A stretch of 64,000 nt of DNA from Eledone cirrhosa (taxonomy: Eukaryota), in the NCBI GenBank assembly GCA_964016885.1, contig OZ024742.1, forward strand, positions 209,312,001 to 209,376,000, read 5' to 3'. How positions within the stretch are numbered: position 1 is the stretch's first letter; every line of letters starts with the position of its first letter. The position numbers and the translations under genes are program-made. Below, one piece after another: positions 1 through 64,000 of the stretch. The notes below the pieces were generated by a model. The model was given only the letters and a program-made list of their open reading frames with translations, was not told the DNA's origin and did no database searches.

Positions 1-611
1 TGGAGAACAATAGCGTGCAAAGACAAAACCACGTAAATGGTATAGCAGAAGTCGTAGACTAAAATTCTAACTAGGAGACCGAATGAATCTCCGCTACAGA
101 GTTAAGAACAAAGTAAATAAATACAATACAGAAGTAATAGGAACAAATAAATACATACACGCAAACAGATACGTACATACACAAGCATACGCAAAACCTT
201 ACCATAGGTATACAAAACCACGCACATATAAATATGTGTATGTGTGTATGCTTGTGTACAAATAAATAAATAATTATATAAACGTATATAAGTAAATAAA
301 TACGTATATAACAAGCGCACACACATACCTACAAATAAATACATGAAGATTCGGAGACGTAAGTCAACTAAAACAAGAAGTACGCATATACACACACCCA
401 CCATACGTACGAACCTGCATACTCACGCAGACGCAAAACTCCCATATACACATAACCAAGCCCTAAATACCAGAATATGTAAAAATTATACGCCAAAACA
501 GTCAAATATACGTACGAGAAGGTATACATACCTTCACAAAACATACGGGTAATATATACTTACCTATGCAAATAAGTAAAGGAATAAACAAAACATATAC
601 TTCCCACATCA

Positions 612-1725
<1,114 letters not shown>

Positions 1726-1866
1726 AAATGATTAAATCGAAAATGCAACTGGAGTCTTATTTTTTAAAAAATATATATTTATTTGGTTCCTTTACCGGTT
1801 TCGCAGTTCTTCTGTTTTTCACAAGTAGATTTGAGATGGACGGTCTGTAGTTTTTCTCAGATCTGA

Positions 1867-1948
<82 letters not shown>

Positions 1949-1952
<4 letters not shown>

Positions 1953-2224
1953 ACATAATAAACAACGCAATATAATTTTTCCATTACCAAAGGTCTCAAG
2001 ACACTAGACGATTCTTACAGAAACATCTAGCCCTTTCATGAGATAAAATAAATATTTTATCTCATGAACGGGCTAGATGTTTCTGTAAGAATCGTCTAGT
2101 GTCTTGAGACCTTTGGTAATGGAAAAATTATATTGCGTTGTTTATTATGTAATTAAATAATAGCTCTGTACTATACATAGAGCACTCTTCTTTCCTTTAC
2201 CTTTTCTACGGAAATACTTAACAC
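1949..2224 (+). repeat. Fold-back module: near-perfect hairpin (arms 1949-2050 / 2053-2154, one mismatch) plus ~70-nt tail; probable PLE pLTR remnant
   Basis: Arms are reverse complements (coordinate sum 4103). Each arm has a degenerate hammerhead pattern ctcatga...gaga-cctttgg-ta. Flanked by (GA)n and (TA)/(TG)n. Confidence 0.85.
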
Positions 2225-2279
2225 TATATATAAACATGTGTGTGTGTGTGTGTATGTGAGTATGTGTGTATGTGTGTAC

Positions 2280-2355
<76 letters not shown>

Positions 2356-3042
2356 TTATATATAAGTGTGTGTGTGTGCGTGTATGCATATATAGATAAC
2401 TATATATGTGTGTCTGAGTATATGTTTATATATACACACCTATAAATACACATACATATGCGCACCTATGTGTGTGTAGGCGTGTGCATGAATGTGTTTT
2501 ATTTGAAAGTGGGAAAGAGAAAGCGAGAGAGAGAGAAAAACAAAACCTCTGAACCAATACGTCAGCTTATATTTAAAGAGCCAAAAAACGTCTAGACTTC
2601 CACGCACTTAAATGACGCCATGTTCGGGAACAACTTTGATGGTATAAGTATCATGGTTTTGACCAATATTCTTAGCAATTATCTTCTAGTCATGTTATGT
2701 TTTTGTTTGTCTGGAGGATTTTCTTGCTTCCTTCTTTTGTTTCGTTTATTCTTCCTATACTATTTTTCGTTCACTCTGTTGTAAAATTACGGAAGTGTAC
2801 TAATTTAAGCCCTTTAGTCTTGACTCTGTTAAAATACTGCTACAAAAAATGTCTAACGCATAGCATTTGTTACGGCTCAATTCCTCCTACACTATATTTG
2901 CATTTTTTCATAAGGTATCCTGGTAATTTCGTTTAAGCATATCTACTTAAATACTTAACATATGCCACTGGATCTACCTCATCTTCATTGTAAGAAACAC
3001 TTAAAACGCGTAAAATTACTCAATTTGTACACAGATTATATA

Positions 3043-3109
<67 letters not shown>

Positions 3110-3261
3110 GGGTGGGTATACATATATCTACGAGGTGTATGTGAGTATATGTTGTTACAGCTCTCACCCATGCAGGTTTAGCTGGCCTCCTCCAAAGTAT
3201 ATCTCCTTGGAGGTGTCTTGGGTTATTTTAATGATAGGGGCCCCAGGCCTATCATCTCATT

Positions 3262-3393
3262 TCTACAGCTGAGTAAACTGGAGCAACGTGAAATAAAGTG
3301 TCTTGCTCAAGGAAACAACACATTACCAGGTCCGAGAATTGAACTCACGACCTTTCGATTGCAAGCCCAATTCTCTAACCACTAGCCATGCCA
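3262..3393 (-). mobile_element. tRNA-derived CORE-type SINE fragment
   Basis: Minus strand reads ggcatggctagtggttagag (A box), gagttcaattctc (B box), then ccttgagcaagacactt (CORE-like domain). Confidence 0.75.
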
Positions 3394-3835
3394 TATATAT
3401 ATATGGGGGGGGGGGGGGTATTTGATAATCACGGTAAATGGAAATTGTCCCCAAGCTAGCAGTATAAGTTTATGTGCATATCCTTCGCAGTTATATAAGC
3501 GAATGCTGTAAACATTTGAAAAATAAAAAAAAAAGATAAACTCGTGTATTTAATCAGATATATCCTGAGGGATTTATTCCATACGTGGTGCACAGACACT
3601 ATTTTGTAACTTTCATCATCGAAAATGCAGTTAAAGAGTGGCTTACCGATCGTGCTAATGTTCAAAGTGTGAATCATATAACGTAAATCATCAGACAAAC
3701 GAAATATGCAGGAAATGTTACAGTGCATCAACCCTGTAATTCGACTTGTGGATTTAGTATCCTAGAAGAACGAAGGGACGATAGGTGAAAAGAATTGGAG
3801 ATGTCTTCAGTGGGTATCCAGCTAGTTCTCAAGCT

Positions 3836-6800
3836 TAAAGTCCAACCTAAAGTCCAACCCCTCCTCAACGTGGCAGGGCGGTGGCAACGGGTAGTGTCAG
3901 AGCTATGGCGTCAGGAATTTCGGTTCCTGGTAGGGCCACCCAAGGTGGATTGGTCTGGCACCCAGCGGTATTAGGGCCGCAACCCGGCAAAAGGAGCTCT
4001 GGTGAAGATCCAAGAGGTGTCTGTTCCGGTAACCGGCGACTTCGAGTCGTTTCTGTCCCTGCGTCTGTGGAGAATATGCGGCAAACAGGACGTTTTTCCC
4101 CTCATTCGGGCTATACATGCGGGTTTTGGGGGGACCGCTCGTGAATTCACTACTCTTATGACACTTGTTCCATGAATCCTCAAATACGAACTATGTATAC
4201 GAATTGCCTTCCCGCTACGAACGCAATGCAAAGCAACAACGTTCCTACCGCTATGCCTCTAGAGACTACTCCCGCAGTAGTCCCGCTCTTCAGACGAAGG
4301 AAAGAATTAAGGGTGGCGTGCTGGAACGTCCGAACACTTCGTGATGACGATGTCCAGGCACTTACAATGAAGGCTCTGCACAGGTACTGCGTTAGTGTCG
4401 CTTGCCTTTCAGAAGTTCGACTTCCCGATGTTGGTCATCTTCTGATCAAAGTTCCTGGGGAGGACATCTCCTACCACTTGTACCATAGTGGCGTGACTGA
4501 CAACAGTGGCATTCACGGGGTCGCTGTAAGGCTCAGCCCCGGCGCGCAAGCGGCTCTGCTGGCGTGGCAGCCGATCTCACACCGACTCGCACTGGTTCGA
4601 TTGAAAGGTCAAATCTCCAACGTCAGCGTAATTGCCGTCTACGCTCCCACACTCATGCGGACGAGGCGGACAAGACGCAGTTCTATGCCGAACTCCAAAT
4701 AACCGTGGATGGCGTCCCCTCCAATGATGTCCTCATTGTCGCTGGGAACTGGAATGCGCGGACGGGGCCGGCGGATGATACAACACGGCATATTCTAGGA
4801 CGCTTCGCCTTAGGCGTACGCTGTGACAAAGGTGAACGGCTCGTGTCCTTCGCGGATGCCAATCGTCTTATTGTCACCAACACCCGGTTCCAACATCCTC
4901 GGCGTCACCTCGTCATGTGGCGATCCAATGACGGAAGAACGGCCAATCAGATTGACTTCATCCTGGTCAGATCTCGGTGGGCCAGCTCAGTGATGGACTC
5001 GCGTGCGTATCGGGTGGGGGGGGCTGATACGGGCAGTAAGCATGGGTCAGACCATACTCTTGTTCGAGCAACCCTTCGTCTGCGGGTGCAGGCAAAACCT
5101 CCTCCCAACCGCCAGAAAAGGATCGACATCTCGCGACTCAAGCTTGATGCTGGAAATGCTTTCCGGCTAGAGCTGCGAAACCGATTCCAAATGCTGAGTA
5201 ACGAAGTGGAACAGCAACCGGAGCAGGAGTGGAAGGCGCTCAGGGCGGCGATGGTTGAGCTGGCCAAAGAGCATCTCGGGTCGACCCGAAGACTTAATCG
5301 GGACTGGATCTCCGGCGGCACCCTTGAACTCGCGGAGAGGCCGAGGGAGGCCCGACTCGAGGGTGCACCCAATCTTCGAGATCTCCGACGTCACACATCA
5401 CCGGCTATTCGGGCCGATCGGAATGCACACTGGCGCGAATTTGCGGAGCAGACGGGGAGGGCAGCAGCCTATGGTGACTCGCGCAAGCTCTACCAACTGG
5501 TGAAGCGGGCCAGCCGAAGCCGTACGGTTATCAGCTAGACGATCCGTGATCGGAACGGGGTGGTCCATACCAATCTTAATGACCGGCTAGTCCGATGCCG
5601 GGACCATTTCTCCGAGCTGCTCAACCACCCGCCACCACCCACGCCAACCTACGTGCAGCCTTCTGGAAGAAAATACGGGTGCAGCACTGCCAACGGTCGA
5701 GGAGGTACGTAGTGTCCTGACACATCTCCGGAACAACAAGGCGCCGGGCGAAGATGGCGTTCCATCTGAGGTCTACAAGGCCGAGCCTGATGTCTTCGCA
5801 GCTTGGCTCCATCGAGTCTTCTCCTCAGTGTGGGCGATGGAGCGATTCCCTGGTGACTGGAGCGAGGCAACTCTCCTACCCTTCTTCAAAAAAGGCGACA
5901 GGAAACAGGGGTATCAGTTTAATTGACGTTGCTGCCAAAACTTCGCAATTATTTTGCTGAAGAGGTTCCAGGCCATCCGTTATGTCTTTACCCGTCCTTA
6001 TCAGGGCGGCTTCCGTCCAGGGAGGGGGTGTGTTGATCAAATCTTCATTCTCCGGCGTGTCCTGGAACAAGGGTGGGCACATCAACAGTCTACCATCCTC
6101 TGCTTCATCGACTTTGCGGCTGCCTTCGACTCGGTAGATCGGGAAGTCCTATGGCGTATAATGCAGGCGGACGGCATCCCAGTGAAGCTGCTTCGTCTCA
6201 TACAGGGCTACTACCGGTCGACTCGGGCTCGAGTGAGGGTCTATGGTGGGGAGACAGTGTCGTTCGATGTTGGGACCGGTGTTCGGCAGGGGTGTGCGCT
6301 ATCGCCAACTTTCTTTAACTAGGCCATTGACTACACTCTCAACACAGCGCTCCGGGATTACCCGGGCGTAGAGGTCGGGAGAGAGGTCGTGGGACGGACC
6401 TGCTCTGATGGGCGGTAACGGGACAGATGTACAAGGTGCTCTCGAGAGAGTGCATACTGCATCAGCCGCTGTTGGTCTACGAATCAATGCCGCCAAGTCG
6501 AAGGTCATGACCTCACTGGTCTCGCCTGATGCCTGGTAGGCGATATCTCTCGAGGGTGTGGACCTGGAGGATGTGGAGTCCTTCGTTTACCTGGGCTCAA
6601 CAATGGTTCCAACGTAACAGGGCGCAGCTGATGTCAAGCGCCGCATAGGTGCTGCCAGATCCTCTTTTGGACGCCTCCAGCGGTGTCTGTGGGACAGTAG
6701 AGAGATCACCTCGGCGACCAAAGGGCGAATCTACCAGGCCGTCGTTCGCACTATCCTCTTCTATGGCTGTGAAATATGGCCTATGAGAGTAGTCGATCAA

Positions 6801-7266
6801 CGAGGGCTAGAGGTCTTCGACAATGACTGTCTCCGCCGCATTCTTCGCAGCCGACGCGTTGATCGGGTACCTACCACCAGTCTTTGTCTTCGCCTGAATC
6901 TTCGACCCCTTCTTTCAGTGCTTCTGCAACGGCGCTTGAGATGGTTTGGTCACGCAGCCCGGCGCCCTGAGAGTGAGCTGATCCGCGATGTTCTCCTCCC
7001 ACCTCCCCTCCCTAACTGGCGCAAGCGCGTTGGCGGGCAGCTGAAGACCTGGGCAATGACGATCAAAGAGGACCTCTCTGAACTCTCGGGTTCGCAGGTG
7101 GTCGGCCTGCGCCGATGGAACCGTGACTGGTTCGCTATTTCCAGTGACCTAGCCCGGGACCGTCATGCGTGGGCTGCCATGTTACGGGATGCCGTCAGGA
7201 CAAGGGAAGAAGCCGGCCCAACCCGTCCAGGGTGAATGTCGACACAAGTACAAGTACAAGTACAAG
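3836..7266 (+). mobile_element. Full-length RTE-clade LINE, degenerate, with target-site duplication and (CAAGTA)n tail
   Basis: TSD tagttctcaagct at 3823-3835 and 7267-7279. 3' tail caagta x4. APE and RT motifs in broken frames. Confidence 0.95.
4172..7235 (+). pseudogene. RTE endonuclease-reverse transcriptase ORF, frameshifted with stops; YADD region deleted near 6390
   Basis: RVACWNVRTL, ACLSEVR, VIAVYAPT, VAGNWNA, NQIDFIL and SDHTLV (APE). NNKAPGEDG, NRGISLID, FIDFAAAFDSVDR and GVRQGCALSP (RT). RRLRWFGHAARR (RTE C-terminus). Confidence 0.93.
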
Positions 7267-7610
7267 TAGTTCTCAAGCTATTGAGATGATAGGGCGTGTA
7301 ATAACGGAACACTTAGAATAATTTTCACAACACCAATAACGATAAAATAACAATATCATTTACCAAATAGAATGTAACTATAGTAACATTGGAATGACAG
7401 CTATATTTTATCCTATGAGAATAGTGAAATATAAAATAAGATTAAAGTATCAACTAGAATCAACTCTGACATATTTAGTTCACATTAATAACAGCAGGCT
7501 ATATTTGAAATTGAAAGCATTGGGTATATTCATACACACACCTTTGTTACTAATATATGAGTCCGTGCTGTGTTATTTTTAAATTAATTATATTTTTAGT
7601 CGCCACTTAA

Positions 7611-7818
7611 CCCTTTAGCATTTACATTACTCTATATATACTATTGTATTTTCATAGTAAAGGATTTACCTCACATAATATCGAATCTATGAGATTTTGA
7701 TATTCTTTATTTTGAGAACAATACCATAACATCAGTATGAGTAGCAAGTTATGGCCGGTTTGAACAGAAAGAGGTGAGAGAATTCTGGCTAGATACGGCC
7801 GGTTTAAATGCTAAAGGC
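7611..7818. mobile_element. piggyBac-like MITE with TTAA TSD
   Basis: ttaa|ccctttagcattta ... taaatgctaaaggc|ttaa: 14-bp TIR with one mismatch, TTAA on both sides. Confidence 0.75.
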
Positions 7819-8016
7819 TTAATATTGTTTTACGAACGTTTATATATAAAAAGCTAAATACTCCAGCAAGCAATGAAAAGAATGTTACTTCCGCTGACAA
7901 AATGTAATGTTGAAAACCCCTAGATGTCTCGTATAATATTAACTAACCCGTAATCACTACATTAATGCTATTATGGTTATTTCTGAAGTAAGAGGCATTG
8001 AAATAATTAATCACAC

Positions 8017-8060
<44 letters not shown>

Positions 8061-8714
8061 AAGTAAACGAGGTATCATATAAGGTAATCCAAGTAGAGAT
8101 TATGAGTAATCTGTACCGTGGAGGATTTTAATACGTGGCGTTGTTTGACTCAACAAGATGTTTACTTAGTTGTGGCGTTTGGATGGCCGGTTCCAGAGAG
8201 TTCCTAGGTTAGCAGTTCCTGGAGTATTAATAATTAAGGAATGAAGAATATCACAGATAAGCTATACAGTAGGGTTTATTCCAAGTATTAACATGTTTCA
8301 TGGCTACTATGTGGGATTTTTTATTATTATTCTTTTTTTATTATTTTTAATTTATCTTATTTCATTTTTCATTTTGCTTTTCATCATCATATTTTTCATA
8401 TTAATGTCTGTACACCTCAGTATAAATGCGCTGTATCGCCAGATCCAAAACAGTATTTTTGATAATTTGGCCGGTATAAGCAGTATATAAAATCGAATGT
8501 CACAACAGCACAGCAAATAGCGATTTTTAGATGCATCCAACTATATACTCGCCAATGAAACATATGTTAATAATTAACTCATAGATTGTTCAAAATTTGT
8601 TGACCCAAAAGCCACCCCAAAAGAGAACGCGGAGGGTAAATTTTAACTTCGTCGGAACAAATTAAATTTACACAATACAATCGCTATATTTGGTTAATAA
8701 TAGGGTGCCCATGG

Positions 8715-8820
8715 TAGGGTTGCACTGATTAATCGTCAGATAATCGGTATTGGCCATATTTCCTATTTTGCCGATTAATCGGTTTTGCTATTTTTTGCAG
8801 ATTAATCGGCTTGATAATTG
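8715..8820. mobile_element. hAT-like transposon terminus fragment
   Basis: Starts tagggttgca and is followed by repeated gattaatcgg-type subterminal motifs. No partner end was found. Confidence 0.45.
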
Positions 8821-10528
8821 ATTATTATTGTATTATATTATTACTGATAGGCGCGTATGGTGGTGCAAGAATACCATGTAGGAATACATAAAAAAAAATT
8901 ATTATTTCCACGGACACACTATCTAACCCCAACAGTGTAATATATTTCTGCTTCTAGTGCTCGAACGAGCTGATCTACACAACTGGAAATTACTTGGGAC
9001 TACCCAGAGGTTGTAACTCTATGTAGGGTAATGTGTGCCCAAGTAGAGAAGAGATCTTCCTACGAACCTTAACTCTAGATTATGAAGATTCCGATCGCAG
9101 TCTATTTAAAACTATTCAAAAAAGTTTCCAGTATTAATGTTTCAACCAAAAAGTAACATTTAATTATCAAATTTAAGAACTCATAAATTATAGTGTAAAA
9201 ACCATTTTTCCAGGGCAAAGTTGATTTCTTTCAGCAATGCCTCCCGTTAACAGTTTGTGATGTTTTTTTGTGTTTGGTTTTTGTTACAGTATTGCGTCTC
9301 TTTGTTGTCAATCATACATGATGATGGGTCCTGAATTGGTTTCGTCGATGAGAACTCATTTGTTCAATTAAGTGAGCGTCCAACTCGTGAAATAGTGCAT
9401 AGGTGGTTGAATATTCCCAAGCCGAACAACATGAGTTAAGTATTGAACCTTTGAATTGCAGGTACGATCTATCCAACAGGCTTACACACTAGTTCCATTT
9501 TGCCATTCATAAGGCTTGAGTCGATCCAAGACCCATGACACTTTCTCAAAATGCCAAGCAATGGGATCGAACCCTAGAACTCTTGGTTGCGAAACCATGT
9601 TCGTAACCCCTGCGTCCACCACCGTACAACACAATAAAATATAGATCCGAAAACCTAAATTAATACTTTCTCTAGAACAGATATTCATTCAACATTGTTT
9701 TTGTTTTGTTTTTTGTTGCTTCTTTGTTGTTTACTATGTGTTAATAATAGTACTCGAGGATTATTCAGTTTTTAATTTTCTTTTATCTATAGAAGCCAAA
9801 TTCCTTAAATATTTACAAAAAGTGAGTGATGGCTTTTGTCAGTATCTTGTTTATAGTATATAAATCATTATGCTATTGAAACATGAATTAAATTTTCATT
9901 ACCTCGATAAATTTAGCGTTAAAATAATTCACTTCATGAAGTGTTTATTGTGTGATTATCATTTCACTTAAAGTCGTATGCATATCTATAACTATGCACT
10001 TGTGAGTATATGTCTGTGTGTTAAGGAGACGGATACAATTACATATTGAGATAAAACAGAGACGGGGAGATAAAGAAACACAAACAGATACAAAGTGAGA
10101 AATGATAAAATTTGGCTGAGATACGTATAATATAAGGTCAATAGTGCAATCGAATATAATTAATTTCAACCGGTTTTATAACTTTTCGATAATTATTCAC
10201 CCGAAATGATTTTTGCTTTTGTTAAAGAAGCAACAGAAGAGCTCAATCCATCAATTGTAACATATTTTTCATTGAAAAACACTTTTTCATAAAAGAATAG
10301 TCACGTGCTTTGTTCATTTGTCTTCCTTTTTACTATAGTCGAAAAAGGGTGGGGGTAGAGTTTGCAAAGTTCATCTCCACCAATTACTCATGCATTGGAG
10401 ATTGATTTTTGACAATAACAATAAAAAGATTAAGTCCAGTTTTTCGATGAGTAATGCAGGAATTAAAGAATAGATTAAACCCTATTGTATCCGCACGTTA
10501 TTTTGATGGTATTATTCTTATTGGAAAG

Positions 10529-11250
10529 GGGCGGTGGATTGGCAGTATTGGTAGAAGGTCGGACGCCATGCTTTGACGCATAGTTATGGCACATGCCATT
10601 CTGAGTTCAAATCCCGCCGGGGTTAACTTTGCCTTTCAACCTTATAAGGTCGATAAAATGAAGTACCAGTAATGCACTGTGTAATTGCTGCCTTGTGCAA
10701 AAAGTAGAAACAATTATTCTTATTGGAGACGGAGGGCGGTGGATATGCAGAATCGGTAGAGCGTTGGACAACATGCTTAACAGCATAGAGTTGCGGCCTT
10801 TTACATTCTGAGTTCAAATCCCGCCGAGTTTAGCTTTGCGTTTACGGGGTCGATAAAATAAAGTACCAGTAATGCACTGGGATCAATTTTATCGACTTTC
10901 CCCCTTCCCCAAAATTGTTGTGCAGAAATCAGAAAGCATTATTCTTATTGAAAAGGAAGTAGATTGGTGATATCGATAGATCATCAGACAAAGATCCTTG
11001 CGCTATTTAGTTATATGCCTTTACGCTTAAATTTCAACTACTGACATGCCCACCTCTTAAATTTCAGAACCTATGCCAGAAATTATTATCATTGGGCTAT
11101 TTCCGGCTCTTTGTGTTCTTAGTTCAACTTTCACCATTTTTTTATATTATTATTCCGGTGTCGATGAAATAAAGTACCAATAGTACAGGGGTAGATAAAA
11201 TTGATTTTTTTTTCTCTATAAAATTGCTGGCCTTGTGCTTATATCATTAT
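10529..11250 (+). mobile_element. Head-to-tail cluster of about four tRNA-derived SINE copies (10529-10718, 10734-10944 and two degenerate units)
   Basis: A box tggcagtattgg, B box gagttcaaatcc, central ttgcctttca..cctta..gggtcgataaaataaagtaccag domain, tail ccttgtg...agaaacaattatt. Units are joined by att-rich linkers. Confidence 0.88.
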
Positions 11251-11418
11251 TGGCGAGCTGCTACTGTTAATTAGTTTTGATACAGGAGTTCTGCATAAAA
11301 CATCGCTTCTTGTATTACTCTAAAATTGTTTAAACTAGATAATGTTTTCTATCATAGAAATAATGGTATACATTTCTGCGGTGATAACTCTGGTAAAGTC
11401 AACTTCCACTGGTTTTAA

Positions 11419-11831
<413 letters not shown>

Positions 11832-11838
<7 letters not shown>

Positions 11839-12194
11839 AAGTTAAATAAAAATCAAATGATTAAAATTTAGCTTCGTTTATTACTGCTATATATATTTCA
11901 GTGACAGCCATATTTGGCTGTGACCTCTTCAGGCTTGAGTATTGACAATATCATACACCTAAACAACATATGTACTTGTCTATACCATACTAATTCAAAC
12001 TGCCTGAAGAGGTCACAGCCAAAGATGGCTGTCACTGAAATATATATAGCAGTAATAAACGAAGCTAAATTTTAATCATTTGACTTTTATTTAACTTTAT
12101 TTTACACTACTCCGGAGTAACCAAACCAACCTGCGCACTTCGTCGAGTGCTCCAGCCTGCATACTGAGGTGTTGGTATACAACCAACATAAACT

Positions 12195-12198
<4 letters not shown>
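11832..12198 (+). mobile_element. Fold-back PLE pLTR module: arms 11832-11934 / 12002-12104, tail to 12198, in (TA)n
   Basis: Reverse-complement arms (coordinate sum 23936), each containing a hammerhead core. Confidence 0.88.
11999..12053 (+). ncRNA. Minimal type I hammerhead ribozyme, canonical core
   Basis: actgc-CTGAAGA-ggtcacagcc aaagat ggctgtcact-GAAA-tatata-TA-gcagt. 5-bp stem I, palindromic stem III, AUA cleavage triplet. Confidence 0.88.
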
Positions 12199-12244
<46 letters not shown>

Positions 12245-12249
<5 letters not shown>

Positions 12250-12457
12250 AAAAGAGTCAGGACCACGACGGCTGACCTCCATCTGAGCTACTAAACTAGT
12301 AGTATACTACTGGTTTAGTTCGGATGTATCTGTCGAAACGGCCAGAGCTCAGCCGTTGGGGTCCTGACGCTTTTCCTATTACCCACTCTACTACGTTCAG
12401 TATCGAGTACTCTGTTGCGTTATGGTCCACCTCGTTTCTTACCACACTTTCTTTGTT
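12245..12457 (+). mobile_element. Short fold-back module (PLE pLTR-like), same family as 31404-31597
   Basis: Outer arms 12245-12275 / 12349-12379, inner hairpin 12290-12319, tail to 12457, (TA)n on both sides. Confidence 0.75.
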
Positions 12458-12477
12458 ATATATATATATATATATAT

Positions 12478-12550
<73 letters not shown>

Positions 12551-13009
12551 AGCTGTAAATGATCTAACTTGAAGGCTAATAAACATTTTGAGCTAAATGC
12601 GTTCAGAAGGATGAATGACCTAAACCGCAGCTCTGTTCGAACTATAAAAACTGTGCTTACGCAGTGACGGGTCTGTGATCCATCTTAAATCAAGCTACGC
12701 GTAAGAGGGATGAACACTCACTGCCTTCAGCTATTTCACTTTTTATGTTACGCAGGATTGAGGCCGTGTTTATGTTTACTTGAAACTACAGGGATACCTA
12801 AAACATAGTTGAAGGAATGATGCATGAGAAGATAAATCTGTTCTGCTACTAAGTCATACTCTATTGCAGTGATGACCGAAATGATATGAGTACACACATA
12901 CACACGCACATGCACACATGCACGCGTGGGCACACGTGCACATACGCACAAAAATATGTTTTATATGTATGTATACACAAACATGAGTTTGCACACACAC
13001 ACACACACA

Positions 13010-13049
<40 letters not shown>

Positions 13050-15377
13050 TTTCGTTGTCTTGTATGTGTGGGCATGTACGTTTAGATTCCTCTTTGCGTC
13101 TCTTCCTGAATAGGCCTGTCAAAAATATTGTAAATAAATAATCTTTAGCCACAAAAAACTCTGAATTAAAGGGTGGGAATATGTTATTAAACCTGAAGTC
13201 GACAATGTCGAGATTATCATGAGTGACAACATAAAATATGCAGTCTTAGAAAATATATAATGTACTGAATTGGGCTTGAATGATACTGGTTTATAATGTA
13301 TGTAGCTAAATCGTATATGTCAACCTTTGCAGATGGCTATGACACCTAATGTGAGGGATTTCAATAGGGATTTTCTTGCTACAAAGGAAAGCTCGGTAAA
13401 CAATCATTGATTCCATATTGAATGAAGGCGTATATAAACTGCTCTTTTCAAGGCGGTAAGGTATTCTTTTGTTAAGCTTTGATTTGATTAAAAATCCTGT
13501 TTTTCATACCCATCGGATGAGTATAAAGATGTTATACACGATGAAAGGAAATAGAAATTATTTACAATGCATATATTTGTAATACCACAATTTATCTAGG
13601 CTCCGGATGCAGCTTCTAAAAAGATTCTTTAGATTAAAAATAAAGAAGAAAAAACAGAATATTCTTCAAATACACTTTTGCAGATATAATACGTGAAGCC
13701 TATTACCAGTGATGTGTACATAGAGATGATAGACACCCGATGTCACTATGACAATCTTGTATGCAATATACTAATGTTCTTAGAATATTATTTTGCAAGT
13801 GTTTGCACATATGCTAGTGAATAAAGCAATGTTTACTCAACGATTTATTTTAGTCGATTTCAAACATCGACTCACAGGTCACTTAGTAAACATAGCAAGC
13901 TACAGCAGTTTTCTTTAATGATAGTTTGCTTGACCAATAGCAGCAACAAGATAATCCCAAACTGAATATTTTTAGAGTAAAAGAAGTTTCAAATGTTTCC
14001 AAACTATTCAATGTTTGGGGTTTTTTATTTTTTTTTTTGCAAACTACTTATACTGTACCTAAGTACAAGGCATGAGTTACAGGCCGATTGAGGTAGAGAT
14101 TGTAAGTATGGCTGTTCCTCGATTTATCTACACGATAGAATTTGAAACTCAATTGTAGAATGACAAAAGTTACTACTATCACTTCACCAACTTTATAGTG
14201 TAATAATAATTCTTTATTTATATATTTATTCTTTTTGTAATCTATTAGATTGGCACAATGGCATGCACTTCTGGAGGAGTGAATCAATCCAGCCCGTCTA
14301 TCAACACATCGTAATTATTTTATCAACTTCGGAGACATAGATTTTGATGTCAAATTTGACGTTGTTAGATTACAGAAACTTAAGAGAATAAATTCAATCC
14401 CACAAGTGAGACACGTGCGATGATTTATCTCAACATTGCAAGTTAGCAAACTACTCCCTATTTCAACACAACTACAATGCACAAATTCACATGGTACGCA
14501 TGCTGTAGATAGCAGTTGAGTGTTAAATATTTTGTTACGGAGACTATGTAGCGCTATAGAACTAATACATAGTTAGAAATCAGAATACTCTAGCGACGAA
14601 GTTAGTTTTACCCCCAATTGTGTATGATGTTTGTGTATTCTGGTCTATTAACGTATAATTATGCATGCGTACCCCCTGTGGCTGTATATATGCCAGTAGA
14701 AAGTCTGCTTTAAAATTCAGAAAACTTTTAATACTAGCATTCATTAGAATCAAGCTTTCTTTTAGTGTTTTGTTGCTACAATTTATAATTCTCTGTTTCT
14801 TAAGTCTTGTAATTGATTTGTCGTTAATCTTGTTTCTGATATGACCCAGGCCAGCACTCGTAAGATTGAAATATAATCAAATTCATTTCAATAGTGATCA
14901 TACCGTATTTGTCCTATGTACAGATAACACAACACCACATCACCTACTTTGTCATACACGGTGTGATCTGAGGGAGATTTGGCTGCTCTTTCTTGCAAAT
15001 TGAAAGACAAGGTAAAGGCTATCTCATTGGGTTGTTTGTATTGTTATTTAGCTTGTTTCTAGTGCTGTTTAAAATTTATCTTAAGCAAAGTAGAAAAATG
15101 AAATACCATTTAAATATTGATTATTGATTCTTATTGAATTATATTTGTGTATCAAGAGTTTAGAGAATAGGACATGCTCATATATTATGCAGACCAGAAA
15201 CAAAATGTATTTAAATATTTGTACGCAAAAATAAAAGATTACCTAATGAAATGATTACTGTTCATTGATACAGAAAAGCATAGTCACCAACACTATAAAA
15301 TATGAGCATGCATACAGTTCTCTCTGTCTCATTCTCTCTCCCCTCTCTCCCTCTTACTCTCTATCTATCTATCGATC

Positions 15378-15435
<58 letters not shown>

Positions 15436-15599
15436 AAAAATGTATTTTTCATATATCTAGTTGAGAAACAACCAGTATTATGTACATATATATTGAATGG
15501 CTAATAATTAATGTACTCATAGCAAGAAAGTCAAAATTGTTTAAAGTTCACTTATAAGCCCGTTTCATGATATATATATATAGTATGACTTATAGGTGA

Positions 15600-16890
15600 A
15601 CTTTGGACAATTTTGACGCACAACGTACGTTTCGCCCGGATGGGCTTCTCAAGGGCATAAATAACTAAAAAGTGTTCCTTCCATGGCCCGGAAAGTGTTT
15701 TTGGAGGTAAGTTCACGTCAGAGTTCATTCTTCGCAAAAAAGCGTGTTTTGATTTTGCAGTAGGTCAAGGGAGGTAATTCTGGCCGGTGTTAGGGCAGTC
15801 TTTCCCGGACAAATCCGTTACAAGATGTGGTTACAACCTTACCATCGTCGACACGCAAAGGGTCAGGTAAGCAACGTTTGTTTTGAGACGTTTGTTCGCT
15901 GCACCTGCCCGCCTGGGTCATTTGAAGCTGGGTCTGGGATGCATGGTTAGTTTCCGGATGATTTTGAAGCGCCTGCCCCCCGGGGTGTTAAAGCTTGTTG
16001 CAGGGTGACCCGGTATTCGGTTTCACTCCTCATCCTTAACCCATCTGAAGAAGGATATTTTTAAGCGATGTGTTGAGCTTATCGTCGTTTGAGCCCTGCT
16101 GTTGATGAGCTCGTGGGGTGCCGCTATGATGTGGTAGAGCTCCATGAGGCAAAGATCGCACTTCCTCTTGAGGTTGTACGGTGCAGCCCTGCCGACAATA
16201 TCCCAGTACGTGGAGAAGCTGATATTTAAGTCTTTTAATGACGTGTTGTAGTCTGCGAGCGAAGTGGGGTGTCTTAATTTCTTATTTTTGAAAGAGTGGA
16301 GATGTGTTCGAAATCTAATTTTGAACGGGCCAGAGGTAGCTCCTATATAATGTTTAACGCTATTGTGGCTAGTTATAGTGCACCTATATATAACACTATC
16401 AGTCAAGCAGTATCCCATAAGGGGGGAGCGTCCCCTGTCGCGGCAGTTGCAATTTCGGTCGCGGTCCCTTCTAATTCCCACGGTAAGGCTATCGTTATTG
16501 CTATCTACGTTGTTACCTACTCTCCCGCACCTGTCGTTAGCACCATTACAACCCACTGTGCGCGGGGTGGTACCATTATTATTCCGCACGTCAGTCCTGC
16601 ATGTTCCGGTTATGCTGGTTGCGTCTGTATATGCTGTTGCCAGCACTATTGGATGCTGCTAGGGAGGCGTTAAGGCCGATATAGTTATTGTCAGGTGTAG
16701 GTGCGTCTGTACTAAGGTGTTGTGTCTTGGTGATCTTACGTGAACTTACCTCCAAAACCACTTTCCGGGCAATGTAAGGAACACTTTTTAGTTATTTATG
16801 CCCTTAAGAATCCTATCCGGGCGAAACCTACGTAGGTGCTGTTTTAAATAAACATGTATTAACGCTCGGTTCTCCTATTTCTTACTTTTC
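15600..16890 (-). mobile_element. 5'-truncated Naiad-type PLE (family F2) with an inverted pLTR copy (15624-15718 vs 16738-16833)
   Basis: GIY-YIG ORF on the minus strand. Inverted pLTRs carry hammerhead-like cttgaga/cttaaga-agcccatccgggc-GAAA-cgtacg. (TA)n flanks. Confidence 0.88.
16023..16646 (-). pseudogene. PLE GIY-YIG endonuclease C-terminal fragment (Naiad-type)
   Basis: CNCR..PL.GYCL..SVIYRC...HYIGATSGPFKIRF..H..SF...W.IV..A.PY....CDLCLME....LIN.R. Confidence 0.88.
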
Positions 16891-17244
16891 TATATATATA
16901 TATATATGCGGATGTGTGTGTGCTCGTGTTTGTATGTATAACAATCATATTGAGTCAATATAACCATTTAAAATACATAAAAACAGTTTATTCATTAAAA
17001 ATATATTAATAAAATCTATGAATTATCGGAAACTTTTTTGTTTTCTTTCCTCGCACGGGACCTGGTCACTGACACAGTTATAGAGCATTTGTTGAAAATC
17101 TGTTACTGGCGACTTTTCATAAGAGTCATATTTTTCTTTCGTGTTTGTTCTTTTTCGATTTCGTCTCTTCTTTTACGTTTGTCTGTTTCATTTATTTGTC
17201 TTTACATGCATGCCCATTCTTTTCTTAACCCTTTAAGAAGGATT

Positions 17245-17747
17245 ATGACGTCACTTTCAGCTTATATCTGGAGTCTAAAAGTCAACCACACCCAATATAA
17301 GTTACACTGGGAGATCCTAGCTGGGGCTAGATCGTATAACGGAAATAAAAGACCAGTGACCTATGCGCCGCTGAGGCCCTAGAAATACTCTACACCAATG
17401 CCCACATCTTAAACAAAAATCTGAGGCAATTTCGGCTTGTAAACATAAATTGCACAAAACTTTCCTGTATTATATTATACAGTATATTTGCTACGTATAT
17501 TTGCTTGTATATGTTATGGAGTATATATTATATATTCTGGTACATGTGCATTTGGTTATGTGTATACGTGAGTTTTGCGTCTGTGTGAGTATGCGGGTTC
17601 GTACGTATGTAGGGTGTGTGTATATGTGTACTTTGTGTTTTGGGGACGTCTGCGTACATATGTGTATTTAGATGTAGGTATGTATGTGCGCGCGTTGTAT
17701 ACGTATTTATTTATTTATATACGTTTATTTAATTATGTGTATACACG

Positions 17748-17796
<49 letters not shown>

Positions 17797-18330
17797 TTAT
17801 ATATTTTTAATGTGTATTTGGTGTATACGTTCGTATGTGCGCGGGTACAGGCGTTGCGTGGGTTCTGTATGTGCGTGCGGGTTTTTTTGTGTATTGCTTT
17901 TATTTGTATACCCATGGCGAGTGTTTTGAGAATGCGTGTTTTTGTACGTATATGGATGTGTGTATGTATATATTTAATTTCAATTACCTCTGTATATTGT
18001 ATACTTTATTCTTAACTCTGAAGCCGAGGAACATTCGGTTTCCTAGATAGAATTTTAATCTACGACTTCAGTTATACCATTTACGTGGTTTTCTCTTTGC
18101 GTGTAATTGTTCTCCCGTTCCAAATAATGACGTATTATCTTCGTTTTTTTCGTTCTTTGCCAGGGAACGTTTCCACGAACCAAACTATCGTCTTCCTCTC
18201 TTCCTCCTGCTGCAACGTTATTTGAAATATTTACTTCTGCGTTCACAGATTGACTTTTTTAGTTTAAGAAGATCCCGTTAAGGGTGAAAGCAGCGATTCT
18301 TTGCTTAAACTTTAATCTATTTTAATAAAT
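17245..18330 (+). mobile_element. Naiad-type PLE family F1, 3' part (GIY-YIG end, 3'UTR, hammerhead-like motif 18261-18311)
   Basis: TSLSAYIWSLK...WEILAGARSYNGNKRP/DLCAAEALEIL...LNK...CKHK in broken frames. Matches 612-1500 and 62655-64000. Confidence 0.88.
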
Positions 18331-18456
18331 AAATATATATATATATATACGAGAGAGAAAGAAAGAGAGAGAGAGAGAGTGAGAGAGAGTAAGAGAAACA
18401 GAGATAGAGATTTACGAAGGTAGTCGAAAAGTATCGGTATATACATTTATATATAG

Positions 18457-18457
<1 letters not shown>

Positions 18458-18550
<93 letters not shown>
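18458..18550. repeat. (TG)n microsatellite
   Basis: Direct reading. Confidence 0.98.
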
Positions 18551-18553
<3 letters not shown>

Positions 18554-19177
18554 TGGTGGGGTTGCTATTTGTACTAAAGAAGATAGAACATTTCCAATTA
18601 CAGCAAAATGTTACTGTTTGTAGTCATTACTATGTAAAAAGAAATTTATTAAAAAAAATTAAAGTTGTTGAGGTTAACGATACAAAATTTTTCACTACGC
18701 TATAACGGAACGAACTGTTACTCAATGTACTAAGCAAATAAAATAGCAGAGCAATTACGAAATTTATGTGTAATTCTCATCATGAAAATTAAATGTTCAG
18801 CGTTTAATATTTTGACGTTTACTGCTCCTTGCCTTTTTACTCGGTATCTCATATGAAGTTGATTTTTTTTCTTTTTGCTAATTGACTAACTGGCTGATTG
18901 ATGACGAACTGGGTAGGGTGGATGTTGTTGCGAACTCGCTGAAGGGAAAGAAACTTGGCAGCGAAATCAATGCATGCGTAAAGAAATAGTGAATAGACTT
19001 GCTGGTTGAGTGGTTTCGTTTAATTCACTCGCGAGAAAGCATCAAAAGACAAATACCCCGGCCATAAAATCGAATTATACCGAGATTTTTCTGCCCCAGT
19101 AAATCTTCTGACGGAATTACTTGCGAAAAGTCAAATAGAAATTTCAAAACATCGCACTTACAACTCTCTGCACCATT

Positions 19178-19232
<55 letters not shown>

Positions 19233-19500
19233 TATTATATTATATTATATTATATATGTTCAAAGCTATCGTTCAACATTGCATGAGAATCATATACACA
19301 TGTGGAGCTTTGCAATAAGAATTTGAATGTTGCTTTCAATCCTTCAGAAATCTAGGTTAATTTTCTCCTGTACATGAATATGTGTAAAAAAGCGTAAGTT
19401 ATTAATTTATATAGATCTACTGGAAATATTATACATGTGTGCGATAGAGAGTAAGAGAGACATAGAGAGAAAGAGAGAGAGGGGAGAGAGTGAGAGAGAC

Positions 19501-19563
<63 letters not shown>

Positions 19564-19946
19564 GTAATATTGAGTTTGTATAAGTTTGCACTAGTTTGTA
19601 TGTATGTGTTAATATTTCCAAGAAGAGTATTTCAGATTAGCTGAAGTTTTAGAGAACAATAAATTTTAATATATCTATTCACACAGATGGGCACACACGT
19701 TCATCACAGGAACGTAAATATTTATTATAATTATATTCATGCGCGCGCGTGTGTGTGTATGTGTACGTGTGTGTGTGCGTGTGTGTGTACATCTATTTAT
19801 ATATAACGAATTGGAATGATAGACAGAGAAGTACATAGACAGTTAGACAAATATATATATATATATATATAAATATATAAATATATATATAAATAAAATT
19901 TCGTTTCATTATTTCCATTATTTCCATTTATAAATATATATATATA

Positions 19947-22385
19947 TATAAACGTTGTATATGTATAATAAAGCCAAAACAATGCAGGTATGGACATAGA
20001 ATAAAGAATGCAAATGCAAAAGATATTGTTGACAATTAGTCTTTTACTTAAATGTCCTTAATTTTCGATTTATTTAAATGTCCTTAATTTTCGAGATAAT
20101 ATCTCTTCTTCGGGGGGAAGTAAAGCGGTTAAACCAGTGTTCTAAATAGATTGCCAAGTCATGCTGACAGGAAATGGTATAGAGTATCTGTTCTATCTCT
20201 CATGTCAGTCAAAGAGTTAAGGTTAGGTGGATAAAGAGTAGTCTCCCTTTAAAAGGGTTGCTTTTTTTGTACATGCCTGTTTAAGTGTGTGGGAGAATGT
20301 GTGAGGTGTAAGTATGTGTGTGTGTGAGAGTGTGAGAAGATATGTTTATACGTAAATGTGGGGGATAGATGTTATCTCGTGTTAGAACTGGTCTTTGTGT
20401 GTGTATGTGTGTGTGTGTGTGTGAGAGAGAGAGAAAATAAGTGTGTGTGTGCGTGTGTGTGTGGGGGAGTGTACATATGGGGCTAGATGCTATATCAAGT
20501 TATACATTGGGTGTTGAGTTCTAGTCTATTATTGATTGGTTGTTGTGTTTTGTCTATTATTAGTGCTTCCTTAATTCTAAGATTGCCGAGGTTTCCTTCC
20601 TTAGTTTCTATCCTAACTGTTATGGTTTTGTCGGTGTTTTTGCATTTAACTAGGTGTTTCTTAAATGAGGCAGCGTTAGTATTGAGGTGTTCTTTTATTC
20701 TTATGTGGAGTGGTCTGGTGGTGCTACCTAGGTAGAAGTTTCTGCATTTGTCGCACTCTAGACAACAGGATAACCCATGGGATCCAGCCTATCGGGCCTG
20801 CTGGCCATCACCTATATGAACCAGCTAGAATACCGAGCCCTCAACACCTGCCATTCCCATACCTTCTTCACCCGATATGTAGATGACATACTCATCCTTA
20901 CATCATCCCGTGAGGAGGCGGATAAAATATACACAACATTCTCCAGCATGGACGCCAGGATAAAGTTCAGCATGGAACACCCCGATGACCGCGGATCCCT
21001 ATCCCTACTGGACTTCCAACTCAGGGTAACAGAGGAAGGCAACATCCACACTTGCTTCTATAAAAAAAGCCGCCAGCAGGGACCTGTTCGTACATTTCAG
21101 ATCGGCCCACCCAGCCAGCGCTAAGTTCGGGTACATAAGGAACGAACTTACACGTATGCGGAACAAATGCACCGACGCTAGAGACCGAGACACACACACC
21201 ACACATTTCCTGGAAGTACCCAAACTGACCGGATACACGACATCCACCACAAACCGTGCCAGAACGAACAGAGGACACCACACCCGAGGCACTAACACTT
21301 GCTTCCTGAAGCTCCCACACTTCAGTGACGAAACAACAACAGCCATCCGCAGAGCTATCAGACGAGAGGGACTAGATATCCAACTGGCCCATTCAGGTCC
21401 TTCTCTACGCTAACCAAAAGACACTCCACCAGACATGACAACCGCTGCAGGCTAGCCAACTGCCCCATCCACGACACATACCTATGCCACCAGGTTTACG
21501 TCGTATACAGACTAGAGTGCGACAAATGCAGCAACTTCTACGTAGGTAGCACCACCAGACCACTCCACATAAGATTAAAAGCACACCTCAATACTAACGC
21601 TTCCTCATTTAAGAAACACCTAGTTAAATGCAAAAACACCGACAAAACCATAACAGTTAGGATAGAAACTAAGGAAAGAAACCTCGGCAATCTTAGAATT
21701 AAGGAAGCACTAATAATAGACAAAACACAACCACCAATCAATAATAGACTAGAACTCAACACCCAATTTATAACTTGATATAGCATCTAGCCCCATATTT
21801 ACACCCCCCCCCCCGCTCCCACACACACGCACAGACACACGCACACACACACACACACACACACTTACACCTCCACTTATTCTCTCTCACACACACACAT
21901 ACACACACAAAGACCAGTTCTAACACGAGATAACATCTATCCCCCACATTTACGTATAGATATATCTTCTCACACTCACACACACACACATATACTTACA
22001 CCTCACACATTCTCCCACACACTTAAACAGGCATGTACAAAAAAAAACAACCCTTTTAAAGGGAGACTACTCTTTATCCACCTAACCTTAACTCTTTGAC
22101 TGGCGTGAGAGATAGAACAGATACTCTATACCATTTCCTGTCAGCATGACTTGGCAAGCTATTTAGAACACTGGTTTAACCGCTTTACTTCCCTCCGAAG
22201 AAGAGATATTATCTCGAAAATTAAGGACATTTAAATAAATCTAAGGTAAAAGACTAATTGTCAACAATATCTTTTGCATTTGCATTCTTTATTCTATGTC
22301 CATACCTGCATTGTTTTGGCTTTATTATACATATACAAACGTTTATACCTCATTACACAATGCTTCAAGTGAATTATAACCTCCT

Positions 22386-22388
<3 letters not shown>
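19947..22388 (+). mobile_element. 5'-truncated Penelope-like element with an inverted 3' duplicate (arms 19947-20761 / 21512-22347) and tail to 22388
   Basis: The arms are reverse complements. RT and GIY-YIG remnants are present. Variant hammerhead CCGAAGA-agagatattatctc-GAAA-at-TA near 22190-22228 (+) and 20084-20117 (-). Confidence 0.93.
20762..21780 (+). pseudogene. PLE reverse transcriptase plus GIY-YIG fragment, frameshifted
   Basis: PMGSSLSGLLAITYM, FFTRYVDDILI, IKFSMEHP...LSLLDF, VYRLECDKCSNFYVGSTTRPLHIR, LRIKEALII. Confidence 0.92.
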
Positions 22389-22467
<79 letters not shown>

Positions 22468-22495
22468 ATATGATATATATATATATATATATATG

Positions 22496-22526
<31 letters not shown>

Positions 22527-22587
22527 ATTATATATATATATATATTATATTATATATATATATTATATTATATATATATATATATAT

Positions 22588-22619
<32 letters not shown>

Positions 22620-22769
22620 ATATATATTATATATATATATATATTATATATATATATATATATTATATATATATATATATATTATATATATATATATATA
22701 TTATATATATATATATATATTATATATATATATATATATTATATATATATATATATTATATATATATAT

Positions 22770-22801
<32 letters not shown>

Positions 22802-22805
22802 ATAT

Positions 22806-22837
<32 letters not shown>

Positions 22838-22843
22838 ATATAT

Positions 22844-22877
<34 letters not shown>

Positions 22878-22911
22878 ATTATATATATATATATATATTA
22901 TATATATATAT

Positions 22912-22943
<32 letters not shown>

Positions 22944-22979
22944 ATTATATATATATATATATATTATATATATATATAT

Positions 22980-23055
<76 letters not shown>

Positions 23056-23059
23056 ATAT

Positions 23060-23137
<78 letters not shown>

Positions 23138-23165
23138 ATTATTATATATATATATATATTATATA

Positions 23166-23226
<61 letters not shown>

Positions 23227-23232
23227 ATATAT

Positions 23233-23316
<84 letters not shown>

Positions 23317-23358
23317 ATATATATTATATATATATATATATTATATATATATATATAT

Positions 23359-23390
<32 letters not shown>

Positions 23391-23486
23391 ATATATATTA
23401 TATATATATATATATATTATATATATATATATATATTATATATATATATATATATTATATATATATATTATATATATATATATATA
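22389..23486. repeat. About 1.1-kb (TA)n array with recurrent TT phase shifts
   Basis: Direct reading. Confidence 0.97.
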
Positions 23487-23519
23487 CATATCCCCATATA
23501 TACATATTTACATATATAT

Positions 23520-23660
23520 GTAAATATAGAACCCAAGTTAAATCTGGAATAAATAAGGTACTCAATATATTAGTATGGTAAAAACATCAAAATGTAATAC
23601 AGAAATAGTCTCTACAGATCTAGAGCTGTTTCATTCATTTCGAATCATCAAGATTGCCCT
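23520..23660 (-). mobile_element. PLE pLTR-like end with a degenerate hammerhead
   Basis: Minus strand reads ttgatga-ttcgaaatgaat-GAAA-cagctc. The tail resembles 28828-28932 and 62471-62575. Confidence 0.5.
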
Positions 23661-23689
23661 GATGTCAATTCACTGTAACGAATATGACG

Positions 23690-25060
23690 TGGCCTCCTTG
23701 TGTTATCCTTGCGATGCACGTGATATGTCCGTATATGGCAATGTTCGATGATGTTTTCTCAATGTTGGTATCGGTCCTTTCAGAGACTGCAAAGTGCTGA
23801 CATAGTCCTTCTATTGGATGCTCATAATTGATTGAAGTTTCTGTTTATGAAACTTTTATAATTTTCCTGGCAATTGGGAGTCCCCGTTTCACAACTATAT
23901 GATAAATTGGAAAAGAATCATGCTTTGATTCATCAGTAGCTTCGTTCGTAATTTCAGGAGTTTTCTTCCCGAAGACACGTTGAAAAAGCTTTCCAGATGT
24001 GACATGGGCAATTCGGATCCTGTACTAAACATCTTTCTCAGAGTTACATTGTGTGGTGAGGATCTACCATGTATTGAAACTATTCTACTTGTTTCAAGTG
24101 GTATATTGGAGATGGTGATATTGAAAACTGGATGAATTGAGTTTAGAGCAAACTGTTCAAGTATTTTGGTATACTGCATGTCAGACCGAAGCTTTCATAC
24201 GCATGTTTGAAGTTGATAACTGATTTCTGCATTTTTTCGGATGAATGAGCTGGCAAGACATTGTCGTCAGCCTATTGCAGTTCAGATACATGCGTCCTGT
24301 TGGTCAGTCTTCACGATCGGAGTCTAGAGAGTCCACTATCAAGGCGGTACTTGATTCCTACACCAGGGCTGGTAGGTATAATTTCGTGAAGCATGGCTTC
24401 AAGATGTAAAGAGAACAAGGCTGGAGCAAGTACACATCCTTGTTTTAAGTTATTGGTGTTCGTATTGTTTCAACATTTCACCTGTCTTGCCATGCTGTCA
24501 CGGAGTGCTTGAATGAGTGCTACGAAACAATTATGTCTATGGAGTCTTTTCAGCACCGTGCGTGGTATGGTTTTTCGAGATCATAGAAGAGAGGTTTCTG
24601 CTGTTCCTGCATTATTCAAGATAGCACAGAAAATAGAGGCTCGAATCAAACAATGAGAATACAGCAACACATTCTACGAGATGACCAGTTGACGGTTAAG
24701 CAATAATCTGGCAAAAACGTTCCTTATGATGGAAAGGAAGGGGTGTGCGAAAATGCTGCTATCTGCCTTCTGAAAGGGAGATAATATAATGAAATGATAA
24801 TGTAACTATAAGAGTATTCTTTAGTTTCCAACATTTTCAGAGTGATGTTGAATGACCTTTTCTTAAAGACTAACCACCATTTTGGATGAGCTTGAAAGGG
24901 ATTTTGGTTGGACCAGGTCACTTCCTTGGTTTCATCTTTTTTAAGGCTTCGCTGAATTCATTAAATGATGGAGTGTTCGACATCCATGTTTAAGGGAGAT
25001 GTTGAGACACAGTTGTTAGAAAATCAACTGCAACTGAGATTCTATTTAGTTGACCATAAA
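23690..25060 (-). pseudogene. Old, decayed RTE-type LINE RT fragment
   Basis: Minus strand TNNLKQGCVLAPALFSL (about 24410-24460) and ADD motif (about 24262-24271). Many stops. Confidence 0.7.
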
Positions 25061-25984
25061 TGTGTGTGTATGTGTGTTTGTGTGTGTGTGCATATGTGTG
25101 TGTGTTGTATTTAAAGTGGAGTTGTCGCTAATGCAAATGGCTATATTAATAGACGATCACTATAATAAAATAATTAAAACTGAGATAGAGTGAACCTAGG
25201 AGACGGAAAAAGGGAGAAAGCATAATATTTATATTACTGCATAAACTGTACGGGGGATAGCAATGTATAAAGTTTCAGCAAATTCCAATGTCTCAAGTTT
25301 AAAATCAAAAATATATAATATATATTGAACTTTAGGTCAAAGTGGAATTGTGTTATGCAAATCAGAAATTTAGATTTGACATGAAATATTGACATAGAAA
25401 AAATGAAATAAACACATTTATCTTACAGACACACACACACTACACCAGACACACACACACTCACGCGCACGCGCGCGATCGCACACACATATACATACAT
25501 ACATATATATATACACACACATACACATATGTATATATTTTAAACTTCCATAGACTTTTAGACGTTTTGCCAAAAAATGCTCTATTAATTATACAATTAT
25601 GCATGTAGTTAGGTACGTGTGCATTTCACAATAATTCCTGCATTATTTATAATGAAGCACTCATAGAAACGTTGCACACGATTATATTCCCGTATTGTTT
25701 TTTTTTTATTTCTCGTTTCAACTGTTAATTAATCCTCTGTAATTATATTTATATATTTACTGATGAGTCTATATGTATGCATTGCTCTATAATCCTATAC
25801 GTGTATGTATGTGTATTTGTTTAGCATCTGTGGATTGCGATCTTTCCGCATTCTATACTTCATACGAAGAAGGATCACTTGCATTTGCTGCTACAATATA
25901 TTGATTGGTTTTACTTCTTTATTTTATTAAAATATACGTGTTTCTTTTCCTTTCGTTTTTACATTTCTTCTCATGAATTTGAGA

Positions 25985-26500
25985 AGCTATGCCAGAAATT
26001 ATTATTATTATTGTGTTGTTTCCGACTCTTTATGTTCTTAGTTCAACTGTCACCATGATCAAATATGATTTCATTATTCCGTAGTCAATGAAATAGATTT
26101 CCAATCAAGTAAAGTTGGTAGATAAAATTGGCTGTTTCTTCTCCACCAAAAATTGCTGGGCTTGTGCTTATTATTGCTGTTCTACTATTGTTATTAATTG
26201 TTTTTCTACTTTTGGCACAAGGCAAGCAATTACCCAGTACATTACTGGTACTTTATTTTATCGACCTCGTAAGGATGAAAGGCAAAGTTAACCTCGGCGA
26301 GATTTGAACTCAGAATGGCAAGGGCCGTAAGTCTATGCGTCAAAGCATGGCGTCCGACTCTCTACCGATACTGCCAATTTACGATCTGAGTTCAAATCCC
26401 GCCGAGGTTGACTTTGCCTTTCATCCTTACGGGGTCGATAAAATAAAGTACTAGTAATACACTGGGTAATTGCTGGCCTTGTGCCTAACGTAGAAACAGT
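25985..26500. mobile_element. SINE cluster: partial + copy (to about 26175), - copy (26203-26380), 5'-truncated + copy (26386-26500)
   Basis: Same B box, central domain and tail as the 10529 copies. Confidence 0.88.
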
Positions 26501-26545
26501 TATTAATGTGAGGATATTTTATACAGTGGCTCAGCGTAAAAATCT

Positions 26546-26625
26546 CTTCTTCTTCTTCTTCTTCTTCTTCTTCTTCTTCTTCTTCTTCTTCTTCTTCTTC
26601 TTCTTCTTCTTCTTCTTCTTCTTCT
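26546..26625. repeat. (TTC)n microsatellite
   Basis: Direct reading. Confidence 0.98.
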
Positions 26626-27224
26626 CCTGATTCACTTTCATTTAAGTTTTTCTTCATTTTTCCCCTTTCATGTTCATAAAGATTTCTATTAGGCAGCCGA
26701 AAACAAATTAATTAACACTCGAACGCTCCACATACATAATTGACCATATATTTCTTCTAATTGCTTATTTTTCATGTGATTTAGTTTTTATACTTATTTA
26801 GAAAGCTTTTATAACACATTCAAAGAACTTAACTGGAAATGTACTAGGTTGACCCTGATAATTTCTTTCTTTGGAAAGCATAATTATTCAATAATTTGGA
26901 ACATTTTTTATAACTGATTGAGTAAAATTTAAACTTCATTAGTTCATGAATAGCGAATGATTAACATTTCACACTCAAGGTCCAGTTATTGAAGCTACGA
27001 TTATAAACATTTCTAGCGCTCTACTTACTAATTGAGTATTATTTCACCTGTCGGAAACCAATATGTCTTTAGTTGATTGGCAAATACTTAAGGTGAAAAT
27101 TTATAGGACTCTTCTACTAGGTGAAGGAAATGGCGGAATTACAAAATGCTGTTACAAATTATGAAAATAATCGCTCACATTTCCCCACACATTCACAAAA
27201 ATTAATCGAATAATACTAAAAAAG

Positions 27225-27285
<61 letters not shown>

Positions 27286-27557
27286 CAACATCTATACACC
27301 CAGATATACCACTCAGACACATTTGCATATATATATATATATAAATTAAACACAGTAGATTGTTTTTTTTAAATTACGGAGTAAAGATACCACGTTGGTT
27401 TGACAGATTTAACCTGAAGCTAACAGAAAATACAGGATAAAGAGTAAAATGTACTGACCGTTTCAATAACCATTTATCTCCGGGATATATATATTTCTGT
27501 GTATGTAAATGTTTATGTGAATGGACGAGTGTTTTATAATATACATTTATATACATA

Positions 27558-27617
<60 letters not shown>

Positions 27618-27622
<5 letters not shown>

Positions 27623-27987
27623 ATCAAAAGATGGTTAAAAGAGTTCCATGTGTTTTATTATGCGCATTTCAAAAACAAATATCATCATACAATAACATTT
27701 GTGTTTTCATCAGATAAAATAGGAAGACATGATATGAACGTTAAAAACACTTGTGGATAGTGCAGTTTTAAATCAACATATATATGTTGATTTAAAACTG
27801 CACTATTCTGATGAAAACACAAATGTTATTGCATGATGATATTTGTTTTTGACATGCGCATAATATAATACTCTTTTAACCATCTTTTGATCTTATATAT
27901 TATGTATACTCCGGTCCTACAAACTGTAGAGTGCTTCTTATCCGATATCTGCATTGCTTTATTGTACTACAATAAAACTCACCTCCT

Positions 27988-27988
<1 letters not shown>
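27618..27988 (+). mobile_element. Fold-back PLE pLTR module with hammerheads on both arms, inner palindrome 27757-27806 and tail 27898-27988, in (TA)n
   Basis: 27618-27714 is the reverse complement of about 27807-27897. Confidence 0.88.
27653..27719 (-). ncRNA. Minimal type I hammerhead ribozyme, canonical core
   Basis: Minus strand ttttat-CTGATGA-aaacacaaatgttattgtatgatgatatttgttttt-GAAA-tgcgca-TA-ataaaa. The + twin at 27804-27866 has GACA instead of GAAA. Confidence 0.88.
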
Positions 27989-28830
<842 letters not shown>

Positions 28831-29126
28831 TTCTAGTCCTGTAGAATCTCATCTATATTAAAACTTTTATACTCTGCAATGTATTGAGTACCTTACTTAC
28901 TGTGGTTACCTCCGACTCAACCCGGAATAACGTATATATATATATATATATTTGTGTATGTAAATGCTTATGTGAATGGATGAGTGAATAATTATATACA
29001 TTTATATACATATTATATGTATATATTTATACACACACACCTATGTATGTATGTATGTATGTATGCATATATATATATATATATGTATATTTATATACAT
29101 ATATATATGTTATATATATATATAAT

Positions 29127-29996
29127 AAATAGTTTTTTTTCGCTCTACATAGCTGAATATAATAAATGCTATCTGAGATTTTCGAATATTAATAATAATA
29201 TTCGATTCCTTTGCAAATATGCAAACAGCCTGTTTAAGCCATGTCAGTAGAATGACTCCATCATTCTTGCGCTTGTGTTGGCAGACACTAATGGCAGACA
29301 CTAATGTTTCTGGGTGATTACCCGTCATCAGTAGCATATATTGTTTACTTATCAACTGTCAGAACTAGTGAAAATATATGATATTTTCTAAAATATACGG
29401 TGACTGATCGGCTCCATTTGCATATTAGCAGACTGCCTGATCGGTCGGATTTGTATATCAGCAGACTGGCCAGTCAGTTCCATGTATACGAGATTAATGG
29501 CCAGCTTTGCCTTATTCAAATTCATAACAAATAGTTTTATCGCTCTACATGGCTGAATACAATAAATGTAATCTGGGTATTTTCAATAATAATTGTTTCT
29601 ACTTTTTGGCACAAGGCCAGCAATTTAACCAGTGTATCACTGGTACTTTATGTTATCGACTCCGTAAGGATGAAAGGCAAAGTTAACTTCGGCGGGATTT
29701 GAACTCAGTCCGTAAAGGGACGTAACTGTGCTGGAAAGCATTGCGTCCGACCCTCTACCGATACTGCCAATCCACCGCCCTAATAATAATAATATTCGAT
29801 TCGTTTGCAATTATGCAAACAGACTCCTTAAGCCATATCAGTAGAATGACTCCGCCATTCTTGCTCTTGTCTTGGCAGACACTAATGTTTCTGCATGATT
29901 AACCTCCATCAGTACCGTATACTCTTTACCTGCCAACTGTAAAAGCTAGTGAAAATATATATTTTCTGAAATATACAGTGACTGATCGGCCTTATT

Positions 29997-30000
<4 letters not shown>
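29127..30000 (+). repeat. Tandem duplication (about 29127-29430 and 29529-30000); the second copy carries a SINE insertion
   Basis: Shared cgctctacat.gctgaata.aataaatg...aatattcgatt...gcaaacag...cagtagaatgactcc...gtgactgatcggc. Confidence 0.9.
29593..29780 (-). mobile_element. Full-length tRNA-derived SINE inserted in (AAT)n
   Basis: Head gggcggtggattggcag at 29780, tail at 29593, aataataat on both sides. Confidence 0.92.
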
Positions 30001-30046
<46 letters not shown>

Positions 30047-30064
30047 TAGATACACACACATGCG

Positions 30065-30167
<103 letters not shown>

Positions 30168-30289
30168 GTACGTCAATACTCATCTTTTTCCATTTATCTG
30201 AGGGTTCTAAACCCCATTATCAGACTAAAATGTCTTTAGTCAAAAGTACGGTGAAAGCTATTCTATTTTCTAATATATATATATGTATA

Positions 30290-31330
30290 TATATCAACTA
30301 GAAATAGATTGACACATATATATATAAAATAAACACATGAAACAATCTCAGGGAATAATTTGTAAAGTGTGTAAGCACACATAGCTAGGTAGGTAACTAA
30401 TTAAAGTTTAACTAGAACTTCAAATGTAGATACCTTTTAAAATGATTAATCTCCCTTGTATATATTTCTTTAAATAAGAAATATATTTCACCAATTAATC
30501 CGTAAATCACAGCAGTCAAATCCTGGATGGTCACCAAAGGAGAAGATCCAAAGGTATCTCCATTTGAAGTTCTAGTCAAACTTTAATTAGTTACCTACCT
30601 AGTTATGTGTGCTTACACACTTTACAAATTATTCCTTGAGACTGTTTCATGTGTTTATTTTATATATAGATGTGTCAATCTATTTCTAGTTGATATAAAA
30701 TGTTCGGAACTATTCTTTAAGCTTATTCTGCAGTGAATATGGCGCATGTCTCTCAGACATGACAACCTTACCTTAATTTAATTTGGGATATATATATACG
30801 GCCCCTTGATTGTAGAGCTAATTCAGTTGAATGGACTCGGCTGCTATTTCTAGCTGTCGATTATCCTATTCACGCCACTGGGATGACGCGATGCGTGGTC
30901 TGTATTTTTTACAAAATGCAACACGTGGTTCCAGTCATTCACAGATTTGCATTTGCTGTGTAAACACAGATGGTTGGATCTTCTCCTTTGGTGACCATCC
31001 AGGATTTGACTGCTGTGATTTACGGATTAATTGGTGAAATATAATTCTTATTTAAAGAAATATATACAAAGGAGATTAATCATTTTAAAAGTTATCTACA
31101 TTTAAAGTTCTAGTTAAACTGTAATTAGTTACCTACCTTGCTATGTGGGCTTACACACTTTGCAAATTATTCCCTGAGTTTGTTTCATGTGTTTATTTTA
31201 TATATATATAAGTGTTAATCTCTTTCTAGTTGATATAAAATGCTCGGAACTATTCTTTGAGCTTATTCTGTAGTGAATATGGCGCATGTCTCTCAGACAT
31301 GACAACCTTACCTTAATTTAATGTTGGATA
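30290..31330. repeat. Three copies of a pLTR-like repeat: - copy 30290-30551, + copy 30550-30790 (fold-back pair) and + copy 30974-31330
   Basis: Direct sequence identity between copies. Degenerate hammerhead-like ttggtga...ggt-GAAA-tata. (TA) flanks. Confidence 0.85.
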
Positions 31331-31352
31331 TATATGTATATATATGTATGTT

Positions 31353-31403
<51 letters not shown>

Positions 31404-31405
<2 letters not shown>

Positions 31406-31597
31406 CGAAGGCAGTGTGGTGAAGAACCAGGTGGACCATAACGCACTGGAGTACTCGATGCATGGGGTAGTAGAGTGGGTAATAGGTAAAGAGTCAGGAC
31501 CCCGACGGCTAAGCTCCGGTCGTTTCGACAACTAGGTCTGCATTCAGACCTAGCTGTTGAAACGGCCGGAGCTCAACCTTCGGGGTCCTGACTCTTC
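31404..31597 (-). mobile_element. Short fold-back module (arms 31489-31540 / 31545-31596, tail 31404-31488), family of 12245-12457
   Basis: Reverse-complement arms (coordinate sum 63085); (TA)n flanks. Confidence 0.8.
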
Positions 31598-32318
31598 ATA
31601 TATATATATATATATATATATATAGGTGTGTGTGTGTGTGTGTCTGTGTGTGTGTGTGTGGTGTGTGTGTGGGGCGGGGGGTGTATACGTGTTTTACCCA
31701 ATCGCTTAATGTTGTATAATTTTTGCATAAGAAGACATACTGTGATGTAACTTATGTAGTTTTAATCCTAACCAAAACAATATATAAATATCTGAAACAT
31801 ATTTTCTTAGTTGAAAAACAAAGAATACCATGTTTAAATGAATAATTAATACATATTTATTGTTTATTATTAAGTCAAGCTTGAGTTTCTTTACACTGAA
31901 ATTTCTTCTGAGTTCGTGCATAGTCATCAAACAAGACCAATGTTTTTGAAGTCTGTACATATAGAGAAAATCCTGGTCAATGGGGTGGAGGGTATAGGGA
32001 AAGTGAGGTATTTGGGTAGCTTAGGACAAGATAGAAATAGTAATGAAAAGATGTGCATAAAGGGACAGAAAAAGAGAGAAAAAATGTATATATCTAACTA
32101 ACCATCTTATCTATCTCTGATACTCCTTCCTTTCTCTTTCTTCTGTTGCCCTCTTTCCTTGCTCTCTCCCTCTCCCATCTTCCTCGCTCTTTATACTTAT
32201 TTACTACCAATACGAGCGCTAATTACATGAAAATTAGTACGTCCATTTCAGAATACTATTAAGAGGTTATGGGTATATAAGCCCATAAAATATGTGTTTC
32301 CTTGTGCTTCTTTAGCTA

Positions 32319-32970
32319 CCCGTATGCTGAAGAGGACCCAACCTAGTCCGAAAACAATTTATAGGGAGGTTCGTCTTTTCTTATTTGATGTGTTAGAAAA
32401 ATATTATAAAGGTGATGGTTTTATGAGGTTTTGAGATAAGCTCGGAATGCAATGTTGGATTTGTGACTATACAGATGCTATTCGGTGTTCTTGCAATTAT
32501 GTAGGATGTATTCCAGCATGTGGGACGAATGATTGAAAAAAATCGGCCCTCGTATTAAGATATGTTTTCGTGTTATGCAGCCATTTTAAGATGTCCCCTC
32601 GTTGTTTTGCACAATTTACATGCGCTCTTACCGTCCAGATAAGGAGCTGATTTTTCCGGGATTTTTCCGTGTAATGGAGAGGTCTGCACCTGAATCCTTG
32701 AGGGACCAGTGTTGACATGCCAGCTTCGTGGCTCATCATTTATCCGGATGCCTAGTCGTCGATGGGAGTTGCCTCAGCTTCATATACCACTGCGGGTGTG
32801 TTTCCACTTCTAATCTAGAGGGCATGATCCGGCTTTCTGCAAGAGTATCCTGGTGAGGGAGTGTTCGTGATTGTTTTGGGCATCTGGGCTTTCGTGTTGT
32901 TTGCACAGAAGTAACCGATTTCCACAGTATGTCGGTTAAAAATGTGTCTATACTTATGATCAATTTTAAT
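32319..32970. mobile_element. PLE debris: hammerhead-like motif (+, 32319-32366) and Naiad-like coding fragments (-)
   Basis: CTGAAGA-ggac ccaaccta gtcc-GAAA. Minus strand HKYRHIFNRHTVEIGYFCANN (about 32880-32960) resembles the PLE linker motif IFNR.TV..SY.C..N. Confidence 0.55.
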
Positions 32971-33784
32971 TTGTTAATCCATTTATTTTCTCTGTTCAAT
33001 TTTATCTTCGTGTTCTGTCTGAATCTGGAAGAGCAATTACCTCCTCAACACCTGCCCCCTGTCTCTACGCCCTTAATGTTTGGATACCGCCTTCTTATGA
33101 TTCTATAGGACGCCAGTCAAAAATGGATGCTGTTCCCGAATTATTTCGGCAACTCCAGGTATATACAATGTCCATATAACATATATATAGGAATATTTGT
33201 TCAAGATCGAATAAAATCGAATTCTTTAGGAATTAGAATATTTCCAATGCAAGATAAAAACTTTGAGGGGCTATCCGCATATTTAATGCACGAATAATTT
33301 AGTTAAAGCTATGTTTTAAATATTCAGCGAGAAAAAATATAGTTATTAACTAATAATACTTTGTTCATGTAAGTTTTATAATTACATTAATTTTATTTCT
33401 TTTAATCTTTAAGCTTATTATGCTGTTCAATTCAATGATAATGAAATAAGGGCAATGTTCTACTTTGCTTTTCATTTAGTACTAGAGAAGGAAACGTAGA
33501 GTTTTACTTCGCAGGATTTGATCACCAAAATATGATATGTCGTAACGGTTGCAGTAGCACGTTCAATTTGGTTTCACACAAAACAAACTGCCTACCGGGT
33601 TATAATGTCAATGACTTTATATTATGGGTTATCGGAAGAGAGATAACAAGCAGTATGTTATAAATATGTATTACGAAAAGTGTCTGAAAACAAACATATT
33701 TAATCGACATTGTCTGACTTATTAAATAAGGAAAGTAAGGCGACTTCTTCAGGAGTAGTCCTAAAAGTAAAATATATGCAAAAT

Positions 33785-33974
33785 AATTGTTTCTACTTTT
33801 GGCACAAGGCCAGCAATTATTCCAGTGCATTACTGGTACTTTATTTTATCGACCCCGTAAGGATGAAAGGCAAAGTTAACCTCGGCGGGATTTGAACTCA
33901 GATCATAAAGGGAGGTAACTCTATGCTTCAAAGCATGGCGTCCGACCCTTACCGATACTGCCAATCCACCGCCC
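33785..33974 (-). mobile_element. Full-length tRNA-derived SINE
   Basis: A box, B box, central domain and tail as in the other copies. Confidence 0.92.
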
Positions 33975-34990
33975 TTATAAGCTATAATATAGAGTTTGTA
34001 GAATGAATAATTATTTATCTTGAGTTCCAATGTCAAAACATTTGCTAATCTCTTGAAACAGCTTGCGTTAGAAACTAATCTGACATCTTTTTCATTAGAC
34101 ATTATTTTTAGCTTTTAACCTACACTAATCAATCGATTCCCAGACGTTGAAAAACAAAATAACATTAGGCGTAAACTTATTTTTTTATGATTTCTTTTCA
34201 GATTCTAACACCAATGTGTTTAGTATCTTGTTTCCAAGAATATAACTATTTCTTCTCATAACTTAAAATACTTTTTTTATTATTTTTACATGTGGACATT
34301 TTCCCTCTTCTTCCATATTTCCCTTATCAATTTTACGTAGTCTTTTCTTTCGGCTTTTGCTTACTTTTTCTTCTGTTTCTTAAACATATTTTTTTACAAC
34401 TCCTTTGCACTTTTACGTATTTATTCTTCTTATTTCTCTCCCATTGCTTCAGCACAGTAATTTGTTATTTTTGTCAATATATATGTATATGTAAATACAT
34501 TTTAGAGATGTGTGAGAGAGAAATGGAGATAAATAAATAACACGATGATATATATAATAGTGAGGAAAATTGAAGTTGCAGCTGCGATTAGCCTTTTTCG
34601 AAATCAATCTTCAGAAACTAGCACGAATTACTCAATGAGATGATATCAGTCAATCAATAAATTATAGCTCAGAATAACAATATGTTAGGGGTGTGACACA
34701 GTGAACATTGCGACCGGAGAGATGTTGCCACAAAAACCACCACAACAACGAAAATGCAATCAGGTTAAAGACGAACATGGACCTGATCGATAGATATTAT
34801 ATAAATATCTTCTACTGGATTCTGGGAGTCCGAACGCTTGACTCAAATTTGCGCAATATGCAAGTCAGTAATGTATCCTAAGATGGAACGAGGATATTCC
34901 TTTCTCAACAGACGTTTCGTTCCATTATCCACTAGCGCGGCTTAGTAGATCCACTGTTAAGCACTGTAGCCGTAATGTTGGCAGGGGGGT

Positions 34991-35094
34991 CACGTGTTCT
35001 TTCTCAAGAAAAGAGGAAGATTCACATCCGGGCGTTGGCGGGCAAATTCAAAAGCGTGAACAAAAGGAATCTATTCACAGTCTCCGAGGTAAGC
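34991..35094 (+). promoter_or_regulatory. Candidate promoter/first-exon motifs: E-box, E2F/CDE-CHR pair and splice donor
   Basis: cacgtg at 34991; ttggcggg-caaa-ttcaaa at 35035-35052; gag|gtaagc at 35089. Locally CpG-rich, non-repetitive DNA. Confidence 0.3.
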
Positions 35095-35168
35095 TCTCAA
35101 CTAGATTATCAAACAAACAATAATAATTAATCCATCAATTAATTAATTAATTATAAAGGCTAGGAGAA

Positions 35169-35211
<43 letters not shown>

Positions 35212-35454
35212 TTTTCTTTTTTAACCACAAGGGTTCACATAAAGTAGACATTAAGGACAGTACAGGACAATACAGGACGGTACAAATGGGCATTTCTGCG
35301 TGTAAAAAAAACAGAGGTTGAAATAAAATAACAAAGAAAAATTCCCCAATAGGGGGGAGACTTCCAAGGGACATTTGTGGAGAAAGCCCATTAAAAGACC
35401 ACAGTGGCCCTGACCACCAGGGCAAGTGCCCTCTCCCAGTTTTCCACCTTTAAT

Positions 35455-38400
35455 TTACAGACACATACTCAGAGAAGGCCCATTCATTCGGGCCATACTT
35501 GCTTCTCTCACCCATCTTTCAACAAAATGCTGGGAAGAGAGCACTTCCCTCTCTACCCTGATTTTCCTTTTCAAATGAAATTTGAAAAAGTTAATCAGGG
35601 CATCACCGAAGAGGTAAGTGCTCGTCTTCAGCCCTTTCAAACGTGTCCACCATACTATCTCTTTCGCCATGGCCACCAGACAGATAAAAACTGCCTGCCC
35701 TTCCAGGCTAAAGGAAGGGGGCGGGGCAATCCTCACGATGGACTCAGCTGATAGCTGGATCCGTCCTACACGTGACAGCAGGTGTTCGACATAAACCCAC
35801 AAGTCAGCAATGCTCGGACACTGGACGAGTGCGTGCAGGACGGTTTCGTCGCCCTGCGCGCATCTCGGACATGCCCGGCTGACGGCACCTCCATGCCTGT
35901 AGAGTTTATCCCGAACTGGCAAAGCTCCTCGGTAGCACTGCCAGGCCAGGGATTTCTGGAAGTTGTCCATAGGCCCCGGCCCGAAAGTCCTTCCGAAGAG
36001 ATTGGCTAGTTGATTTTCGTCGACGCCTAGAGTTTCTCCAAGTACGTCGTCGCTCTTCCCCTCCACTAATCCCCTATCGAACGCCAAGGTGGAGTTTCCA
36101 CCGATCACATTGCCCGATTGGTCGAGGGCTGTGAGCGCCTGAAGACATTCCAGTCTCCAAGCGCTCCCTCTCGGTCTTCGCTTGACCCAGGACTGCAGCT
36201 CCGTCAAGGAGACGAGCTGGGGAAAAACGTGTCTTGCAAACGGCGACCACACCTGATCACCGTCGAGGAAGAGGTGGAGATGTCGTAGCCTGAGCGCGTG
36301 TCTGCGCATCATCAGCCACGGCATGCCCAGCCCTCCACGTAGCGGGTGTTGACAGCAGATGGACCGCCTGACCATCGGAGCGCGTCCCTTCCACAAGAAG
36401 CGAAAGAGCAAACGCTCCAGCGCAGTCAGGCGGGGCTTAGGACAAGGTACGACGGTCAGGCGGTAGTAGATGACGGATGCGATGTACGCATTCGCCACCT
36501 CCGCTCGACCTTTCAGGGATAGCTTCCTCTCGGCCCATTTCTGGGTGAGAGAAGCCACCCTGCTCGTCACCTCGTCCCAGTTTTTGTCCGTCTGGAGGTC
36601 TGGACCGAACCAGACCCCTAGCAATTTAACCGGTCCGTCCGTCCAGCGCCCGACGACGCTGTTGGACGGCATGGACCTGCCTCTCCAGGTGCCGAGCTGC
36701 AGGCCCACTGACTTTTCCTGGTTGATCATTGCTCCTGTCACCGCTTCGTATTCTCTTAGTGTAGTGCCGATCGCCTCGATGTGTTTGGCGTTCGACACCA
36801 CTACGGTGACATCGTCGGCATATGCTGACACGGATCTTCCGCATCCTAGTTCGCGCGGGACCCCCCTCAACGTCTCCAGTTTGTGCAGTAATGGCTCGAG
36901 AGTCAATACGTACAATAGGGACGAGAGGGGACATCCTTGGCGGACCGAGCGCATGATGTTGAACGGTTCCGAAAGGTGACCGTTCACTCTCACTACAGAG
37001 CAGATGTCGCTGTGCATGGCAGCGATCCAGCCTCTGAAGACGGGCCCAAAGCCAGCCGCCCTCAGGACTGCCGTTAGGTAACGATAGTCGACCCTATCGA
37101 AGGCTTTCGACTGATCTAAATTGATCAAAGACCCACCCGTGCCAGGTTCCCTAGCTACCCTCTCTACGATGTATCGCATGAGGTGGAGGTTGTCGTGGAT
37201 GGATCTGTCGGGAATGGCGCATGTCTGTGCCTCTCCCACCAGACCACCAACGACAAGCGCCAACCTCTTTGCTAGCACCTTGGCCAAAATCTTGAACTCT
37301 GTGTTTAGCAGAGTTATGGGCCTAAAATTATCTATGTTATCCCCCTTGTTCGGATCCTTTCTCAGCAGCGCCACCGCTCCTCGGCTCACAGAGCTGGGAA
37401 TTCTCCCGTTCTGTTGCCAGTTGCAGTAGACGTCCGCCAAGAGGCCTCCGAACAAGTTTGGCATGTGTACGTAAAGTTCATAGGGCAGACCATCCAAACC
37501 AGGCGATTTACCCCTTGTGCAACTAGTCATTGCATCCCGTACTTCAGCGGTTGTTATCGGCTTTTCGCAACACTCCGCCTCAGTGGCTGAAAGCCGCGGC
37601 AGTCCGTCGAGGTAGACACTAAAGTCCATCCCTCGATCCGGCCTGCCACTGCCCAAGAACAGTTGAGCGAAGTGTCGCTGAAAAGCTTCACACATTTGCC
37701 CGGGATCGAGTAGCATGCGCCCGTCGTGGTCCACCAAAGACCGGATCGTGGCTTTGTTGCCACGACGCGCCTCCGCCACTCGGGCCCATTGAACGGCTTT
37801 CGTCCCCTCGTGTCTGAGAGCACGCACCCTAGCTCTGACAACGCAGCCTTCGTTCTTTGCATTGAAGAATTGGTCAAGGGCCAATTTCGCCGCAAGTACG
37901 TCGGTCGCGATGCCTTTGCTAAGCGCCTCATCTAATTTTCTAACTAATTCTCCCTCTGCTCTATTTTTCTCTATTGCTAAAGTCTTACTAAACCTAATGG
38001 GCTCTATTCTAATTGCTCTTTTCAGAGCAAACCACCACTTGTTGTTGACGATGGCCCCCGTCAACGCCCGCTTAGCTAGTTCGCTAATCCGGTCTCTGTA
38101 GGCCTTGCGCGCTGGTAAGGACGCGTTTAACTTCCAGTAGCCGGGTCCTCATCTATGAAGCCTATCTAAGTCAAGCACACAGATCACGAATTTGTGGTCC
38201 GTGTAGCTGACTATCTTGAATTGTGGACAGCCTATGCTAGACCTATCTATTTCCCTACAAAATACTCTATCTAGATATGATCTGGATGACCCTATGCGAT
38301 TTGTCCAAGTCCACATTGGTACATTCGGGAAATCCATTCGGTACCTGTCAGACAGTTCAAAACGTCTGAGCAGGTTGGTGAGACTCTTGCACCCTCCTTC

Positions 38401-38874
38401 CCTATCCACTAATCCCACACAATCCCAGCGTGCATCTAAGATCCCGTTCCAGTCGCCCACTAACACTAAAGAGCGGGACGTTCCAAGAAAGGTCTCCAGA
38501 CGCCGGAAGAAATCAGGCCGCCCTGCTCCTGTCGGGGCATAGACGGCCACTAACCTGAAAGCTTGCCCGTCTCCGCTGGTCACGTCTAGCACCACCAACT
38601 TACCTTCTGGGTCCAGGAAGATGGCCCGTATGGCAAGATCCAAACCTCTCCGAAAAAGCACAGCAACTCCTCCCCCCGATCCCGGACGGCTGGGAGATGC
38701 GTACACATCGTAGCCGCCGAAGATCGGTGCGAAAGCCTGTGCTTCGGAGATTCTGGTCTCGCTGATGGCCACTACATCTATGTTAAGTGACCTGAGGTCG
38801 TTGAGCAGGTGGCCCTGCTTCCATGACGACCCCAAGCCACGCGCATTTATGCTGCCTATTCTGAGTGAGGTCAT
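35455..38874 (-). pseudogene. Copy A ORF2 (APE endonuclease, RT, C-terminal CCHC), 1139 codons with one in-frame TGA at 38149-38151
   Basis: SINARGL, ISETR, AVYAP, VGDWNG, SYLDRVF, TDHK; GKSPGLDG, FRPITLLN, LDQSKAFDRV, VRQGCPLS, AYADD; CPRC...HALVQC. The two listed ORFs share one frame. Confidence 0.95.
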
Positions 38875-38908
38875 GTTGAAAAGGAGTGGAAAAGATGGGA
38901 AAGACCAC

Positions 38909-40764
38909 TTACCTTACTTCTCGTAGGGGAAGGACGGCTTTTCCATCCTTTTCACTGCTTGTGGCCTCCTCAGGAAGGATGTCCTTATAAATCCTCCTGG
39001 AGAGTGCTTGTCGGAAGTCTCCGATGTCTTTGGGGAATTTTTGTTTTAGTGTCATGTACGTTTTCTGTGTGATGCGAGTGATTTGTATGTGTGGAGGTGG
39101 TGTGAATTTTGGGGTTGTTGTGTAGTCTTTTTCTGTGATGCTGGTGTTGTGTTGGATGTAGTGTAATAATTGCTTGTTGTTCAAATTTAATGCTGTGTAG
39201 TGTGTATCGTTTTGGTTGTTTTGTTTTGTTTGCGTTTGTTGTGGGTTTGTTTCTGTTTCGCATTTTGGTGACTTTTGTGGTGTAGGTGATTGTGGTGCTG
39301 GGGATAATGATGGTGATGGTGTTGGTGTTTGGGTTGATGGGGTTGGTGATGCTGGTGTGGATGGTGGCATATCTGTCCTAACTTTTTTGTTTCTTAGTTT
39401 ATTTGTTTCCCTCTGTATTTTGTTTTTGGAGGGGGAAGGAAGAGAATTTTTTCTTTTTTGGTTTCTTTTTTTTTTTCCGGATATCGTTTCCCACTCCTCG
39501 TCGTCACAATCTGTCTCCAGTTGTGATAGGCCGGGGAGTGGAAAATCCTCCACAGCCGTTAGTTTTGGTTGTGGTGTGGTGGGTGGTGTAGGCGCTGGTG
39601 CTAGTTCTGAAGCGTTGGGTGGTGGTGGTGTTGGTTTTGCTGGTGGTGGTAGTGGTGTTGGTTTTGCTACTGTTGCTGGGGTTGTTGCTGTTATAGTTGC
39701 TTCTGTTGTTGCTGCTACAGTTGTTGCTGGCCTCTCTGCTACTGGTGGTGTTGATGGTTGTGTCACTGGGGTGGGTAGGAGAGGTGGCCTCAACCTTTTA
39801 GCCTGAGGGCAGAAAGCCCTTAGGTGGGTTCCTTCACCACAAACGACACACCTAGGTCTTCTGCCCTCGACAATTACCGTGAGGTGGCTGCCGTCAGTGA
39901 GGTCTATTACCTCTGGGATCTCCTCAATGCTTTTTTGGTCCGCTTGGATCAGGAGCTCCATCCCAGATCCGGACCAGTTTTCCTGCTTTTCTTTTGCTAT
40001 TGTTATTATTTTCGTGTTGGCCTCGATGCCGGCGATGACAGCCGCTATTAGCCAGGGAATTTCGATGGCCGGTGGAACGTGGGTCACCCTGATCTTTACG
40101 AGTCTCTGGCCACAATAGCTTGGGACGAGTGTGAAGTCGTCACTTTTTAATGGGGCCATGGAGTGTTCTCTAGCCTCCTCTGGTGTTTCAAAGAACACAT
40201 CCACGGTTCCATACTTTTTCCCACGTCTGATGTGGGTTTTTCTTGCCCACACATGTCCCAAAGCTTTTTGGATTTGGGACTCGGATGCCCGTTCCACTCG
40301 GCGCGATTTTACATTTATTGTTCTATACGACACGGTGCACAGGCGCCGATGCTCCATTTTATTAGGTGGGGGGTGAGGCTGACCCTGTACCCATCTTTCT
40401 TTACCATTTGTTTGGCATTTTCTAAATCTTCTTGAGTTACCGTGAACGCTTCGAATTGTTTTGCTACGATGGCGAAACTGAGGGTCGGTTTTATAATGTC
40501 ATTGTTGTTGTTGTTGCTATCGTTGATATTAATTTTATTTTCAGTTCTGGTGGTGGTGACGTCAGTCGTCTTTGGTGGGGAAGAGTCCATTTTGCTTGAT
40601 TTCATTTCGACGTCACGAGTTAATTTATTTTTTTCTTCTTTTGTTTCTGTTGTCGCGGTGGTGGTGGTGGTGGTGGTGGTTGTCGCGGTGGTGGTGGTGG
40701 TGGTAGAGGGTTTAACACCTGCAGTCATTGGTAATGGCGGGAAATGAATGTCTGCCTGAGACAA
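38909..40764 (-). pseudogene. Copy A ORF1 (gag-like, CCHC zinc knuckle), one frameshift near 40365
   Basis: CVVCGEGTHLRAFC knuckle, Pro/Thr-rich linker and basic KKKRNQKRK stretch. ORFs 40315..40764 and 38909..40357 overlap near a C-run. Confidence 0.9.
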
Positions 40765-41108
40765 ATTTAAAATATTGCTACTGCTTATATTTTTTTTGTG
40801 TTGGCAAACGTAGTAACATTTACAATGGTGGTGTCGGTGTGAGGTGTTATTTTGTGAGGAAGGCTTTCAGCTGCTTCGTGCAGAGGGGAATTAGCCATTT
40901 TTTTTTCAAAGAAATTTTTGGATAATAATAAAAGTTAAAATTTTGGGCACAAAGCCCCAATCTTTTTGGGTGTCCTTTTCGGAAAACAATGTATGTGTGC
41001 TTATAAACAGTTTACAATAAAATTTTCCATAAATGGCAATTTTTAAACAAACGGAAATAACAAACCTTTGCGGAGCTCACGATAATACGATTTCCTACGT
41101 AGGTCGCC

Positions 41109-41138
<30 letters not shown>

Positions 41139-41140
<2 letters not shown>

Positions 41141-41494
41141 TTTCCTTATTAACCACAACGGTTTACATAAATTAGACATTAAGGACAGTACAGGACAATA
41201 CAGGGCGGTACAAATGGGCATTTCTGCGTGTAAAAAACAAGAAACAGAGGATGTAATAATAGGACAATGAAAAAATTCCCCAATAGGGGGGAGACTTCCG
41301 AGGGACATTCGTGGAGAAAACCCATTAAAAAGCCACAGTGACCCTGACCACCAGGGGAAGTGCCCACCTTTAATTTACAGACACATACACAGAGCCATTC
41401 TTGCCTCTCTCACCCATCTTTCAACAAAATGCTGGCAAGAGAGCACTTCCCTTTCTACCCTGATTTTCCTTTTCAAATGAAATTTGAAAAAGTT
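41139..41494 (-). mobile_element. Tx1 copy B: 3'-terminal ~350 bp only, two small internal deletions, bounded by (AAT)n
   Basis: Matches 35211-35595. (aat)n at 41109-41138 and 41495-41548. Confidence 0.95.
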
Positions 41495-41513
41495 AATAAT
41501 AATAATAATAATA

Positions 41514-41550
<37 letters not shown>

Positions 41551-41798
41551 TTTCTTTATTAACCACAAGGGTTTACATAAAGTAGACATTAAGGACAGTG
41601 CAGGACAATACAGGACGGTACAAATGGGCATTTCTGCGTGTAAAAAACAAAAACAGAGGATGTAACAAAAAAATAACAATGAAAAATTCCCCAATAGGGG
41701 GAGACTTTGGAGGGACATTTGTGGAGAAAGCCCAGTAAAAGGCCACAGTGACCCTGACCACCAAGGCAAGTGCCCTCTCCCAGTTTTCCACCTTTAAT

Positions 41799-44700
41799 TT
41801 ACAGATATATACTCAGAGTAGGCCCATTCACTCGGGCCATTCTTGCTTCTCTCACCCATCTTTCAACAAAATGCTGGGAAGAGAGCACTTCCCTCTCTAC
41901 TCTGATTTTCCTTTTCAAATGAAATTTGAAAAAGTCAATCTGAGCATCACCGAAGAGGTAAGTGCTCGTCTTCAGCTCTTTCAAACGTGTCCACCATACT
42001 ATCTCTTTCGCCATGGCCACCAGACAGATAAAAACTGCCTGCCCTTCCCGGCTAAAGGAGGAGGATGGTGCAATCCTCAAGATGGACTCAGATGATAGCC
42101 GGATCCGTCCTACACGCGACAGCAGGTGTTTGACATAAACCCACAAGTCAGCAATTTTCGGACACTGGACGAGTGCGTGCAGGATGGTTTCGTCGCCCTG
42201 CGCGCATCTCGGACATGCCCGGCTGATGGCACCTCCATGCCTGTAGAGTTTATCCCGAACTTGGAAGGCTCCTCGGTAGCACTGCCAGGGCAGAGATTTC
42301 TGGAAGTTGTCCATAGGCCCTGGCCCGAAAGTTCTTCCGAAGAGATTGGCTAGTTGATTTTCGTCGACGCCTAGAGTTTCCCTAAGTACGTCGTCGCTCT
42401 TCCCCTCCACTAATCCTCTATAGAACGCCGAGGTGGAGTTTCCACCGATCACCGATCTGAAAATACCCACTTCTGGGTGAGAGAAGCCACCCTGCTCGTC
42501 ACCTCGTCCCAGTTTTTGTCCGTCTGGAGGTCCGGACCGAACCAGACCCCTAGCAATTTAACCAGTCCGTCCGTCCAGCGTCCGACAACGCTGTTGGACG
42601 GCATGGACCTGCCTCTCCAGGTGCCGAGCTGCAGGCCCACTGACTTTTCCTGGTTGATCATTGCTCCTGTCATCGCTTCGTATTCTCTTAGTGTAGTTCC
42701 GATCGCCTCGATGTCATTGGCGTTCAACACCACTACGGTGACATCGTCCGCATATGCTGACACGGATCTTCCGCATCCTAGTTCGCGCGGGACGCCCCTC
42801 AACGTCTCCAGTTTGTGCAGTAATGGCTCGAGAGTCAATACGTACAAGAGGGACGAGAGGGGACATCCTTGGCGGACCGAGCGCATGATGTTGAACGGTT
42901 CAGACAGGTGACCGTTCACTCTCACCACAGAGCAGATGTCGCTGTGCATGGCAGCGATCCAGCCTCTGAAGACGGGCCCAAAGCCAGCCGCCCTCAGGAC
43001 TGCCGCTAGGTAACGATGGTTGACCCTATCGAAAGCTTTCGACTGATCTAAATTGATCAAGGACCCACCCGTGCCAGGTTCCCTAGCAACCCCCTCTACG
43101 ATGTATCGCATGAGGTGGAGGTTGTCGTGGATAGATCTGTCGGAAATGGCGTATGTCTGCGCCTCTCCCACCAGACCACCAACGACAAGCGCCAACCTCT
43201 TTGCTAGCACCTTGGCCAAAATCTTGAACTCTGTGTTTAGCAGAGTTATGGGCCGGAAAATATCTATGTTATCCCCCTTGTTCGGATCCTTTCTCAGCAG
43301 TGCCACCGCTCCTCGGCTCACAGAACTGGGAATTCTCCCGTTCTGTTGCCAGTTGCAGTAGACGTCCGCCAAGAAGCCTCCGAACAAGTCTGGCATCTGT
43401 AGGTAAAGTTCATAGGGCAGACCATCCAAACCAGGCGATTTACCCCTTGTGCAGCCAGTCATTGCCTCCCTTACTTCAGCGGCTGTTATCGGCTTTTCCC
43501 AACACTTCGCCTCAGTGGCCGAGAGCCGCGGCAGTCCGTCGAGGTAGACACTAAAGTCCATCCCTCGACCCGGCCCACCGCTGCCCCCGAACAGCTGAGC
43601 GAAGTGTCGCTGAAAAGCTTCACACATTTGCCCGGGATCGAGTAGCATGCGCCCGTCGTGGTCCACCAAAGACCGGATCGTGGCTTTGTTGCCACGACGC
43701 GCCTCTGCCACTCGGGCCCATTGAACGGCTTTCGCCCTCTCGTGTCTGAGAGCACGCACCCTTGCTCTGACAACGCAGCCTTCGTGTTTTGCATTGAAGA
43801 ATTGGTCAAGGGCCAATTTCGCCGCAAGCACGACGATCGTAATGCCTTTGCTAAGCGCCTCGTCTAATTGTCTAACTAATTCTCCCTCTACTCTATTTTT
43901 CTTTATTGCTAAAGCCTTACTAAACCTAATCGATTCTATTCTAATCGCTCTTTTCAGAGCAAACCACCACTTGTTGTTGACGATGGGCCCCGTCAACACC
44001 CGCTTAACTAGTTCGCTAATCCAGTCTCTGTAGGCCTTGCGCGCTGGTAAGGACGCGTTTAGCTTCCAGTAGCCGGCTCCTCGTCTATGAAGCCTATCTA
44101 AGTCAAGCACACAGATCACGAATTTGTGGTCCGTGTAGCTGACTATCTTGAATTGTGGACAGCCTATTCTAGACCAATATATTTCCCTACAAAATACTCT
44201 ATCTAGATATGATCTGGATGACCCTATGCGATTTGTCCAAGTCCACATTGGCACATTCAGGAAATACAATCGGTACCTGTCAGACAGTTCAAAACGCCTG
44301 AGAAGGTTGGTGAGGCTCTTGCACCCTCCACCCCTATCCGCTAATCCCACACAGTCCCAGCGTGCATCTAAGATCCCGTTCCAGTCGCCCACTAACACTA
44401 AAGAGCGGGACGTTCCAAGAAAGGTCTCCAGACGCCGGAAGAAATCAGGCCGCCCTGCTCCTGTCGGGGCATAGACGGCCACTAACCTGAAAGCTTGCCC
44501 GTCTCCGCTGGTCACGTCTAGCACCACCAACTTACCTTCTGGGTCCAGGAAGATGGCCCGTATGGCAAGATCCAAACCTCTCCGAAAAAGCACAGCAACT
44601 CCTCCCCCCGATCCCGGACGGCTGGGAGATGCGTACACATCGTAGCCGCCGAAGATCGGTGCGAAAGCCCGTGCTTCGGAGATTCTGGTCTCGCTGATGG

Positions 44701-44806
44701 CCACTACATCTATGTTTAGTGACCTGAGGTCGTTGAGCAGGTGACCCTGCTTCCATGACGACCCCAAGCCACGCGCATTTATGCTGCCTATTCTGAGTGA
44801 GGTCAC
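41799..44806 (-). pseudogene. Copy C ORF2: GTG in place of ATG and a 425-bp internal deletion at 42453-42465
   Basis: Same motifs as A; lacks the equivalent of A 36109-36533. Confidence 0.93.
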
Positions 44807-44841
44807 GTTTAAAATAGAGTGGAAAAGATGGGAAAGACCAC

Positions 44842-46934
44842 TTACCGTACTTTTCGTAGAGGAGGGATGGTTTTTCCATCCCTTTTCACTTTACCGTCTG
44901 GTGAAGGGACCGTTGAATCGTCCCTTCGGCTGGTCGTCGGCTCTTCTATGAGTATGTCCGAATATACTCTTCGGTTGATAGTTCCTCCTAGGTCTCTGAA
45001 ATCACCAACTGCGTTGGAGAATTTCGTTTTAATGTTTGTGTATTGTTTCTGTGCTATTTTTAGCAGTCTTATGTTAGTTGGCGTTTTGATTGGTGTTGGT
45101 ATTATGTAGTGGTGTTTTTAAATGTCTGTGTGTTCAATTATGTAAGTCATTAGTTTCTTGTTGTGTGTATTTATTGCCGTGCATTTGTTTTTCTGGGGGT
45201 GGGGTGTGGTTCTGCTATTTTCTTGTCGTTGTTGCTGGGTGTGTGTGTTTTGTTGTTGTCTTTGCGATGTTGGTGCTTGTGGTGGTGGTGTTGAAGGTGT
45301 TGTTGGCGGTGGGGTTGTCGCCGGTGGTGATGGTGGTGCTAGTGTGGGTGGTGATGGTGTTGGAGGTGTTGCTGCTGTGAGTCACTTTGCAGTAGACTTT
45401 ACCCTTTTTTCATTTCTTTCCTCCCTTTTCAAAGGCGACGATGCGCTGCTACTGCGTTTGTGCCTTCTTACGACCTTTTGCCATCCCTCTCCCACCTCAC
45501 ACTCCATGTCTGATTCTGTGAGGTCGGGGAGGGGTACCAGCTCCACTCTTTCACTTGTTGTTGGTAACGTTTGCACTGGAGTCTCTGTTGCAGCTGAATT
45601 TGGTATTGCTGTTGTTGTTGTTAATACTTCCACTGCTGCTGCTGTTTTTGATTTCCGTGGCGTGGGTATGGGTGCCACGGACCTATCGTTCCTGGTTCCC
45701 GCTTGTCCTGTTGCTGGTAGCCGTCGAGCCGGTTTCGGAAGGAGGGGGGTTTTCTCCTTTCTCAGGGTCTTCTCGTTGCAGAAGGCCCTGAGGTGAGTCT
45801 TCGATCCACAGCGAAAGCATTTCGGGCGTTTGCCCTCAACACTTATGGGCAGTTGAGTGCCATTATCGAAGTCTATCACATCCGGGATAGCTTCGATTCC
45901 TTCCTGGTTGGTTTGGATTAACATCTCAATGGAGGTGCCGACCCAATCTTCTTTTACTTTTTTCTGTACTTGCAGTACAGTTGTTTTGTCCTCGATTCCG
46001 ACGAGGACAGACGCGGCCAGCCAAGAAGGGGCCATCCCGGGGGGTACGTGGGTCAGTTTGACCCTCACAATTTTTTGCCCGCAGTAGGAGGGCACCAACA
46101 CCATTTCCTCGCTCCTTAGGGTCACTACGGATTGAGCCTTTGCCTCTTGGGGTGTGGCAAAAAGTACGTCTACGGTGGCATATTTCTTGCCTCGGGTGAT
46201 GTGCGTTTTCCGCTGCCACACAGACCCCAAGGCTTTTTGTATTTGAGCCTCTGTGTATCTTTCAACCCTACGGGATTTTGTACTTACTGTACGGTACGTG
46301 ACCGTACAGTGCTGTTGGGTTTCGAAAAGTGTTTCCGCTGCCTTGCAGATTGCTCGGTGTCCAGTTTTTGTCAGCATCTTCTTCGCTTCCTCTATTTCCT
46401 CATTTGTTATGAGGATTGTTTCCAGGTTCTTCGCGATACCTGCAAACGAGATGGGTTTTCTTTGCTGCTGTTGTTGTTGTCAGAGCTGCTGTTACTTTTG
46501 TTGTTGCTGCAGTTACTACGACTACTGCCGCCGCCGCTGTTGCTGTGGTTGTTGTTGTTGTTGCTGCTGCTAATGCTGTTGTTGTTTATGCTGCTGCTGA
46601 TGCTGTTGCGGCTGCTACTGTTGTTGTCATTGTCACTGCTGCTGCTGTTATTACGGCTGCTACTGCTATTATTCCTGACGTCAGACGAATGAAATGGGTT
46701 TTCGTATTTCCCGCACAACTGTTTCGTCGTTGTCGTCGTCGTCGTGGAGAAATCTTGCACGCTTTGCACGAGACTTTTCTTTTCTGTCGTCGCTTGCGAA
46801 AGAGAAAGGAGGGAGAGAGACACATTTAAAGAAGGGAGGGAGAGAGACAATCTTCTCTCTGCTGTAGTGACGATTGAGGAAGAAGAAGACGGAATGAGTG
46901 GGAGTGACCTATGATAATTCTTTTTCGTAGCCAT
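44842..46934 (-). pseudogene. Copy C ORF1 (CCHC knuckle), frameshifted with premature stops
   Basis: CFRCGSKTHLRAFC. Aligns to A ORF1 (CTVTYRT..KSRRVER..E.QIQKALG.VW.RKTHI.RGKKY.TVDV). Stop at 45382; N/S-rich microsatellite N-terminus. Confidence 0.88.
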
Positions 46935-47321
46935 GTTGTTTTTTTTGTTTGAAATAAATATTGGGCACAAAACCCCAATAAGCAGTTATTTAACCCCGAA
47001 GGGCCAAATAACGGGCAGAAAGACCCCTCTCACGAGGAGGAGGGTGATTTTGTCTACAAGTTGGTTAAAGTTTTAAACAATTTACAATTGTTATAGCGTT
47101 CAAAGTTTACAATACCTTACAGAGCCGAGCCTCCGTCAACCATAGCATTCAATAATAATAATAATAATAGTAAGTAAAATCGAAGTTGCAGCTGCGATTA
47201 GCATTTTTCGAAATCAATCTTCAGATATTGTCAACATGAATGGACCTGTTATTTTTATCAAAAGACCTTTTTTCCAATTCCATCCCTCCCGCCCCCTCAA
47301 TCTATCTTATTTCTCATTCTT

Positions 47322-47420
47322 TCCTTTGATGAAAGACTAGCGTCCGAAACGTTAAGACCCTCTTCTTGCTATATCAAGCGTTAACCTAATATATCCCTTC
47401 CATTTACTTTACCGATTGTG
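47322..47420 (+). mobile_element. pLTR-like fragment with a degenerate hammerhead
   Basis: ttgatga-aagactagcgtcc-GAAA-cgtta followed by a short tail into (TA)n. Confidence 0.4.
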
Positions 47421-47441
47421 TTGTTATTTCTGTTTACCTTT

Positions 47442-47471
<30 letters not shown>

Positions 47472-47475
<4 letters not shown>

Positions 47476-48053
47476 TATGTATGTATGTATGTATACGTAC
47501 ATACATATATGTATACAGACGTACAGTAGTATGTATATATATACATACATGCACACATATATATATATGCACGTATCGGTTTACCGAACATTTATTATAA
47601 TGCTCGTTTCATTCTATTCCATTTATCGTTTTCGGTGTGCCCGGCCGACTAAACTCACTCGATATGCAAATTAGGCTGCTCAGCCGTTAATATGCATAAG
47701 GAAAGACGTTCAACCATCTGGCAGGAAGGTATACGATGCTGACGATAGCTAATAAGCTTCAAGCTAGTACATCGTTCCTGTATCAGTGTTGAACAAAAAG
47801 GTGACGTGGTTGCCTAAACACTGTACGGCGTAATTCGGGCAGTTTGTTTACAAACAAACAAACCGAGCATTATAATAAATGTTCGCTAAACCGATATGTG
47901 CATATATATATGTGTGCATGTATGTATATATATACATACTACTGTACATATGTATACATATATGTATGTACGTATACATACATACTTACATTTAAGTAAC
48001 AGCCGTACTAAGAGTGAGAAATGAAATGAAATTTCGTTTCATTCTATTCCATT

Positions 48054-48056
<3 letters not shown>
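47472..48056 (+). repeat. Fold-back module: arms 47472-47606 / 47864-47988, tail to 48056, degenerate hammerhead in the loop (47733-47775)
   Basis: Reverse-complement arms. acgatg-CTGACGA-tagct aata agctt-caag-ctag-TA-catcgt. Confidence 0.8.
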
Positions 48057-48088
<32 letters not shown>

Positions 48089-48216
48089 ATATATACATAT
48101 ATATACATATATATACACACAGAGAGAAAGAGATAGATACAAAAAGATTGATTAATAGATAATACATAGGTAGACAGCCAAACAGGGAGACACACGGAAC
48201 GGTGGATGGACAGATT

Positions 48217-48275
<59 letters not shown>
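48217..48275. repeat. (GATA)n microsatellite abutting the 3' end of Tx1 copy D
   Basis: Direct reading. Confidence 0.98.
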
Positions 48276-51200
48276 TTCTTTATTAGCCACAAGGGCACAA
48301 AAGAAGGGGACAAATACAAATGGGGAGTTTACATACAGGTATATGAAAATAAAACTATTAATAAAATAACAAATAACAATTGAAATCCTCAATAGGGGGA
48401 GGCGTTACACAAGGGATGTACACACCCCGAAAAAATGTACAGCCCTCATCTCCAGGAGCATCAAGAGTGAGTACACCCGGCCTCTCTTTCTCTTTTTCCT
48501 CAACCTATAGGCTTATATAGAGAGAAGGCCCAACCACTCCGGCCATCTTTGTCACATTCACCCACCTTTTATAAAATTTGCTGGGGTACAGCACGTCTCC
48601 CTCCATCCTGATTCTTCTTCCAAAATTATATTTGAAAAAACCAATTAGTTGTTCGCCGGAGAGAAAGTTGTCTGACCTCAGCCCTTTTAACCTCGTCCAC
48701 CATATAACCTCTTTCACCATAGCCATAACACATAGGAAAACCGCCTCTCCTTCGTTTTTGAAGGAGGGTGGCGGCTTGATCATGACAATGGACTCGGTAG
48801 TCAACTGGATTGGTCCCACCCGCGACAATAGTCGTTCTACATAGCCCCACAGGTCGGTAACGCCCGGGGAGTGTACAAATGCGTGCGCGACGGTTTCCTC
48901 GCCGCGCACGCATCTCGGACAGATCTTTTTCGACGGGTCCCTGCCCGGGCGCCCGTGTCTGTAGAGCTTGTCTCGAACTGGTAGAGCTCCTCAGTAGCAC
49001 TGCCAGGCCAGGGACCTTTGGAAGTTGTCCACAGGTCCCGGGTGGAAGGTTCTACCGAACAGACTGGCCAGTTTGTCTTCCTGTACGGCTAGAGTCTCTC
49101 CGGGTGCGTCGTAGCACTGGCTGCGGACCAACCTTCTATAGAATGACGAAGTGGTGTCTCCACTGATCGCCGGGTCAGCCTTCCAGAGGGCTGTGAGCGC
49201 CTGAGCACATTCGATGTTCCAGACGCCCATTTTCCTCGGTTCTTTGCTTGACCCAGGACTGAAGCTCGGTCAGCGAGACGAGTCGTGGCAATGCTCGTCT
49301 CACGAACGGGGCCCACACCGGTTGTCCGGTGAGGAATACGTGGAGGTGCCGCAGCCTGAGCGCGTGTTTGCGCATCGTCAGCCACTGAATTCTCAGCCCT
49401 CCGTTTGACGGGTGTGGGCAGGTGATGGATCTTCTCACCAAAGGAACCCGCTTCTTCCAAAGGAATTGGAAGTGTACGCGCTCCATTTTGGTGAGCGTTT
49501 TGGCTGGACAAGGCACGACGGTCAAGTGGTAGTAGATGACGGACGCTATAAAAGTATTCGCCACCGCCGCTGACCTTTGAAGGATAGTTTGCACTCGGCC
49601 CACTTCTGGGTGAGCGCAAACACCTTGGCCGCCACCTCGTTCCAGTTCTTCTCCATCTGGAGGTCCGGACCAAACCAGACCCCGAGCAGCTTTACCGGTC
49701 CTTCCGTCCAGCGCCCGACGACGCCATCGGAAGGCATCCGTTTGTCTCTCCACGTTCCGAGTTGCAAACCGACAGATTTGTCCCGGTCCAGCTTCGCTCC
49801 TGTGAACCATTTGTATTCCTTCAGTAAGGTGCCGACCTCCCCGATTTGCGAGGTCCTCGACACCATTACTGTCACTTCGTCGGCGTAGGCCGACGCCGCT
49901 TTTCGCAGTCCTAGTTCCAAAGGGATGCCCTGAAATAGCTCCAACCTCCGCACTAGTGGCGGCTCGAGAGTCAGTACGTACAAAAGGGAGGAGAGAGGGC
50001 ATCCCTGTCGGATGGATCGCGTGATATGGAACGGGTCCGAGAGGAGCCATTCACCTTGACCCTTGAGCAGATGCTGCTACTGTGCATTGCAGCAATCCAA
50101 CCCCTGAACACGGGTCCGAAGCCTGCCGCCTCGAGCACCGCATCCAGGTAACGATGGTCAACCCTATCGAAAGCCTTAGACTGATCCAAGTTGAACAGGG
50201 CCCCACCGAAGCCGGGTTTACACGCTATCCTCTCTATGATGTATCACATGAGGTGGAGGTTGTCGTGTATGGATCTGATTGGGATTGCGCATGTCTGCGC
50301 TTCTCCCACCAGGTTTTCGATGACAAGCGCCAGCCTCTTTGCCAACAGCTTGGCCAAAATCTGTAACTCAGTGTTTAGCAGAGTTATGGGGCGGAAGTTG
50401 CCTATGTCATCCCCCTTATTCTCGTCCTTCCTGACTAACGTGATTAGGCCCTTGGTCACAGAACTGTGAATTCTCCCGTTCTGTTTCCAGTTGCAGTAGA
50501 CCGTTTCCAGGAAATCGGTGAACAAGTCCTGCATTGCTACGTAAAATTCGTAGGGTAGACCGTCAAGACCTGGAGATTTGTGTTTGCCGCATTGGCTCAG
50601 CGCGTCCCCTATTTCAGCGGCCGAAATCGGCCTTTCACAGAACTTCGCCTTGCTGTCCGAGAGTCGCGGTAAGCCGTCGAGGTATGGACAGAAATCTATG
50701 GGCCCCTCCCGGCGCGCCGCCCTGCCTGAACAGGTGAGTAAAATGCCGCTGAAAGGCCGAGCACATCTGTTTGGCTCACGTATCACGCGTCCGTCTTGGT
50801 CCTTCAAAGACCGAATCGTGGACTTGTTGCCACCTTTCGCCTCCGTCACTCGGGTCCAGCTAACAGCTTTGACTCCCTCGTTTCCCAGAGCACGTATTTT
50901 GCTTTTGACAACGCAGCCTTCATGCTTTGCGTCGAAGAACTAGTCCAAGGCCGTTCTCGTCTCTAGCACGCTGGCTCCGTTGCCACTCATAAATGCCTCT
51001 TCTACTTTATCTACCAGTTCCTTTTCAATCTTATTTCTATCTAACACTAATTATTTACTAAAACCTATCGAGTCTAATCTAACTGCTCTCTTGAGAGAGT
51101 ACCACCTTCTGTTGTTGACAATGTCCCCCGTCAAGTGCTGCTTAACTAAAGTGCTAATCCGTCTACTGTAGGCTTTGTATGTCAGTAACGACAAGTTCAG

Positions 51201-51728
51201 CTTCCAGTAGCCGGGTCCCTGTCTATGGGTTTTGTCAAGGTTGACTAAGCAGGTCACTAATTTGTAATCTGATTAGGCAACTATGAACATTTGTGGACAG
51301 CTTAACATGTCCCTATCCTTCTTTCTAACTAGAACCCTATCTAGGTACGATCTAGATGTTCCACTACGATTAGTCCACGTCCACAGTGGCACAATCGGAA
51401 AATCTAGTCGATATCTATCGGCCAGGTCAAATCGGCCGATTAACTGTTTGAGGCTGTTACACCCCCCTTTATTGGAACATGCTCCCACATAGTCCCAACG
51501 TACATCTAGAATTCCATTCCAGTCTCCCACTAAAAGCAAGAAGCGGGACGTTCCCAGAAAAGTCCCTAGATGTTTGAAGAAGTCTGGCCGCGGGGTCCCT
51601 GATGGGGCATATGCGGCCACCAGCCTGAAGGCTCCACCTTCACTACCGTCAACGTCTAGGACCACCAGTCGACCCTCCGGGTCCAGATGTACTGTCTGTG
51701 TTACGAGGTCCAGGTGTTTCCGCAGCGC
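48273..51728 (-). mobile_element. Tx1 copy D: diverged sister family, 5'-truncated within the endonuclease, multiply frameshifted
   Basis: AAYAP, VGDWNG, SYLDRVL, KSPGLDG, FRPITLLN, DQSKAFDRV, AYADE. The 3' terminus cccttgtggctaataaagaaatc is shared with A-C. Confidence 0.93.
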
Positions 51729-51952
51729 CTCTTATGACTGACCATGTATCTACATCTGGAAAATTCCATTTCTATTCACAGCTTTATGTAAGTTATATTT
51801 ATATAAAGACCAGGCGTCGTCCGTGGAACAAGTCTACATTCCCTACACTACCGATATTGTTCATATTGTTCATGAGAAAGATCACAGCTGACAAATTTTG
51901 GCATTAATTTTGTCACAAACAAACTTAGATAGACATTATTTTTATTTATATA

Positions 51953-52137
51953 TGAAAATTGAATTAGATCTCGCCGTAACTTTGATTAAATAAAATAGTC
52001 TAATAATAACAGGGCGTATAAACCCACAGAACGGAAAAAGACGGGCATCTTTTTTTTTCCAATCAGTGTGTTTACACGCCCTTTTCTTTGACTATTGCAT
52101 TTAGTCAAAATTACAGCAAGATCTAATTCAATTTTCA
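51953..52137. repeat. Imperfect ~185-bp palindrome (MITE-like)
   Basis: tgaaaattgaattagatct / agatctaattcaattttca at the ends; agggcgtataaac / gtttacacgccct inside. No clear TSD. Confidence 0.75.
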
Positions 52138-53673
52138 AATTTCGCTAGCCGTTTTCTAAACACATGTTGTCTTTCTATATTTATATGCATTTGGATGTAT
52201 ACGATTGTTCTATTATACTACTTGGCATTGTTTTAGTTCGTAAAATTAGCATTATATGAAAAGACTTTATGAGTCTTCTATATTTCGCTTATCCACTATG
52301 CTGTATTTACAATTCATTCTTATGTTTAACTTCGTTTCTTCCAAACTACTATAGATTTCTTAATACTTAGTTTAGATCAATGGCTGACAGGTTCGTTTTT
52401 CTATTGAAATATTTGTAAGAAAGGCATGATATCTTTAGTAGAATTTGCTTTGTTTAATTGGCCCGGTTTGAAGTGAAAACAAAATTATAGCAACACGCAT
52501 ACATAATTATAGCAACACGACAAAATCATAAACATTAAAAAAATCTAATAATTGAAGCCAATTTTTTCCTCAATTCTCATCGTTTAATTTTCTTATTTTT
52601 AACTCAAAATTTTCGGACTATTTTTTTTTCAACATTTACATTTAATCATAATGATTATAACAAAAAGAAAAAAAAAACGAAATATTTTCATTAACCAAAA
52701 AGATTCGGAGACGAGTAATATTTTGATTATATAGATCCACATTAAAATCACTGTGTTTACGAGACTACGGGCCAATAGTTTTGTATGACAAGAGGAGGGT
52801 GGAATTGTAGAGTGTCGGATAAAGTATCTTATCTGAGTTTAAATCCTTTTCGTATCCTCTTTGACTTTCATCCTTAAGAAGTCACTAAAATGACATTTAG
52901 ATTAGATATAACTGACGAAACTTTGATGGCAGCGTGCTATAATGGGCACATAGACCATTGAGTGAAACAAGTAAAAGGTTTTAAAAGGTATGAATAATGT
53001 TTATAAGATAATGAATGTATGCCAAAATTGAGAACGTAATAAGTCATATGGCAATGAAGAATTATTATATCTTTAGTAATATTACAGAATACAGGAAAAG
53101 TTAATGAAGGTTTGATCAGAGGGAAAACACCAGGTGCTTATACCTCTGAAACATTTCACCTTACGACCTATTTTGCCATAGCTTCCTGACAGATAAAAGC
53201 TGACATTTTTTCTCAGCAAAGGAAAACAGCGAAACAATCTTTACTATGGGCTCAGTTGTTATGTGATCCTACGTGTTATAATTGCAGTTCAACATAATTA
53301 CAAATGATCCATTATTGTTATTGTTATTGGTGCGGATATTTGGATATTCTGATGCTATTATCTTCGATGTTGTCGTTAGCGTTCTTGCTGCAATTCTTCT
53401 TATTTTTGTTATTGTTATACTGATACTGCCGCTAAAACAACTGTCTATGTTGATTATTTTGTTGTTGGGTTTTGTTGCTATTGTTATTTATCTTGCTAGT
53501 TCTAAAGGTTTATAAACATGTTTCAGGCCACAGAGTTTTGTAGGATGATGTACTGTGCGTTAAATTAATCTCAAATTTGTTATTAGTTTATCTACAGCAA
53601 AAGTATGGTTGGCAGTCTTGACACTGTTGAATGAAAACTCAACTAAATAATTTTGTTGGCTGATAATGATAAC

Positions 53674-54055
53674 AATTGTTTCTACTTTTGACAAAGGCCA
53701 GAAATTATCTCAGTGCAATACTGGTACTTTATTTTATCGACCTCGTAATGATGAAAGGCAAAGTTAACCTCGTCGGGATTTGAACTCAGGCTGTAAAGGG
53801 ACGTAACTCTATGCTGCAAAGCATGGCCTCCGACCCTCTACTGATACTGCCAATCCACCGCCCTGGTAATGATAATTGTTTCTATTTTTGGCAAAAGGCC
53901 AGCAATTATCCCAGTGTATTACTGGTACTTTATTTTATCGACCCTGTAAGGATGAAAGGCAAAGTTAACCTCGGCGGGATTTGAACTCAGATCATAAAGG
54001 GAGGTAACTCTATGCTTCAAACCATGGCGTCCGACCCTCTACCAATACTGCCAAT
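53674..54055 (-). mobile_element. Tandem SINE dimer (53674-53863 and 53874-54055) in degenerate (AAT/GAT)n
   Basis: Two colinear copies with taatgataat linker and flanks. Confidence 0.92.
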
Positions 54056-57000
54056 TGATAATAATGCTTTCTAATAAGAATCCAAAGCCACAAATCTTAC
54101 AAGAAAGATATACATAATTTAAACATCTCCAACAATTGACTAGTATTAAGAAAATAAGGATAAGACAAGGATATGACGGCCCCAGTTGGCATTTTCTTCG
54201 ACACTCTATTGATTCTGTTAATACAGCTAATCATAACTTTTCAAGCAGATCAATCGATTGGTTGGAATGGTAACAGGGTGAGCTGTATATGTTGCAATAC
54301 TTTGTTTTATCTCATGGTTTTAGGATCTCGAATAATGCTGTGATTGATAACAGGAATTGAAAAATAATCTGTATAATACTAGCATACAACACCGCCCGAT
54401 ATCAATATTTCAATCAAATATATTAACAATCTCATTCGATTCCGTTAAATATACACTGTATGCTAAGCCTGAGTAGTGAAGTACATATATTTCTTATGAT
54501 ACAATTAATAATATAATTGTCAATGCTGTATTAAAATAGTAAAAATTATATGTGCTGTAATTATTGCTACAATTATGCTGTTATTGTTGTTTTCGTTGTT
54601 GTTTTTTAGTTCTAAGTCACCTTTGATAGACATTCCAGCCACGAAATTATGTCTAACAAGAGCTTGACTCGATTTCACTTTCGACTTTTTCGCATTTCTG
54701 ATTCATTCAAAAACGTGTACATACTTCAACATTCCATTTCACAACACATATTTCCCCAATGTAACACATCCATATGAATAAAAGTTTCAATTATAACTAA
54801 GAAATTTCATAAATTACATATAACCAACAAATTTCTATCAGATAGACAAAGAAAGTACACAATGTTAAATATCTATTATTTATGTTCTGACAGTAAATTC
54901 TGCTACGGTCAGTGGTGGTTTTATTCTGTGGTTTGACATGATCGATGATACCAGAATTATTAAATTTGTGGTCATGTGTCAGAATCAATAATTATTTATT
55001 CTTTATTCAATGATTTCAACAATGAACATTTAGTTGATCGATCAACATGAATTAAGCTGTAAAAAGTTGAATATTCCACAAACACGTGTACTCTAAAAGC
55101 AATCTTTAAGGAAAAGCAACGTGATACAGCAAGTGATAAAGGTAAACTTTTGAATAATTAACACAATCTGCCCGACGAGCTTCCATAGAGTTTCTATTTA
55201 CCCAATTTCACTTATTCGAGATTCCACGCTGTGGGATCGAACTCGGGATTTCATGGCTGTGACGCCAAGTTCTTAACCACTCAGAAAATCCTGCGAGCCT
55301 AAAGGAGTGAATTGTAAATTTACATCAAGCGGGAGTTGAAGACAACTTAAAAACGTGGCTGACGTGAAACCAGACGCCTGCTCTAAAGTGATAATAGACC
55401 TATTGATACAATCACCACGATTGCCAATAATAAACAGGAAAACGCAATTCTTCTAAGACAACTCCAATTAATTGGTCTGTTCGCAGTATAATACTGGGTT
55501 TTCTGAGCACCGTAGGTCAAAACGCAACCTCTGATATGTGAAATCTGTGATGCGGTATCAATATATCGATTTTCGGTTGATTCGATTTAATTAACTTTAC
55601 TTACAATTTAAGAAAGTAATGGGTTTCACATAAGGTTATTCCCTTCTGTAAACCAAGGGGCTTACAAATTCCAGAGAATGGACTTCTGATTTCACCTCTG
55701 ACGAGAAGCCATTTTAACCTCCAACGCTGCCTTTATAGAAGAAATTAAATGCAATATGAGATATTTTCGAAAACGTGACGAGTTATTGACATTTAAGCTT
55801 TCATCATAGACATGAACGACAGATGTTGTTATCGATGTTACTGCTACTGCTGCTCAATGTTTGATGGTCGTGGTATTGAGGTTTCGTTATTGCTGCTGTT
55901 ATTGTTGTTTTTACTTGTATTATTGATGTCGATGTTCTTTTTCTTCTTCTTCATCTTCTTGCTGTTGATGATGGTGGGGGCAGTTCTACTTCTACAACTC
56001 ACCCAGATTCGTTCACTACAACTTCATCCAAGATAGTTTATTATTATTTTCTAGGATAATGATAGCTGTGATTTGTAGAAGAAGGACAATGGGAAATCGT
56101 GATACTCCAGCATTTTCTTATGATTAATAGCATACATGGTGTGATGGAAAAAATAATTTTAGGAATTGAAATTCTTTTATTGATTCAATTCTGAAGAAAA
56201 TCAGCCCAATTAGACGATGTTCAGCAGGCCCTGAAAATTGATTTCATTGATTTCTCACATAATTATAGGAGACGAGAAGTAGAATTTTGAGATTTTCATG
56301 CTTGTTTAAAATACATTTTCAGTGAATGTAAAGTAATGTTGTGTCTTGAACCGATTGCTAATCAACAGCGCTAGACACTGCAACATTAATTACACATATA
56401 GCACAACAATAAAAGTTAAGTGTAATGGCAAAGACTGCGATCAGCTGCTCGTTCTACTTTTAGAGTTGTTGTTATTGTTGCTTCTTCATAAATAGCGGCT
56501 GCTTCTAGGTGGACAGATGGATAGAAATCATCGATCAGAAACGAAGTGTCAAGCTTCTCACGTATCTAAAATCTGCTCCAAAGTTATATTAATGTATGTT
56601 GCCATGGGGACTCAGACGTATTTAATTCCGACCAACAAAGGAATCCAACTTTAATATGTGACTTTACTGGAAGGAAAATGTGAAGCTACACTGTTTACAT
56701 ACATATATACATACATACATGTTCAGCATATAATAATTACATTTACACACATAAAGATAGATATAGAAACATATACACGTATACACAACTAACTAAAAAC
56801 ATACAGATTCACACTGACACACACACACACAATCGCATAAAGTAATACATACGTATTTACCTAGTTGGTGTTGTCTAGTTTCCAATGAAAGAGTCTTGTT
56901 TCTATGTTAGAAACTGACTTTCTCACTATTTGTGAACATTTATAAAACAAAACAACCAGAAGAACATACATACATACATACATACATACATACATACATA

Positions 57001-57069
57001 CATACATACATACATACATACATACATACAAACAAAAATTTGTGAAATTAAAAAAACCAGAGGAACATA

Positions 57070-57730
57070 CATACTTACATACAGGATGGCTGCCCCCTCG
57101 TTATCGAGTATGGCCATTGCACGATATACCATTATTAATAATTATTAATTAATTCTATTGTACAATGCCTGTGCGTGAATGCGTGAAGATATTTTTTAAA
57201 GTGAGGAAAGACTGTGCACTGAGCCAATCACACTCTCTAAGTGACAGTAGCTATAACGCGAAAAAAAGAAAAGATCAACATCATCGATAACAACTGAGCC
57301 GCAGGTTTTATGTCGGAGTTATCCCAGTTTCCTGAGTTGCCTTCTCCTAGAAGAATGCCCTGACAAAGGCTAGGGGTCCTTCACTCCCAGTGGTTTAACC
57401 GCGCAGTACACGTGTATATACATATTTACACACTTTCGGATGGCCGTTGACTCTTATGAGTTCTTCCGCCCTTTGTCAGGTTTTGCTATTTGTCCTGCAG
57501 GGTGTCCCAAATCACCCTCCTCACCAAGTAAACTTGGTGGAGTTGTTGGTTTAGTCGCCGACGATCCGGCCATGCGATAGGCTGTACTGGGTTACATGTT
57601 ACCAGTAGCACTCAAAACTGACCCGACACAGATACATACATACATGGTGGCTGCCAACTCGTTTTCGAGAACGGCCACTACTTTATATCCATGTAGGAGA
57701 ACCCCTACCGATGCGCTGAACGAGTGAGAT
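57070..57730. repeat. Unclassified interspersed repeat fragments with (ATAC)n ends, probably LINE-derived
   Basis: Two related segments (acatac..ggctgcc..ctcgtt.tcgag..ggcca at about 57078 and 57640) abut (ATAC)n in a GC-richer block. Confidence 0.4.
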
Positions 57731-58534
57731 ACATACATACATATATGCATACTTACATATATGTAAGTATGCATACATACATATATGCATACTTACATAC
57801 ATATGTTTGTGTTTGTATGTGGCGGTAATTTCTGATGGAGTTTGGGGGCGCTTTAAATTTGGTGAAACCTCTTCCGCTCTCCAGGTTTGAGCACAGAAGA
57901 TTTCTTCCAGAGAAGGAGAGATAGTAAATGATAAAGCAGGCGTCAGAAAACGATATGGAGGAAGAACCAACTATAATACTTAACTGGTATTTTTTATCGA
58001 TGAAAGGCAAAGTTAACCACCTTGGATTGGAACTCGGAGAACTGGAGAGAATTCTGCATAGCATTCTATCGGCCTTATGCATATATATATGTGTGTGCGT
58101 GTGTGTTTGTGCGCGAGTGTGCGTGTGTGTGCGCGCGAGTGTGCGTGTGTGTGTGCGCGAGTGTGCGTGTGTGTGTGCGCATGTGTGTGTGTAGGTGTGT
58201 GTATGTGTGCGTGTGTGTGAGTGAGATACAATTACAACTCGTATGTTTAGTTATTTGGGAGCCCGCCAGTGCGGGAGAGATATAAATGCAAAGGTAATAC
58301 GAATTTGAGAAAATAGATATAGAAAAGAAAAAATTCTCAGTAAGGAATTTTCATTCTACTAACATTAGTGGTGACAGGCTAGGAATCGAACGGTCGTTAG
58401 ACCGGGCAGCTGGGATATTGGCACTATGGCATATTTAAGTTGGACAAGTTAGATTAGTCATCGTGAAGCATTCCTTTCCATTCTATTATTGATGCATGGT
58501 GGTGGTGGTTGTGGTGGTGGAGGGGGAGGGGTGG

Positions 58535-59520
58535 TAGTTGATTAATCAAGATGGCTTCCTTGATTCGATTCTCAGCCTGCCTATACTGCGTTCGGCAACC
58601 AAGATGGTGGTAGGTATTTTACTGTCCCGGTTTCCTCATTTGACGGTGTGTTTGCTCTTTAATTTGGAGATGTAATGATCGAATAGGGCTACCAACGTAG
58701 AATTGGTTACACTTGTGACATTCTGACCTGTATACAACGTAGACACGTAGGCAACAATTAGTTTTGAAGATAGAGAAATTGACTAGGGTGCATCTGCTAT
58801 CTTCACTGGGAGGGGTGGTTAGACATGTCCGCTCTCGAGTGAGCCAGGCTGATATTGAGGCCGTCTCTCCTGATGGCTTTATGTATGGTGTTCGTAGTTT
58901 CTTCGCTGTGGAGAGGGATCTTGTGGAAGCAACTATTGTCTGTCTCTGGGTCTGTGGTTTCGCTGTGCAGTGGAGAACGTCCTGTCGAACCGTCAAATAT
59001 GGGTGGCTCTATTCGTAACGTCGCTGCATCGTTTGCGTATCAGAACAATTTCATTAGAAATGTTTCCTTTTTTAGAACTGTTGGTGACTCAGATTTGTAG
59101 TGGACGAAAAGTTGTGAATTTCGCTGCTTTCAGCGTTGTGCAATCTGAAGTCGAACAGCGTGAGGTACCCCGAGTCGTTCGGATGTTCCATGCAGAACCT
59201 GATGTCTCTGTCAGCGTTGTTGAAAGCTTCGAATATCCTGTTGGCATTCTCCCTGGAGGATGTGAGATGAGAATATATCATCCACATATCTAACGAAGAA
59301 AGCGCATTTGTCGCAGAAACTGACAACTCGGTGTTTGGATTTGTTCATGTAAGAGATGGCCAGCAAACCCGACAGGCTGGTTCCCATGTGTATTCCAGAA
59401 GTGTGTTGCTAGATGTGGTAGATGCTGAAAAAGGCATTGTTAACAACGATGGATAGAGGCTGGCTGGTGGATGTCGGTGGTGAGGAGGCAGAACCGATCT
59501 AGGTCATTGGAATCTCTTCG
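58535..59520 (-). pseudogene. Decayed PLE RT plus GIY-YIG, related to 20762-21780
   Basis: GIHMGTSLSGLLAI, RYVDDI, IRFCMEHPNDSGYLTLFDF, VVYRSECHKCNQFYVGS, KEAILINQ. Confidence 0.88.
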
Positions 59521-59674
59521 GGAGCCTACAGTGGTCACATATATTTGTCCAGGTGGTTTAGATCTAGTTCTCTACCAGCGGGTGTGGGATTCCGGTTACG
59601 AGAATAATCAAACTTATTTCCTAAATGTATTTGTATCTCATATTCCACAATGCTTAAAGCAACGTTCAATACAT

Positions 59675-59806
<132 letters not shown>

Positions 59807-59857
59807 GCATGAGTGAAGAATAACATGGTCGGCTGTTCCAAAAGGGTTTTATTTATA

Positions 59858-59964
59858 GTATTAACAATCGTTTCACTGATCAGGTGAGTTTAAAGGCCAC
59901 TGATCACTCGAGATTGCGTCACTCGACCTTAAATACACTGTCTCTGATCAAATCATCGGAATAC
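59858..59964 (-). ncRNA. Type I hammerhead-like motif with a long stem II and variant core (CCGATGA)
   Basis: gtatt-CCGATGA-tttgatcag...ctgatcagt-GAAA-cgattg-TT-aatac, followed by a tail into (TA)n. Confidence 0.65.
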
Positions 59965-60333
59965 AGGAGGGTGTAACAAATGGCACTGGTATTTATAGAT
60001 ACACCTGAGAATCAAGTGAATGGAAACAATAACACCGATAATAAAAGATAATAAAAAGTATAAAAAATAAAATTATAAAAAAGTAAAAAAGGAAAACAAA
60101 ATACGGTTACTCATAATAGTAGAAGTGGTGGTGGTAGTTGAAGTTATAATTCTGAGTAAGTGGATGTGTAAAATAGTGATGACAGTAATGATAACAATAA
60201 CATGAAAATAAATACGATATATGTTAGGCGAAAAAATGTTGAGTGGATGTCATGCTAATATAATGTATTTAGTTCATGAATTGGCGAAATAAAAATGGAA
60301 AAAGTACTAAGATACGAAAAAAATATTTATATA

Positions 60334-60377
<44 letters not shown>

Positions 60378-60483
60378 TAGAAGTGGTATTTAATTTGTTG
60401 GAAGTCTGACAAACATAAATGTTTAAAACTTATTTAGAGCATTCGACAGTAAAAACTGAAGTAAATATTCAATGATATTAAAT

Positions 60484-60618
60484 AATTGTTTCTACTTTAG
60501 GCACAAGGCCAGCAATTACCCAGTGCATTGCTGGTACTTTATTTTATCGACCCCGTAAGGATGAAAGGCAAAGTCAACCTCGGCGGGATTTGAACTCAGA
60601 TCGTTAAGGGACGTAACT
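60484..60618 (-). mobile_element. 5'-truncated tRNA-derived SINE
   Basis: B box, central domain and tail. Confidence 0.9.
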
Positions 60619-60619
60619 A

Positions 60620-62365
60620 TGATAATACTATCTTACTCTACCACTATGAACATAGCACAAAATATAAATAGAATCGATAATAGAAATTTAAACCCCCCAA
60701 AAATAACCAAAATAGCAGTAAATCTCTAGCAATATCCAACATAATAGTACAGTCCTGAATAACAACTCCGCAAAATGTAACTGTAGAATTAAATTAAACT
60801 GTCCTTTACAAAATAAGTGTTTAGATAAGGACGTGGTCTATAAATGTACAGTTAAAATGAGTGATAATATATTTAACTCTGTAGGTGCAACTTCTACAGA
60901 ATTTAAAAGTCGTTGGAATATCACAAATGCTCTTTCCAAAGATTGGATTTAAAATCTTCAACTTCTATTTCAAACCTGATATGGAACATAAAATGCAGAA
61001 ATATGGACTATTCATTAACTTGGGAAATAATTTCAGAAGCACCCGCGTACCGAAACACAGCTTTATCTAGATTCTGCAAATTATGTGTTGAGGAAATTTT
61101 TTTCATACTTAAATGTAAGAACTCTATTAATATAAGGACGAATTTATTTAGTTCTTGTAGACATCGCCTGAATTCAACATTTAAAACTATATATAAATTA
61201 TAATTACACTTATAATATTTCTACTTATTTCCATAACAATCTTATACACTTGGTTCTAATATATTGATATCTCTAAATCATATCTATAACATTTGCTATA
61301 TTTCACTTCTTAAAGTTTCATAAAATATATAATTCTAATTTTATTTATTTATTTTTTTTTTTTTTATTTTATTGTAATTTTAATCTTAATAATTTTTAAT
61401 TCTTTATTTTTTATTTCTTTAATCTTTTTATCTATTTTTAAAAATTACTTATTTTTTAAAAATTACTTATCATAAATTATTTTTTTTTTATTTTCTCAAA
61501 TTTTTAATATTTTTTCAATATCTTTTATTAGATTTATAACCACTAACTAATTCTGGCTAAATATATCTTTCAACATTTATACTTATTTTGATAAATTTGC
61601 CTCATACTAACGAATAAATAAACAAAACTGGAGTTTTTTTTCCGTATCTTCCCATTTTAAAATATATAAATCTAAATATTCTTATTAACTCAGTTAACTT
61701 AATTTAATTTAACTTAATATTTACTTACATTAAATACAAAACCAATATCCCTCATGACTCATTAAAACAATTAACTATAACACTATATACCCATCTATTC
61801 ATTTATTTATCTATTTATTTATTCATTTTTTTTTTATATCTATTTTCTATCTATTTTTCTATCTATTTATTTTTCTATCTACTTATAACACAAAATATTA
61901 TATTAGAAAAGAATTTTAAACAACTAATTAATCGTAAATACACGTACTATTAGATATATACTAAGAATATATTTCCCCCAAATTAACGTTATATGAATTT
62001 TATTCATCCTCTTGTTAATTTCTTCTCTCTATCTCTCTCGTAATATTTTTTACCTTTATCCACTTATATTTTTTCTCTCTCTCTTTCTCCAGTGTCATTT
62101 AAATAAACGGTTGTTTTTCAATTATTTACATATTCATTTACATATTCACACATAAGTTTGAATAATCCCTAATAAATTTCCACTATCCAGTGAATTTCCA
62201 ACCGATAGGGTATGATTTTCATGGGTATGTCTCTATATATAAAACAAACTTTGTATTTTATCTGATGAAAGCGTACCAATGTTGTATTGGTTACCCTTGA
62301 AATATATATAATAAAATAAATATGGTTTATAAATATAGTTTCCATTTATTTATTATCATTGTATG
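60620..62365 (+). mobile_element. 5'-truncated Naiad-type PLE (family F3): GIY-YIG end, ~1-kb AT-rich 3'UTR and hammerhead
   Basis: LSYSTTMN; CNCRIKLNCPLQNKCLDKDVVYKC...VGATSTEFKSRW / HKCSF...LIWNIK...WEII..APAY...CKLCVEE...INIR..LFSSCRHR (stop at 61203; one frameshift near 60920). Confidence 0.9.
62254..62318 (+). ncRNA. Minimal type I hammerhead ribozyme, canonical core
   Basis: tattttat-CTGATGA-aagcgtaccaat gttgt attggttaccctt-GAAA-tatata-TA-ataaaata, with an 8-bp stem I. Confidence 0.9.
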
Positions 62366-62382
62366 TATATATATATATTTAT

Positions 62383-62575
62383 ATTTAATATGGAAGAGCT
62401 TCTACATGATTGAAGTGTTTCATTCGTGAGAAATCATCAGGAGCTTCCTGATGATTTCTCACGAATGAAATAGTTCTAGTCCTTAGAAGCTCTTCTATAT
62501 TAAAACATTTATACTCTGCTATGTATTGAGTACATTACTTACTGTGTTTACCTCCGATTCAACCCGGAATAACTC
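62383..62575 (+). mobile_element. Short fold-back module with back-to-back hammerhead cores; tail shared with 28828-28932
   Basis: tttcattcgtgagaaatcatcagga-gct-tcctgatgatttctcacgaatgaaa (62418-62470); outer arms 62383-62404 / 62484-62504. Confidence 0.8.
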
Positions 62576-62586
62576 ATATATATATA

Positions 62587-62653
<67 letters not shown>

Positions 62654-62654
62654 A

Positions 62655-64000
62655 TAATAAATTTGATGATTAAAATCCAAAGAGGGCTCGATAAGGATAA
62701 ATATATATCAAATATATAAGAACCGTAGAGCAAATATTGATTAGAATAACAGATTAAAGTTTAAGCAAAGAATCGCTGCTTTCACCCTTAACGGGATCTT
62801 CTGAAACTAACAAAGTCAATCTGTGAACGCAGAAGTGAATATTTCAAAAAACGTTGCAACCGAAGGAAGACAGGAAGACGATACTTTGGTTCGTGGAAAC
62901 GTTCCCTGGCAAGGAACAGGAAAAAACGAAGATAATACGTCATTATTTGGAGCGGTGAAAAACAATTACACGCAAAGACAAAACCATGTTTATGCTATAA
63001 AAGAAGTCGTAGACTAATATTCTATTAGGTGGTTCATATAGACGTTCTCTGGCAATGAACGGAAAAAACGAAGATAATACTTCATATGTGGAGCGGGAGA
63101 ACAATTGCACGAAAAGACAAAACCACGTATATGTTATAACTGAAGTCGTAGACTAAAATTCTAATTAGGAAACCGAATGATTCTCGGCTTCAGAGTTAAG
63201 AATAAAATAAATAAAATACAGAGGTAATTGAAATTAAATAAATACATACACGCATCCATATACGTACATACACAAGCATACGCGAAAACACTCGCCATAG
63301 GTATACAAATACACGCACGTACAAAAAAAAAACCGCACGCACATACAGAACCCACGCAACGCCTGTACCTGCACGCATACGAATGTATACACCAAATAGA
63401 CATAAAAATATATATTAAAAAATATATATATATATGTGTGTGTGTGTGCGTGTATACATATAGTTAAATAAACCTATATAAATAAATAAATACGTATATA
63501 ACAAGCGCACACACATACCTATATGTAAATACACATATGTTCGGAGACGTGCGTCAACCAAAACACAAAGTACGCATATACACACACCCTACATACATAC
63601 GAACCCGCATACTCATACAGACGCAAAACTCACTTATACACATAACCAAAAGCATATGTACCAGTATATATAATATATACGCCATAACATATACAATCAA
63701 ATATACGTATGAGAAAGTATACGTACCTTCACAAAACATGCAGGTAATATATACTTACCTATACAAATAAGTAATGGTATAAACATAACATATATTTAGC
63801 TACCACATCAAGACGTAAAATATTCGCGTATAGTTCGTACTATCCGTTAGGGTATAATGTGGGGCTGTAATAGAGGAAAGTTTTGTGCAATTTATGTTTA
63901 GAAGCCGAAAATGCCTCAGATCTTTTGTTTAAGATGTGGTCTTTGGCGTAGAGTATTTCTAGGGCCTCGGCGGCGCAGACGTCACATGGTCTTTTATTTC
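62655..64000 (-). mobile_element. Naiad-type PLE family F1 copy (GIY-YIG end, 3'UTR, hammerhead-like motif 62758-62808), running off the window
   Basis: Minus strand NKRPCDVCAAEALEILYAKDHILNKRSEAFSASKHK...YPNG*. Matches 612-1590 and 17340-18330. Confidence 0.92.

Follow-up and report, generated by a model that had tools for sequence, protein, structure and literature searches.

The window, i.e. the whole 64,000-nt stretch of Eledone cirrhosa DNA analysed here, carries copies of one SINE family together with several Tx1-type LINEs. The SINE copies include a full-length one at 29594..29781 (minus strand), which has 89.5% identity to a young copy at 33788..33975 (also minus strand), a stack of short, long and decayed copies at 10528..11250 (plus strand) with a repeated target duplication between them, and two copies head-to-tail at 53677..54055 (minus strand). 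The LINEs all lie on the minus strand: a full-length element at 35211..41108, followed by (ATT)14; a 5'-truncated 3' end at 41139..41493, flanked by two (ATT)n runs; a second long copy with a different 5' part at 41549..47150, whose 5' flank is (ATT)6; and a member of another Tx1 family, called E here, at 48273..51760 (5' end approximate), which has the same 3' hairpin motif and a (TATC)n target.

An empty and a filled site of the SINE stand close together in the window, and the pair proposed by an earlier note on this DNA is real. The empty site, aatattaataataatattcg at 29185-29204, is held by one unit of a dispersed ~300-bp repeat (29125..29480), and the SINE (29594-29781, minus strand) by another unit of it (29523..30000). 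The two units had been taken for a tandem duplication; they are similar, but only ~80% alike, and are members of the dispersed repeat. The SINE is bounded by aataataat at 29585-29593, which is on the SINE strand the (ATT)3 of the 3' copy of the target duplication, and by aataataataat at 29782-29793, the 5' flank, (ATT)4, containing the second copy. There are four ATT units before the SINE and three after it, with an exact duplication of ~9 nt. Eight other copies of the repeat were aligned over the insertion site and the SINE is absent in all eight, so we take the empty state to be ancestral. The insertion was said to lie inside an (AAT)n run. ATT flanks are indeed present on both sides, but the target on the SINE strand is a short and degenerate run of 15 nt with three perfect ATT units only. 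The orientation of the SINE is that of the Tx1 copies, as had been claimed. We also observed the repeat with the empty/filled pair (29125-30000) elsewhere as tandem or inverted pairs (loci L072, L073, L228 and L231).

The SINE is a short, non-coding element of 188 nt with a fixed 3' end and 5' truncation down to ~25 nt. The 30-mer at its 3' end has 70,130 exact matches in the 3.0 Gb of genome searched, and 121 blast segments of at least 60 nt were found in 790 kb of random sequence. Box patterns match at nt 13-24 (A-box-like) and nt 79-87 (B-box) in the young copy, and a T4 run is absent. No match of the SINE head was found with ARAGORN or to the Rfam tRNA family; the head is weakly similar to 16 tRNA-like loci, which represent four isotypes, the best match (p=0.006) being to a locus not called by ARAGORN. 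The central segment presumably resembles a Deu/Nin-type domain. An older subfamily has 25-30 additional bases ahead of the same tail, and the SINE family itself has probably been named already. A satellite with a 45-bp unit built from the SINE head extends over at least 48 kb at C1:10.316-10.364 Mb and is also seen at C1:1.982 Mb.

The SINE has no ATT or other repeat tail of its own, and its target duplication begins directly after AGAAACA. Among 30 young copies, ATTA follows the SINE in all 30 and ATTAT in 26, and 22 have exact duplications of at least 8 nt with a median of 18 nt. In a random sample of 61 copies, the sequence behind the SINE starts with ATT in 54, and 27 retain a duplication of at least 8 nt. 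The duplications begin at Y|ATTAT: at 47 of 49 sites a pyrimidine comes just before them (C at 30, against a background of 17%). Even the tail-only insertions of ~25 nt show duplications of 13-20 nt.

Head-to-tail stacks of the SINE with att/aat linkers had been reported in the window. The stacks exist, but their linkers are target duplications and not microsatellites: in the stack at 10529-11250 the linker is the repeated duplication, e.g. ATTATTCTTATTGG, as follows from stacking by reinsertion at the duplicated site. In the stacks at loci L017, L030, L345, L346 and L351 the younger or shorter copy is usually 5' of the older one. This order is expected if the upstream duplication retains Y|ATTAT while the end of the young SINE supplies an A there.

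The full-length LINE of the window encodes an ORF1 with a CCHC knuckle and an ORF2 with APE, RT and zf-RVT domains (PF03372, PF00078 and PF13966), the ORF2 having one stop. The nearest solved structure to this ORF2 is the human L1 ORF2p (E 9e-40), with R2 at 3e-20. Among named relatives of the LINE protein, one of Argonauta hians comes closest (73% across the RT region), and in an RT tree built without named Tx1 elements the window LINEs group with an Argonauta protein, apart from CR1, RTE and R4. The repeat specificity of the LINE fits Tx1. The 1152-codon ORF2 is open in five of 20 Tx1 loci that were picked by a young 3' end. The copy at 41549-47150 is 95% like its neighbour in the RT region and differs in its 5' end and ORF1, which suggests a 5' exchange between Tx1 families. 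Family E (48273-51760; also loci L364-L393) has the (TATC)n target with the tail motif kept, so that a change of microsatellite without loss of the tail appears to have taken place between related Tx1 lineages. The duplications of family E are anchored at the terminus, with a score of 15.3 versus 11.8 in permutations (n=18, p=0.0002). Inside pure repeats, the length of the duplications made by the ATT-specific Tx1 is not readable. At 19 of its loci with interrupted flanks the interruptions are mostly one-sided and not repeated at the 3' end, and are possibly later mutations; the single loci L053, L041 and L105 extend past or repeat an interruption.

The 3' tail of the SINE resembles the ends of the Tx1-type LINEs beyond chance. 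The ungapped alignment ccttgtg-N8-agaaa-N2-att, on which the earlier note had based a partnership, holds for the SINE copy at 33788-33975, and the 29594 copy has N9. In a 22-nt window, picked after the motif had been seen, the end of the SINE has 14-17 matches with three Tx1 families and 12 with a fourth (p 5e-5 to 6e-3), and 3-9 matches with five other LINE ends. Using a 30-nt window with register slack, we found a match to both SINE subfamilies for each of the six Tx1-type ends (p<0.015), one of the six (L352) being an isolated tail assigned by resemblance only. None of ten other LINE ends matches in the same test (four CR1, two RTE, two R4/Dong-like and two RNase-H-bearing), nor does an eleventh non-Tx1 end, of an RNase-H-bearing LINE with (TAAA)n, when compared by eye. 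The resemblance is thus specific to Tx1-type ends but not to the family of copies A-C, as the earlier note had it, since every Tx1 family that we examined has the motif; the best match is to the (TATC)n-targeting family E. A longer tail match in another LINE family was not found among the sampled LINE ends.

The same tails share a predicted hairpin. Its stem and loop read UGGC-CUUGU-GCCA in the SINE (29607..29619 and 33800-33812, minus strand), AACC-CUUGU-GGUU in the main Tx1 family (35223-35235, minus strand, in the full-length element) and GCC-CUUGU-GGC in the others, and the CUUGU loop is 16-18 nt before the end in SINEs and Tx1s, a position at which it is absent from the other LINE tails compared. 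In 11 hand-picked rows, three of the four stem pairs are changed on both sides. The covariation is 0.51 versus 0.20 in shuffled alignments (above all 500 of them) and at most 0.21 when the stem is slid; the rows are related and amount to about three independent changes. RNAalifold recovers the same 3-bp core stem. The prediction rests on sequence and on covariation across families: for four of five tails folded singly, the fold is not better than that of shuffled sequences, the hairpin at 29607..29619 is not the minimum-energy fold in the 29594 copy, and the stem of one Tx1-type tail (L352, L353) is only 2 bp. The SINE is without the AATAAA of Tx1. At 80 metagenome loci with distant relatives of L1/Tx1, whose best segments have 24-42% identity, no such hairpin was seen by eye before AATAAA, and the motif may be octopod-restricted. 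Contigs of three other organisms cover the SINE and the Tx1 3' UTR, one of them deeply; the coverage is too shallow for tail variants.

Could this motif have arisen by chance or by convergence at A-rich ends, so that no partner can be named from it? The motif is short, the 22-nt window is post hoc, and a local alignment of the main Tx1 family with the young SINE is not significant (p=0.085). Nevertheless six of six Tx1-type ends match against none of the ten controls, the stem changes are paired, and the tail pattern has 19,772 matches in the genome while its reversed pattern has two. We consider such a coincidence quite improbable. The shared motif suggests rather that the SINE likely borrows the Tx1 enzyme.

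The SINE targets far more loosely than the ATT-specific Tx1. The 5' ends of Tx1 come after ATT in phase in 100 of the 100 listed, out of 2,148 full-length elements, and 96 of these 100, counted by eye, adjoin at least three perfect ATT units; the 3' ends continue into long (ATT)n arrays. For the SINE, only one of 16 non-satellite rows and three of 61 random copies adjoin (ATT)3 or more. Directly after the SINE, (ATT)3 occurs in only four of 30 young and five of 61 random copies, not far from the 10% of all ATTAT sites at which it is found. Genome-wide, 3,586 of 70,130 SINE 3' ends (5.1%) continue into (ATT)5. The background at ATTA sites is 2.2% per position or 0.4% per run start, which makes a modest enrichment of 2-12x. 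The claim that the SINE shares the (ATT)n specificity of Tx1 is hence mostly wrong, ~95% of the 3' ends having no (ATT)5 after them. The SINE is not (ATT)n-specific and lands at almost any ATTAT site. A check of flanks and phase, which the earlier note had called for, gives a clear phase, with the pyrimidine before ATT in the 47 of 49 sites above, but only the modest (ATT)n enrichment. The SINE insertion has the same strand, phase and anchored duplication as that of family E, and we counted its sharp targeting difference from the ATT-specific Tx1 against the partnership.

This misfit between a loose SINE and a strict Tx1 would be removed if the true partner were an unsampled low-copy LINE, e.g. 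another RTE, an I/Nimb or a Tx1-related element, with relaxed ATTAT targeting and a longer tail match; the Tx1 resemblance would then reflect an old tail exchange. A low-copy LINE may have escaped our survey, which took in 790 kb of random sequence together with the best hits from four family searches, and only 150 of 118,945 RT candidates were scored. For O. vulgaris, the part of PMC13282606 that we used gives RTE, CR1 and L1-Tx1 13 families each with recent activity. On the other hand, no such tail was found among the repeats ending at ATTAT in the 790 kb, nor in the 11 non-Tx1 LINE ends. No repeated non-SINE family with a SINE-type tail was found either among 100 listed of 293 filtered genome matches, the filter being blind to a donor that shares more SINE sequence upstream of the hairpin. 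As to RTE in particular, the sampled RTE ends in (GAT)n and a clean long duplication was not seen for it outside (AT)n repeats; the SINE duplications start with A and have no clear upstream T stretch, unlike the signature of RTE-related SINEs as presented in PMC6007223. Overall we regard an unsampled partner as unlikely. Mobilisation by RTE itself was rejected, the SINE having neither the tail of the sampled RTEs nor the T-stretch signature.

A second candidate is an active CR1 with an (ATT)n tail, called CR1a here, which like the SINE inserts at AT-rich sites outside arrays. It is young and has many open frames of 945 codons; its C(ATT)n end is on the same strand as that of Tx1, its insertions are found outside arrays as well, and CR1-type partners are common for mollusc SINEs (PMC11481361, as far as the part cited goes). 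The existence of this element means that an ATT tail in the SINE orientation is not diagnostic. Its tail has no similarity to that of the SINE (3/22), however, and its predicted hairpin is different. No duplications were detected in 21 truncated CR1a copies (p=0.29 and 0.58), while the same scorer detects them in the SINE (n=30), where they are ~18 nt long, and in family E (n=18). The CR1a hypothesis is largely refuted by this duplication test, and we see hardly any probability left in it. In another family, CR1b, there is a resemblance, TGGCCT-GG-GCCAA, located ~25 nt before the terminus; it is not significant. We rejected CR1 as the mobiliser of the SINE, the tail and junctions being unlike those of the CR1s sampled.

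The activity periods of the SINE and Tx1 overlap, and the separation in time that would have spoken against a partnership was not seen. At least 31 SINE copies among the matches listed are identical over all 189 query bases, and 40 Tx1 3' ends are at 99-100% identity. The two elements are also nested in each other: in 14 of 76 rows a Tx1-type tail is immediately followed by the SINE, and in three of 96 a SINE tail by Tx1, counts that come from biased loci, with two sites counted twice and two rows being chimeras. Age is no guide to the choice between candidate partners, since CR1a is also young. Four chimeras of a SINE body with a Tx1 end, joined at CCTTGTG, were found genome-wide (L220-L223), as well as one junction of a Tx1 body and 3' UTR with the SINE tail (L344). 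We take the chimeras as weak evidence for the partnership, because short insertion joining by homology explains them too.

We think it likely that this tRNA-type SINE is mobilised by an octopod Tx1 via the shared 3' hairpin, with a targeting looser than that of its partner. Of the earlier proposal that it is the non-autonomous partner of the (ATT)n-specific Tx1, the Tx1 partnership is supported by the tail specificity, the covarying hairpin, the anchored duplications and the overlapping activity; the shared (ATT)n targeting is not, and the tail names no single Tx1 family. RNA polymerase III would make the SINE RNA and read into the flank, and the ORF2p of the ATT-lineage Tx1 would bind the predicted CUUGU-loop hairpin. 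The same protein may nick the bottom strand opposite Y|ATTAT, after which the 3' end could pair with the AUUAU behind the SINE in the RNA and prime reverse transcription at the target; a second nick ~18 nt away would give the duplication. The Tx1 RNA with its (AUU)n tail could base-pair along the entire overhang; this would restrict Tx1 to arrays, while just 5-6 matching bases would suffice for the tail-less SINE.

For the specificity contrast, our preferred explanation is a difference in how long the RNA-DNA pairing is, but a more relaxed, unsampled Tx1 family would explain it equally well. We speculate, with some doubt, that a single Tx1 enzyme targets at two levels of specificity depending on which RNA it carries, the endonuclease needing only Y|ATTAT. 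The (AUU)n tail might then confine Tx1 to arrays and the SINE might escape to several hundred thousand dispersed sites, which is again a tentative suggestion. If specificity is set by the RNA in this way, the 'safe-harbour' targeting of Tx1 is largely RNA-guided; and if the partnership holds, we have an animal SINE with a stringent L1/Tx1-clade tail. The predicted hairpin of 13 nt common to a strict LINE and a loose SINE makes stringent RNA recognition by an animal Tx1 ORF2p testable, and the same system makes testable the shares of endonuclease and RNA-DNA pairing in Tx1 specificity, a question relevant to the engineering of site-specific retrotransposons.

A SINE mobilised by Tx1 has a precedent in SINEU of crocodilians, and in what we cite of that work (Kojima 2015, PMC4494074) a shared tail does not appear. 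SINEU is likewise inferred to be trans-mobilised by target-specific Tx1 families (Tx1-Mar), and tandem insertions around a repeated duplication are described there as here. SINEU has snRNA heads and poly(A) tails and the present SINE a putative tRNA-type head. For SINEU-1, according to the same passages, there is no LINE with a shared 3' end and the case is argued from targets and ages, whereas a 3' hairpin is shared here; and the present SINE, compared with SINEU, targets more loosely than its partner. Kibi at (TC)n, Koshi at (TTC)n and the crocodilian Tx1 at (TTCC)n or (TTTC)n (PMC4494074) are likewise APE-RT LINEs with one microsatellite and one orientation. The targets here are (ATT)n and (TATC)n.

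Shared 3' hairpins are known from the L1 clade in other hosts. In the maize and sorghum SINEs and in SINEX-3_CR of Chlamydomonas, too, SINE and L1-clade LINE have a 3' hairpin in common whose loop is conserved and whose stem changes are compensatory, the 'stringent' type (Ohshima 2013, PMC3747384). Shared SINE tails are rare in this clade, the cited part of that paper having three cases, those named in plants and the alga. Here the host is an animal, the LINE is Tx1-type and the ends are ATT rather than poly(A). What appears to be new, as judged against the passages cited, is a shared 3' hairpin that links an animal SINE to a Tx1-type LINE, the known Tx1-driven SINE being without a shared tail.

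Among cephalopods, the octopus SINEs OK, OR1 and OR2 and 'tRNA-Core/tRNA-Deu' (PMC4824008 and PMC8967140, compared by description only and from parts of the texts) are likewise very abundant octopod elements with A and B boxes, and SINEs make up ~12% of the O. vulgaris genome in the part cited of PMC13282606. No partner LINE for OK, OR1, OR2 or other octopus SINEs was found in the literature searched, as far as its texts were available, nor was a Tx1 tail described there for any octopus SINE; an earlier description may exist in Repbase or in the first papers on octopus SINEs. The partners named for mollusc SINEs in the cited parts of PMC11481361 and PMC4758252 are CR1, CR1-Zenon, L2 and Nimb. 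In RTE-related SINEs (Nishiyama and Ohshima 2018, PMC6007223, in part) the first bases of the duplication likewise follow the repeat at the RNA 3' end; here the duplications start with ATTAT, a clear upstream T stretch is missing, and the end of the local RTE is (GAT)n.

Several other LINEs of this genome were recorded in the survey. Loci L120-L149 and L190-L219 carry the very active CR1 whose open frames have 945 codons and whose tail is (ATT)n; among the other CR1s the ends are (TTCAAAG)n within (TA)n, (AATTG)n and (AAATG)n. An RTE-type ORF with a (GAT)n end has a PHD finger (L026:2133-3014). Low-copy and decayed RNase-H-bearing LINEs end in (AAC)n or (TAAA)n (L394-L408, L442 and L444). Two R4/Dong-like families (L077:2984-6706 and L077:7767-9437; L070, L082) end in (AAT)n, the opposite strand of the same microsatellite, and their copies meet Tx1 and the SINE tail to tail, (AAT)n being a shared landing pad.
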